Of a DNA stretch of 47,248 bases, positions 1-47,248 are shown in pieces. The notes under the pieces are model-generated. The model was not told the DNA's origin. It did no database searches and worked only from the letters and a program-made list of their open reading frames with translations. The position numbers and the translations under genes are program-made. Source of the stretch: a virus (lineage: Duplodnaviria > Heunggongvirae > Uroviricota > Caudoviricetes); IMG/VR virus record IMGVR_UViG_2711768052_000011. One strand, written 5' to 3'. Within the stretch, counting starts at the first letter, position 1, and every line of letters begins with the position of its first letter.

Positions 1-1284
1 TTACAGACTTCTGGAAGGTTGCGCAGCTCTTACAACACGCGGTTGATCTTCCGCAGCGTCTTCCAGCGCACTTAAATCACGGTCTTTCACTTCTGGCATT
101 TTCAGCGCAGAGATTAAACCAATCACTGAATATGCCATGATCATAATGGCGATCGGATACCAGGATTCCGTCATGGTGCAGAAAATACCCGCCAGGATAG
201 GACCAAAACCGGAAGCGATAAGACCACCAATTTCTTTAGAAATGGCCATCCGGGTAAAGCGGTTTTTACAGCCGAACATTTCTGCCATGGTAATGTTTTC
301 CAGAGCAAATAATCCCAGCACCGCACAGTTATGAATCACAATCAGTGCAACCATAATGGTGCTCGGGGCATAGCTTTTATCTACAATGATAGAAAGCATT
401 GGCCATGCCAGCACAATCGCGGAGGTATTCATAATAATATACGGGATCCGGCGACCAATTTTATCGGATAACCAACCAAGGAACGGAATGGTCATAAAGC
501 CGAGAATCGAACTAATCATCAATGCATCTGTTGGAATTGCTTTGTTAAACAATAACGTCTGCACTAAATAGCCTGCAAGGAAAGTCTGAATTAACCCGGA
601 GTTACCCGCCTGACCAAAACGCAGCCCTGTTGCCAGCCAGAAGGATTTGCTCTGGAACATGCTACCAGCAGGTGCAGGTTTTGCTGTGGGTTGGTTGCTG
701 TCATTAACCTTCTCAAAGACCGGGCTTTCTTTCAGATTCATACGTAACCAGATAGCAAAGACCATCACGACAACGCTCGCCAGGAACGGTATACGCCATC
801 CCCACGCCAGCAGTTCCTCTTTACTGAGAATGAAGAACATAAAGGCCCAGATTGCCGTTGCGCTCAAGGTTCCGCAGTTAGTTCCCATAGCTACAAATGA
901 GGAGATAATTCCGCGCTTACCTTTTGGTGCATATTCCGCCAGCATCGTACCGGCACCGGAAATTTCCGCACCTGCACCCAACCCCTGAATAATACGCAGC
1001 GTCACCAGCAAGATGGGGGCAAAAACACCAATCTGTGCATAGGTCGGTAACACACCAATTAAGGTGGTACAGATCCCCATCATGGTGATGGTAATAAAGA
1101 GCACTTTTTTACGCCCTATTCTGTCGCCCATTTTGCCGAAAATAAATGCTCCGACAATACGCGCCACATAACCTGCACCGTAGGTTCCCATTGCCAAAAT
1201 TAACGCCATTGCCGTTGATGATTCAGGAAAAAATATTTCATGAAACACCAACGCTGCGCCGAGCGAATATAACTGGAAATCCAT
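1..1284 (-). CDS. ydfJ: MFS-family transporter (ProP/ShiA-like metabolite:H+ symporter), host gene at prophage boundary
   Basis: 427-aa ORF with 12-TM-like hydrophobic pattern; MFS loop motif GKMGDRIGRKK after TM2 and second copy LSDKIGRR; N-terminus starts directly at TM1, so the 5' end may be shortened. Confidence 0.8.
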   Translation of the reverse strand: MDFQLYSLGAALVFHEIFFPESSTAMALILAMGTYGAGYVARIVGAFIFGKMGDRIGRKKVLFITITMMGICTTLIGVLPTYAQIGVFAPILLVTLRIIQGLGAGAEISGAGTMLAEYAPKGKRGIISSFVAMGTNCGTLSATAIWAFMFFILSKEELLAWGWRIPFLASVVVMVFAIWLRMNLKESPVFEKVNDSNQPTAKPAPAGSMFQSKSFWLATGLRFGQAGNSGLIQTFLAGYLVQTLLFNKAIPTDALMISSILGFMTIPFLGWLSDKIGRRIPYIIMNTSAIVLAWPMLSIIVDKSYAPSTIMVALIVIHNCAVLGLFALENITMAEMFGCKNRFTRMAISKEIGGLIASGFGPILAGIFCTMTESWYPIAIMIMAYSVIGLISALKMPEVKDRDLSALEDAAEDQPRVVRAAQPSRSL

Positions 1285-1601
1285 AATTCATAGATGTTTT
1301 TTACCATCCTGTGGATTTTTTGACGTTTTCTAAGTTTTTTCAGGTAGTTGTATTTTTTCTAAAAACCCATGATCTCGATTTTGCTGTTTATCTGAGGCCT
1401 TTTTATGTCCCATATATGCCCCAAAGGTGCTCCATGCAAAATATCTGGCGTAGTCTTCTTTCTTGCCAGTAGTTTTAGAGCTTTCACAATCCAGTCTCCT
1501 CCGCTAAAATTGATCACGGAAGACCTTCATATTAGAACTTGCTATACTCAAAAGCTAAAAGCCAGACTGTTGACGCAGCCGGGCTTTCATTTTTCAGATA
1601 C

Positions 1602-1622
1602 AAAAAAACCGCTCATGGCGGC
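1602..1622 (-). terminator. weak intrinsic terminator downstream of tfa
   Basis: On minus strand a short GC hairpin (CCGC/GCGG) followed by T7 run, immediately after tfa stop; stem only 4 bp. Confidence 0.3.
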
Positions 1623-1629
1623 TTATTCA

Positions 1630-2202
1630 TTACTCAACGTCAAGCGCTCGAATTGAAACCAAATCATCCAGGCCGCTCAACCTCTCTTTCATCTCCCGCT
1701 GGCGACGATAAATTTCGTCGTTGCGATCGACCTGCGCCTGCGCCATTGCTGCAGCCAGTTCTTCCAGTTCCGGCATCGACAGTTTCACCTGTTGATTATC
1801 GGCGTCACCCCACGTCAGAGCGGTTCGTGCTGTATCGAATTTCGCAGCCATTACCACCGGATAAAGACGGGCCAGCGAATCAGGGCCAGCATTCCAGGTG
1901 TGGTCGTTCCATTCGAACGTGAACGGCTTCGCCTCCTGCTCTGTACGCCACGCTTCGATTTCCCGCTTTTTGGCATCTTTCGCTACGGTGATAAGTTCAG
2001 GTGTTATGGTGAACGGGGCGATTTCACCCCATTTGCCACTCTGCAGTTCCTCCCAGATTTGCTGGCCTGTCGTTTCAGTGTCTTCTTGTGTGGCTGTATA
2101 GGGAATGGGAGCCTCCATCCCTTCAAATAAAACCTCACAGTCAATTGCGCCACTTTCAAGATAGCGGGCATTTCCTATTTTTTTTATTTCCATAAAATTC
2201 AC
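1630..2202 (-). CDS. tfa: tail fibre assembly protein (Tfa chaperone)
   Basis: 190-aa ORF directly downstream of and abutting tail-fibre gene; size and position typical of Tfa family. Confidence 0.8.
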   Translation of the reverse strand: MNFMEIKKIGNARYLESGAIDCEVLFEGMEAPIPYTATQEDTETTGQQIWEELQSGKWGEIAPFTITPELITVAKDAKKREIEAWRTEQEAKPFTFEWNDHTWNAGPDSLARLYPVVMAAKFDTARTALTWGDADNQQVKLSMPELEELAAAMAQAQVDRNDEIYRRQREMKERLSGLDDLVSIRALDVE

Positions 2203-3975
2203 CTAATAAACCCGGATAAATAGACCAATCATGATGCCATCAGAACCCACACTCCCCAGCCGTGAGCCCGACAACGCCCGGTATGTCCCCGAAAACGCAC
2301 CGCCTGCATACACAGAAATATCGCTGGTTTGTTGAATCGCGGGGTAGTCTGTTATCCCGACACACTTAAACTCAATAATCATAAGACGTGAGCCGGGATA
2401 CAGGTCACCACGATTTATCTGACGATTTGAATCTGAGCTGTAAGTTCCCTTGTACCCCGCCAGTACAAGACTGCCAATACCGTATCCGTCATATGTCGTT
2501 CCGGGGGTAATCCCGGACAGCGTAGCGACAACGGACGACGGCGTGTATTTCAGGGATTCCCACTCCATCAGTTTGCCAGTGGGCGAGTACCAATTCACAT
2601 GAACGCCACCATTAACACCGTAGAAAATAATATTTTTAGGTTGTTTTTCTGCTTCACCACTGGTATCGGCACTCGTCCAGATGACGTCCACAACACCAAT
2701 AAATAGTTCCCCCTCTATTACGACCCCGTTCTCCGGCCTCGTACTCACGGCATAACGTCCGGGGAGAGCGTTTTTTGCCCACGAGAGGAACATTGACCCT
2801 GACTGAAAATACACTCTGTCTTTGACAGTAAATATTTTCCCGAATCCGGACATGCCGGGGACAGCAAGACGACCGTCTGTGCAGTCGTAAATATCTGCCT
2901 GTGGTTCCATCGTGGCCGCGCTTTTTAGCCCCAGATTATCACGTGACTCCTGTTGTGCTTGTTCACCTGCTGCCGCAATCTCTGACAGATTACCGGACGT
3001 TTTCAGGGTGTTCGTCAGCAGGACATCAATGTCGTTTTTTGCCTGCTCAGCTGCGCGGGCATAACCTGCGGCTACCCGTGCGCTCTGTTCAGATGAGGCC
3101 GCGCTTTCCCCCGCACTTTTCACATCTTCCGCAGTGGCCTTTCTGTCACAGGCTGTGGCCGTTGCATCCTGTCTGGCGTTCTCCGCAAAGCGCTCAGCAT
3201 CATCACGTGCTGCTGCGGTTACCATCACATCCTGTGCGGTCTGCAGTGTGTTTCCTGCAACATTATCGGCGTGACTTTTCGCGTTTTGCGCACTTCGGGC
3301 TGCATTATCAGCGTGACTTTTTGCGCTCTGTTCGCTTCGGGCAGCGTTATCCGCATTGTTTTTTGATTCCTCTGCGCTGGATGCAGAATCATCTGCTGCC
3401 TGTTGAGCCTGCTTTACTGCATCTGTAACACTCTGCACACCCTGTTGCATCTGTCCGGCATTCTGCTCAACTTCTGCAGCCAGATGTTCAACGTGTTGTT
3501 TATCTTCGGCAACCGCGGTGGCGTTCAGCTGTACGTTATCCTCCAGCGTCTGACAGTCTTCCTTTATCTTCTGCGCATCAGCGACATGTTGCCCGGCCTG
3601 TTGTTCGCTTTCCGCTGCGGATTCGGCGCTCTGCTGCGCCTGTGCCACCATTCTCTCAAAGCGTTTCACCACGTCGGGTTTGAGGTCGCCTTCATCGGGA
3701 GCGGTCAGAAAGTCGTTCAGCGTGCCGGGCTTTGCGTCATCGTATACAGCAATGTCGCCAACACAGTACTCGTCGCGCCAGCCCTGTTTCAGATACACGC
3801 GATATTTTCCGGTCCGGGCCTCAAACGAATACTCCCCGTTATTTCCGGTCACCACATCAGCTTCAGTGCGCATCACCACTTCTGATGTGTTCACCCGGGA
3901 TTTCAGAATAATGTGGCATCCGGACATGGGGATGCCTGCGCCATCAGTCAGCGCACCATAAATTAAAACGGACAT
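2203..3975 (-). CDS. side tail fibre protein (Stf-like), second fibre
   Basis: 591 aa from internal Met MSVLIYGALTDGAG (ORF-track frame); conserved phage fibre N-terminal domain (GTLNDFL motif), Ala/Gln-rich shaft, distinct C-terminal domain; followed by tfa. Confidence 0.8.
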   Translation of the reverse strand: MSVLIYGALTDGAGIPMSGCHIILKSRVNTSEVVMRTEADVVTGNNGEYSFEARTGKYRVYLKQGWRDEYCVGDIAVYDDAKPGTLNDFLTAPDEGDLKPDVVKRFERMVAQAQQSAESAAESEQQAGQHVADAQKIKEDCQTLEDNVQLNATAVAEDKQHVEHLAAEVEQNAGQMQQGVQSVTDAVKQAQQAADDSASSAEESKNNADNAARSEQSAKSHADNAARSAQNAKSHADNVAGNTLQTAQDVMVTAAARDDAERFAENARQDATATACDRKATAEDVKSAGESAASSEQSARVAAGYARAAEQAKNDIDVLLTNTLKTSGNLSEIAAAGEQAQQESRDNLGLKSAATMEPQADIYDCTDGRLAVPGMSGFGKIFTVKDRVYFQSGSMFLSWAKNALPGRYAVSTRPENGVVIEGELFIGVVDVIWTSADTSGEAEKQPKNIIFYGVNGGVHVNWYSPTGKLMEWESLKYTPSSVVATLSGITPGTTYDGYGIGSLVLAGYKGTYSSDSNRQINRGDLYPGSRLMIIEFKCVGITDYPAIQQTSDISVYAGGAFSGTYRALSGSRLGSVGSDGIMIGLFIRVY

Positions 3976-4147
3976 ATTTTTCTCGCGATAAATTAAATCA
4001 GGAAGATGCTTCCGGAAGCGCAGGTCATTCAATATCCGGCGCGGTCGATGTATCAACACGGTTCAGCAACACCCGATACTTCTTCCGGACTGAAAGCAAT
4101 GATGCCTGTTCCTGTGTTGCATTTACATCTCACCTTTTCACCCGCGA

Positions 4148-4429
4148 TTAACCAACAGCCAGACTTAACAGACATGCTACAACCGGCATCGCAAAATCCA
4201 TAAGGCTTCTAACACCCCATACGCACGGATCAAAACCACCCTGCCACGGCATATTCATACGCTTGCCATGCCCGAACGTTTCAAGCCAGCGTTCTTCTGC
4301 CAGGGGGGCACTCACAACGAAGAACGTACAACCGACTATCGCACCGTAAACCCAGCTTCCGGTAAAAAGACCAACCAGTATCTGCGCAGCCACATCACAA
4401 AGCACATGAAGGAAAAGTGTTATATCCAT
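4148..4429 (-). CDS. hypothetical small membrane protein between the two fibre genes
   Basis: 93-aa ORF with two hydrophobic segments; no recognisable family; could be non-coding. Confidence 0.3.
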   Translation of the reverse strand: MDITLFLHVLCDVAAQILVGLFTGSWVYGAIVGCTFFVVSAPLAEERWLETFGHGKRMNMPWQGGFDPCVWGVRSLMDFAMPVVACLLSLAVG

Positions 4430-4439
4430 TATCCCCCCC

Positions 4440-7268
4440 TTATCCGATATCGCTTCGGGAAGTTGATAACAACTTTAATTCTGACTCAAGTTCATCAACT
4501 CTTTTTGTCAGTTTCTGAATATGGTGAATAAGCGGAACAACCAGACGATCATACATCACACCTTCAGCAACCATCCCATTATCAGACGCTATACCTGGAT
4601 CATCTTTGTCTGTAAGAGGACGCCAGTGAACATATTGCGGTGCTATCTCTCCGACTTCTTCTGCAATAAGGCCATAATGTCCCCAGTCCTTTCTGTCCCT
4701 TTCACAAGTCGAGCGATACCATACAGGACGAAGTTTCAACAGCTCATCCGCGTACTTGTCCTCTAAAGACTCGATATCCGTCTTGTATCGACGGGATGAA
4801 GTCGAACGAAAAACCATGTTGTAGCCAGCAATCGGACTTACGAACATGTTAGGACTATCGGTTGTTGTCTGAATGTCGAATATTTGCAAACAATAACAAG
4901 TTAACGTCTGGAAGTTTGCATCTAACGAGCCAGCTTCAAGTCTTGACGATGTGAGAAAATTCCTGTTTAAATTGTTAATCTCCGATATGCTGTAAGTTCC
5001 TATCTCAAGTGGTGTCGGCAGGTTTTTAGTATTGTACTGCCTGCGCCAGCCTGGCGAATAACCATCCCCATTGTAAACGTAAATAAATTCGGCGTTTACT
5101 TTTGCACCGGAAACGCTGGTAGTCGTTGCGGTGGTGATCCTGATTGTGTAGTTAGTCATGCCAAAGCTGGTTATTTCAATCAGTGCGCCAGCAAGCGGAA
5201 TAGTGCCGCATTTTGTTTCGCTATCCGGTATTGAGGCGTTATTAGCATAAGCCCACGAACAGCGAGCAATCCATGTACGCTGATTGAATGCGCCGTTATT
5301 TTGCAGCAGTGTAATAAATGACGATGTGGATAACGATTGTCCTGAATCGCCAGTATTCAGCCATGCCTGAGACGAAGCAGCAGCGCCGATGTTACCAGGC
5401 GTTAGAGTTATATCTTTCGTGCCGTCAAAAGCCACATTGTTAATGCTTCTCGCTGTCTGCAATTTGGTGGCGGTTGCCGCGTTCCCCTTCAGTGCCCCGG
5501 TGATCCCGCCAGTAACAGACAACGGACCTGAAATAGTCCCTCCAGTTGTTGGCAGTGCTCCAATATCTGATGGTGTAGGTTTCTGATGTGAGCTAAACAT
5601 CGTATAAACAACACCATCGGTAACGCCGGAAGGCTTACTCGCTGAATATGCTGGCGAGGTATAAACAGAAACTGACGCATTTGCAGTGCAATCCCAATGG
5701 ATATTTACACTCGTCGCATAATTGCCAATCTCAACGTAAATATCATATGTATCGCCGGATGTGTTGATCCAGGCGAAATTTGTTAATCCTGCGCCTGTTC
5801 TTTTCCACAAAGCTCCAGTAATCCCTTTGGGATTTCCATTGCCTGCTCGCAAAACCAGTTCTGAAATGCCTGCCTGCTGTGGGGAGCCGACGTTGTAACC
5901 AGCGCCACCAATCAATGTGATGTAAACGATGGAACTCGCTTGTGGCATGGTAACCGTAGCCAGTTTGAACCACCCTGCCCCGCCAGAGAAAGACATCGTT
6001 ACTGAATTGAAAGTGCCAATATCTTTCGGCGTTAATGTTATATCCGCTGTCAGTGCTTTCCCGTTAACTTTTCGGTTAGATGGTACCCTGCCATTCGCAT
6101 TGTCATTCGCTGCTTTAACTGCCTTCGGTGTCGCGGCAAGCGTTTCAGATGTACTGTTGGTTGCACTACTGAGCTGAACGATCCCCTTTTTCGTCGTGCT
6201 CGCATCCTCAAGCCCCACGGCGGATGCAATATCCTCCGCCCGTTTTGCTGCTGTCTCGGCGCGCGTTGCTGCAGATTCCGCCTTACTTTTGCTCTGAGCT
6301 GCCGCTGTCGCACTGCCAGCAGCCTCTGTCGCCTTCGTGGATGCCGTCGTGGCACTTCCCTTCGCTGCGGATGCTTGTCTGGTCGCCTCATCTTTTGAAG
6401 CAGACGCAGATGATGCCGATGACGCCGCCGAACTGGCGGACGATGCGGCTGCCGTTTTTGAGGATTCTGCACGGGTTTCCGACGCTTTCGCATTCGTCTC
6501 AGATGTCTTCGCTGCGGAAGCAGACCTCGTTGCTGCGCTGGCCTGTTCAGTGGCTTCGCCAGCCTTCGTTGTGGCTGTTGAAGCGGACGAGGCGGCGCTT
6601 TCTGCCGATTTTCCGGCGGCGGTGGCACTGGCTGAGGCCTGCCCGGCACTTGTTGACGCGGCACCGGCACTGGTGGCAGCCGCGCTTTTTGAAGACTCTG
6701 CAGCGGCAGCACTTTTTGATGCTTCAGTGGCCTTTGTTGATGCCGTTCCTGCGCTGGAAGATGCTGACTGAGCCGACGACGCGGCCTGTCCGGCTGACGT
6801 GCTGGCTGCGCGTGCTGAGCCTGCAGCATCGGTTGCATGAGTTGCCGCCTCACGGGCTGATGTGCCGGCATCGCTGGCTGACTTCTTCGCGGCTGCCGTG
6901 TTCTGTGCCACTGCGGACGCGTTACGCGCCACCTCTTCCACCATCAGTTCAAAACGGCGCAGTGCCTCCGGACGGGCATCATCCTCCGTCATGGCACCAA
7001 GAAAATCATTCAGCGTACCGGGTCGGGAATCTTCATACACGGTAATGGTCCCGGCATGTGATGGCGGGAATCCCTCCACCAACAGAATAACGCTGTACTG
7101 ACCATACTCAACGTCCATACTGTAACGCCCGGCTTCATCCGGATTTTCTGAGGCCACCGTGTTCACCACCACCGTGGTGCTGTTACGTTTTGCTTTCAGC
7201 TGGATTGTGCAGTTCTGTATCGGTTTACCTGCACCGTCTTTCAGTACACCTGAAATCTTTACTGCCAT
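4440..7268 (-). CDS. stf: tail fibre protein with lambda Stf-like N-terminus and C-terminal intramolecular-chaperone (peptidase S74-like) domain
   Basis: Start at MAVKISGVLKDGAGKP with GGGGTGA RBS; N-terminal approx. 110 aa and Ala/Ser/Thr-rich shaft match lambda Stf by recall; C-terminus has SSRRYKTDIE ... GLIAEEVGEIAPQYV typical of self-cleaving chaperone domain. Confidence 0.8.
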   Translation of the reverse strand: MAVKISGVLKDGAGKPIQNCTIQLKAKRNSTTVVVNTVASENPDEAGRYSMDVEYGQYSVILLVEGFPPSHAGTITVYEDSRPGTLNDFLGAMTEDDARPEALRRFELMVEEVARNASAVAQNTAAAKKSASDAGTSAREAATHATDAAGSARAASTSAGQAASSAQSASSSAGTASTKATEASKSAAAAESSKSAAATSAGAASTSAGQASASATAAGKSAESAASSASTATTKAGEATEQASAATRSASAAKTSETNAKASETRAESSKTAAASSASSAASSASSASASKDEATRQASAAKGSATTASTKATEAAGSATAAAQSKSKAESAATRAETAAKRAEDIASAVGLEDASTTKKGIVQLSSATNSTSETLAATPKAVKAANDNANGRVPSNRKVNGKALTADITLTPKDIGTFNSVTMSFSGGAGWFKLATVTMPQASSIVYITLIGGAGYNVGSPQQAGISELVLRAGNGNPKGITGALWKRTGAGLTNFAWINTSGDTYDIYVEIGNYATSVNIHWDCTANASVSVYTSPAYSASKPSGVTDGVVYTMFSSHQKPTPSDIGALPTTGGTISGPLSVTGGITGALKGNAATATKLQTARSINNVAFDGTKDITLTPGNIGAAASSQAWLNTGDSGQSLSTSSFITLLQNNGAFNQRTWIARCSWAYANNASIPDSETKCGTIPLAGALIEITSFGMTNYTIRITTATTTSVSGAKVNAEFIYVYNGDGYSPGWRRQYNTKNLPTPLEIGTYSISEINNLNRNFLTSSRLEAGSLDANFQTLTCYCLQIFDIQTTTDSPNMFVSPIAGYNMVFRSTSSRRYKTDIESLEDKYADELLKLRPVWYRSTCERDRKDWGHYGLIAEEVGEIAPQYVHWRPLTDKDDPGIASDNGMVAEGVMYDRLVVPLIHHIQKLTKRVDELESELKLLSTSRSDIG

Positions 7269-7332
7269 ATTCACCCCACAAAAAAGCCCGCCAGAATCTG
7301 CGGGCTGCCATAACACTGTGTTACCTGGCTAA

Positions 7333-7932
7333 TCAGAATTTATAACCGACACCCACGATGAAACCGTCAGTACGCCAGTCGCCACTGCCGGAACCTTCAT
7401 AAGCAATATCAATGGCAACGGATTCTGTCGGGTTAAACTGCACGCCAGCTCCCCACGCCAGAGACGTGTTGCTGTGGCGACCGTCATCACTTCCGGTCAG
7501 CACATCGTGCGTTTTCCCCTTGTTGTCAGTTACGCGGAGATAATCCCCGGAGAAAGTCGACACACGGCTGTAAGCCATACCCGCCATCGCATACGCGCTG
7601 AACCATTCATTCACGCGCACAGACGGCCCCGCCATCACGCTGAACCAGCGGTTACGCACGGAATCTTCATGCCAGCGGGTATCGCTGTAGTGCGTTTTTT
7701 GCTCATCCTCAGCATTGGCATAACTGAAGGACGTAATCAGCCCCAGCGTGTCCGTAAACTCATAACGGTATTTCACGTTAATCCCGTTCAGATTATCGCT
7801 GCCGGGAGCGTTCGTACGGGCATGAAGATACCCTGCGCTCAGTGTGGACTGATGTTCAGACGCCCATGCAGGCGCACCGGATACGGACAGACAGATGGCT
7901 GCGGACAAAATAACAGCACATAATTTACGCAT
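7333..7932 (-). CDS. lom: outer membrane protein Lom (Ail/Lom family)
   Basis: 199 aa, signal peptide, near-identical to lambda Lom by recall, ends in aromatic beta-barrel terminus GVGYKF. Confidence 0.9.
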   Translation of the reverse strand: MRKLCAVILSAAICLSVSGAPAWASEHQSTLSAGYLHARTNAPGSDNLNGINVKYRYEFTDTLGLITSFSYANAEDEQKTHYSDTRWHEDSVRNRWFSVMAGPSVRVNEWFSAYAMAGMAYSRVSTFSGDYLRVTDNKGKTHDVLTGSDDGRHSNTSLAWGAGVQFNPTESVAIDIAYEGSGSGDWRTDGFIVGVGYKF

Positions 7933-7999
7933 AATTACCTCTCGCTTTTCTGCAATAAAAAAGGCGCCATTTCTGGCGCCCGTATCTGGGTTATAAAAT

Positions 8000-10900
8000 T
8001 CAGCTAATCGTGATGCCTGCAGTGGCTTTCTTCATCACCACAACCAGCAAATCGCTGATACTTGCTGTGGGATACCAGTTATTTACCAGCCATGCTGACA
8101 CCGAAAACTCCAGCGTCATGTGGCCGTGACCGGCAGGCATATCAATAACACCACTGTAAATCAGCGTATTATCCAGCGCGGTACGGTTATAAATTTCAGC
8201 ACCGTTTTTCCGTACTATCAGGCGGCATGACGAATAAATATCGTTATTCTCCCGCTCATGTTTAGCGCCGCTGAATGCCACCGCCGGAATAACAATCTGC
8301 CGGTCAAACGGCTGATCGTCATAAACCCTGACGGTGATGGTCCCTGATGGCCACCGTTCCGGTGCACGGGAGTCCCGGGGGAAAGCTTTGCCCACTGTTT
8401 TAACGAGATCGCCTTCAATCTGGTTGGCGGACAGTTTTCCCAGAACCCGACAGTTCTCGTTAATCGTGACGTTGTTGAGCGTCCCGGAGTTCGCATTCAC
8501 GTTACCGCTGATATCGGCATTTTTCGCCGTCAGCCGCCCGTCCGGTGTCAGGGAAAATACCGGAGGATTACCGCCGCTGGTAATGGTGGGAGCCGTCAGG
8601 CGTTTCAGGAACACTTCGTTCATGAATATCTGATCGCCCTGCCCAACAAACATTGGCTTTGTGTTGCCATTCGCAGGATTAATCATCGCAATCCTGTCTG
8701 CCGCCAGCAGCACCTGACTCTGCATGCCGTCAGGGGTGTTCTCAATACCGGCACCAATACCCGCGATATAAAGGCGTCCGTCCTGCATCTGCTGCAGCTT
8801 CACAGCCCACATGCTGTTCAGGTTATTATTTGTATCAACCTGAACCTTCTGTATCTGCTGAATTGCCGCACTCTGGTCTTCCAGTTTCTTATTGACGGTC
8901 TGCGTGATTTCATTGCTGACATCCGTAATGGACGTCCTGATTTCAGCCAGGTCAGGCGCAAGCTGACCGTTATCAATCTGCGTCCACAGCTCCTGAGCCA
9001 GATGGGTTTTCCCTATCTCGCCTTTGAAAAAATCCAGATAACCGGATGCATCATCACTCGGCTGACCAACAGCCTCCACGAATGCCGATTTGCCAACGGT
9101 GTTCACACTGCGGATATAAAAGTAATAATCATGGCCCGGTTTGATATTGATACTGGCGGCTATCCAGTACAGCGCCGTGCCAAGATAGCGTGCTGTGGTT
9201 TCAACCTGCCTGATATCGGTAATCCGCTTTTCCGAGAACCAGAACTCAAACTGTACCGTCGGGTCATAAACGGCAAGATGCGGCGTGGCGGTTATCTGAA
9301 AATAGCCCGGTGTCAGCTCAATCCTCGACGGTGCTGCCGGTGCGGCAATCCGGAACGATACCGACGCCGGATCGCCCTGCTGCCCCCACGCATTTACCGC
9401 CCGGACTGTCAGCCTGTAGTTCCCCAGCGCCAGTTGCGTGAAGCGGTATGTGGTTTCCGTCGTCCGGGCCGTGCTGACCAGCCGCTCACTGCTGTCATCC
9501 GCTGTTACGGTCAGACGGAGCAGGAAGCTCACGCCCTTCACCACCTTCGGCGTGTCCCAGCGCGCCAGCACCTGATATTCCCCGCTGTCTGCGGTGACTT
9601 CGGCGGTCAGGTGCTGCACCGCTGGCGGCGTGACACCATTCACCGTGCTGCTCTGGTCGCCGTCAAAGTGCGCCCCGTTATCCACGATGGCTTCTTTTTC
9701 CGGTACATGCTGCACGGCGGTGATGGCATACGTGCCGTCGTCGTTCTCACGGATACTCACGCAGCGGAACAGGCGCTGGCGCAGCGTCGGCAGCTTCAGC
9801 CCCCACACACTGTATCCGGCAACGCCGTCAGGAACACGGCTCACTTTTACCTTCACGCCGTCGGTGACGGACTGGACCTCCACGCTGACCGGATTGCCAC
9901 TTCCGTCAACCAGGCTTATCAGCGTGGTACCGGAGGATGGCAGCGTGATTTCACGGTCGAGCGTCAGCGTCCGGGTCTGGCTGTTCACCGCCAGCACGCG
10001 CCCACCGGTGCTGATACCCGCATAGTCATCATCACAGATTTCAATGACATCGCCCGGCACATGGCGAAGCCCTTCTGCGCCCACGCTGAAGTCCACGGTC
10101 TGCGTTTCCAGCAGTTCCGTTTTAATCAGCCACAGCCCGGCGCGGTGCGCCTGCCCCCGGCTGGTACAGCCAAAGGCATCCATCTTCGTGACGTTACGAC
10201 CGTAACGGGCAATGGCCTGCGTGTCCTCCACAAGCTCTGTCGCCGTCTCCCAGCCGTTATTCGGGTCAATCCAGTTCACCTCAACGGCATTATGGCGGTC
10301 CTTCAGGGCGCTGAAGCTGTAGCGGAACGGCGCACCATCATCCGGCATCACCACATTACTGCGGTTATAGGTCCACACCTTATCCGACGGTCGGTCCTGC
10401 ACGAACGTCAGCGTCTGCCCGTTCCATACCGGCATACAGCGCATCGCAGAGCAGAAATCACTGAGCACATCCCACGCCTTGCGCTGTGTGGTCAGGTACG
10501 CATTACAGGTGATGCGCGGCTCCGTGCCGCCAAAACCGTCCGGCACCGACTGATCGCAATGCTGGCCGATGACATACAGCGCCCATTTGTCCACATCCGC
10601 CGCACCAAGACGTTTCCCCATGCCGTAGCGCGGATGGGTCAGCATATCCCACAGACACCAGGCCATGTTGTTGCTGTATGCTGGCTTAAACGTTCCGTCC
10701 CAGATACCGCTGTATTGCCGCGTCTGCGGGTTATAGTTCGACGGCACCTGCAGAATGCGCCCGCGCAGATGATAATTACGGCTCACCTGCTGGCTGCCGA
10801 ACTGCTCCGAGTCCACCTGCACGCCGACCAGTGCCGTGTTCGGGTAGCACTGTTTCACATCGATAATTTCGGTGTATGACGACCAGAGCGTTTTGTTCTG

Positions 10901-11479
10901 CAGCTGGTCTGTGGTGCTGTCCGGCGTCATCCTGCGCATCCGGATATTAAACGGGCGCGGCGGCAGGTTATCCACCACCACCGAGGCCAGATACTGTGAA
11001 GTGGTTTTACCCTTAATGGTGATGTCTTTTTCCGTCACCCAGCCACCGTTACGTTGTATCTGAACCAGCAGGCGGACTTCCGATGGATTCCTGTCCCCCT
11101 TTGAGGTGGTTTCCACCAGTGCCTGCACGCCGAAAGTAAAACGCAGACGGTCAATGTTTGCCGACGTGATGGTCCGGGTGATCGGCGTGTCATATTTCAC
11201 TTCTGTACCGAGCACCGTCTCGGAGCCGGAGGATTCAAATCCCTCCGGCGGTGTCTGCTCCTGCTCACCGGCCCTGAACACCACCGTGACGCCGGATATA
11301 TTGGTATTCCCCTCACTGTCCAGCACCGGCGTACTGTTCAGCAGCACGCTTTTTAATCCATCCACCGGACCTTCAACCGGCCCTTCGCTGATGGCATCGA
11401 TCACACTCAGCAACTGCGTGGACTTCAGGTTGTCCTTCGCTTCGCGCGGGGTATGCCCCTTACTGCTTCCTTTACCCAT
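8000..11479 (-). CDS. J: host specificity / central tail fibre protein J
   Basis: 1159 aa, lambda gpJ-like sequence and size, position after I. Confidence 0.95.
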
Positions 11480-11539
11480 TCCTCACGCTCCATAAATGAC
11501 AAAACCGCCCGCAGGCGGTTTCACATAAAACATTTTGCA

Positions 11540-12211
11540 TCAGCGACCAATCACCACAACCTGACCACCGTCCCCTTCGTCTGCCGTGCTGATCTCCTGA
11601 GAAACCACGCGTGACCCCACGCGCATTTCCCCGTACAGAACAGGCAGAACATTGCCCTGGGCAACCATGTTATCCAGTGAGGAGAAATAGGTGTTCTGCT
11701 TACCGTTATCCGTTGTCTGTGTACGGGGAGTTCTGGCTTTCGGTGCCAGCATCTGCGCCACACCACCGAGCACCATACTGGCACCGAGAGAAAACAGGAT
11801 GCCGGTCATACCACCGGCCCCAATGGCTGCCCCCCATGCTGCAAGGGTGGCTCCGGCGGTAAAGAATGATCCGGCAATGGCGGCAGCCCCCAGGACAATC
11901 TGGAATACGCCACCTGACTTGGCCCCGGCGACTCTGGGAACAATATGAATCACAGCGCCATCAGGCAGAGTCTCATGTAACTGCGCCGTTAACCCGGACG
12001 TGCTGACGTCCCGCCCGGCAATCCGTACCTGATACCAGCCGTCGCTCAGTTTCTGACGAAACGCCGGGAGCTGTGTGGCCAGTGCCCGGATGGCTTCAGC
12101 CCCCGTTTTCACACGAAGGTCGATGCGGCGACCAAATCGTTGTAAATCCCCGTAAAGGCAGATGCGCGCCATGCCCGGTGACGCCAGAGGGAGTGTGTGC
12201 GTCGCTGCCAT
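11540..12211 (-). CDS. I: tail tip assembly protein I
   Basis: 223 aa matching lambda gpI by recall; 103-nt overlap with K as in lambda. Confidence 0.9.
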   Translation of the reverse strand: MAATHTLPLASPGMARICLYGDLQRFGRRIDLRVKTGAEAIRALATQLPAFRQKLSDGWYQVRIAGRDVSTSGLTAQLHETLPDGAVIHIVPRVAGAKSGGVFQIVLGAAAIAGSFFTAGATLAAWGAAIGAGGMTGILFSLGASMVLGGVAQMLAPKARTPRTQTTDNGKQNTYFSSLDNMVAQGNVLPVLYGEMRVGSRVVSQEISTADEGDGGQVVVIGR

Positions 12212-12852
12212 TTGTCGGTGTACCTCTCTCGTTTGCTCAGTTGTTCAGGAATATGGTGCAGCAGCTCGCCGTCGCCGCAGTAAATTGCGGCGTGATTCGG
12301 CACTGATGAACCAAAACAGCACAGCAGCACATCGCCCGGCTGTGCCGCTGACAACGGCACCTGATACAGCCCCGTCGCCTCCAGATTATCCAGATAGAGA
12401 TTCTGGCCGTTACGCCACCAGTCATCCTCACGATGAAAGTCCGGCATCTCAATCCCCGCCAGATGATAAGCATCCCGGAACAGTGTGTAACAGTCCGTCA
12501 CACCGTGCTCAAAGCGCCGCCCGGTGAGATGCGGCACACAGCGGAACTTATGAATCGTCCCCCGGCAGACCAGCCACCACGGCAAATCACTCTGCACCTG
12601 CAGCCGCCGGTCGGCCTCACTCAGCCAGGGCAGACCACCGGGGTGGCTGTGGACCAGCGCCACAATCTCACCCTGCATTTCTGCCTGCAGCCAGTCTTCC
12701 GGCGACATACGGAAATACGCCTCCGGCTCACCGGAGATATTCACGCAGGGAAAATATCTTTCCCCCTCCGGCGTGCTTACCACGAAGCCGCACGACTCCG
12801 CTGGCGCACATCGCCGGGCGTGCGCCAGAATCGCTGATTCTGTCTGTGTCAT
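12109..12852 (-). CDS. K: tail tip assembly protein K (NlpC/P60 plus JAB/MPN-like), long form
   Basis: 247-aa ORF; classical lambda K (199 aa) would start at internal Met MSPEDW (approx. 12708); HSHP motif present. Confidence 0.85.
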   Translation of the reverse strand: MTQTESAILAHARRCAPAESCGFVVSTPEGERYFPCVNISGEPEAYFRMSPEDWLQAEMQGEIVALVHSHPGGLPWLSEADRRLQVQSDLPWWLVCRGTIHKFRCVPHLTGRRFEHGVTDCYTLFRDAYHLAGIEMPDFHREDDWWRNGQNLYLDNLEATGLYQVPLSAAQPGDVLLCCFGSSVPNHAAIYCGDGELLHHIPEQLSKRERYTDKWQRRTHSLWRHRAWRASAFTGIYNDLVAASTFV

Positions 12853-12857
12853 GGGAT

Positions 12858-13556
12858 TTACTGCGAAAGTTTGTTAATGGAAAGGAAGCCGCCAAAGTTG
12901 CCGACGTTATTGCGGAACTTACAACCGCTCAGGCATTTGCTGCATTTATCCTTCGTGATATCGGACGTTGGCTGGTCATATTCATCCGCGACAGCCGGAC
13001 CGCTATAACCGCACTCGTCACCGCGATAGGTCCAGGTGCAGGTGTTGGCCAGCATGATACGTCCCGGAAAAACAGCGCCATCCGTTTCCGTCGGCGTGGA
13101 CAGTACAAAGGAGGCACTCACCGCGCTCAGTTCGCTGCACTGCTCAATGCGCCAGCGGCTGATCACCTCCTGCTCCGGATCGGCGTCACTGTTTCCGTTG
13201 ACGAAGTTCACCGCATCCAGAAAACGGGCGTAAACCTTACGCCGGACCACCGTTCCGCCGACCAGACTCTGCAGATCTTCCGCCATCCCGGTGACCATAC
13301 CGTACAGGTTAGAAACCGTCAGCGTGGGGCGCGTACTGGTGCCTTTGCCATTCAGTTCAAAACCACTCCCCTGAATGGGATACGGCTGATACTGTCGCCC
13401 CTGCCAGGTGATCGGCTTACCTTTTTCGTTCTGCTCATTACAGAAAAAATAACGTTCTCCACCGACCTCTGTCAGATCGATTTCCCAGAGCACCACGCTG
13501 GCCGACTGCTCCGCACGGGTGCATTCATTCAATGTTTCCTGCCGGATATCCTGCAT
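12858..13556 (-). CDS. L: tail tip assembly protein L
   Basis: 232 aa, lambda gpL-like, Cys cluster near C-terminus. Confidence 0.9.
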   Translation of the reverse strand: MQDIRQETLNECTRAEQSASVVLWEIDLTEVGGERYFFCNEQNEKGKPITWQGRQYQPYPIQGSGFELNGKGTSTRPTLTVSNLYGMVTGMAEDLQSLVGGTVVRRKVYARFLDAVNFVNGNSDADPEQEVISRWRIEQCSELSAVSASFVLSTPTETDGAVFPGRIMLANTCTWTYRGDECGYSGPAVADEYDQPTSDITKDKCSKCLSGCKFRNNVGNFGGFLSINKLSQ

Positions 13557-13885
13557 CAGTTCACCACCTGTTCAAACTCTGCGCTGAACTCAACACGCAG
13601 CATACTGACCCGCGACGACCATTTTGCGCAGGTCACCTTTATCTGCCGCCACTCATAAGGCGGCGTCCACAGAAAGGATTTCCAGCCACCGTGCTCTTCC
13701 AGAAACGACTCCAGTACCGTGGCCTCCTCACGGGGGACAGAAAGCGTCACGCTGTACGTTTTCAGGTTGGCATTCAGCCCGGCAGGCGCTCGCTGGGAAT
13801 AGCCATCACCAAAGCGCACCTTTCTTACAGAAGGGGCCGAAGCCACATCCATACCGGGTTTCACTTTCCAGCGGAAGGTTTTCAT
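13556..13885 (-). CDS. M: tail tip assembly protein M
   Basis: 109 aa, lambda gpM-like, start overlaps H stop. Confidence 0.9.
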   Translation of the reverse strand: MKTFRWKVKPGMDVASAPSVRKVRFGDGYSQRAPAGLNANLKTYSVTLSVPREEATVLESFLEEHGGWKSFLWTPPYEWRQIKVTCAKWSSRVSMLRVEFSAEFEQVVN

Positions 13886-16443
13886 CGTCCACCTCCGGAG
13901 AACAGACCACCATCACGCATCTGCCCGGTCACAACATCCATTGCCGCCTTACGGGCTACGTCATAAACAGCCTTCAGCGCCTGTGGCCCTATCTGACCGT
14001 TCGTGCCGTCGTTGTTAATCACCACATGGTTATTCTGCTCAAACGTCCCGGACGCCTGCGACCGGCTGTCCGCCATGCTGCCCGGTGTACCGACATAACC
14101 GCCGGTGGCATAGCCGCGCATCAGCCGGTAAAGATTCCCCACGCCAATCCGGCTGGTTGCCTCCTTCGTGAAGACAAATTCACCACGGTGAACAATCCCC
14201 GCTGGCTCATATTTGCCGCCGGTTCCTGTGAATCCTCCGGTTGCAAAATGGAATTTCGCCGCAGCGGCCTGAATGGCTGTACCGCCTGACGCGGATGCGC
14301 CGCCACCAACAGCCCCGCTAATGGCGCTGCCGATACTCCCGACAATCCCCACCATTGCCTGCTTAAGCAGAATTTCTGTCATCATGGACAGCACGGAACG
14401 GGTGAAGCTGCGCCAGTTCTGCTCACTGCCGGTCAGCATCGCTGCCATATTCTGTGCAATACCATCAAAGGTCTGCGTGGCTGCACTTTTTACCTGCGAC
14501 ATACTGTCCGTGGCGCTCTCTTCCCACTCACTCCAGCCGGACTTCAGGCCTGCCATCCAGCTCCCGCGAAGCTGGTCTTCAGCTGCCCATGTCTTTTTCT
14601 GCTCTGACATGACGTTATTCAGCGCCAGAGGATTATCGCCATACTGTTCCTTCAGGCGCTGTTCCGTGGCTTCCCGTTCTGCCTGCCGGTCAGTCAGCCC
14701 CCGGCTTTTCGCATCAATGGCGGCCCGTTTTGCCCGTTGCTGCTGTGCGAATTTATCCGCCTGCTGCTCCAGCGCGTTCAGGCGCTCCTGATACGTAACC
14801 TTGTCGCCAAGTGCAGCCAGCTGGCGTTTGTACTCCAGCGTCTCATCTTTATGCGCCAGCAGGGATTTCTCCTGTGCAGACAGCTGGCGACGTTGCGCCG
14901 CCTCCTCCAGTACCGCGAACTGACTCTCCGCCTTCCACAAATCCCGGCGCTGCTGGCTGATTTTCTCATTCGCTCCGGCATGCTTCTCCAGCGTCCGGAG
15001 TTCTGCCTGAAGCGTCAGCAGGGCAGCATGAGCACTGTCTTCCTGACGATCGCCCGCAGACACCTTCACGCCGGACTGTTTCGGCTTTTTCAGCGTCGCT
15101 TCATAATCCTTTTTCGCCGCCGCCATCAGCGTGTTGTAATCTGCCTGCAGGATTTTCCCGTCTTTCAGTGCCTTGTTCAGTTCTTCCTGACGGGCGGTAT
15201 ATTTCTCCAGCGGTGTCTGCAGCCGTTCGTAAGCCTTCTGCGCCTCTTCGGTATATTTCAGCCGTGATGCTTCGGTATCGCTCTGCTGCTGCGCATTTTT
15301 GTCCTGTTGACTCTGCTGTTCAGCCTTCTTTCGGGCGGCTTCAAGCGCAAGACGGGCCTTTTCACGATCATCCCAGTAACGCGCCCGCGCTTCATCGTTA
15401 ACAAAATAATCATCCTTGCGCAGATTCCAGATGTCGTCCGCTTTCTTAAACGCAGCCTCTGCCTTAATCAGCATCTCCTGAGCGGTATCAGGACGACCAA
15501 TATCCAGCACCGCATCCCACATGGATTTGAATGCCCGTGCTGTCCTGTCTGCCCAGGTTTCCAGCGTGCCCATGTTCTCTTTCAGGCGTCGGGTCTGGTC
15601 ATCAAACCCTTTCGTTGCGGCCTCGTTCGCCGCCTGCAATGCCCCGGCTTCATCGCCGGAACGCTGCAACTGAGCAACATACGCAATCTGCTCCGCCGTC
15701 ACGTTATGGAACTGGCGCGCCATCGCCGTCAGCCCCGACGTCGGGTCAGTGGTCAGCTTCCCGAAGGCTTCAGCGACCTTGTCCACCTCCACGCCGGATG
15801 CAGAAGAGAAACGCGTCACACTCTGGCTGATGGACGCAATCTGAGCCTCACCGCTTACCCCCGCCTTAACCAGTGCGCTGAGTGACTCGCTGGTCTGGTT
15901 AAACGTCAGCCCTGCCGCCTGCCCGGCTCTGGACAGGACCAGCATACGATCTGCCGTCAGACCCGACTGATTGCCGGCAAGGACCAGCGTTTTGTTGAAA
16001 TCGGACAGGGTTGAGTTGCCCTGATACCAGGCATACGCCAGCGCACCGGTCGCCACCGCCAGCGAGGTGGCCCCGACCATCGGCAGGGTGATCGCACCTG
16101 CAAGCCCCCTGAACATGGGGATCATCCCGCCGAAGGAGTCCTTCACCTGCCCCCCCTGTTGCAGCAGGATCAGCCACGGACTTTGCCCGCCTGCAAGCTG
16201 CGTGGCCACGTCGGTGAACTGTGCAGGCAGCATACGCATGGCGGCTTTATACTGCCCGACGGAAATTCCCGCTTTCTGTGCAGCCAGCGCCTGCCGGTTC
16301 ATCGACTGTTCAACGACTGCCGCTGTTTTTTTCGCATCACTTTCCGTACCGGAAAAATGACGCCTGACTCTGGCCATCTGCTCGTCAAATCTGGCCGCAT
16401 CCAGACTCAAATCAACGACCAGATCGCCTACCGGTTCAGCCAT
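13882..16443 (-). CDS. H: tail tape measure protein H
   Basis: 853 aa (same as lambda gpH), coiled-coil-rich, position between T and M. Confidence 0.9.
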   Translation of the reverse strand: MAEPVGDLVVDLSLDAARFDEQMARVRRHFSGTESDAKKTAAVVEQSMNRQALAAQKAGISVGQYKAAMRMLPAQFTDVATQLAGGQSPWLILLQQGGQVKDSFGGMIPMFRGLAGAITLPMVGATSLAVATGALAYAWYQGNSTLSDFNKTLVLAGNQSGLTADRMLVLSRAGQAAGLTFNQTSESLSALVKAGVSGEAQIASISQSVTRFSSASGVEVDKVAEAFGKLTTDPTSGLTAMARQFHNVTAEQIAYVAQLQRSGDEAGALQAANEAATKGFDDQTRRLKENMGTLETWADRTARAFKSMWDAVLDIGRPDTAQEMLIKAEAAFKKADDIWNLRKDDYFVNDEARARYWDDREKARLALEAARKKAEQQSQQDKNAQQQSDTEASRLKYTEEAQKAYERLQTPLEKYTARQEELNKALKDGKILQADYNTLMAAAKKDYEATLKKPKQSGVKVSAGDRQEDSAHAALLTLQAELRTLEKHAGANEKISQQRRDLWKAESQFAVLEEAAQRRQLSAQEKSLLAHKDETLEYKRQLAALGDKVTYQERLNALEQQADKFAQQQRAKRAAIDAKSRGLTDRQAEREATEQRLKEQYGDNPLALNNVMSEQKKTWAAEDQLRGSWMAGLKSGWSEWEESATDSMSQVKSAATQTFDGIAQNMAAMLTGSEQNWRSFTRSVLSMMTEILLKQAMVGIVGSIGSAISGAVGGGASASGGTAIQAAAAKFHFATGGFTGTGGKYEPAGIVHRGEFVFTKEATSRIGVGNLYRLMRGYATGGYVGTPGSMADSRSQASGTFEQNNHVVINNDGTNGQIGPQALKAVYDVARKAAMDVVTGQMRDGGLFSGGGR

Positions 16444-16870
16444 ACCGGACTCCTCCTGCGATCCCTTCTGATACTGTCATCAGCATTGCGTCATCCTCCG
16501 TCATGTCCGCCACATCCGGGGAAGTAGGGATAACTTCATTCCCGTCCGGGCCAAAGCGGACACCTCCGGCAAGCCCTGCCGCTTTCTGCATCAGCACATC
16601 ATCTTCAGGCTCTTCGTCAGCCTCGCGCCGGTTCAGCAGACTGAAATCCAGCGGATGCATATCCGGATCGCTGAAAAACAGGCTGAGCACGGTGTACGTC
16701 AGCCCGGAAAAGTGCATATCCAGCAGAACATCATGAAAATAATGGGTACTGTAAAAGCGGTGCCAGTCGGCATACTCCGTGGATGACATCCCGGCAAGCA
16801 TGGCACGCCAGTCGGGTCGCCCCATCTCACGCGCCAGTTTCAGGGCAAAACTCAGCTCACCGTCGAACAC
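16436..16870 (-). CDS. T: tail assembly chaperone T frame (expressed as G-T fusion by -1 frameshift)
   Basis: 144-aa ORF overlapping 3' end of G in -1 frame; slippery heptamer at G/T junction. Confidence 0.85.
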   Translation of the reverse strand: MFDGELSFALKLAREMGRPDWRAMLAGMSSTEYADWHRFYSTHYFHDVLLDMHFSGLTYTVLSLFFSDPDMHPLDFSLLNRREADEEPEDDVLMQKAAGLAGGVRFGPDGNEVIPTSPDVADMTEDDAMLMTVSEGIAGGVRYG

Positions 16871-17274
16871 TTTCCCGCAGAAACAGGCTCTGCAGGCCCG
16901 GCGTCCTCTGCCTGTTCAGGGGAATTATTCACCACAAACTCAGACATTCCGGACAGACGTAACACCACGTTTTCAGCCTGAGCAATTGCCTCCGTGGGCC
17001 AGGTGGTAAGCACTTCCTGCTCAATCTGCGTAATGGCTTCATTCATGGACGGCAGCTTTGTCTTCTGCGGATGGTTATGCCACAGAGACATCGCCACCAG
17101 AAACGCCCCGCCTCTGATAAGATCCTCTACAGACACCTGCAGGTTGCCACTGGATTCAGCCTTTTTTTCCTGCTCTTTCAACCAGGCAAGATGCTCAATA
17201 CGCTGCAGGGCTGACAGTTCAGAAAGCGTGACGGTCACACCGTTATGTTCAAATGATTCGGTTTTCAGGAACAT
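16852..17274 (-). CDS. G: tail assembly chaperone G
   Basis: 140 aa, lambda gpG-like, acidic C-terminus. Confidence 0.9.
   Translation of the reverse strand: MFLKTESFEHNGVTVTLSELSALQRIEHLAWLKEQEKKAESSGNLQVSVEDLIRGGAFLVAMSLWHNHPQKTKLPSMNEAITQIEQEVLTTWPTEAIAQAENVVLRLSGMSEFVVNNSPEQAEDAGPAEPVSAGKCSTVS
16870..16876 (-). other. programmed -1 ribosomal frameshift slippery site (G GGA AAG) for G-T fusion
   Basis: Plus-strand CTTTCCC is GGGAAAG on coding strand, located at G stop / T overlap as in lambda. Confidence 0.8.
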
Positions 17275-17289
17275 CGCTGACTCTCCGGA

Positions 17290-18030
17290 TTAACTGGCGG
17301 TGACGTTGATTTCTGCAACCGCAGCAAGTTCACCATTACCGGATACAACCGGAATGTTGACCTTACCTGCAGCGACGCCTTTCACAGTGATGGTCATACC
17401 ACTGACCGACACGGTGGCTTTTGTTTTATCCGCAGACACCGCACGAAAGCTCTTGTCGGTTACGCCCTCCGGCTGGAAGGCCACGGTCAGCGTGGTGCTC
17501 TGCCCTTTCACCACCGAGGTGCTGGCAGGCGTCACGGTCATGCCGGTTGCCGCTGTTACCATGCTGCGATCTTCTGCCATCGACGGACGTCCCACATTGG
17601 TGACTTTCACCGTGCGGGTGATCACTTCCTTCGCCGTCACCGCCTTACCGATACTGCTGACCCAGCCACGGAACACATCGACCGTGCCGTTCGGGAAGCG
17701 GATTTTATAGGCACGGGTATCGCCTTCATTAAACCACGCCAGCAGCGCCTGCTGCCCCTGCTCTCCGGGCATCCACGCCAGCGTGAAGCTGGTATCTCCG
17801 GCAGATTTCTGCCCCTGCCCGGTCGCAGTCCAGTCCGCATCCTCATCATCGAGATAGCTGTCGTCATAGGACTCAGCGGTCAGTTCGCCGGGCGTCAGGT
17901 CTTTAACTTTAGCCAGACGCGACCAGTCAACGTCTGAAAGCGGGTTCGCATAAGGGTCACCGTTCCCCTTATAAACCCACAGTGTGGTCCCGGCCCCTTT
18001 CACCGGCATTGTTGGATTTGGTACAGGCAT
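17290..18030 (-). CDS. V: major tail protein V
   Basis: 246 aa from [16 protein letters not shown], lambda gpV-like including C-terminal Ig-like domain. Confidence 0.9.
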
Positions 18031-18037
18031 AGCGTCC

Positions 18038-18433
18038 TCACATTTCATAGGTAATGACATAAGTCAGATCGGCTGAACTCCACAGGCCCGCATCATCGTC
18101 GCGCCGGTAGTCATAGCCGCTGGCCACCATACTGGTGATCAAATCTGACAGTGCCGGGACATCGCTCATCACCGGATAAATCCGGGACTCCATCCACGCA
18201 TCCAGCTCTGAATCCGGCACCTGAGCAGGCAGGAAAACTTCGATATGCAGCTCCGCCTGCCAGGTATCGCTGTCCAGCTCTTCGCCCGTGTATTCAGCGC
18301 CGGTGAGATAAACGGCAACTGCCGGAAAATCCGCCTCATCAAAAACAGCGGGGCGACCATCAAAAAGCGTCGCCCCGGTGTCATGCTTCTCCAGTGCATC
18401 CAGTACGGCTGCACGGAGTTCAGTATGTTTCAT
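18038..18433 (-). CDS. U: tail terminator protein U
   Basis: 131 aa, lambda gpU-like. Confidence 0.9.
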
Positions 18434-19008
18434 CGCTTTATTACCATTCTCAGTTGATGCTGCAGCGCATAGCCCAGCTCTTTCGGAAGACGTTCACGCC
18501 GTATCCGCTCAATATTCTGTTTAAACGCCGTGGTCAGCGGCACCGCCATCGGGATTTTCACCACATCAATGGGGTAACGGTTTTTCCCGGCCACACGCTG
18601 CATGACATGCCAGCGGCCATTTTTCAGTTGCTGAATAAACGCGCCGGGAATACGACGGTTTCCCACCACAAGCACGCTGCCGCCACCTTTCAGGGATGAA
18701 CGCTGCCCCTTTTTACGACGCCTGCGGCGCGAAAGGACAACCCGCGCATTACCCAGCTTGATTACGGGCAAATCCCCCCGGTTAACTTTGATTCTGGCCT
18801 GCGGATTTTTGACCGTGGCCCTTTTCAGCCTGGCCCTTTCCTTTACCAGTTTCCGGCGTACCTTTGTCTCACGAGCAACCTGTGACGCCGACTGCGATAT
18901 CGCGGATGAAGCAACGCGGTTAATGGCCATTGCGGCGGCACCGGGCACCGCCGTTTTACTGATACGGCTGAGGTTTTCAACGGCCTGCTCAAGACCTTTT
19001 ATGGCCAT
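18430..19008 (-). CDS. Z: tail completion protein Z
   Basis: 192 aa, lambda gpZ-like, basic RRRRRKK stretch. Confidence 0.9.
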   Translation of the reverse strand: MAIKGLEQAVENLSRISKTAVPGAAAMAINRVASSAISQSASQVARETKVRRKLVKERARLKRATVKNPQARIKVNRGDLPVIKLGNARVVLSRRRRRKKGQRSSLKGGGSVLVVGNRRIPGAFIQQLKNGRWHVMQRVAGKNRYPIDVVKIPMAVPLTTAFKQNIERIRRERLPKELGYALQHQLRMVIKR

Positions 19009-19019
19009 ACATCCCCCTT

Positions 19020-19373
19020 TCAGCGGCGACGGTTAACGGCAGGCGGTACGCCCCGCCCAAGCCAGAGATGACAGCTTCCGCCATCATCCGGCGAAATCCG
19101 GTCTATCCAGAAGTTTTCCTCACCGATGGTCAGCGTGTCGCCGCGCCGCAGCTGCCGCACCTCATCAGTCCGGACAAACAGGGACGGGCTGGAGCCTTCA
19201 ACGCGTACGCCCTGTCCGGCATAGCTGATATTTTCAGGGTCATCAAAAACACCACATATCACAACACCGGACTGCTCACCGGATGTAATGATGGCTGACG
19301 TTCCCATGTACCCGCGTATCGTTTCATCGGCGCGGGCAATGGCAGCATCGAACAGGTTATCGAAATCAGCCAC
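19020..19373 (-). CDS. FII: head-tail joining protein FII
   Basis: 117 aa, lambda gpFII-like. Confidence 0.9.
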   Translation of the reverse strand: MADFDNLFDAAIARADETIRGYMGTSAIITSGEQSGVVICGVFDDPENISYAGQGVRVEGSSPSLFVRTDEVRQLRRGDTLTIGEENFWIDRISPDDGGSCHLWLGRGVPPAVNRRR

Positions 19374-19384
19374 AGCGTCTCCCG

Positions 19385-19786
19385 TTATTGCATTCTGGCC
19401 AGGCCGCGCTCTGTCATTTCAGCTGCCACACCGGCAGAGACACGGAACGCCGTTCCCGGCAGCACAAATGCCACAGGTTCATCCCGCATGGCGTGGAGTG
19501 CATCGGTATGCAGCGTCACCAGTGCCACGACCGTGACCAGCTCAGCCGCATCCTGAATCACGGTATCCGGCTGCGCTGATACCACCTCATTTTCATGTCC
19601 GGTCAGCGCATTTTCCGGGCTGAGAGGTGTGTCCTGACCAGCAATGTCATCCGTATCATCAAGCTCTTCTTCCAGTTCGGCCACTCGCTGCGCAATATCT
19701 GCTGCGCTTCCCGACATATCCGGTTCCCGACCCAGAATCCGGGACAGTTCACCAAGTCGTTTCAGATTTTGTTCTTTCGTTGCCAT
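19385..19786 (-). CDS. FI: DNA packaging protein FI
   Basis: Start at MATKEQNLKRL; C-terminal half matches lambda gpFI by recall. Confidence 0.85.
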   Translation of the reverse strand: MATKEQNLKRLGELSRILGREPDMSGSAADIAQRVAELEEELDDTDDIAGQDTPLSPENALTGHENEVVSAQPDTVIQDAAELVTVVALVTLHTDALHAMRDEPVAFVLPGTAFRVSAGVAAEMTERGLARMQ

Positions 19787-19836
19787 ATCAGTTCCCTGCG
19801 AAAACAACACGGGGGCATTTCACCCCCGCTCACGGA

Positions 19837-20865
19837 TTATTTCACCTGTACCACCACAAACTCATCAGGATCCGGCAGTACCATCAACGGCGCGGACTGC
19901 GTCATAGTGAATTCACGGGCAGGGTCACCCACCGTCATCCAGTGTTTCGGATAACGGGAAGAGGACACCACACCTTCAGACAATGCCTGCGCATCCTGAA
20001 TTGCGCCGTAGCAACGAATCCCATCTGCAGCAGTATTCCCCAGGACCAGCGTGCCGTCTGGCAGATAACGTTTTTCGGTACCATCCTCTGCCACATAAGA
20101 CGTTTTTGCCACCACAATGGCCAGATCGCCGTAATACCCTTTGAAGGACACCACTGCGCCCAGATCTTTCACTGCCGTTTCGAGTTGTGAATTTGAACCG
20201 CGACGGGTATCCAGTTTTTCGCGGAACAGCTTAAAGCCATTCAACAGACGCCAGGCCTTGCCATCCATAATGGCAATATTCACCAGGCCACTGGCCTGAT
20301 CGCAGTACATGTCAATATCATGTGTCGGGTCAAACGTATCGCGGTTCTGATTTGACCACTCACTCCCACCTGCCTGTGTAATATTGTTTTTCGTTGATCT
20401 GCCGAAATCGACCTCAATTTTCTCGAACTGCTCCCCTTCCATGGTGTACTTGCCATACAGCACGGCATTCACCGCCTGCATCTCTTCCACCTGGACAATG
20501 GCGTGTTCTTCCTGTTTGAGATTATCGGTGATGATACGCAGACGACGGTAAGCCGGATCGTTCAGTTGAGCTGGATCTTCACCGGGAAGACGCTCCACCG
20601 CCTGCTGGTAATTAAATTCGTGTTTCGGCTTGACGTAACCCGGACGCAGTACGCGGGTTTCACCGCCACGGTGACGCAGAACCCTGCCCTCAACAACAGG
20701 AGAAACATAGGCTGCCACCGGCGTTTTGCCGGTAATTTTATCCAGCATCACTTCTTCTGTATGGAAATTGATCGTGCGACGAAAAAAAAGCTCCAGAAAC
20801 AGAGCACGAAATTTCACTTTTTGCTCGGTATAACCAAGCAACTGGCGGGTTGTAAACAATCCCAT
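19837..20865 (-). CDS. E: major capsid protein E
   Basis: 342 aa, lambda gpE-like along whole length by recall. Confidence 0.9.
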   Translation of the reverse strand: MGLFTTRQLLGYTEQKVKFRALFLELFFRRTINFHTEEVMLDKITGKTPVAAYVSPVVEGRVLRHRGGETRVLRPGYVKPKHEFNYQQAVERLPGEDPAQLNDPAYRRLRIITDNLKQEEHAIVQVEEMQAVNAVLYGKYTMEGEQFEKIEVDFGRSTKNNITQAGGSEWSNQNRDTFDPTHDIDMYCDQASGLVNIAIMDGKAWRLLNGFKLFREKLDTRRGSNSQLETAVKDLGAVVSFKGYYGDLAIVVAKTSYVAEDGTEKRYLPDGTLVLGNTAADGIRCYGAIQDAQALSEGVVSSSRYPKHWMTVGDPAREFTMTQSAPLMVLPDPDEFVVVQVK

Positions 20866-20937
20866 AAATATGGTTCCTTTAATTCAGAAAAAACAAAAGC
20901 CGCAATGCGGCTCTGTAAAAGTGAAATAAAATATCGC

Positions 20938-21282
20938 TCAGGCGTGGCTGATCGCACTGCCCACAAATGCGTTTGCTTGTTTCACCGCATCCACCGAATC
21001 AGGCCAGAGCAGCGATTCGGTGGCAAACGTACCGCTTTTGTAGTAAGTCAGCACAGGCTCGGTCCCGGCAAGCGCCAGTGCCAGCACACCCACAGCCGTT
21101 CCGGCTTTCTGACCATCCCAGACCACCAGTTTTCCGGTGGCGTCATCCAGCATCAGCGGCGTCAGTGCAGGTGTGGCAGACGTGATACCACTTTTACCCA
21201 CAGCTGTATGCACCGGGTCATTGCCAGCGAAAATGCGCGCACCTGTGCGCTGTTCAGTAACGGTTTTCATCATCAGTTTCAC
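20938..21282 (-). CDS. D: head decoration protein D
   Basis: 110-114 aa, lambda gpD-like (TPLMLD, YKSGTF motifs). Confidence 0.85.
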   Translation of the reverse strand: MKLMMKTVTEQRTGARIFAGNDPVHTAVGKSGITSATPALTPLMLDDATGKLVVWDGQKAGTAVGVLALALAGTEPVLTYYKSGTFATESLLWPDSVDAVKQANAFVGSAISHA

Positions 21283-21296
21283 CTCTGTAATTTTGC

Positions 21297-22796
21297 TCAG
21301 TTACCAGGCATCGCATGCAGTGCTGTCACTTCAGCATCATCCCCGACAGCACCACCTCCGACAGCTTTCGGCGAATACATCCCCATAAAACGTTCAAACG
21401 CCCGTGCTGTGGCATCTGAAACTGGCGCAGCCTTATCCGGTGCTGCGGCCAGTATGTCGCGGGCAGCCTTCGCCGTCATGCCGGGAAAAGCGGCCAGTTT
21501 TTCAGCCTGTGCCTCAGCCCCTTTTGCCTCATCCAGGGCCATGATCTGATCACGGAGTGAAGATCCGGCATCCGCCTGCGGTGAAGCAGCCAGAATCGGG
21601 CGGGCTTTTTCCACGGTCATATCCGGCATCGCAGCCAGCGTTGCCGCCAGCTGTTCACGACCTTTCGCCTCTTCACACGCCATAATGCGATCGGCCTCAC
21701 TCTGTACAGACTCAGCAGATTGTTGTGGTGCAGCCACGGCCAGAATCGCCCGCGCCTGTTCAACGCTCACCCCCTGTTGTCCTGCCAGCATCGTGGCAAG
21801 CTGTTCACGTCCCTTCGCTTCCTGACACGTCAGGATCCCCATCACTCGCTGGTTCTCCTGCGCAGCGGCTTCCATTGCAGTTAATTGCGGCATAGTGCCT
21901 CCTGTATCGTGTGTGTTCAGCGCCGCATCCATCACTGTGATGGCATCTGACGCATTGATTAATTCATCCGCCAGTCCGATATCTATTCCGGCCTGACCGT
22001 CATAAACGGCGGCTTCAGTACTCATCACCGCCTCAGAACTCATGCCTGTATAAAGCGCCACCTTGTCAACAAACATCTGGCGTGCTTCATCAATACGTCG
22101 TTGAAAATCCGCACACACACCTGCCGGCAATGCCTGAATGCAGTTGCCGTCAACCTTGTGCTTACCAGAGTAAATCAGCGTGATATCCACCCCTTCCTGT
22201 GCCAGTTGTTTCTCGTAACTGGTATGCGCCATCATCACACCAATCGAACCAATTTTTGCCGTTTGTGTGACCAGACGACGCGTACAGGCCGCCGCCAGTA
22301 ACATAGCTGCAGAACAGGCCATCTCATTGCACAACGCCCAGACTGGTTTTTTCTCCCGGAGGCGGTAAATCATGTCGGCACAGTCAAACGCCCCGGCAGC
22401 CTGCCCTCCGGGACTGTCAATGTCCAGCAGTACCCCCCGGACCGAGGGATCCACCATTGCCTGCTGAAGGCAGGCGACAATGCCGTCATAGCCAGTCATT
22501 CCGGAAAACGGCCGCATTCCACCCAGCCGATGAACCAGCGTGCCTGTCACCGGCAGAATGGCAATGCCGTTCACTACGCGGTAAACACGGGCCGATCGTT
22601 TACCTCCGGCCATGTACTCATCCGTTTCAGCCAGCATCTCAGGGGCATCAAGGTGTACCTGTTGCTGAGGTACCGAAAGGCTTGTTGCGCCCATCTCACG
22701 CCCCAGTGCACAAAAGAAAACCCGCGCATAGGCGGGTTCCAGAAGAAGCGGTGCATTGAATGCTGCAGCAATAATGTGTGAAAGATTACGTCTCAT
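21297..22796 (-). CDS. C: prohead protease C with in-frame scaffold (Nu3-like) C-terminal region
   Basis: 499 aa; N-terminal S49/ClpP-like protease region resembling lambda gpC, Ala/Glu-rich repetitive C-terminus. Confidence 0.85.
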   Translation of the reverse strand: MRRNLSHIIAAAFNAPLLLEPAYARVFFCALGREMGATSLSVPQQQVHLDAPEMLAETDEYMAGGKRSARVYRVVNGIAILPVTGTLVHRLGGMRPFSGMTGYDGIVACLQQAMVDPSVRGVLLDIDSPGGQAAGAFDCADMIYRLREKKPVWALCNEMACSAAMLLAAACTRRLVTQTAKIGSIGVMMAHTSYEKQLAQEGVDITLIYSGKHKVDGNCIQALPAGVCADFQRRIDEARQMFVDKVALYTGMSSEAVMSTEAAVYDGQAGIDIGLADELINASDAITVMDAALNTHDTGGTMPQLTAMEAAAQENQRVMGILTCQEAKGREQLATMLAGQQGVSVEQARAILAVAAPQQSAESVQSEADRIMACEEAKGREQLAATLAAMPDMTVEKARPILAASPQADAGSSLRDQIMALDEAKGAEAQAEKLAAFPGMTAKAARDILAAAPDKAAPVSDATARAFERFMGMYSPKAVGGGAVGDDAEVTALHAMPGN

Positions 22797-24378
22797 GTGG
22801 TGTTGCCTCCTCTTCCGGCCTGCGGCTATCCGCTATCTGCTGCTGATACGTCTGTGCTATCCACACCGGACGGGAGAGCCCGGCTTTTTCCCGCTCTGTG
22901 GATTCCCTGACCTGCTGGCGGAAAATGTCCTGATAATCTTCCCCCATCAGTGCCAGCTCTTTCTCATACGTACTCAGTCCGGCCTCAATGCGCATCACTG
23001 ATTCCTGGACTTCCTTGAGCCCGTCAATGGCCATTCTTCCGGAGCCAATCCACTCTGCCCGTGACCAGGCTGAACGCGCCTGATAAAAATCAAAACGTGC
23101 CCGTGGCGGACGAATAATCCCCCGAAGAAGCGCCTCTTCCAGCCAGCAGGAAAACATCTGCGTAGCCAGCCGGGACGCAATAAATTTTCGTCGTCCCATA
23201 AAATAGCGCCACGACTCATTGGCTGAGGCACGGGCACTTGAGTAACTGACCTTCGAGTAATCACGGGAAAGCTGTTCGTAGGAAACGCCCAGACCGGCGG
23301 CGATATATCGCAGCAGCGCCTGTTCAAGTGCCGAAAATCCATTGTCTGAATCCTGCGCCGTCTGCAGGTTCAGCGCATCACCGGGGAAAAGGTGCGGAAT
23401 TTTAACACCGCCCAGCGTCACGTTATTCATGTCATACCAGCGGGTAAACTTCTCCAGAATATTAATGAGCGGATTATCCTGCTGACCTTCCGGTGCACCC
23501 GCGATATATTCAAATGCCTTTTCGGTATCAAGTTCACTTTCGATCGTGGCAGCATACATCGCCTTCACAATGGCCGACTGAAGCTGTGTGGCCTGCAGGG
23601 AATCGAGCATCTTCAGACGCTCCATGACGCTGTAGAACTGATTAGCTCCACGGGTCTGCCCGTCCTCTACCGGTTCAAAGATATGCAACATGGCCGGACG
23701 CCCGGTGGGAAGTTCACGGGGGATCCGCTCCCAGCGCCCACTACCAGAGAACGGAAAATCATCTTCACAGACATGATAGGCCTGTGCCCTGCCGCACCGG
23801 TCCATTTCCACCCCGGCCCGCAGAAAGCGGTTTCCCATACCATGCCCTGGTGTGTCCACCCGTTTCGGACTCACGGCTTTAAAACGCGTACGAAATAACT
23901 GTGTACTTTCCGCATCCCAGACCGGCTGCACAAAGATTTCGCCGTTAAAGGCATGCACTCCCACACCTTCACGAATAAACTCCGTAAACGTGCGTTTACC
24001 TTCAGCGTCGATTTCGCCAAACATCCCTTCCGCATATTCCGACCAGGCTGTCTCCACCTCATCGACAAAGTTCTTTGCCGAACTCTCCCGCATCCCCAGC
24101 CAGCGCCAGTTGGGACGATAGCTGATAAGAAACATGTGCCCGACTATGTGATCCTTATGCAGTGCCACCGCATTGGCCGCAATGCCGTTATTGCGTACCA
24201 GATCATCGGCACGGGCATTACCCAGACGCAACGCGGGTAGCAGGGCTGCATCTGCACTCTGAGCCGGTGGCAACCATTCCGCCATTTGCCCACCAAATCC
24301 TGCACCACCACCGCTGTAGCTGAGACTCTCACGAAGCGGAGCGCCATTCACATCAATCAGGACAGGCGCACGTTTCAT
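22786..24378 (-). CDS. B: portal protein B
   Basis: Start at MKRAPVLIDVNG; near-identical to lambda gpB by recall. Confidence 0.9.
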   Translation of the reverse strand: MKRAPVLIDVNGAPLRESLSYSGGGAGFGGQMAEWLPPAQSADAALLPALRLGNARADDLVRNNGIAANAVALHKDHIVGHMFLISYRPNWRWLGMRESSAKNFVDEVETAWSEYAEGMFGEIDAEGKRTFTEFIREGVGVHAFNGEIFVQPVWDAESTQLFRTRFKAVSPKRVDTPGHGMGNRFLRAGVEMDRCGRAQAYHVCEDDFPFSGSGRWERIPRELPTGRPAMLHIFEPVEDGQTRGANQFYSVMERLKMLDSLQATQLQSAIVKAMYAATIESELDTEKAFEYIAGAPEGQQDNPLINILEKFTRWYDMNNVTLGGVKIPHLFPGDALNLQTAQDSDNGFSALEQALLRYIAAGLGVSYEQLSRDYSKVSYSSARASANESWRYFMGRRKFIASRLATQMFSCWLEEALLRGIIRPPRARFDFYQARSAWSRAEWIGSGRMAIDGLKEVQESVMRIEAGLSTYEKELALMGEDYQDIFRQQVRESTEREKAGLSRPVWIAQTYQQQIADSRRPEEEATPHET

Positions 24379-24581
24379 AACCTCACTCCCAGCGGACGAC
24401 GACGGCGGCAAGTTGTGCCGAGTACGGCCTCCGCATCATTGATCGCACGGTTAAGTTCATCCAGAGAAGCTGCCGTATATTCAATTCTTCGACCATCTTT
24501 CTGTACCGACACCACCCGTTTACCGGTTAATAAATCAAGGCGTGCCTGACGCAGTGCCTTCAGTTCATCAATAGTTACCAT
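24375..24581 (-). CDS. W: head-tail joining protein W
   Basis: 68 aa, lambda gpW-like. Confidence 0.9.
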   Translation of the reverse strand: MVTIDELKALRQARLDLLTGKRVVSVQKDGRRIEYTAASLDELNRAINDAEAVLGTTCRRRRPLGVRL

Positions 24582-26496
24582 TCACTCCTCCGGACAGTTT
24601 TGCTGCCAGTTCTTCAAGGGTTGGCCGGACAGTTTCCTTCTCCCGGGATTTTGCCAGTACAGCCAGATCAAGCTGCCAGCGTTGCACGGACACACGTAAT
24701 GCCGCGTAGGCATACACCAGGCAGTCCAGCGCTTCGTTACGCCGCTTTTTGTTATCCCACAGCAGACGCATCTTCCCTTTTTCCCACTTCTCCACGAGCT
24801 CTTCCGCCACCAGTTGCTGCGCCTCTGTCTGCGAAAAAATCTCCGGATCATCAGGAAAACGGATGGCATACGACGTGGCTTCATCCGCAGGCGTGGGAGC
24901 GGACTTCATACGGGCATAGAGAATTTCTTTTGCGGTGTCCGTCCCCACCTCACACAGATAAACACCCCGCTGATTGCGAGTTTTCGGCATGGTGATCACT
25001 GGCTTGCCATAGACAGAAGCGCCTTTTACCGGCAACACCCGAAAAACACCGTGTTTTTTTGATCTCCGATAAACTATTTCACCATCGATCCCCCCGATGT
25101 CCCAGCAGACACGGGAAATGGACATTTCGGTACCATCTGCATGGCAGTATTTTTTGTTGATCGCCGCATCCACACGTAACAGCGTCTCTTCCTCATCAGG
25201 ACGCCCCATAATGATGATTTTATCCACCAGAAAGGCTTCCTCTCCCGGAGCCCATCCCCAGACATACATCTCAAAACGGTTTCGCTGAGAGTCAATGCCC
25301 GCCGTCAGATAAACCACCCGAAAAGGCACCGCAGCCGTGTAACGCACAACCTTATCCATCAGTGCCTGGTAATCGAGTTTTTCACCCACAGCCTCTTCGT
25401 AGGTCTCTCCCAGCGTGGTGTTAATAAATGTCTTGACGCCGTTCGGATCTTTCAGCGCATCCAGCCAGTCGTAGACAATCTGCACCCAGGTGGTGAACGG
25501 GCTATAGGCCGTCCAGATGTGGTACGTGATGGAGCGCGGTGGCGGCATCTCCTCATCACTGGCACTGAAAAATGCCAGACCGTCACGCGTCCACATCCCG
25601 GTATTGTCACAAATCCAGCGTCCGTCGATCTGGTCAAGTTCCGACTGCCGGATCACACAGCCATTATGTTCACACAGGTAATACACCGTTTCCGGTTTAC
25701 CCTTCTCCCATTTCAGGCCAAACGGCGTCGCATCATCACCAAACTTCAGATACTGGATCTCCCCGCAATGAGGGCAAGGAACATAAAACCGCATGAAATG
25801 CGCAGATTCATTCGCGGCTTTCTCAATCTGACAGGAGCCTTTAATTTTTGGCGTTGAACCGCGTATGGATTTAGGCCATACCGAGCCTTCAATACGTTTA
25901 TCACCAAGCAGCGTCGGCGAACCTTCTTTTTCCACATCCGGTTCAAACGAGGAGAGTTCGTCATAGCAGACCACATCCACAGATTTTTCACGGTAATTTT
26001 TGGCAGCAGCTCCCCCCAGGCACCAGAACCCCACACCGGAGGAAAAACGCTTCAGGGTGAGCGTGTTGTCACGATGTTTTCTGCCCAGCCACGGAGACAA
26101 CGCTTTAAGGCAGGGGACATCCCGCAATGTTGCTTCCACATGCGCTTTCATAAAATCTTCAGCGGCAGAATCAGTAGGCTGGAAAAGCAGGCTGTTACGG
26201 GATTTATGCTCTATAAAATACCCGACCACACCCAGCAACATTTTGGTGTAACCCACGCGCGCCGATTTAATCAGATTAATGGTACGGATCTGGTCGTTAC
26301 CCATGCTATTCATGATAGCGACCTGAAATGGCAGGGTTTTCCATTCCCCCTCACCATATGACGATTCTTTAGGCAGGTAATAATTTTGATCTGCCCATTC
26401 AACTGCCGTTACTGGCAATGCCCTTACCAGCGGCTGCAACGCAGTTCTGACAGCCCGGGCCATATTATTCAGTTGTTGTCTGGATATACTCATCAA
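24568..26496 (-). CDS. A: terminase large subunit A
   Basis: 642 aa, lambda gpA-like throughout (AVEWADxNYYLPKES, Walker-type ATPase region, C-terminal nuclease). Confidence 0.9.
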   Translation of the reverse strand: MMSISRQQLNNMARAVRTALQPLVRALPVTAVEWADQNYYLPKESSYGEGEWKTLPFQVAIMNSMGNDQIRTINLIKSARVGYTKMLLGVVGYFIEHKSRNSLLFQPTDSAAEDFMKAHVEATLRDVPCLKALSPWLGRKHRDNTLTLKRFSSGVGFWCLGGAAAKNYREKSVDVVCYDELSSFEPDVEKEGSPTLLGDKRIEGSVWPKSIRGSTPKIKGSCQIEKAANESAHFMRFYVPCPHCGEIQYLKFGDDATPFGLKWEKGKPETVYYLCEHNGCVIRQSELDQIDGRWICDNTGMWTRDGLAFFSASDEEMPPPRSITYHIWTAYSPFTTWVQIVYDWLDALKDPNGVKTFINTTLGETYEEAVGEKLDYQALMDKVVRYTAAVPFRVVYLTAGIDSQRNRFEMYVWGWAPGEEAFLVDKIIIMGRPDEEETLLRVDAAINKKYCHADGTEMSISRVCWDIGGIDGEIVYRRSKKHGVFRVLPVKGASVYGKPVITMPKTRNQRGVYLCEVGTDTAKEILYARMKSAPTPADEATSYAIRFPDDPEIFSQTEAQQLVAEELVEKWEKGKMRLLWDNKKRRNEALDCLVYAYAALRVSVQRWQLDLAVLAKSREKETVRPTLEELAAKLSGGVNGNY

Positions 26497-26971
26497 GTAA
26501 CTCCGGTAATTTATCCCCTGCCCGTGCGCACTGATTTGCTCCCTTTGCGATAAGGGTTTTCAGATGATCAATGTGACGCGGAGTTAAATCAGGGAACTGT
26601 CGTTGCATGGATAAAGGAATGGAATCAAGCGTACTGGACAATGCCATCGCCAGCTTACTGAGAGCAAAAACACAGAACTCTGAATCAACAAGTTTTCCTT
26701 CTGTTACCTGATTTTTAAGTTTTTGCGCTACGGTCTGTTCTTCAGTCAGTTCAGCTCTGGCGCGGAGCAATCTTTCCTCCAGATCACTCTCGTCATCACG
26801 TGTTTTCTGATTTTGTTGTCGCCTTTCGCGATCTATCTCCAGTACGGTTTTAACGTCATAAAAAACTTCCCTCCCCCGACGCTCAACAGGAGGAACGCCC
26901 CATTTATCAAATGCCTGAACGGATATACCGATAGAGGAGGCCATATCGCTTTTATTCAATAAAAAGGCCAT
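26465..26971 (-). CDS. Nu1: terminase small subunit Nu1
   Basis: C-terminal two-thirds alignable to lambda Nu1; chosen start MAFLLNKSD has GGAG 5 nt upstream; alternative starts at 26989 or 27076. Confidence 0.75.
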   Translation of the reverse strand: MAFLLNKSDMASSIGISVQAFDKWGVPPVERRGREVFYDVKTVLEIDRERRQQNQKTRDDESDLEERLLRARAELTEEQTVAQKLKNQVTEGKLVDSEFCVFALSKLAMALSSTLDSIPLSMQRQFPDLTPRHIDHLKTLIAKGANQCARAGDKLPELLDEYIQTTTE

Positions 26972-27149
26972 CTCCTCTCCATAAGTCATCGATAAAAAGC
27001 GATACAACAACCATGCGTTTTTGCAAAAACGTTTGATCTTGTTGATGTTTTTTACATTAACGACATCAAAAAACACCGTCAGGTTGTTGTATTTATTTGA
27101 TTTTTATCTTACTTATCAATGAGATATAGCAAACAATTAAACAACAACC

Positions 27150-27240
27150 CCCCCCCTCAAAAAATTTCATAAATAGCGAAAACCCGCGCGCCTGCCGCCC
27201 CGTGGAAGGCCTCCCCACCGGAAGGACCCACACAAATGAG
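27150..27240 (-). other. cos site (cosN with flanking sequence); candidate 12-nt cohesive end GGGCGGCAGGCG at approx. 27189..27200
   Basis: Minus strand reads GGGCGGCAGGCGCGCGGGTTTTCGCTATTTATGAAA, matching the lambda left end (GGGCGGCGACCTCGCGGGTTTTCGCTATTTATGAAA) by recall; upstream side resembles lambda right end. Confidence 0.75.
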
Positions 27241-27617
27241 AGCGTTTATCATTAACATTTGCAGATAAGATGACGTACATCATTGAAACGCCATTCAGCC
27301 ATATACCGGCAGCATTCGTAGTTGCACTCCGTAACTCTGCGACTAAGGTTAAAAACATGGCCCTCTTTTGCCACCGGCAAATCTTCAATGGATTTCCCCT
27401 GCCGGTTTTTTATTTTCGTCGATGCATAACATTGCATTTACATCAATAGCGGCTATTGTCATTAGTATGTTGCATCAATGCATGGGTGGTATTGGCGGTC
27501 TTCGCCGGCCGCTTCTGTGTAGCTGCTCCCTGTGACCGGTTTTTTATTTCTCACATTACAGCAACCCCTTAGAGTGAAGGGCTGCTGTAATGCCTGTTAC
27601 TCAGTAACTACCGCACC

Positions 27618-27926
27618 TTACGGTAATTTCATGAAGGCAAATACCGGACAGCCCGGATGACGAGCATCTTCTGTTGCTTCCAGCATTGACTCACCAAACC
27701 ACTCCGTCGTGGCGCGACCGTCAGCTGCTTTGTAGTGGATCAAGTACTGGTTTTCGCCATCCGCATACTGCGCACGGGCTTTAACCTCACCCCATTCATC
27801 ACTGATGCGCATCTCCACCAGTTGAGACAACTCAAACTTAAACGGAGCAGCATCAGCACCAATTACAATCGGTTTGTTTTCTGTTTTTCCATCATCGTCT
27901 CCTGATATCGAAGCCCGTCGCCGCAC
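27618..27926 (-). CDS. hypothetical protein between lysis cassette and cos
   Basis: 102-aa ORF (apparent GTG start, no clear SD); soluble, no recognised motif. Confidence 0.3.
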   Translation of the reverse strand: MRRRASISGDDDGKTENKPIVIGADAAPFKFELSQLVEMRISDEWGEVKARAQYADGENQYLIHYKAADGRATTEWFGESMLEATEDARHPGCPVFAFMKLP

Positions 27927-28066
27927 CGGGCACTGATCAACATTTGAGTATTCGCGGCGACAGAAAGAATTTATTTTATTGAATAGCCACTAACACAGAA
28001 TTTCATGCTTTCCGGACGCTGGCGCGCCCTTCATTTTTCAGCAAAATATTCCGCTATTACAGATGA

Positions 28067-28249
28067 TCAGTTCTGCAGACACTGCCGAACGCCATCGATA
28101 AGCTGGCAGACCTGAGAAGCCGTATCGAAAAGCTGGCGCGCCTTATCCAGGCTGACGCATCCCACCAATAAAAAAGGCACCAGTATCGCTACCAGTGCCC
28201 ATTTCGCCGCCGTTCGCGGCATTCTGTGTGTCCAGTGTTTTCTGCTCAT
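28067..28249 (-). CDS. putative lysis-associated lipoprotein (o-spanin/Rz1-like candidate)
   Basis: Start MSRKHWTHRMPRTAAKW; basic n-region, hydrophobic core, lipobox LVGC; 14 nt downstream of endolysin stop; short, not proline-rich. Confidence 0.4.
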   Translation of the reverse strand: MSRKHWTHRMPRTAAKWALVAILVPFLLVGCVSLDKARQLFDTASQVCQLIDGVRQCLQN

Positions 28250-28263
28250 AACACACCTGGTTA

Positions 28264-28650
28264 TCAGCGTTTCAACTGAAAGTGAGGCCCGTCTTTCAGT
28301 GTTTTCCAGTCCCCACCCCATTCGATGGCAGTTCCCAGCTCTGCGGCAGCCTGCTTAAATGCCTGCGCGATTTTCTCGTACAGAGGCCAGTCCCATGACA
28401 CCTGGCTGCCAATGTAGGCCACAACATCCACCGCATCACCTGTAAGGTGGCGGCTGTTCATGGTCTGGCTTTTCCCTGCCGCTACCAGCTGTTTCTGGCG
28501 ATACTTACTGCGCAGACCTTCCGTGATACCAAAATCAACCTCCGTCAGCTCCAGCGCACGGCGAACGACAGCAACCAGCTGTGGTTTGACGCCCTCCAGA
28601 TTTTTTTCACTGCGACGGCTGAATCTGAATTTACCCGGCATCATATTCAC
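28264..28650 (-). CDS. endolysin, L-alanyl-D-glutamate peptidase (peptidase M15, T5-Lys type)
   Basis: Zn-binding motifs HxxGxAxD (RHLTGDAVD) and DxxH (KDGPHF); overall pattern resembles T5 endolysin by recall. Confidence 0.8.
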   Translation of the reverse strand: MNMMPGKFRFSRRSEKNLEGVKPQLVAVVRRALELTEVDFGITEGLRSKYRQKQLVAAGKSQTMNSRHLTGDAVDVVAYIGSQVSWDWPLYEKIAQAFKQAAAELGTAIEWGGDWKTLKDGPHFQLKR

Positions 28651-28922
28651 CTCAACAATGGAAAGATTTTTGTGACGTTCCCGCGTGCGCGTATCACCAG
28701 CACGCAGAACAGCAGGTTAAAAAACACTTCCAGCCAGCCCGTTGCTAACGGGCGACCACACAGATAGCTGAGGGGCGCAAAGGCATACAGCAGCATCAGC
28801 AGCCAGGCCAGCCATGACATCAGCGGTTTGTGTCTGGAGTCACGACGACGATAAAAAAAGAGCGTCAGCACGATAACCGTGCATAACGCCACATTCAGTA
28901 ATCCGGGAAGGTTACTTAACAT
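28647..28922 (-). CDS. membrane protein in lysis cassette (holin/antiholin candidate)
   Basis: 91 aa, three hydrophobic segments, GGAGG RBS, start overlaps preceding gene stop. Confidence 0.45.
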   Translation of the reverse strand: MLSNLPGLLNVALCTVIVLTLFFYRRRDSRHKPLMSWLAWLLMLLYAFAPLSYLCGRPLATGWLEVFFNLLFCVLVIRARGNVTKIFPLLR

Positions 28923-29304
28923 TGCCGCCTCCTCCGCCCCGCAGGCGCGAGAACAGGCCGGACACCAGTGATGCGATATCCTGCTGGTGGATGAACGACA
29001 GAATCTTCACCGACACCACCGCCACCAGCACCGCACACAGTGCATCCGCAGATGTACCGTCATAACCTGTTTTTGATGCAATCCAGGCTGACAGTACACG
29101 CGCCCCCAGTACACCAACAATGAACGACACCAGAAAATGTGCCGCCACACGCCAGGCTGAAATCTTCTGCGGCATCGTTGCCACAAACAACGCCCCGGCG
29201 AACGCACCAAACACAATCCCGAAATCCGTTCCGGTAAACAGCCCGAATACCGTCGCCCCGCCGAGCGCCGCAGCCGTGCCGGAACCGGATAAGGGTTCAG
29301 ACAT
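28912..29304 (-). CDS. putative holin (3-TM, Gly/Ala-rich helices)
   Basis: Start MSEPLSGSGTAAALGG with GGAGA RBS; multiple TM segments, charged C-terminus. Confidence 0.5.
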   Translation of the reverse strand: MSEPLSGSGTAAALGGATVFGLFTGTDFGIVFGAFAGALFVATMPQKISAWRVAAHFLVSFIVGVLGARVLSAWIASKTGYDGTSADALCAVLVAVVSVKILSFIHQQDIASLVSGLFSRLRGGGGGNVK

Positions 29305-29391
29305 ACTTTTTCTCCTGTAAATAAAAAAGGGCCACCAACGGCCCATAAAAACACCCCATCAAAGGCACCCGCAGATGCCTTTTGTGTGGTG

Positions 29392-29544
29392 TTATTCAGA
29401 TTTACGCAGTAAAGGCCGGAGCACGACCAGCGCCATCGCCACCAGCACACCATCTGCCAGCACCGACATCAGCCGTCCGGTGAAATCCACCACCACTACC
29501 AGAAACAGCAGGATGGCAGCCAGCACAAGGCGCGCACTTTTCAC
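29392..29544 (-). CDS. small hydrophobic membrane protein (approx. 50 aa), translationally coupled
   Basis: GTG start overlaps stop of upstream gene (GTGA); product VKSARLVLAAILLFLVVVVDFTGRLMSVLADGVLVAMALVVLRPLLRKSE; not in ORF track (below 60 aa). Confidence 0.35.
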   Translation of the reverse strand: MKSARLVLAAILLFLVVVVDFTGRLMSVLADGVLVAMALVVLRPLLRKSE

Positions 29545-29966
29545 AGGTACTGCTCCAGCGGCAACTGCAACGCCTGTGCAATTTTCTTGAGCTGCACTTC
29601 TTCATCAGGACCGATGCCGTCCTGGTCAGCAATATCCAGACACAGACACAGCACGTTAACTGCATCATCAGTACCGGCAACATCAGCCAGCTGACGAAGG
29701 GCTTCGGCATTGGCAGAACGCGGTGACGCTTCATAACGGGCGCGGATATTTGCACTCATTTGTGCAATCTCACCCGAGAACGGCGCAAAGGCAGGAAGTG
29801 CTGCAATGGTTTTCTCCAGCACAGCGATTTCTTTCGCATCACAGGTGCCGTCGGCGAATGCTATGGAATACGCACCCCAGACGGTCGCCTCCACTGCATC
29901 GCGGTTCTCCATCTTCTTCACTTCGGTAATGGCCTTGCGGGTTTTCTTTTTGAAAATACCAAACAT
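29541..29966 (-). CDS. hypothetical protein, TerB-like features, first gene of lysis cluster
   Basis: 141 aa soluble acidic protein with ADG and acidic patches reminiscent of TerB-like fold; AAGGAAAAG RBS. Confidence 0.45.
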   Translation of the reverse strand: MFGIFKKKTRKAITEVKKMENRDAVEATVWGAYSIAFADGTCDAKEIAVLEKTIAALPAFAPFSGEIAQMSANIRARYEASPRSANAEALRQLADVAGTDDAVNVLCLCLDIADQDGIGPDEEVQLKKIAQALQLPLEQYL

Positions 29967-30335
29967 CGTGACTTTTCCTTTTAGTGGGTGAGCCTGCGCC
30001 CGGGGGTGACCAGCCCACAGAGAAAGTCACACTGACCATCCCGTAAGCTCACCCCTGAAAGGCTCTGTGGTTTTTGATGTGCGCCGGGCGTGGCGCAAAG
30101 AAATGAAATAAGACTTACCTGAAATTAAGGTTAATCTGAGGATTTAAACCATTTTTAAAGCTTAGTAATATCAACTCGTCTCCTGAAGGAGACAGATACT
30201 TATGATTCTTCATGGACTTTGTCCCGCGGCGTTAATCCGACGGCCGCGCTTTTTTTGCGCCATATTCATCGCTAACTTACATGGCATTGCCACACGGGCA
30301 TTATCAGTGTCCGTGTTTCTTTTTTTAGGATTCAG

Positions 30336-30364
30336 AATAAAAAAAACCGCCCGGTGGAGGCGGT
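30336..30364 (-). terminator. intrinsic terminator in late leader
   Basis: Minus strand ACCGCC-(7 nt loop)-GGCGGT followed by T8. Confidence 0.6.
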
Positions 30365-30631
30365 AAAGGATGTATTTCCAGGTTTTGCTTAATATATGAA
30401 TAATCTCAATGTCATGGTGTTATTTACAACACCAGAATGATGCATCACCGACCCTGCCAGGAAATATAAAATCTCCGCCGAAAATGCACCATTCTGCTGC
30501 CGTAAAAAAATCAGCACTGCGGCTACACCCGACCCCAAATCATAGCCAGAGAACAGAATGTTTTTAACAATCTACCCCCACGTAATAAAAAAATACGTCA
30601 GTGCCGTCACTATAAGGCGTATTTCAAATGT

Positions 30632-30680
<49 letters not shown>

Positions 30681-30833
30681 TGCTCTATCCGGATGAGCTA
30701 GTGACGGTTTTATTGCCACATCCGTAACAACAGTCGACAGGAATAATATACATTCAGAATCAGCCGCCTTAGCTAATTGTGCAACCATCTGCTCTTTGCA
30801 AGTGCACTTAACGTCCTGCGCCACTTTTCAGGC

Positions 30834-30862
30834 ATAAAAAAACCCGCTCAGTGGCGGGATCT
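30834..30862 (-). terminator. intrinsic terminator (candidate tR')
   Basis: Minus strand CCCGC-(6 nt)-GCGGG followed by T8. Confidence 0.55.
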
Positions 30863-30989
30863 TTTGATAAAAACGACAAAGGCACCATTAAGGTGCCTTT
30901 TACACAGGGGCAGCAGGCTTGTCATCACCTCATCGCTACTCCTGGCTTCCTGTTCGGAAGTCTCACAAGTCCCATCAGGGTACAGCGAC

Positions 30990-31018
30990 AGTATCAGCCA
31001 ACACACTATGTGTGTCAA
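30990..31018 (-). promoter_or_regulatory. candidate sigma70 promoter (possible late promoter pR')
   Basis: Minus strand TTGACA, 17-nt spacer containing palindrome ACACACTATGTGTGT, then GATACT. Confidence 0.35.
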
Positions 31019-31053
31019 TATAAATTCATATCGAATTCGATAATCGTTTTCGA

Positions 31054-31455
31054 TTATCGATACAGATAAGCCATCCCTATCCCGTGCAATACCGCCCGTT
31101 TAATATTCTCAAACTCATCTTCCGCAATCATAGGAACAATATAATTTCGTCCCTCCCAGGTTCTGGTTTTTATGCGATCCAGTCGGCTCAATGAAACCGT
31201 CATCAACATGTCACATTTTACCCAGCAAGTAATATGCTCATTACCAGGTATGGGGTTTTCTGATAACTCATGATGGCAATCTCTGCGAGGGAGCGGTTCA
31301 GTAGTGCTTATTGGTACCACTGTTACCAATTGATTGTTGTGCCTGTTTCTGGACACGACCACCACTGGCCTGACCTTGACTATTTCCGGAACAACCATTC
31401 CCCGAAAATCACACATTAAAACAGAACGAACAGACGGCTGATACTTTAATACCAT
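31054..31455 (-). CDS. MazF/PemK-family toxin-like protein (orphan, no adjacent antitoxin)
   Basis: Start MVLKYQPSVRSVLMCDFRGMVVPEIVKVRPVVVVSRN parallels MazF N-terminus (MVSRYVPDMGDLIWVDF...RPAVVLS) by recall; ORF track extends to 31533. Confidence 0.5.
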   Translation of the reverse strand: MVLKYQPSVRSVLMCDFRGMVVPEIVKVRPVVVVSRNRHNNQLVTVVPISTTEPLPRRDCHHELSENPIPGNEHITCWVKCDMLMTVSLSRLDRIKTRTWEGRNYIVPMIAEDEFENIKRAVLHGIGMAYLYR

Positions 31456-31555
31456 AAATCTCTTTGCCTGATAATGACGACTTGTGAACTCCACTACAAA
31501 CAAAATGATTCTGCTGAACAGGCAGTTTCGCACTATACATTATAACCTGTTAAGC

Positions 31556-31585
31556 CAACAAAAAAACCCGCTCGGCGGCGGGATT
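31556..31585 (-). terminator. intrinsic terminator downstream of Q-like gene
   Basis: Minus strand CCCGC-(6 nt)-GCGGG followed by T7; same core as terminator at 30834..30862. Confidence 0.5.
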
Positions 31586-31648
31586 TGCTTACTTTGCCAT
31601 CGAGTACAAAATCGGCAAAATATCAGATTTGCACGAAATATATGCCTT

Positions 31649-32344
31649 TTAATCTACTTTTGCAACACTTTGCTTTGAAAATGCCGTCTTTTGTTCTGAA
31701 CGTGTTCTCATCACAAACAATAAAGCCTCACTATCCAGCCGGTGGAAAATGTGTTTCATTGCAACCCAGTGACCAGTAAATGTTTTGGACCAGTTTTTTG
31801 TTGTTACTCCCGCCAGTAATGCCAGTTCCTGATATTCATAAGTTTCACGCCCAGCTAGCTCACTCTTCACATCCTGTGCCGCCAGCCAGATTAATTTTTT
31901 CAGGCGCTCCCGTGTTTTCTCCGCAATTTTTCTGGTACCAGATTGCGCGTTAAATTCATTCCACGCCCACTGTGTTATCGCAATCTGGTGTTCCCAGCAA
32001 ATGCTGCCGCTGTAACACCACAGCAACCAGGCTTTATAGTGTTCTTCAAGAGACAGAACCGCCCGTCGCCATGATGATGTCGAAAACTCAACCTGACTTA
32101 CCAGAGGAATTGACGTCCTCTTTGCCAGCGATTGTTTCCCCGGGATTGGTGGATTATCCCGCGTTATCATTTTTCCGGTCACTTCATCGCGGTACCGGAT
32201 TTTTTTACGCCTGTAACGCCCTGTATCAAACATGGCATTCTCCTGCCAGGCTTCAAGCTGACCTTTTGTTGCCTCACTCAAATCGGCGGTGGCAATAATG
32301 AGCTGCTCACGAACAAACTGTAAATACTGGTTATTCATGCGCAC
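31649..32344 (-). CDS. putative late antiterminator Q-like protein
   Basis: 231-aa ORF immediately downstream of rusA (10-nt overlap) and upstream of lysis region; sequence not confidently matched. Confidence 0.5.
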   Translation of the reverse strand: MRMNNQYLQFVREQLIIATADLSEATKGQLEAWQENAMFDTGRYRRKKIRYRDEVTGKMITRDNPPIPGKQSLAKRTSIPLVSQVEFSTSSWRRAVLSLEEHYKAWLLWCYSGSICWEHQIAITQWAWNEFNAQSGTRKIAEKTRERLKKLIWLAAQDVKSELAGRETYEYQELALLAGVTTKNWSKTFTGHWVAMKHIFHRLDSEALLFVMRTRSEQKTAFSKQSVAKVD

Positions 32345-32694
32345 TCCAGCCCTGTGATTTTTATCCCCAACCGACCACCAGGAACGACCTGACCGCGCAC
32401 AATATTGATTTCATCAAACTGCTCGTCGTCGATAAGCAGTCCCGCATACGTCAGCGCATCCAGCGGTGCTTTCAGAATATTGTCCAGGTCACGACGGCGC
32501 TTATCCGGCGGCTCTGCAATGATCTTTATCGCCAGCCTTCCGGACAGGTTTAATTTCAGCCGCTGCTGGCGAACAATAAGCGCCACATCACGGCGATAAC
32601 GCTCACCGGCTTTTGATACAAAATATGTGCTGCCACGACGTCGCCAGTAGGTGTTCACCGTCGGCGGGTAAGGCAAAACAAACTCTATACGCAT
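32335..32694 (-). CDS. rusA: crossover junction endodeoxyribonuclease RusA (Holliday junction resolvase)
   Basis: 119 aa; motifs PPxxNxYW and RRRDLDN plus acidic catalytic residues match RusA. Confidence 0.85.
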   Translation of the reverse strand: MRIEFVLPYPPTVNTYWRRRGSTYFVSKAGERYRRDVALIVRQQRLKLNLSGRLAIKIIAEPPDKRRRDLDNILKAPLDALTYAGLLIDDEQFDEINIVRGQVVPGGRLGIKITGLECA

Positions 32695-32706
32695 CAGTAA
32701 CCTCTT

Positions 32707-33681
32707 TTACCCGAGCACACCGGTTGCAAAGGCGTGATCAAGAAAACGAAAAATTAAATCAATCTGGGAACCATGCTTTTCTTCAAATGCCAGCGGATCA
32801 GCATGAAGTTCGTTGTGATGCTCCCGGCACAACGGTAGCGTGAAAATATCGTGGGCTTTTGTCCCTATTCCGCCCTGACCATGACCAATCAGGTGATGGG
32901 GATCGTCGGCTGGCTTACCACAACACGCACACGGCTGTGTCTTTACCCAGCGCGTATATTTCTCATTTACCCAACGGCGACGTTTAGGTCGCTTCATGAA
33001 AGATTCCGGAGACTCCGGATCAACAGCAATGCTGACCACCGTCTTTTCCTGTGGTGGGTTTTGCTGGTGGGCGTGAGGCAGCGGCGCAAGATTTTTTGTG
33101 CGCTGCTTCAGTATGCTGATGGCGGTCTGCTCTCCCGGTACGATGTCGCTTTCGCGGTACACCGAGCGAATTTTTTCCGCACGTAACCCCAGAGAACGAC
33201 GTAATACTACCTCCGGTAGTGCGTCCGCCACCTGATTGCAGACAGCCCACCAGGATAATTCAGCCAGCGATAATTCCCGCTCCTGTGTGCCATTCATTGC
33301 ATGGCGCATGACGTCAATCATCCATGCTGACAGGTTTTGGTGAGCAAGTTGCTCAAGTGATTCGGAGGACTGGTCACGCAACTGGTTGTCACAGTGCCAG
33401 CACAACACCATCGCGCCAGCACCGTAACGATGTATGACGGTTTCGCTGTGATGGTAATCACCATGAGGCCACTGGCAGGATTTAATATGGCGCAACAGCC
33501 AGTCAGACAATGCACCAGCACCACCAGCAGCACGAATCACCCGCTCATCGCTGAAAAATGGCAGTAATGATTTATCCTCCGCCAGCGGCTGGCGAACGGC
33601 AGGGACGACTCCGGACGGCAGACCGCGCATGCTTTTCGGTTCAGGCTCCACCAGCACTCGAGGGTTATGAAATACTTGCAT
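32707..33681 (-). CDS. prophage protein, YdfU-like (DUF968-type), C-terminal Cys/His cluster
   Basis: Internal Met MQVFHNP chosen because longer ORF overlaps upstream gene; C-terminus CACCGKPADDPHHLIGHG ... CREHHNELH; position as ydfU in K-12 Qin. Confidence 0.6.
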   Translation of the reverse strand: MQVFHNPRVLVEPEPKSMRGLPSGVVPAVRQPLAEDKSLLPFFSDERVIRAAGGAGALSDWLLRHIKSCQWPHGDYHHSETVIHRYGAGAMVLCWHCDNQLRDQSSESLEQLAHQNLSAWMIDVMRHAMNGTQERELSLAELSWWAVCNQVADALPEVVLRRSLGLRAEKIRSVYRESDIVPGEQTAISILKQRTKNLAPLPHAHQQNPPQEKTVVSIAVDPESPESFMKRPKRRRWVNEKYTRWVKTQPCACCGKPADDPHHLIGHGQGGIGTKAHDIFTLPLCREHHNELHADPLAFEEKHGSQIDLIFRFLDHAFATGVLG

Positions 33682-33754
33682 GGATTCACGGCCCGGCCTA
33701 AGGACCACCAGCCCGAGTTCCGGTACCAGAACAGGTCGAAGTAATATCCGCACG

Positions 33755-34033
33755 TTACCTCCAGATCCGTTGCTGGTATGTGCGGGATGGGCGCGGTGGG
33801 CGTTCGGAATAAGGGAGCCTGACATAGATTATCCAGTGACGATAATCGAGGCTGAGGGCTTTCTTAATCTCGTATCCGCGTCTGCGATAGTTATGAATTA
33901 GCCATTCGGCCTGTTCTTCAGTACATGGGTCATGCTGGAACCAGTCAGATTTGAAAGTGCGGGAACGCCGCCCGTGCCTGCTGGCAAAGACGGCAGAATC
34001 ATCAGAATTGTGTAATTTGGTATCGTGCGCCAT
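33755..34033 (-). CDS. hypothetical protein (rem-like position)
   Basis: ORF between hokD and ydfU-like gene; start uncertain (ORF track to 34162). Confidence 0.3.
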   Translation of the reverse strand: MAHDTKLHNSDDSAVFASRHGRRSRTFKSDWFQHDPCTEEQAEWLIHNYRRRGYEIKKALSLDYRHWIIYVRLPYSERPPRPSRTYQQRIWR

Positions 34034-34199
34034 CGGTTGTCTCTGCTGGCGCAGCAGGTGCCAGTTGTTCAGGCTGGCGTGCGAATTGTAAACCAGAATG
34101 CTAGGAAAAAACAAAACCCGCCGAAGCGGGTTAAGTGCGGGTGCGTTGAGGATGCCTGACACATCAGAGGTGGCGAGGGATTCTCCCCCGCCTGGTCTC

Positions 34200-34355
34200 T
34201 TACTCCTCAGGTTCGTAAGCTGTGAAGACAGCGACCTCCGTCTGGCCGGTTCGGATTCGTACCTCGCAGAGGTCTTTCCTCGTTACCAGTGCCGTCACTA
34301 TGACGGTTAAACAGATGACGATCAGGGCGATTAACATCGCCTTTTGCTGCTTCAT
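34200..34355 (-). CDS. hokD: Hok/Gef-family membrane toxin
   Basis: 51-aa product MKQQKAMLIALIVICLTVIVTALVTRKDLCEVRIRTGQTEVAVFTAYEPEE matches E. coli HokD (RelF) by recall; AAGGAG RBS. Confidence 0.85.
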   Translation of the reverse strand: MKQQKAMLIALIVICLTVIVTALVTRKDLCEVRIRTGQTEVAVFTAYEPEE

Positions 34356-34566
34356 AGCCTGCTTCTCCTTGCCTTTCGGCACGTAAGAGGCTAACCTAGA
34401 TTTGCCGTTCATAGATTGAGCCTCAGATTAATGTTAAGCGTCTTGCAGGACGCGTAATGTTAACTGGGGCTTTTCTCTATCTGCCTTTGGTGTTCATGCC
34501 TGAGACAGATAGCCTCAAGCACCCGCAGCCATTCTACTTAACTCCCGTTACCTCGCCAATATAAAA

Positions 34567-34656
34567 TCAATCAGAAAGGCGATCCATAAGAACAACAGCA
34601 AGACAATAAATTGCCATTACAGCTGCAATAGCCAGCGCACATTTGAGAACCAGCAC
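34567..34656 (-). CDS. candidate small hydrophobic peptide (29 aa), possible type I toxin-like
   Basis: AGGAGG, 5-nt spacer, GTG start; product MLVLKCALAIAAVMAIYCLAVVLMDRLSD; hand-derived, not in ORF track. Confidence 0.3.
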   Translation of the reverse strand: MLVLKCALAIAAVMAIYCLAVVLMDRLSD

Positions 34657-34970
34657 GACAACCTCCTGTATTGGACGTACACCAGTCCTGATAAATATGA
34701 GGCTGTCTCATCATTGATGAGATACAACTATTGGGTATAGTTTCTGTGATTTTGTTCTGTAGAAATGGAACACAACAACCAGTCTCCACCAGCACTTCTT
34801 TAAATACGCCAAGTCCGACGCAAGCTAACCTTCTAGTCCGCTTTGAGCGAACTGTGGAAGCTCGCAAATGTTGTTACATCTGATGAAGGCATTACTCAAA
34901 GGAGGGGATAGTAGTCAACGTGGAGCAGGCCATGTTAGTATTTTTATACAATTCGACTAAGGGAAAAACA

Positions 34971-35840
34971 ATGAGGCTTTACATAATAGGAAATGGATTT
35001 GACATGCGTCATGGCTTACCAACAGGATACAAGCACTTTAAGTCGTATGTAGAAAAAAATGACCAAGATCTATATGACGCGATAGAAGAATACATTCCTG
35101 CTGGGGACGAGTGGAATGAGTTAGAAAATGCTTTAGGTGAAATTGATTATGAGCTTATCCTTCAAAACAGTGAGATATTTTTGGCTTCATACAATACCGA
35201 TGATTGGAGCGATGCTTATCATCACGATTACCAATATGAAGTAAATAAAATCACACAAATGCTGTCAGCTCGTTTGAAGGAGCAATTCGCTGATTGGGTT
35301 AAAGGGATTAACATAGCCGATGCTTACAATCCTAAGCAATACATCCCGCCCATACCAAGAGAAAGCATCTATTTTTCATTTAATTATACAAATACCTTGC
35401 AGCAGATCTATGCCGTTCCAGACGAGCAAATCATACATATTCACGGAAATTGTAGTTACGATGACGATCTCATACTTGGTCATAGTTTTAGGGTGGAAAA
35501 GTCACTAAATCCATATATAGGACCGGATCAAGATACAAGAATAGCAGAGGCATACGACAGAATAAACGAATACTTCGGTAATACATTCAAGCCCAGCGAA
35601 GACATAATTAAAGAAGAAAACGTTTTTTTCTCATCGCTTAAAAATGTGGACGAGGTCATCGTTTTAGGCCACTCGCTCGCCGAAGTTGACGGTGAATACT
35701 TTACTGAAATAAATAAAAGCATCCAAGAAAATGCTCGATGGATAGTTGCTTTATATAGAGGTGAGAAAAAATCAGGCAGTTTAGAAGATTATGGTATCAG
35801 AGGCTCAAATATTTCTTACGTACAGTATGAAGATATCTGA
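34971..35840 (+). CDS. AbiH-like abortive-infection protein
   Basis: N-terminus MRLYIIGNGFDMRHGLPTGYKHF matches AbiH-family hallmark; AT-rich; ORF track begins at GTG 34920 with AAGGAGG upstream. Confidence 0.6.
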   Translation: MRLYIIGNGFDMRHGLPTGYKHFKSYVEKNDQDLYDAIEEYIPAGDEWNELENALGEIDYELILQNSEIFLASYNTDDWSDAYHHDYQYEVNKITQMLSARLKEQFADWVKGINIADAYNPKQYIPPIPRESIYFSFNYTNTLQQIYAVPDEQIIHIHGNCSYDDDLILGHSFRVEKSLNPYIGPDQDTRIAEAYDRINEYFGNTFKPSEDIIKEENVFFSSLKNVDEVIVLGHSLAEVDGEYFTEINKSIQENARWIVALYRGEKKSGSLEDYGIRGSNISYVQYEDI

Positions 35841-35923
35841 ATGAGACTTCATATTATAACTATAATTATGTAAAAAAGGCTGGTATTTTATACCTTGAGG
35901 AAAATAGATAAGAGGAATGAGGT

Positions 35924-37321
35924 TTGGTTATGATGAATTATACTGATGAGTCAACTTTTCTTGAAAAGTACAAACCGTTTAGGAAGTTTTGGACAATTTT
36001 ATCACCTCATTATGTATCTTTAATGCATGCACTTGCCAAAATGATAAGGGGAGGGAATCCAATTCAAGAACTACCTTCCAATGATGAGGATTTTCTTGCA
36101 GAGTATGAAACCTGTCTCAAAAATTGGAAAGACTCACAAAAAATCATATCTTTTGAGATTATTATTCGGCTGAGAGATATAAAAAGATTGGAAACTGAAA
36201 AAAAAGAGCACCATCGAAACAAGGATAAAGAAAATAAAGAAAAGTGTATTAATGAAATAAGTTTAAAAAAATTTGAAATTCTTATTCTTCGCCGTTGTAT
36301 TGACTCAATAATTTGGAGCATTCTTGATGAAGAACACTCTAGTTTGCGGCGTTTACCTATTAATGCAAGCAATGACAATCTATCAGAAGATAACATAATT
36401 GATTCTATGGTCGCAGCCGATCTTATCAACCAGGACAAACACTCCGTAGCGATTGTCTCTGACATGAGCACATTTGTTCATGTGGGAGATTTAGTCACCT
36501 TTAATCTACTGGATGGCTTCCAGCTCGTGGAAGTTAAAACAGGTGAAAAGAATAATGAGCTTTATGAAGCTGCTGAATTTTCTGTTATCTCAGAATGTCC
36601 GCACTTTGAAGAAAACTTCATTAACAATATGCCTGATAATGATGTTAAGCAATTTAATCGCATAAAAAGGCAAATCATTCGTGGCATGAATGTTCTGGAG
36701 GCGATTAATACTGGCGAGGGCTTTGACAACTTTCATCAGTCTAAAGTTAAAATCAATGAGATAGATCATCCGTCTGAATTTTATACCCACCGCTTAGTTA
36801 AAATGTGGGAGATTATTCGCGGAGGAAAAAATTGGGCAATTGATACTATTGATGAATGTTTGTTCTTAGGTATGTACCGTGATTCTGAAATGGGCTTTGT
36901 TGCCTTCAATGGATGGATGGATAGTCTCGGTATAAAAAGCCCTGTTGTGAATATAAATGATTCATTCTTTGACCCTTTGTCTCGACCATTTATGAGTTTG
37001 CATCTGCCAACTGAAATGCTCTCCGATCTCATGTCGGGACAAATAATCATCGTCATGTGTTTTGACAATGAACTTTTTTTTCACCGTGCTAACAAAACGT
37101 ACCCGGGTTTATATCTCCTTAGCGATGCAGCAAGAACAAAGCAGCCATTAGAAAATATTCTTCGTGTTGGTTCACAAGGGATAGCTTCTTACGTAGATGG
37201 GAATACCAGCTTTTTAGGTAATGGTATTGAATCCCGTATCCTTTTCGATCAGCAACGACCCGACAACATTATTGAGTGGAGCTATGCTAGAAGCGATCTC
37301 AAAAAGCAACATGAAGCATAA
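35924..37321 (+). CDS. uncharacterised 465-aa partner protein, possible PD-(D/E)xK-like motif
   Basis: Co-oriented 83 nt downstream of AbiH-like gene; TTG/ATG start region with GAGG SD; charged coiled-coil-like stretch; VGDLV ... LVEVK motif. Confidence 0.55.
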   Translation: MVMMNYTDESTFLEKYKPFRKFWTILSPHYVSLMHALAKMIRGGNPIQELPSNDEDFLAEYETCLKNWKDSQKIISFEIIIRLRDIKRLETEKKEHHRNKDKENKEKCINEISLKKFEILILRRCIDSIIWSILDEEHSSLRRLPINASNDNLSEDNIIDSMVAADLINQDKHSVAIVSDMSTFVHVGDLVTFNLLDGFQLVEVKTGEKNNELYEAAEFSVISECPHFEENFINNMPDNDVKQFNRIKRQIIRGMNVLEAINTGEGFDNFHQSKVKINEIDHPSEFYTHRLVKMWEIIRGGKNWAIDTIDECLFLGMYRDSEMGFVAFNGWMDSLGIKSPVVNINDSFFDPLSRPFMSLHLPTEMLSDLMSGQIIIVMCFDNELFFHRANKTYPGLYLLSDAARTKQPLENILRVGSQGIASYVDGNTSFLGNGIESRILFDQQRPDNIIEWSYARSDLKKQHEA

Positions 37322-37583
37322 GCCGTTGGATGGGATTTCCCATGAATTGCCATGGATAATCTAGACACTTCGAGCCGTTGATAATGTTGATTTTCGTATT
37401 CTGTCGGTGGAGTATCCCGAAAGGTATAGAGCAAAACCTGGAGAAAACACACAGCATCCCATTTTAATCTTTAACTCTGACCTTCCATAATGTCCGCTGT
37501 TGGCACAAAGCGGACAACCACGCTAGCTCTACCCTGTGCCACAAAATGTCAATTTGCATCTGAACTAATGCACTTTAATCTCG

Positions 37584-38006
37584 TCACTTCAATAAATACC
37601 GAACATCCCCCTGATAAAACGACAATATGCGCTGCATAACCTCACTCTTCCGGCACTCGCGACAGATTATGTTCAGGTGCCTGTCGTAGCGGCGTATTTC
37701 TCCGTCTGGTAACGACCAGATAAAGTCCGGATCAACTACAGATGTTTTCTTCAGCTTTGCTCTCGAGAGTTTTTTGCGGGCGTTTTGCCAGTCCTTACGA
37801 GCCTGTTCTGACGGGAATAACCCATAGCCAGAGTTGTATACATCCCCACTGGCAACCAGCTCTCTGGCCAGAACGTTCATCAGATATCTTGTTGCCCCAG
37901 TTTTAGTTTCCAGTTGTCTTAACGTCTCGCGCCCACTCTGGCGTACAAGTTCAACAACCTGCCCTTTAATTTTTTCCCGCTCTTCTTGTGTAAATACTTT
38001 TGCCAC
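37584..38006 (-). CDS. hypothetical phage early protein
   Basis: 140 aa, GTG start with AGGAGG SD, last gene of minus-strand early operon; C-terminal CxxC. Confidence 0.5.
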   Translation of the reverse strand: MAKVFTQEEREKIKGQVVELVRQSGRETLRQLETKTGATRYLMNVLARELVASGDVYNSGYGLFPSEQARKDWQNARKKLSRAKLKKTSVVDPDFIWSLPDGEIRRYDRHLNIICRECRKSEVMQRILSFYQGDVRYLLK

Positions 38007-38046
38007 AAGCCCTCCTGAAAATTACCTCATGACCAGAAATTAACAC

Positions 38047-39156
38047 TTACCCCCTGAACCCCGGCGGAATTTCGGTGTCCGGTTCAGAAATATGATTCAC
38101 ACAACGCTGGTTGTTCGTGCCGCTTACCGGGAGCAACCAGGGGTTTTCAAAATTCCGGTCCGGTCCAAAAAACGTCGTCGCTCGCTGAACAAATTCCGTT
38201 CCCGTTTTCCCGGTAGCTGCCAGGTATCTTGCGTAACGCCTCACGCCATCCAGCATGGCCTCTGGTGGCACCCCCTCACGTAATCTGGCCTTCCAGGCAC
38301 TGAAAGCGGATTTCTTCGGGTTTGCCCCGGCACGCAACGGGTACTCCCGCCAGACCTGTTCGAACACATCCGGATAATCCACTCGTCCCACAGACAGCCC
38401 GGTGTTTTCCGGGACTACCCGATCGGCTTCCCGCTGAATGGCGGAATCGGCTTCAGGCTGCTGCAGTTGGTGTGATTGCTCCGGCCTTGGGGTCATCACC
38501 TGCTGCACAGCGCCCGAATCGGCTTTCAGCGCATACGCTGAATCGGCTTCCGGTGTCGTGCCTGCTGGCTGACCAGGATTGACGGTCTGAACATCCCCTG
38601 CCTGGTTCGTGGTGTTTTTTTCGCCATGAACCATAGTGTTTTTGTCCTGTTCCTGTTCTTTCTCCTGCTCCTGTTCTTGGCTTCGAAGCCCCTTCAAAGC
38701 CCCTTCGAAGCCCCTTACCGAATTTCGGCTATTATTCCGCCTCACATCCAGATGGAAATCCGTTTTATATCTGTCGTAAAACGCTGACAGAAAAGCGTTT
38801 TCAGGTAATGATGCATACTCATTCCTGACACCTGCACAACGGTTATCGCCAGGCTTCAACGTTTTCCCAACCTGCCAGGCTGCCATTTCATGGACCCAGA
38901 CCATCTCGGCATCATGGTCATAGCTACAAAAACCAGCTTCAACAGCCCTTTTAAGCCCCTTTGAAGCCCCTTCCAGACCAAGCCCGGTTTCATGAGCAAG
39001 GTATAAAACTGGCAGGTAATACAAACCCAGCATATTTGCGTGAGGGGATGTCATCAGGTAAAAAGCAACAACTTGCGCTTCTGCACCCGCCTTTCTAAGT
39101 TCTCTCCCCGTTTCTCCCAGCCAGAATCGCGGAGAAACTTTTGCGTAATCACGCAT
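38047..39156 (-). CDS. putative replication protein (replisome organiser / YdaU-like)
   Basis: Start MRDYAKVSPRFWLGETG with GAGG RBS (ORF track to 39267); low-complexity EQEQEKEQEQ linker; contains iteron-like repeats. Confidence 0.5.
   Translation of the reverse strand: MRDYAKVSPRFWLGETGRELRKAGAEAQVVAFYLMTSPHANMLGLYYLPVLYLAHETGLGLEGASKGLKRAVEAGFCSYDHDAEMVWVHEMAAWQVGKTLKPGDNRCAGVRNEYASLPENAFLSAFYDRYKTDFHLDVRRNNSRNSVRGFEGALKGLRSQEQEQEKEQEQDKNTMVHGEKNTTNQAGDVQTVNPGQPAGTTPEADSAYALKADSGAVQQVMTPRPEQSHQLQQPEADSAIQREADRVVPENTGLSVGRVDYPDVFEQVWREYPLRAGANPKKSAFSAWKARLREGVPPEAMLDGVRRYARYLAATGKTGTEFVQRATTFFGPDRNFENPWLLPVSGTNNQRCVNHISEPDTEIPPGFRG
38684..38716. repeat. iteron-like tandem 11-bp repeats, cluster 1 (3 copies of cRAAGCCCCTT)
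   Basis: Three head-to-tail copies with 11-bp period inside replication gene, read in three different codon frames. Confidence 0.5.
38942..38972. repeat. iteron-like tandem 11-bp repeats, cluster 2 (2-3 copies of AAGCCCCTT core)
   Basis: TTAAGCCCCTT TGAAGCCCCTT preceded by degenerate copy; approx. 230 bp from cluster 1. Confidence 0.45.
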
Positions 39157-39167
39157 GGCTACCTCAT

Positions 39168-39196
39168 CTGGTGCCGAACCTTCCTCCGGATATAAT
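39168..39196 (+). promoter_or_regulatory. candidate promoter for plus-strand ORF 39235..39690
   Basis: Perfect TATAAT approx. 38 nt upstream of GGAGG-ATG; weak -35. Confidence 0.3.
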
Positions 39197-39234
39197 CTGT
39201 GGTTCCCAATCGACAGAACCAGAGGAGGTTCGAC

Positions 39235-39690
39235 ATGTATTTTTTGAAAAGCCTTTATCAGGCTCATGTATTAAATGTTGCAGCAACAAACCGCTGGTGT
39301 AACAGCCCCGAAATGCTCCCGGATTACAGAGCCTGGCTGCGCGCCGAAACATACCTTCGTCTCGACATATTGATTAGCGAACTTCAAAAAGAGACTGCAT
39401 CCATTCATAACCTTCAGGGTATCGACGCTGTTCGCATTCTGGTATCGCGCCATAGTGCTCTCTCAATAATTGAAGTGCGTCATCTCTCTTTTTCTGAACT
39501 GATTTTCTTGCTTCAACCAGCTCTGGAATCAGCGAATATCCCACCGGAAGTGATCCAATACCCACCTCATGTTGACGAGCAGTTACAAGATGTGCCATAC
39601 AACCAGCGTGCTGGATTGACTCCCTGCTCAGAGGCTGAATGGGATCACTCTCTGCTGAAGAAATACCAAGATTTGTATAATCCTCAATAA
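39235..39690 (+). CDS. hypothetical protein (convergent to early operon)
   Basis: 151 aa; GGAGG, 6-nt spacer, ATG; codon usage looks typical; overlaps a minus-strand ORF. Confidence 0.4.
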   Translation: MYFLKSLYQAHVLNVAATNRWCNSPEMLPDYRAWLRAETYLRLDILISELQKETASIHNLQGIDAVRILVSRHSALSIIEVRHLSFSELIFLLQPALESANIPPEVIQYPPHVDEQLQDVPYNQRAGLTPCSEAEWDHSLLKKYQDLYNPQ

Positions 39691-39883
39691 GCCCGGCACA
39701 CGCTTCTGCATCAGCCAGCTTTATTCTGGTTTCCTTGCGCTGTTCTCTGGCTGACAAACGCCAGAGCAGCGCATTAGCTTTATGTATCAACCACTCTGCC
39801 AGCTCCACATCAGATAAACCGCCACGCCAGATGTGCGGACTGTTTTCGTAAACGCTCAGTGTCAATTTTTTGTCATTACTCAT
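39374..39883 (-). CDS. hypothetical protein downstream of ydaT (alternative to plus-strand ORF)
   Basis: Start MSNDKKLTLSVY 13 nt after ydaT stop; weak SD; several AGA/ATA codons; overlaps 39235..39690. Confidence 0.3.
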   Translation of the reverse strand: MSNDKKLTLSVYENSPHIWRGGLSDVELAEWLIHKANALLWRLSAREQRKETRIKLADAEACAGLIEDYTNLGISSAESDPIQPLSRESIQHAGCMAHLVTARQHEVGIGSLPVGYSLIPELVEARKSVQKKRDDALQLLREHYGAIPECEQRRYPEGYEWMQSLFEVR

Positions 39884-39896
39884 ATTTATTACCCAA

Positions 39897-40322
39897 TTAA
39901 TGCACAGCCAGAGTGTTTCCTGCCGGGCCACCACGATTCATCTGATTGAAACCAGCGATCGCCACTGCGACAAAATCATCAGCGTCTCTCACCAGTCGTT
40001 CCCGCGTCTCCACCAGCTCCCGAAAATAAGCTGAACTGTGGCTGCGCATTCTGGCCACCAGCAAAGGTGGCATTGCCTTTTCGATCGCTGGTAACAACGC
40101 CTGAATTTTTTCAACTGCATCAGGGGTGTCTTTCTCCACCCAGCGGAAAATTTTCTGAGTATTGCGAGCCAGGGCTTCCGGATGGCTGTCGTCATACAGT
40201 TCTGGGAACGTCATACCCAGTTCAAAATAAGCCCTGGTTATTTCAGCTGCCGGAACTTTTTCACCGTCCGGATGCGCCCAGGCATTCATCGCCATGCGGA
40301 TGTGTTCATGCTTGATTTTCAT
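39897..40322 (-). CDS. ydaT: YdaT-like prophage protein (toxin-associated family)
   Basis: 141 aa directly downstream of ydaS-like gene as in Rac-type immunity regions; name by recall. Confidence 0.7.
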   Translation of the reverse strand: MKIKHEHIRMAMNAWAHPDGEKVPAAEITRAYFELGMTFPELYDDSHPEALARNTQKIFRWVEKDTPDAVEKIQALLPAIEKAMPPLLVARMRSHSSAYFRELVETRERLVRDADDFVAVAIAGFNQMNRGGPAGNTLAVH

Positions 40323-40587
40323 GAATCAAGCTCCTAGAAAGTGGTTGTGTTAACATTTTGGTATCTTCCAGCTCGGGCCAAATATTCATCCAATCAAAAG
40401 GCCTTAGTTGCTGACGTGTAACTTCACCATTACTGGCTCGCTCAATAAGGACACATAACGATGCCCCTAACACTTGACCTTTACTCAATGCCTTTCTTAG
40501 ATAACCGATGCTGGTACCACACTCGCATGCAAACATACGCTGTTCATCTGACGAAAGAGAATTGAGAAATATTCTTAATTCTTCCAT
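40306..40587 (-). CDS. ydaS: YdaS-like Cro/HTH-type small regulator
   Basis: 93 aa, divergent from repressor gene, HTH-like segment CGTSIGYLRKALSKGQV. Confidence 0.7.
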   Translation of the reverse strand: MEELRIFLNSLSSDEQRMFACECGTSIGYLRKALSKGQVLGASLCVLIERASNGEVTRQQLRPFDWMNIWPELEDTKMLTQPLSRSLIHENQA

Positions 40588-40594
40588 AGCTACT

Positions 40595-40660
40595 CCTTAG
40601 TAAACACAGCAAAGAATACCCACAGGTAAACAAAAGTCAATACCCGCAGGTTGTTTACCT
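40595..40660. promoter_or_regulatory. operator-like repeats in divergent immunity promoter region
   Basis: Direct repeats AATACCCACAGGT / AATACCCGCAGGT approx. 25 bp apart and inverted repeat AGGTAAACAA ... TTGTTTACCT between ydaS and repressor starts. Confidence 0.4.
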
Positions 40661-40687
40661 TGCAGTAATCGCATCTATTATTTACCT

Positions 40688-41107
40688 ATGGACAAATATG
40701 AATTTAGACGACAGCAACTCATCAAAATTCGTGATGAGAAATGCGATGGTAAAGCGGTTAACGTGGCCAGAAAGATCGGGCGCGAGCCTTCTTATGTATC
40801 AAGAATGTTGTACCCAGAGGGGAAAAAGGGAAAAAAACGGATCGCTGATGATATGGTGGAGATTATCGAAGAGTCCTTTGGGTTACCCCGGGGATGGATG
40901 GATGGTATCGTTTCATCATCAACGAACACAGCCTCCAGTTATGAAACAAGGGTTCTAACGCCACGACAACGTATTTTTTTAGATCTCTTAGACGAACTGC
41001 CAGAAAGTGAAGCGGATAACTTATTAAAAACTCTTGAAGAGAAAAAACAGTATTACAATATGATCTACGAAGAAATCCGTAAAAAGAAAGCACAAAACGC
41101 ATCATAG
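40688..41107 (+). CDS. putative prophage repressor (HTH, no LexA-like S24 domain)
   Basis: 139 aa divergent from cro-like gene; HTH-like VNVARKIGREPSYVSRML. Confidence 0.6.
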   Translation: MDKYEFRRQQLIKIRDEKCDGKAVNVARKIGREPSYVSRMLYPEGKKGKKRIADDMVEIIEESFGLPRGWMDGIVSSSTNTASSYETRVLTPRQRIFLDLLDELPESEADNLLKTLEEKKQYYNMIYEEIRKKKAQNAS

Positions 41108-41369
41108 CTCACCAAACAACTAGTCACCAGTTAAGACACCGCAAAAAGTTACCCATGGGTATTTACTTTTTAAATACCTATGGGTATCCTTCTTTTCATA
41201 CCAACCCACCCCGCCCCACAGAATGCAGGGCAATACTTCGAGTTACCAGGCAGTGGTCAGGGGTTAAGTAGCCAGCCCGAGGCGTAAGAACATGACGGCA
41301 GGGTTCAACTTTAACTATGCAGCAGGTTTTTGTTCCGCCACCCCGGCGTTAAGGGGAAATGAGGTCAGC

Positions 41370-41522
41370 ATGGATACTATCGATCTTGGCAACAACGAGT
41401 CTCTGGTATACGGCGTGTTTCCAAACCAAGACGGCACGTTCACGGCGATGACGTATACCAAAAGCAAAACGTTTAAAACCGAAGCTGGCGCGCGTCGCTG
41501 GTTAGCCAGAAATACTGACTGA
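41370..41522 (+). CDS. ydfA: YdfA-like small protein
   Basis: Start MDTIDLGNNESLVYGV (ORF track from 41292); position after repressor as in Qin. Confidence 0.5.
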   Translation: MDTIDLGNNESLVYGVFPNQDGTFTAMTYTKSKTFKTEAGARRWLARNTD

Positions 41523-41866
41523 TGAGGTTGACGATGGAATTTAAAGATTTACCAATGCCATTCCAGGAAATGGCAGCGAATATAGTTCATTCTCAATTGG
41601 CGACTCTTGACCTGAGTACCGTAGAAAAAGAAACCATCGATACTATATCCGGTAACGTGCGTCGTGCCTTTATCGGTCTGTACGAAGAGAAGCAGCTCTC
41701 TGATAACCAGGATTTACATGAAGAAAAATACTTCCTGGATCTAATGGACATCATTAATAAGGGGCTTGGCTTGTTAATGGAAAAGAAAGGGATTCGGATA
41801 GAACCCCTTGAAAATTGCTTCGTAACAAGAAGCATCAATTCTTTTGATTCAAAACAAGAGAATTAA
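41522..41866 (+). CDS. hypothetical protein (position of ydfB/ydfC)
   Basis: 114-aa ORF, start overlaps previous stop. Confidence 0.5.
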   Translation: MRLTMEFKDLPMPFQEMAANIVHSQLATLDLSTVEKETIDTISGNVRRAFIGLYEEKQLSDNQDLHEEKYFLDLMDIINKGLGLLMEKKGIRIEPLENCFVTRSINSFDSKQEN

Positions 41867-42110
41867 TTACAGATTTAACATGCTCTTTCTCATGATTGAA
41901 GCTCTCAGGGTTGAAAGTGCCCGGCTGAAGCGAGTCGATATAATCAACGAGATTCTTTCGTACCGTTTCATCTTTATTCATGGCAGATGCAAGGTATGAA
42001 ATTGCTAACAATGTTATATCACTACGCGCCGCAGCATGCTGTAGTGTTTTATCAAAATCATTAATTTTCCGTATAAGAGAGTTAAGAGTTTCATTGACAT
42101 CAAACCCCAT
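41835..42110 (-). CDS. hypothetical 91-aa protein, opposite orientation within early-left region
   Basis: Start MGFDVNETLNSL with GGAGG RBS at 5-nt spacing; longer ORF-track version (to 42443) rejected. Confidence 0.45.
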   Translation of the reverse strand: MGFDVNETLNSLIRKINDFDKTLQHAAARSDITLLAISYLASAMNKDETVRKNLVDYIDSLQPGTFNPESFNHEKEHVKSVINSLVLNQKN

Positions 42111-42240
42111 TTCATCCTCCTGAGGGTTAGTAATTAAGGAGTTCTCCACGGGTGAGGTGGAGTGCGTGCGCCGGACACGGGTGAGCATCCGGCACTGACA
42201 GTTTACTGAAAGGATATCTCCCTGAAAAGTCAGGGCATAA

Positions 42241-42343
42241 CGCGAAATGGCGCGGCGAAGTTGTTGGTTCATAGATAGCCTGTCGTTAAATTTTCGTCGA
42301 CCGTGCGCTTCCGGTTGTGGCACTCCGCGAAATGGCGCGGCGG
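42241..42343. repeat. two copies of 17-nt direct repeat CGCGAAATGGCGCGGCG upstream of dicF
   Basis: Exact copies at approx. 42241..42257 and 42327..42343. Confidence 0.45.
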
Positions 42344-42444
42344 TAAGTATGGCGGGGTTATTCCTTCCCCGTTGAGGACACCGGGTTGTCAGGTTGACCA
42401 TACGCTTAAGTGACAACCCCGCTGCAACGCCCTCTGTTATCAAT

Positions 42445-42502
42445 TTTCTGGTGACGTTTGGCGGTATCAGTTTTACTCCGTGACTGCTCTGCCGCCCTTT
42501 TT
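42445..42502 (+). ncRNA. dicF: DicF small RNA (cell-division inhibitor sRNA) with intrinsic terminator
   Basis: TTTCTGGTGACGTTTGGCGGTATCAGTTTTACTCCGTGACTGCTCTGCCGCCCTTTTT matches K-12 DicF by recall; GGCGG/CCGCC stem plus T5. Confidence 0.75.
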
Positions 42503-42671
42503 AAAGTGAATTTTGTGATGCGGTGAATGCGGCTAAGCGCACGCGGAACAGTTAAAACCAAAAACAGTGTTATGGGTGGATTCTCTGTATCCGGCGTTAA
42601 TTGTTAACTGGTTAACGTCACCTGGAGGCACCAGGCACCGCATCACAAAATTCATTGTTGAGGACGCGATA

Positions 42672-42860
42672 ATGGAAACGTTATTACCAAACGTTAATAC
42701 GTCTGAAGGTTGTTTTGAAATTGGTGTCAAAATCAGTAACCATGTATTTACTGAAGATGCCATTAATAAGAGAAAACACGAACGGGAGCTATTAAATCAA
42801 ATATGCATTGTTTCAATGCTGGCCCGTTTACGTCTGATGCAAAAAGGATACTGGCAATGA
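42672..42860 (+). CDS. dicB: cell division inhibitor DicB
   Basis: 62-aa product METLLPNVNTSEGCFEIGVKISNHVFTEDAINKRK... near-identical to K-12 DicB by recall. Confidence 0.8.
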   Translation: METLLPNVNTSEGCFEIGVKISNHVFTEDAINKRKHERELLNQICIVSMLARLRLMQKGYWQ

Positions 42861-43060
42861 ACACTGCTATTGCCCTCACTCTGACTGTTTTTCTTAATAC
42901 TGGTGAGCCTGTTGACATGGTTATTGACATTTACGGTTCAATGAAAGAATGCATGGCTGCCGCAGCAGAACAGAAAATTCCCGGTAACTGCTATCCGGTC
43001 GATAAAGTTATTCACATGAATAATAACGAAATCCCGACAGGATTAAAAACAGCGCCGTAA
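42857..43060 (+). CDS. ydfD: YdfD-like small protein
   Basis: Start MNTAIALTLTVFL overlaps dicB stop (ATGA); hydrophobic N-terminus. Confidence 0.65.
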   Translation: MNTAIALTLTVFLNTGEPVDMVIDIYGSMKECMAAAAEQKIPGNCYPVDKVIHMNNNEIPTGLKTAP

Positions 43061-43140
43061 TTAATATCCGGTTTCATTTTTATATGCCAGCAATGGCAGG
43101 GATTTGTTCACCCTTAAATCTGTAATGAGGTTAAAACAAA

Positions 43141-45612
43141 ATGAGTAAAGTCTTTATTTGCGCCGCCATTCCGGACGAACAGGCAATAAAGGAAGAAGGT
43201 GCAGTTGCTGTAGCCACTGCCATCGAAGCCGGTGACGAACGCCGCGCCCGTGCCAAATTTACCTGGCAATTCCTGGAGCAATATCCGGCTGCTCAGGACT
43301 GTGCTTATAAATTTCTTGTCTGCGAGGATAAACCCGGTATACCCCGCCCTGCCCTCGATTCCTGGGATGCTGAATATATGCAGGAAAACCGCTGGGATGA
43401 GGAGTCTGCTTCCTTTGTCCCGGTTGAGACTGAATCAGATCCGATGAACGTCACTTTTGACAAGCTGGCCCCTGAAGTACAGAACGCTGTCATGGTTAAG
43501 TTCGACACATGTGAAAACATCACCGTTGATATGGTGATTAGCGCGCAGGAATTGTTGCAGGAAGACATTGCAACATTCGACGGACATATCGTTGAAGCGT
43601 TGATGAAAATGCCAGAAGTTAACGCCATGTATCCGGAGCTTAAGCTGCATGCCATCGGGTGGGTTAAGCATAAATGTAAGCTTGGTGCCAAATGGCCCGA
43701 AATTCAGGCAGAGATGCGCATCTGGAAAAAACGTCGCGAAGGTGAACGCAAGGAAACCGGAAAATACACGTCTGTTGTTGATCTCGCCCGCGCCAGAGCC
43801 AATCAACAGAACACTGAAAATTCAACAGGAAAAATCAACCCGGTCATTGCTGCCACTCATCGCGAATACGAGCAGACATGGAAAACACTGGATGACGAAC
43901 TGGCCTACGCTCTCTGGCCTGGTGACATTGATGCCGGAAACATTGACGGCAGCATCCATCGCTGGGCAAAAAATGAAGTTATCGACAACGACCGCGAAGA
44001 CTGGAAACGTATCTCGGCATCAATGCGCAAACAGCCTGATGCCCTTCGCTACGACCGCCAGACTATTTTTGGCCTTGTCCGTGAACGTCCGATCGACATT
44101 CACAAAGACCCTGTGGCACTGAACAAATACATTACTGAATACCTGACTACAAAGGGCGTGTTTGAAGATGAAGGAAGAAATCAGGGCGCAACTGATACTC
44201 TCTCGTCGCCAGTACCAGAAACTGATGCAGTGGAAACGGCAATTCCGGACAACGAAAAAACCGAATGCAAAGTGGAAGTCGAACCATCTGTAGAGCGTGA
44301 GGGGCCGTTCTACTTCCTCTTCACCGACAAGGATGGCGAAAAATACGGTCGCGCAAACAAACTTTCTGGTCTGGATAAGGCACTGGCTGCCGGGGCTACT
44401 GAAATCACGAAAGAAGAATATTTCGCCCGCAAAAACGGTACATACTCAGGTTCACAACAAAATACTGGTGCATCTGACACGACCGCACAACCAAGGCCGG
44501 TAAAAGTTACCGCTGACGAAGTAAACAAAATTATGCAGGCAGCCAATATCAGCCAGCCTGACGCCGATGAACTGCTTGCAGTATCACGTGGTGAATTTGT
44601 TGCAGGTATTAGCGATCCGAATGATCCGAAATGGGTGAAGGGGATTGAAACCCGCGATTCTGTGAACCAGAACCAGCAAGAAACGGAACAGAACGACCAG
44701 AAAGCGGAACAAAACAGCCCAAATACGCAACAAAACGAGCCAGAAACGAAACAATCCGAACCAGTAGCGCAACAGGAACCGGAAAAGATCTGCACCGCCT
44801 GCGGTAAGAGCGGTGGCGGCAACTGCCCTGATTGTGGTGCGGTGATGGGCGACGCAACATACCAGGAAACATTCGATGACAAGAACCAGGTTGAAGTTCA
44901 GGAAGACGATTCGGAGAAAATGGAAGGCGCTGAACATCCACACAAGGAGAATGCTGGCAGCGCTCAGAACCACGCCAGCGATAGTGAAACTGGCGAGGCG
45001 ACAGATTCCTTAGTTAATATGAACGGTCATCACAAAATCACATCCACCAGCAGAGTATGGAATCACCTGTCGGTCGACCTTGAAACGATGGGAACAAATC
45101 CCGATGCACCAATCAACTCCATTGGCGGTAAATTTTTTGATCCCGAAACCGGAGAGATGGGGCCGGAGTTCAGCAAAACGATTGATGCAAAAACAGGTGG
45201 CGGCACTGTCGACATAAGCTCAATCGAATGGTGGCTGGTGCAGTCCAGCGAGGCCAGATCTGCAATTTTGGTAAATCAAATCCCATTAGATGATGCGCTG
45301 CTGCAATTCAGAGAATTCATCAGCGAGCATTCAGATGAAAAACTCGTGCAGGTATGGGGCAATGGCGCAACTTTCGACAACGTGATTTTACGCCGTTCAT
45401 ATGAACGGCTGGGGATCCCCTGCCCGTGGCGTTACCACAACGATCGCGACGTGCGCACAATCGTTGAGCTGGGAAAAACCATCGGTTTTGATGCCAGAAC
45501 AGCTATTCCGTTCGAAGGAGTACCACACAATGCACTGGATGACGCCCGCCACCAGGCGAAATACGTTTCAGCAATCTGGCAAAAACTGATCCCGAATCAG
45601 GCTGATTTTTAA
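43141..45612 (+). CDS. large exonuclease: YdfE-like N-terminal region, Gln/Glu-rich linker, CxxC zinc-ribbon, C-terminal DEDDh 3'-5' exonuclease domain
   Basis: 823 aa; exo motifs VDLETMG, WGNGATFDNVIL, HNALDDARHQAKY; CTACGKSGGGNCPDCG. Confidence 0.75.
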   Translation: MSKVFICAAIPDEQAIKEEGAVAVATAIEAGDERRARAKFTWQFLEQYPAAQDCAYKFLVCEDKPGIPRPALDSWDAEYMQENRWDEESASFVPVETESDPMNVTFDKLAPEVQNAVMVKFDTCENITVDMVISAQELLQEDIATFDGHIVEALMKMPEVNAMYPELKLHAIGWVKHKCKLGAKWPEIQAEMRIWKKRREGERKETGKYTSVVDLARARANQQNTENSTGKINPVIAATHREYEQTWKTLDDELAYALWPGDIDAGNIDGSIHRWAKNEVIDNDREDWKRISASMRKQPDALRYDRQTIFGLVRERPIDIHKDPVALNKYITEYLTTKGVFEDEGRNQGATDTLSSPVPETDAVETAIPDNEKTECKVEVEPSVEREGPFYFLFTDKDGEKYGRANKLSGLDKALAAGATEITKEEYFARKNGTYSGSQQNTGASDTTAQPRPVKVTADEVNKIMQAANISQPDADELLAVSRGEFVAGISDPNDPKWVKGIETRDSVNQNQQETEQNDQKAEQNSPNTQQNEPETKQSEPVAQQEPEKICTACGKSGGGNCPDCGAVMGDATYQETFDDKNQVEVQEDDSEKMEGAEHPHKENAGSAQNHASDSETGEATDSLVNMNGHHKITSTSRVWNHLSVDLETMGTNPDAPINSIGGKFFDPETGEMGPEFSKTIDAKTGGGTVDISSIEWWLVQSSEARSAILVNQIPLDDALLQFREFISEHSDEKLVQVWGNGATFDNVILRRSYERLGIPCPWRYHNDRDVRTIVELGKTIGFDARTAIPFEGVPHNALDDARHQAKYVSAIWQKLIPNQADF

Positions 45613-45681
45613 TGTTCAACCGTCGCCGGTTGTGACTGGTATTCTGCAACCGGCGCTCATCTGAAGTAAGAGATAAAAGCG

Positions 45682-45933
45682 ATGAGCGAAGTAATCATGA
45701 TTGTCTCTCCCGGTAAATGGGTATCCGAAGAACAGCTAATTGCGCTGAAAGGAATAAAAAAGGGAACGCTAAAAAAAGCCAGGGAAAAATCGTTTATGGA
45801 AGGAAGGGAATATAAGCATGTAGCCCATGACGGTATGCCATGGGATAACAGCCCATGCTTTTACAACCTGGAAGAAATTGATCGCTGGATTGAACGTCAG
45901 GCATCAGCAAGACCAAGACGTCATCTTACTTGA
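45682..45933 (+). CDS. xis: putative excisionase
   Basis: 83-aa basic protein immediately upstream of integrase. Confidence 0.55.
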   Translation: MSEVIMIVSPGKWVSEEQLIALKGIKKGTLKKAREKSFMEGREYKHVAHDGMPWDNSPCFYNLEEIDRWIERQASARPRRHLT

Positions 45934-45952
45934 CTAAAAACAATACTAACCA

Positions 45953-47248
45953 ATGAGAGAAGCTAAAATGAAATATCCGACAGGCGTGGAAAACCATGGA
46001 GGGAAATTGCGTATCTGGTTTGTTTATAAAGGTGTAAGAGTCAGAGAAAATCTTGGGGTTCCTGACACAGCAAAAAACAGGCGCATTGCAGGTGAGCTGC
46101 GCGCCTCTGTTTGTTACGCAATAAAAACCGGCGTTTTCGACTATGCAAAACAGTTTCCCTCCTCACACAATCTGGAAAAATTTGGTGAGGCCCGACAAGA
46201 TTTAACCATAAAAGAACTGGCTGAAAAATTTCTGGCACTGAAAGAAACGGAAGTCGCAAAAACGTCACTCAACACGTACCGTGCCGTCATCAAAAATATT
46301 CTGAGCATAATCGGTGAAAAAAATCTTGCATCGTCGATTAATAAAGAAAAATTGCTGGCGGTACGTAAAGAGTTACTTACTGGATACCAGATCCCCAAAA
46401 GTAATTATGTTGTTACGCAACCGGGGAGATCGGCTGTCACCGTAAATAATTACATGACAAATCTTTACGCCGTGTTCCAGTTTGGTGTTGATAACGGTTA
46501 CCTGGCAGATAATCCGTTTAAGGGGATCTCGCCATTAAAGGAATCAAGAACCATTCCTGATCCTCTTTCACGGGAGGAATTTATCTGTCTTATCGACGCC
46601 TGCAGAAATCAGCAGGCCAAAAATTTATGGTGTGTTTCTGTTTATACAGGCATTCGCCCAGGTGAACTGTGTGCGCTTGGGTGGGAGGACATAGATCTGA
46701 AAAATGGAACAATGATGATCAGGAGAAATTTAGCAAAAGATCGTTTTACGGTACCGAAAACACAGGCTGGTACCAATCGGGTAATTCACCTTATCAAGCC
46801 TGCAATCGACGCTCTCAGGAGTCAGATGACACTAACGAGGCTGAGCAAAGAACATATTATTGACGTTCACCTCAGAGAGTTCGGCAGAACAGAAAAACAA
46901 AAATGCACCTTTGTTTTTCAACCTGAAGTGTCAGCGAGAGTAAAAAATTATGGTGACCATTTTACCGTTGACTCAATAAGGCAGATGTGGGACGCAGCGA
47001 TAAAGCGCGCTGGCCTCCGCCACCGCAAATCATATCAGTCGAGACATACTTATGCCTGCTGGTCGCTGACAGCCGGTGCCAACCCGGCATTCATAGCAAA
47101 CCAGATGGGACATGCAGATGCGCAAATGGTGTTTCAGGTATACGGGAAATGGATGTCTGAAAACAATAATGCACAGGTAGCCCTGCTAAATACACAGCTA
47201 AGCGAGTTTGCCCCAACCATGCCCCAAAACGAGGTGGCGCAAAATTAA
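45953..47248 (+). CDS. int: tyrosine-type site-specific integrase
   Basis: 431 aa; C-terminal catalytic region with R ... HxxR ... Y pattern (SRHTYACWSLTAG); stop at last base of window. Confidence 0.85.
   Translation: MREAKMKYPTGVENHGGKLRIWFVYKGVRVRENLGVPDTAKNRRIAGELRASVCYAIKTGVFDYAKQFPSSHNLEKFGEARQDLTIKELAEKFLALKETEVAKTSLNTYRAVIKNILSIIGEKNLASSINKEKLLAVRKELLTGYQIPKSNYVVTQPGRSAVTVNNYMTNLYAVFQFGVDNGYLADNPFKGISPLKESRTIPDPLSREEFICLIDACRNQQAKNLWCVSVYTGIRPGELCALGWEDIDLKNGTMMIRRNLAKDRFTVPKTQAGTNRVIHLIKPAIDALRSQMTLTRLSKEHIIDVHLREFGRTEKQKCTFVFQPEVSARVKNYGDHFTVDSIRQMWDAAIKRAGLRHRKSYQSRHTYACWSLTAGANPAFIANQMGHADAQMVFQVYGKWMSENNNAQVALLNTQLSEFAPTMPQNEVAQN

Follow-up and report, generated by a model that had tools for sequence, protein, structure and literature searches.

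An 11-bp-phased repeat array conserved at the DNA level inside a prophage initiator gene is a candidate replication origin

The DNA analysed here, which we refer to as the window, is a 47,248-nucleotide stretch of a Caudoviricetes virus (IMG/VR record IMGVR_UViG_2711768052_000011), and our subject is the replication initiator gene at 38047–39156 on its minus strand. The gene lies downstream of a cro/cII-type early operon and encodes 369 amino acids, in three parts: an N-terminal module predicted to fold as a winged helix, an EQ linker, and a C-terminal module that can be exchanged. Its start is probably 39156, not the first ATG of the open reading frame at 39267, because the RefSeq protein and all homologues begin there, with the residues MRDY in the homologous proteins. 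RefSeq lists the 369-amino-acid form, from Escherichia coli SE11 and 99.9% identical, as a ‘DNA-binding protein’. Profile searches matched PHROG 1701 (‘DnaD-like helicase loader’; E = 1.9e-145), PHROG 3729 (‘replication initiation protein’) and the label ‘replisome organizer DnaA-like’ (E = 1.2e-4). Pfam returned no family for the whole protein at E values up to 0.01, nor for the C-terminal half up to 1, and a sequence search of the PDB with the family profile gave nothing relevant, only low-complexity matches to the EQ tract. The N-terminal domain, residues 1 to about 140 (coding region 38737–39156, minus strand), has a predicted winged-helix fold and is the presumed reader of the repeats described below. 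No loader gene lies downstream in this prophage, and the tail of the protein weakly resembles DnaT; in Stx phages, a DnaC-like gene follows the initiator gene. The replication module is widespread: it is present in 477 of 5426 complete E. coli genomes (about 9%), O157:H7 prophages included, as well as in 75/02, POCJ13 and PhiR5_2, which are Stx phages of Shigella/E. coli, and other bacteria add protein clusters by the thousand.

Five exact copies of the 9-mer AAGCCCCTT lie within this gene, on the plus strand at 38686–38694, 38697–38705, 38708–38716, 38953–38961 and 38964–38972; on the coding strand the 9-mer reads AAGGGGCTT. The copies form two clusters, each with a period of 11 bp and each wholly inside the gene. 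Cluster A (38686–38716) has three exact copies and encodes R-G-F-E-G-A-L-K-G-L-R; cluster B (38942–38972) has two exact copies and a degenerate third, CAGCCCTTT, at 38942–38950, and encodes E62-G-A-S-K-G-L68-K-R-A. Tandem Repeats Finder independently reports period 11 at 38681–38716 (3.3 copies) and 38946–38972 (2.5 copies), and a repeat search aligns the two clusters as a single 42-nt family with 79% identity. The gap between them measures 236 bp (256 bp from start to start). A sequence-only reading of this DNA, which had described five core copies in two 11-bp-phased clusters about 230 bp apart, with successive copies in different codon frames, is thus borne out by exact positions and by the coding strand, on which cluster B reads E-G-A, K-G-L and (K)R-A and cluster A reads F-E-G-A-L-K-G-L-R-S, the frame differing from copy to copy. 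The 9-bp site can be written AAG-GGG-CTT, with symmetry limited to its outer triplets.

The exact 9-mer occurs six times in the window against 0.30 expected, a count reached in 0 of 100 shuffles, which rules out a chance origin of the clusters. The sixth, at 41759, stands alone and has no neighbour at the 11-bp step. Counting over the whole window with one mismatch permitted shows no enrichment (12 versus 11.1 expected), so the signal is one of local phased clustering. An opposite-orientation half copy at 38675–38683 (coding strand AAGCCAAGA) bridges cluster A and the EQ tract, and an inverted-repeat search joins it to the neighbouring cluster A copy as the palindrome GGCTTCGAAGCC. In nearly all homologues the sequence cgAAGCCAAGARCAR directly follows cluster A, and Ser159 is AGC in 66 of 67. 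We also considered AATCGGCTT, present four times at 38421–38549 and two mismatches from the inverted motif, as a source of extra iterons and rejected it; its spacings of 24, 72 and 24 bp all preserve the reading frame, its translation is (E/K)ADS, and its place is in the exchangeable C-terminal module.

Conservation was assessed in 76 homologous genes for the codon test (39–68% GC; median protein identity 58%) and in 80 loci from one-genome-per-species contigs for the survey of positions. Across the 80 loci the motif stands at gene nucleotides 184/195, a position occupied in nearly all homologues, and at about 440–462. Exact copies number 169 in gene nucleotides 150–520 (5.7 per kb) versus 24 in the other 453 kb (0.053 per kb), and the spacing of successive copies in homologues is exactly 11 bp in 127 of 166 cases. 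Homologues from Enterobacterales, Acinetobacter, Xanthomonadales and Burkholderiales share the 9-mer, the 11-bp phasing and both positions in the gene, and the same conservation is seen in assemblies labelled Acidobacteriota and Planctomycetes. What we had not expected is that the 9-mer stays invariant across phyla.

Codon usage follows the motif closely. When 101 conserved amino-acid columns are ranked by codon entropy, the lowest 13 without exception fall at residues 60–68 and 152–159, the latter being the minimum at cluster A. Under cluster B, the codons GAA (59/60), GGG (64/66) and GCT (53/67) compare with background shares of 0.46, 0.21 and 0.16, and AAG (62/62), GGG (57/66) and CTT (63/75) with shares of 0.61, 0.21 and 0.11, a bias whose binomial P values ignore the shared ancestry of the homologues. 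It persists in the 27 genes with a GC content of at least 60% and in the 14 genes below 50%, and the 2-nt spacers are free, the codon for Ser65 varying at its third position. As read from these alignments, the repeats are shown to be under selection at the DNA level. A DNA-level function had been proposed on the basis of the changing codon frames, and it is upheld by synonymous codons that are near-fixed under the 9-mer and free in the spacer and by flips of orientation in place; across the 76 homologous genes we found the opposite of a repeat that lacks DNA-level conservation.

These data leave a negligible chance that the array merely follows from a repeated peptide, EGAxKGL, or that it is a functionless repeat produced by chance or slippage. 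Both clusters do encode similar peptides, three units (33 bp) make 11 codons, so that a whole cluster can duplicate in frame, and slippage occurs, one relative having seven tandem copies. However, synonymous codons are fixed only under the 9-mer, chance predicts 0.3 copies per window, and the peptide becomes EAPSKPL when the DNA motif flips. In the relatives without the motif (L060, L066, L067, L068, L070 and L078), the peptide at residues 60–67 is also unconserved, so EGASKG is dispensable for the fold. A protein-level repeat as the cause is refuted by the codon and orientation data. Near-fixed codons, flips that rewrite the peptide and a subfamily that has lost motif and peptide together instead show that the DNA signal dictates part of a conserved protein motif. 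The coding sequence is thus under double constraint, which has a bearing on annotation, on models of synonymous sites and on the recoding or codon optimization of phage genes.

The site flips orientation, varies its copy number by slippage and even shifts within the protein. In 75/02 Stx and PhiR5_2, cluster B is retained and cluster A is inverted, and homologues display the patterns FF/RR, FF/RRR and FF/FFF (cluster B/cluster A) together with the mixed forms FRR, FFR and RF; the position of cluster A holds two to four copies, in either orientation or mixed. A flip of cluster A switches the peptide between EGA(S/L)KGL and EAPSKPL. The commonest arrangement, FF with RR or RRR (26 of the 76 genes), is perfectly complementary, and cluster B (AAGGGGCUU twice) could then pair with cluster A (AAGCCCCUU two or three times) 256 nt away in the mRNA, in a single-stranded role in the control of translation or stability. 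We consider such a role very improbable. The window has its clusters in the same orientation (FF and FFF), which leaves A and B unable to pair there and by itself largely refutes the idea for this DNA, yet all five copies are exact; mixed-orientation arrays and non-coding direct-repeat arrays keep the 9-mer and its phasing, and a search of Rfam matched no family. Conservation of a duplex motif regardless of strand argues for recognition as double-stranded DNA.

Comparison with other coliphages separates the two halves of the gene. Seven coliphages share window positions 38047–38642 at 96–97.5% identity and have a different N terminus, the mosaic boundary lying at the EQ tract, where it adjoins cluster A. 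In Tritos, the one of these coliphages that was examined, the 9-mer is absent and the gene has a repeat of its own, ATGTCACG, in two clusters. Judged from these genomes, it is the N-terminal module with which the motif is inherited, and the C-terminal half can be exchanged without it. A mosaic junction beside cluster A means that the conserved DNA could be a recombination linker and, more broadly, that the sites could serve another host or phage factor in recombination, packaging, partition or module exchange. We think this improbable, given that the motif goes with a single protein module in hosts from Enterobacterales to assemblies labelled Acidobacteriota and Planctomycetes, which disfavours a host-specific factor, and is absent, as in Tritos, where the N-terminal module differs. 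Phasing at 11 bp is usual for sites bound cooperatively by protein and unusual for recombination hot spots, and the 9-mer is not known to match a host-factor box.

Several features flank cluster A. The (GARCAR)n tract at 38644–38682 (minus strand) encodes SQEQEQEKEQEQD, and its coding strand is purine-rich and free of secondary structure, with a mean folding energy of about −1 kcal/mol across homologues. The CTGTTC-type repeat that had been read as encoding the EQ linker is found at 38645–38676 with a period of 6, and does give QEQEQEKEQEQ. The tract is a candidate unwinding or helicase-entry zone, or may be simply a protein linker. Its GC3 is 10–13 points under the gene mean, and in high-GC relatives it is GC-rich, not AT-rich. 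The EQ repeat is kept as protein in all homologues and its codons are unconstrained (relative entropy 0.9–1.0), so that protein-level and DNA-level causes are inseparable; with codons free of constraint, the tract was set aside as a DNA-level element. Immediately after it comes a hairpin or palindrome with a 12-bp stem and a T7 loop (38603–38633, plus strand). Folded as DNA, its plus strand has an energy of −8.8 kcal/mol (z = −5.8) and its minus strand −5.9 kcal/mol (z = −2.2), and it is kept in phage 75/02 Stx with one compensatory pair. Homologue windows that start 0 to +12 nt after the EQ tract have a mean z of about −0.9, with z < −2 in 21–27% versus roughly 4% elsewhere.

Between the clusters, 38747–38807 is relatively AT-rich (38–43% GC versus 55–63% in the C-terminal half) and is a candidate DNA-unwinding element within a broader zone of low synonymous GC that surrounds cluster A. 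A 9-point GC dip at gene nucleotides 350–410 is conserved (73 homologues). From codon ~116 to ~190, GC3 runs 6–15 points under the mean of the gene concerned, and its drop of 10–15 points on both sides of cluster A amounts to synonymous AT enrichment. This flanking AT-richness is modest, with GC in the window falling only to 38–45%. Promoter and terminator scans of the region gave nothing above shuffles. On the scale of the whole window, GC skew tracks the direction of transcription and is uninformative on the origin.

Arrays are also found outside the gene. Acinetobacter prophages have two to three phased copies at −40 to −5, in non-coding DNA that overlaps the Shine–Dalgarno sequence of the same gene, and a viral contig (L132) has an array with the same phasing in an intergenic gap between structural genes. 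The same three-copy array occurs in 100 viral contigs, 67 of which encode this N-terminal domain with the array inside the gene; 31 of the other 33 have an open reading frame covering the array, and in most of the 33 the array lies in a frame that resembles more distant phage replication-initiator families. When profiles were compared with those of another distant family that bears the array (MAKRF[TI]DT...), the match was not significant.

Plasmid Rep proteins make use of related repeats in two places, the origin and the promoter of their own gene. The Acinetobacter arrays, by overlapping the ribosome-binding site, occupy the classic place of an autoregulatory operator, so that the function could be wholly or partly regulatory: the encoded winged-helix protein would bind the repeats for autorepression, as a roadblock to transcription or in looping that joins the two arrays, and the true origin would be elsewhere. 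We regard this as unlikely. No upstream phased pair exists in the window or in 75 of the 80 loci, only the Acinetobacter relatives having one, and only the intragenic clusters are universal. The intragenic sites lie 180–460 nt past the start, a poor placement for promoter control, and AT enrichment near cluster A together with the co-inheritance of site and module fits the logic of the lambda and SPP1 origins (PMC7466680, PMC6316719).

With DNA-level conservation and fixed synonymous codons, the repeats are most likely iterons bound by the encoded winged-helix protein, and we consider it probable that these self-encoded initiator-binding sites form an origin inside the initiator gene. This agrees with the suggestion, made from the sequence alone, of initiator-binding iterons like those of lambda ori in gene O; the comparative data support it, with a likeness to lambda that is architectural only. 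We infer that this protein is the binder, that replication would start and DNA would melt here, and a route by which helicase would be recruited. In the proposed mechanism, the winged-helix N-terminal domain would bind the 9-bp repeats as double-stranded sites, and initiator molecules would fill successive sites on one face of the helix, since the 11-bp step is about one helical turn. Occupancy of both arrays, 256 bp apart, would assemble a nucleoprotein complex that puts strain on two stretches, the AT-enriched DNA near cluster A and the (GARCAR)n tract, which is strand-asymmetric and structure-free; the exchangeable C-terminal half would then recruit helicase. Iterons and flanking, easily melted DNA would together make up the replication origin of the prophage, within its initiator gene. 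A search of plasmid records for a minimal replicon based on this gene turned up none, the matching records being prophage-like or large. In the literature searched (on the 9-mer, the iterons of such phages, POCJ13 and 11-bp repeats), we found nothing describing this element and no binding or replication data for any member of the family.

A broader proposal is more speculative, and we put it forward only tentatively. AAGGGGCTT may be the near-universal iteron of a very large and ancient superfamily of phage winged-helix initiators, and the helix that presumably reads it would begin within one of its own arrays. The family comprises thousands of 50%-identity clusters and has no Pfam model, and the codons of cluster B encode the start of the predicted recognition helix. 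If the proposal is true, the reader (E-G-A-S-K-G-L) and its site are physically the same stretch of DNA, which could explain the invariance from Enterobacteria to Bacteroidota-like phages. The repeats offer a concrete candidate origin for a module whose carriers have no described origin or Pfam domain, and the invariant 9-mer array could serve to find where this module has its origin, in prophages as well as in metagenomic viral contigs.

As far as the comparison can be drawn, the architecture is of a known kind, that of lambda O/ori and SPP1 gene 38/oriL, in a family that is itself uncharacterised. The origin of lambda and Stx phages lies inside the coding sequence of the initiator, with repeated initiator-binding sites beside more easily melted DNA (PMC7466680). 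Like lambda O, the gene described here follows a cro/cII-type early operon and has its putative sites inside the initiator gene, where they are inherited with the N-terminal module while the C-terminal half is exchangeable. Unlike lambda O, the protein shows no sequence relationship (no match to Pfam Phage_rep_O). Lambda and Stx phages have one array of four to six iterons of ~19 bp with internal dyad symmetry (four in lambda), whereas here 9-bp sites form two arrays of two to three copies, one of them within the codons of the predicted recognition helix and not, as in lambda, in an inter-domain linker. The AT-rich element is weak by comparison, and no P-type loader gene follows in this prophage.

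In SPP1, direct repeats of oriL within gene 38 are bound by G38P next to an unwinding element, and a second set of repeats, oriR, lies in non-coding DNA among late genes (PMC6316719). The intergenic array between structural genes in L132 is consistent with this arrangement, as are PHROG labels such as ‘replisome organizer’. The protein differs from G38P in having no detectable Phage_rep_org_N homology (no Pfam match), hosts and motif are unrelated, and the window lacks a second array in non-coding DNA, with only the isolated copy at 41759. A predicted winged-helix domain and direct repeats phased to the helical repeat are shared with the iteron origins of winged-helix Rep proteins. In iteron plasmids (pPS10 RepA, R6K pi, F RepE and pSK41 RepA), however, the iterons are usually 17–22 bp and lie outside the rep gene, and they differ between plasmids as incompatibility determinants; here the 9-mer is intragenic and invariant over a very wide host range, and the window has no related repeats at the initiator's own promoter. 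A parallel in layout comes from the Tritos-type coliphages, which have the gene in the same position and a C-terminal half that is 96–97.5% identical. Their replisome-organiser N terminus and repeat sequence differ and the AAGSSSCTT motif is missing, yet in the region that codes for the N terminus ATGTCACG also forms two clusters, which are about 270 bp apart and show an 11-bp step. The Tritos-type genes serve as a natural specificity control.

The repeats lie in an ORF on the minus strand (38047-39267) of a lambdoid E. coli prophage region that shares 99.9% identity with E. coli SE11; 477 of 5426 complete E. coli genomes, O157:H7 among them, contain related copies. RefSeq and the starts of homologues place the start of the replication gene at 39156 (minus strand), giving a 369-amino-acid product that RefSeq names 'DNA-binding protein', with a cI, cro-like (YdaS) and YdaT early region upstream. 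The protein matches PHROG 1701, 'DnaD-like helicase loader' (E = 1.9e-145), and several 'replication initiation protein' PHROGs; no Pfam domain was found, and a resemblance to DnaT is weak and confined to the C-terminal 24 residues. The sequence 3' of the initiator gene (37584-38046) contains a DUF977/Ren-like gene and no helicase-loader gene, unlike related Stx phages (L001/L002, 3254-3994), in which a DnaC-like gene lies directly downstream. The DNA downstream of the replication module includes a low-GC island (34920-37321, + strand; 36% GC). It comprises an AbiH-like gene for abortive infection (34920-35840, +; PADLOC E = 1.8e-27) next to a 465-amino-acid ORF with no family match (35924-37321, +), and is probably a prophage-borne defence cassette. 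At 39199-39934, two opposite-strand ORFs overlap, each matched by a family library: an 'ECs1072 family phage-associated protein' in RefSeq (39235-39690, +) and an end-to-end match to PHROG 8304 (39374-39934, minus; E = 5.5e-120) that would fit the operon direction. At most one of them is likely to be real.

The sequence-only reading had placed five copies of a repeat in two clusters inside the replication gene, and we find exact copies of AAGCCCCTT on the + strand at 38686, 38697 and 38708 (cluster A) and at 38953 and 38964 (cluster B, with a degenerate third copy at 38942). The window holds six exact copies compared with 0.30 expected, a count reached by no shuffle; the sixth, at 41759, is isolated. 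The proposed 11-bp period was returned by TRF independently for each cluster, and the coding strand reads the copies as E-G-A, K-G-L and R-A in three frames, as had been claimed. The CTGTTC-type hexamer repeat beside cluster A (TRF period 6/18) does encode an EQ linker, QEQEQEKEQEQ. A further repeat, AATCGGCTT, occurs four times at 38421-38549 with spacings of 24, 72 and 24 bp, all in frame, and encodes (E/K)ADS in the linker of the C-terminal module; it was ruled out as part of the 11-bp system and reflects protein-level or in-frame duplication instead.

The N-terminal 163 residues retrieved 445 related proteins in a word-indexed search (E ≤ 0.001), and an exhaustive search returned 4111 clusters at 50% identity, 2404 at E ≤ 1e-10. 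We sampled 80 loci, using contigs of one genome per species, from Enterobacterales, Acinetobacter, Xanthomonadales, Burkholderiales and assemblies labelled Acidobacteriota, Planctomycetes and others. Nearly all carry AAGGGGCTT, the 9-mer as read on the coding strand, at gene nucleotides 184 and 195, and a second cluster of 2-4 copies at about nucleotides 440-462. Exact copies number 169 within gene nucleotides 150-520 (5.7 per kb) and 24 in the remaining 453 kb (0.053 per kb), and successive copies are spaced by exactly 11 bp in 127 of 166 cases. Far from lacking conservation at the DNA level, homologous genes thus keep the motif, its phasing and its positions.

Selection acts on the DNA of the repeats and not on the peptide. 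We aligned 76 genes by codon (GC content 39-68%; pairwise identity of the proteins, median 58%); among 101 conserved amino-acid columns, the 13 lowest codon entropies all fall at residues 60-68 and 152-159; these are the two clusters, which places the synonymous constraint there. The preferred codons are GAA for Glu62 (59/60; share of the same codon elsewhere in the same genes, 0.46), GGG for Gly63 (64/66; 0.21), GCT for Ala64 (53/67; 0.16), AAG for Lys66 (62/62; 0.61), GGG for Gly67 (57/66; 0.21) and CTT for Leu68 (63/75; 0.11), and the bias is present in high-GC and low-GC genes taken separately. The third base of the spacer codon Ser65 varies freely, and every codon is used at nearby Gly58, Leu59, Ala74 and Gly75. 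Binomial P values for this bias take no account of shared ancestry; the difference between adjacent columns is independent of those values. The DNA-level function originally argued from the reading frames is therefore borne out by codons that are near-fixed under the 9-mer and free in the spacer.

The orientation of the copies also changes among homologues. Phages 75/02 Stx and PhiR5_2, with 77% DNA identity to the window, keep cluster B exactly and have two inverted copies as cluster A. Inversion of cluster A relative to cluster B is the usual state (FF/RR or FF/RRR, with cluster B before the slash and F and R for the two orientations); the direct FF/FFF arrangement of the window occurs in 2 of 76 genes, and mixed FRR, FFR or RF patterns are sometimes found. 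The peptide follows, switching between E-G-A-(S/L)-K-G-L and E-A-P-S-K-P-L. Almost every homologue has a conserved half copy, cgAAGCCAAGA, between cluster A and the EQ tract. Non-coding arrays also exist: Acinetobacter prophages have 2-3 phased copies at -40 to -5 of the gene, and viral contig L132 (5236-5300) has five, four in one orientation and one inverted, in a gap between two structural-looking genes with no recognised initiator gene nearby within the fetched stretch. The orientation flips, peptide switch and non-coding arrays exclude a protein-level explanation, and we infer that the 9-mer site is read as duplex DNA. RNA pairing between the clusters, which the FF/RR majority in homologues would allow, is disfavoured because both window clusters share one strand, which prevents them from pairing. 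In a Burkholderiales MAG (L075, 1480-1560 and 1770-1815), a second, paralogous gene copy has seven exact tandem repeats in an expanded cluster B, its cluster A is FRRR and its EQ tract is long; the extra 55 bp would break the frame, pointing to slippage, an assembly artefact or a pseudogene retained as an array of sites.

Comparison of gene halves indicates that the 9-mer motif goes with the N-terminal module. In seven coliphages, the segment matching window 38047-38642 is 96-97.5% identical, but the N-terminal half is different and the switch occurs at the EQ tract. AAGSSSCTT was not found in phage Tritos, whose gene (L083 3001-4071, minus) has the same C-terminal half as the window and repeats ATGTCACG at gene nucleotides 136, 157, 406 and 417, which makes two clusters separated by about 270 bp, with an 11-bp step. 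This suggests the same two-array origin layout with another specificity. Judging from the fold, helix 60-73 is the putative recognition helix, its first residues encoded by cluster B. The one subfamily without the in-gene motif (L066, L068, L070 and L078) does not conserve residues 60-67 either (AANLAAGL, LDDLTKGL and others), so EGASKG is not needed for folding. In one relative, extra copies inserted between helices 2 and 3 add 13 codons and are tolerated. The cluster-A region of the motif-less subfamily keeps a degenerate ACCTT repeat with an 11-bp period. In the same four loci, a conserved block of non-coding DNA, ccggttaatAAAGGGGCTTgtacaactgaata, some 930 bp upstream of the gene contains one exact AAGGGGCTT and lies beside palindromic operator-like sequences.

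Around the arrays, on either side of cluster A, codons ~116 to ~190 have third-position GC 6-15 points under the mean of the respective gene. A conserved 9-point GC dip at gene nucleotides 350-410 corresponds to window 38747-38807, where GC is 38-43%; AT-richness beside the iterons is modest. One strand of the (GARCAR)n tract is rich in purines, and the tract is essentially without secondary structure; its codons are unconstrained, so it may act as DNA or serve only as a linker. Directly after it, a hairpin at 38603-38633 (+ strand; 12-bp stem, T7 loop, -8.8 kcal/mol, z = -5.8) is followed by a T-rich run and is more stable on the + strand owing to G-T pairs; it resembles an intrinsic terminator, antisense to the replication gene. 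The hairpin is kept in phage 75/02 Stx with one compensatory pair, and hairpins of differing sequence are enriched at the same relative position in distant homologues, with the non-coding strand more often giving the more stable fold (33 versus 13, P = 0.003).

Viral contigs were searched for three exact copies in phase, and of the 100 loci returned, 67 encode this N-domain and have the array within the gene, usually at cluster A. The array is inside an ORF in 31 of the other 33, and most of these ORFs resemble low-GC phage proteins of similar build (L086-L181, for example L102, L100 and L109), with a conserved N-terminus, IEGALKGLQRGL at the equivalent helix, a second EGASKGLQSP and a different low-complexity linker (GIGNGIGNG, KEKEKE or DMDMDM replacing EQEQEQ). 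None of six representatives tested has a Pfam domain; two of three compared with PHROGs matched families annotated with replication functions (PHROG 270 and PHROG 1701). Profile comparison aligned one distant group with the window family (probability 73.5%, E = 2.9e-5) and gave no alignment for a second, some members of which have the array at codons 16-26, a site in the protein other than the winged helix. Arrays in unlike proteins and positions indicate that the DNA motif is more conserved than the surrounding proteins.

We consider that the repeats are probably self-encoded iterons forming a replication origin inside the initiator gene, which the initiator would bind and from which replication would fire. 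The main rival, that the same sites are purely regulatory, draws on a single observation, the Acinetobacter upstream arrays, and seems unlikely. The proposed origin is notable for the exceptional invariance of its 9-mer and for the overlap of the site with codons of the predicted recognition helix; a literature search found no description of the motif or of an origin for this initiator family. A palindrome is present at ori-lambda, and the order in the window, from putative iterons to a candidate easily opened tract to a palindrome, is like that of ori-lambda. The logic of the proposed origin in the initiator gene is shared with lambda O/ori, which has iterons and an AT-rich tract (PMC7466680), and with SPP1 gene 38/oriL, the L132 array resembling the SPP1 intergenic oriR (PMC6316719). 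The replication protein belongs to neither the lambda O nor the SPP1 family and, unlike those of lambda and SPP1, the window sites are 9 bp long, with an 11-bp period, in two arrays.
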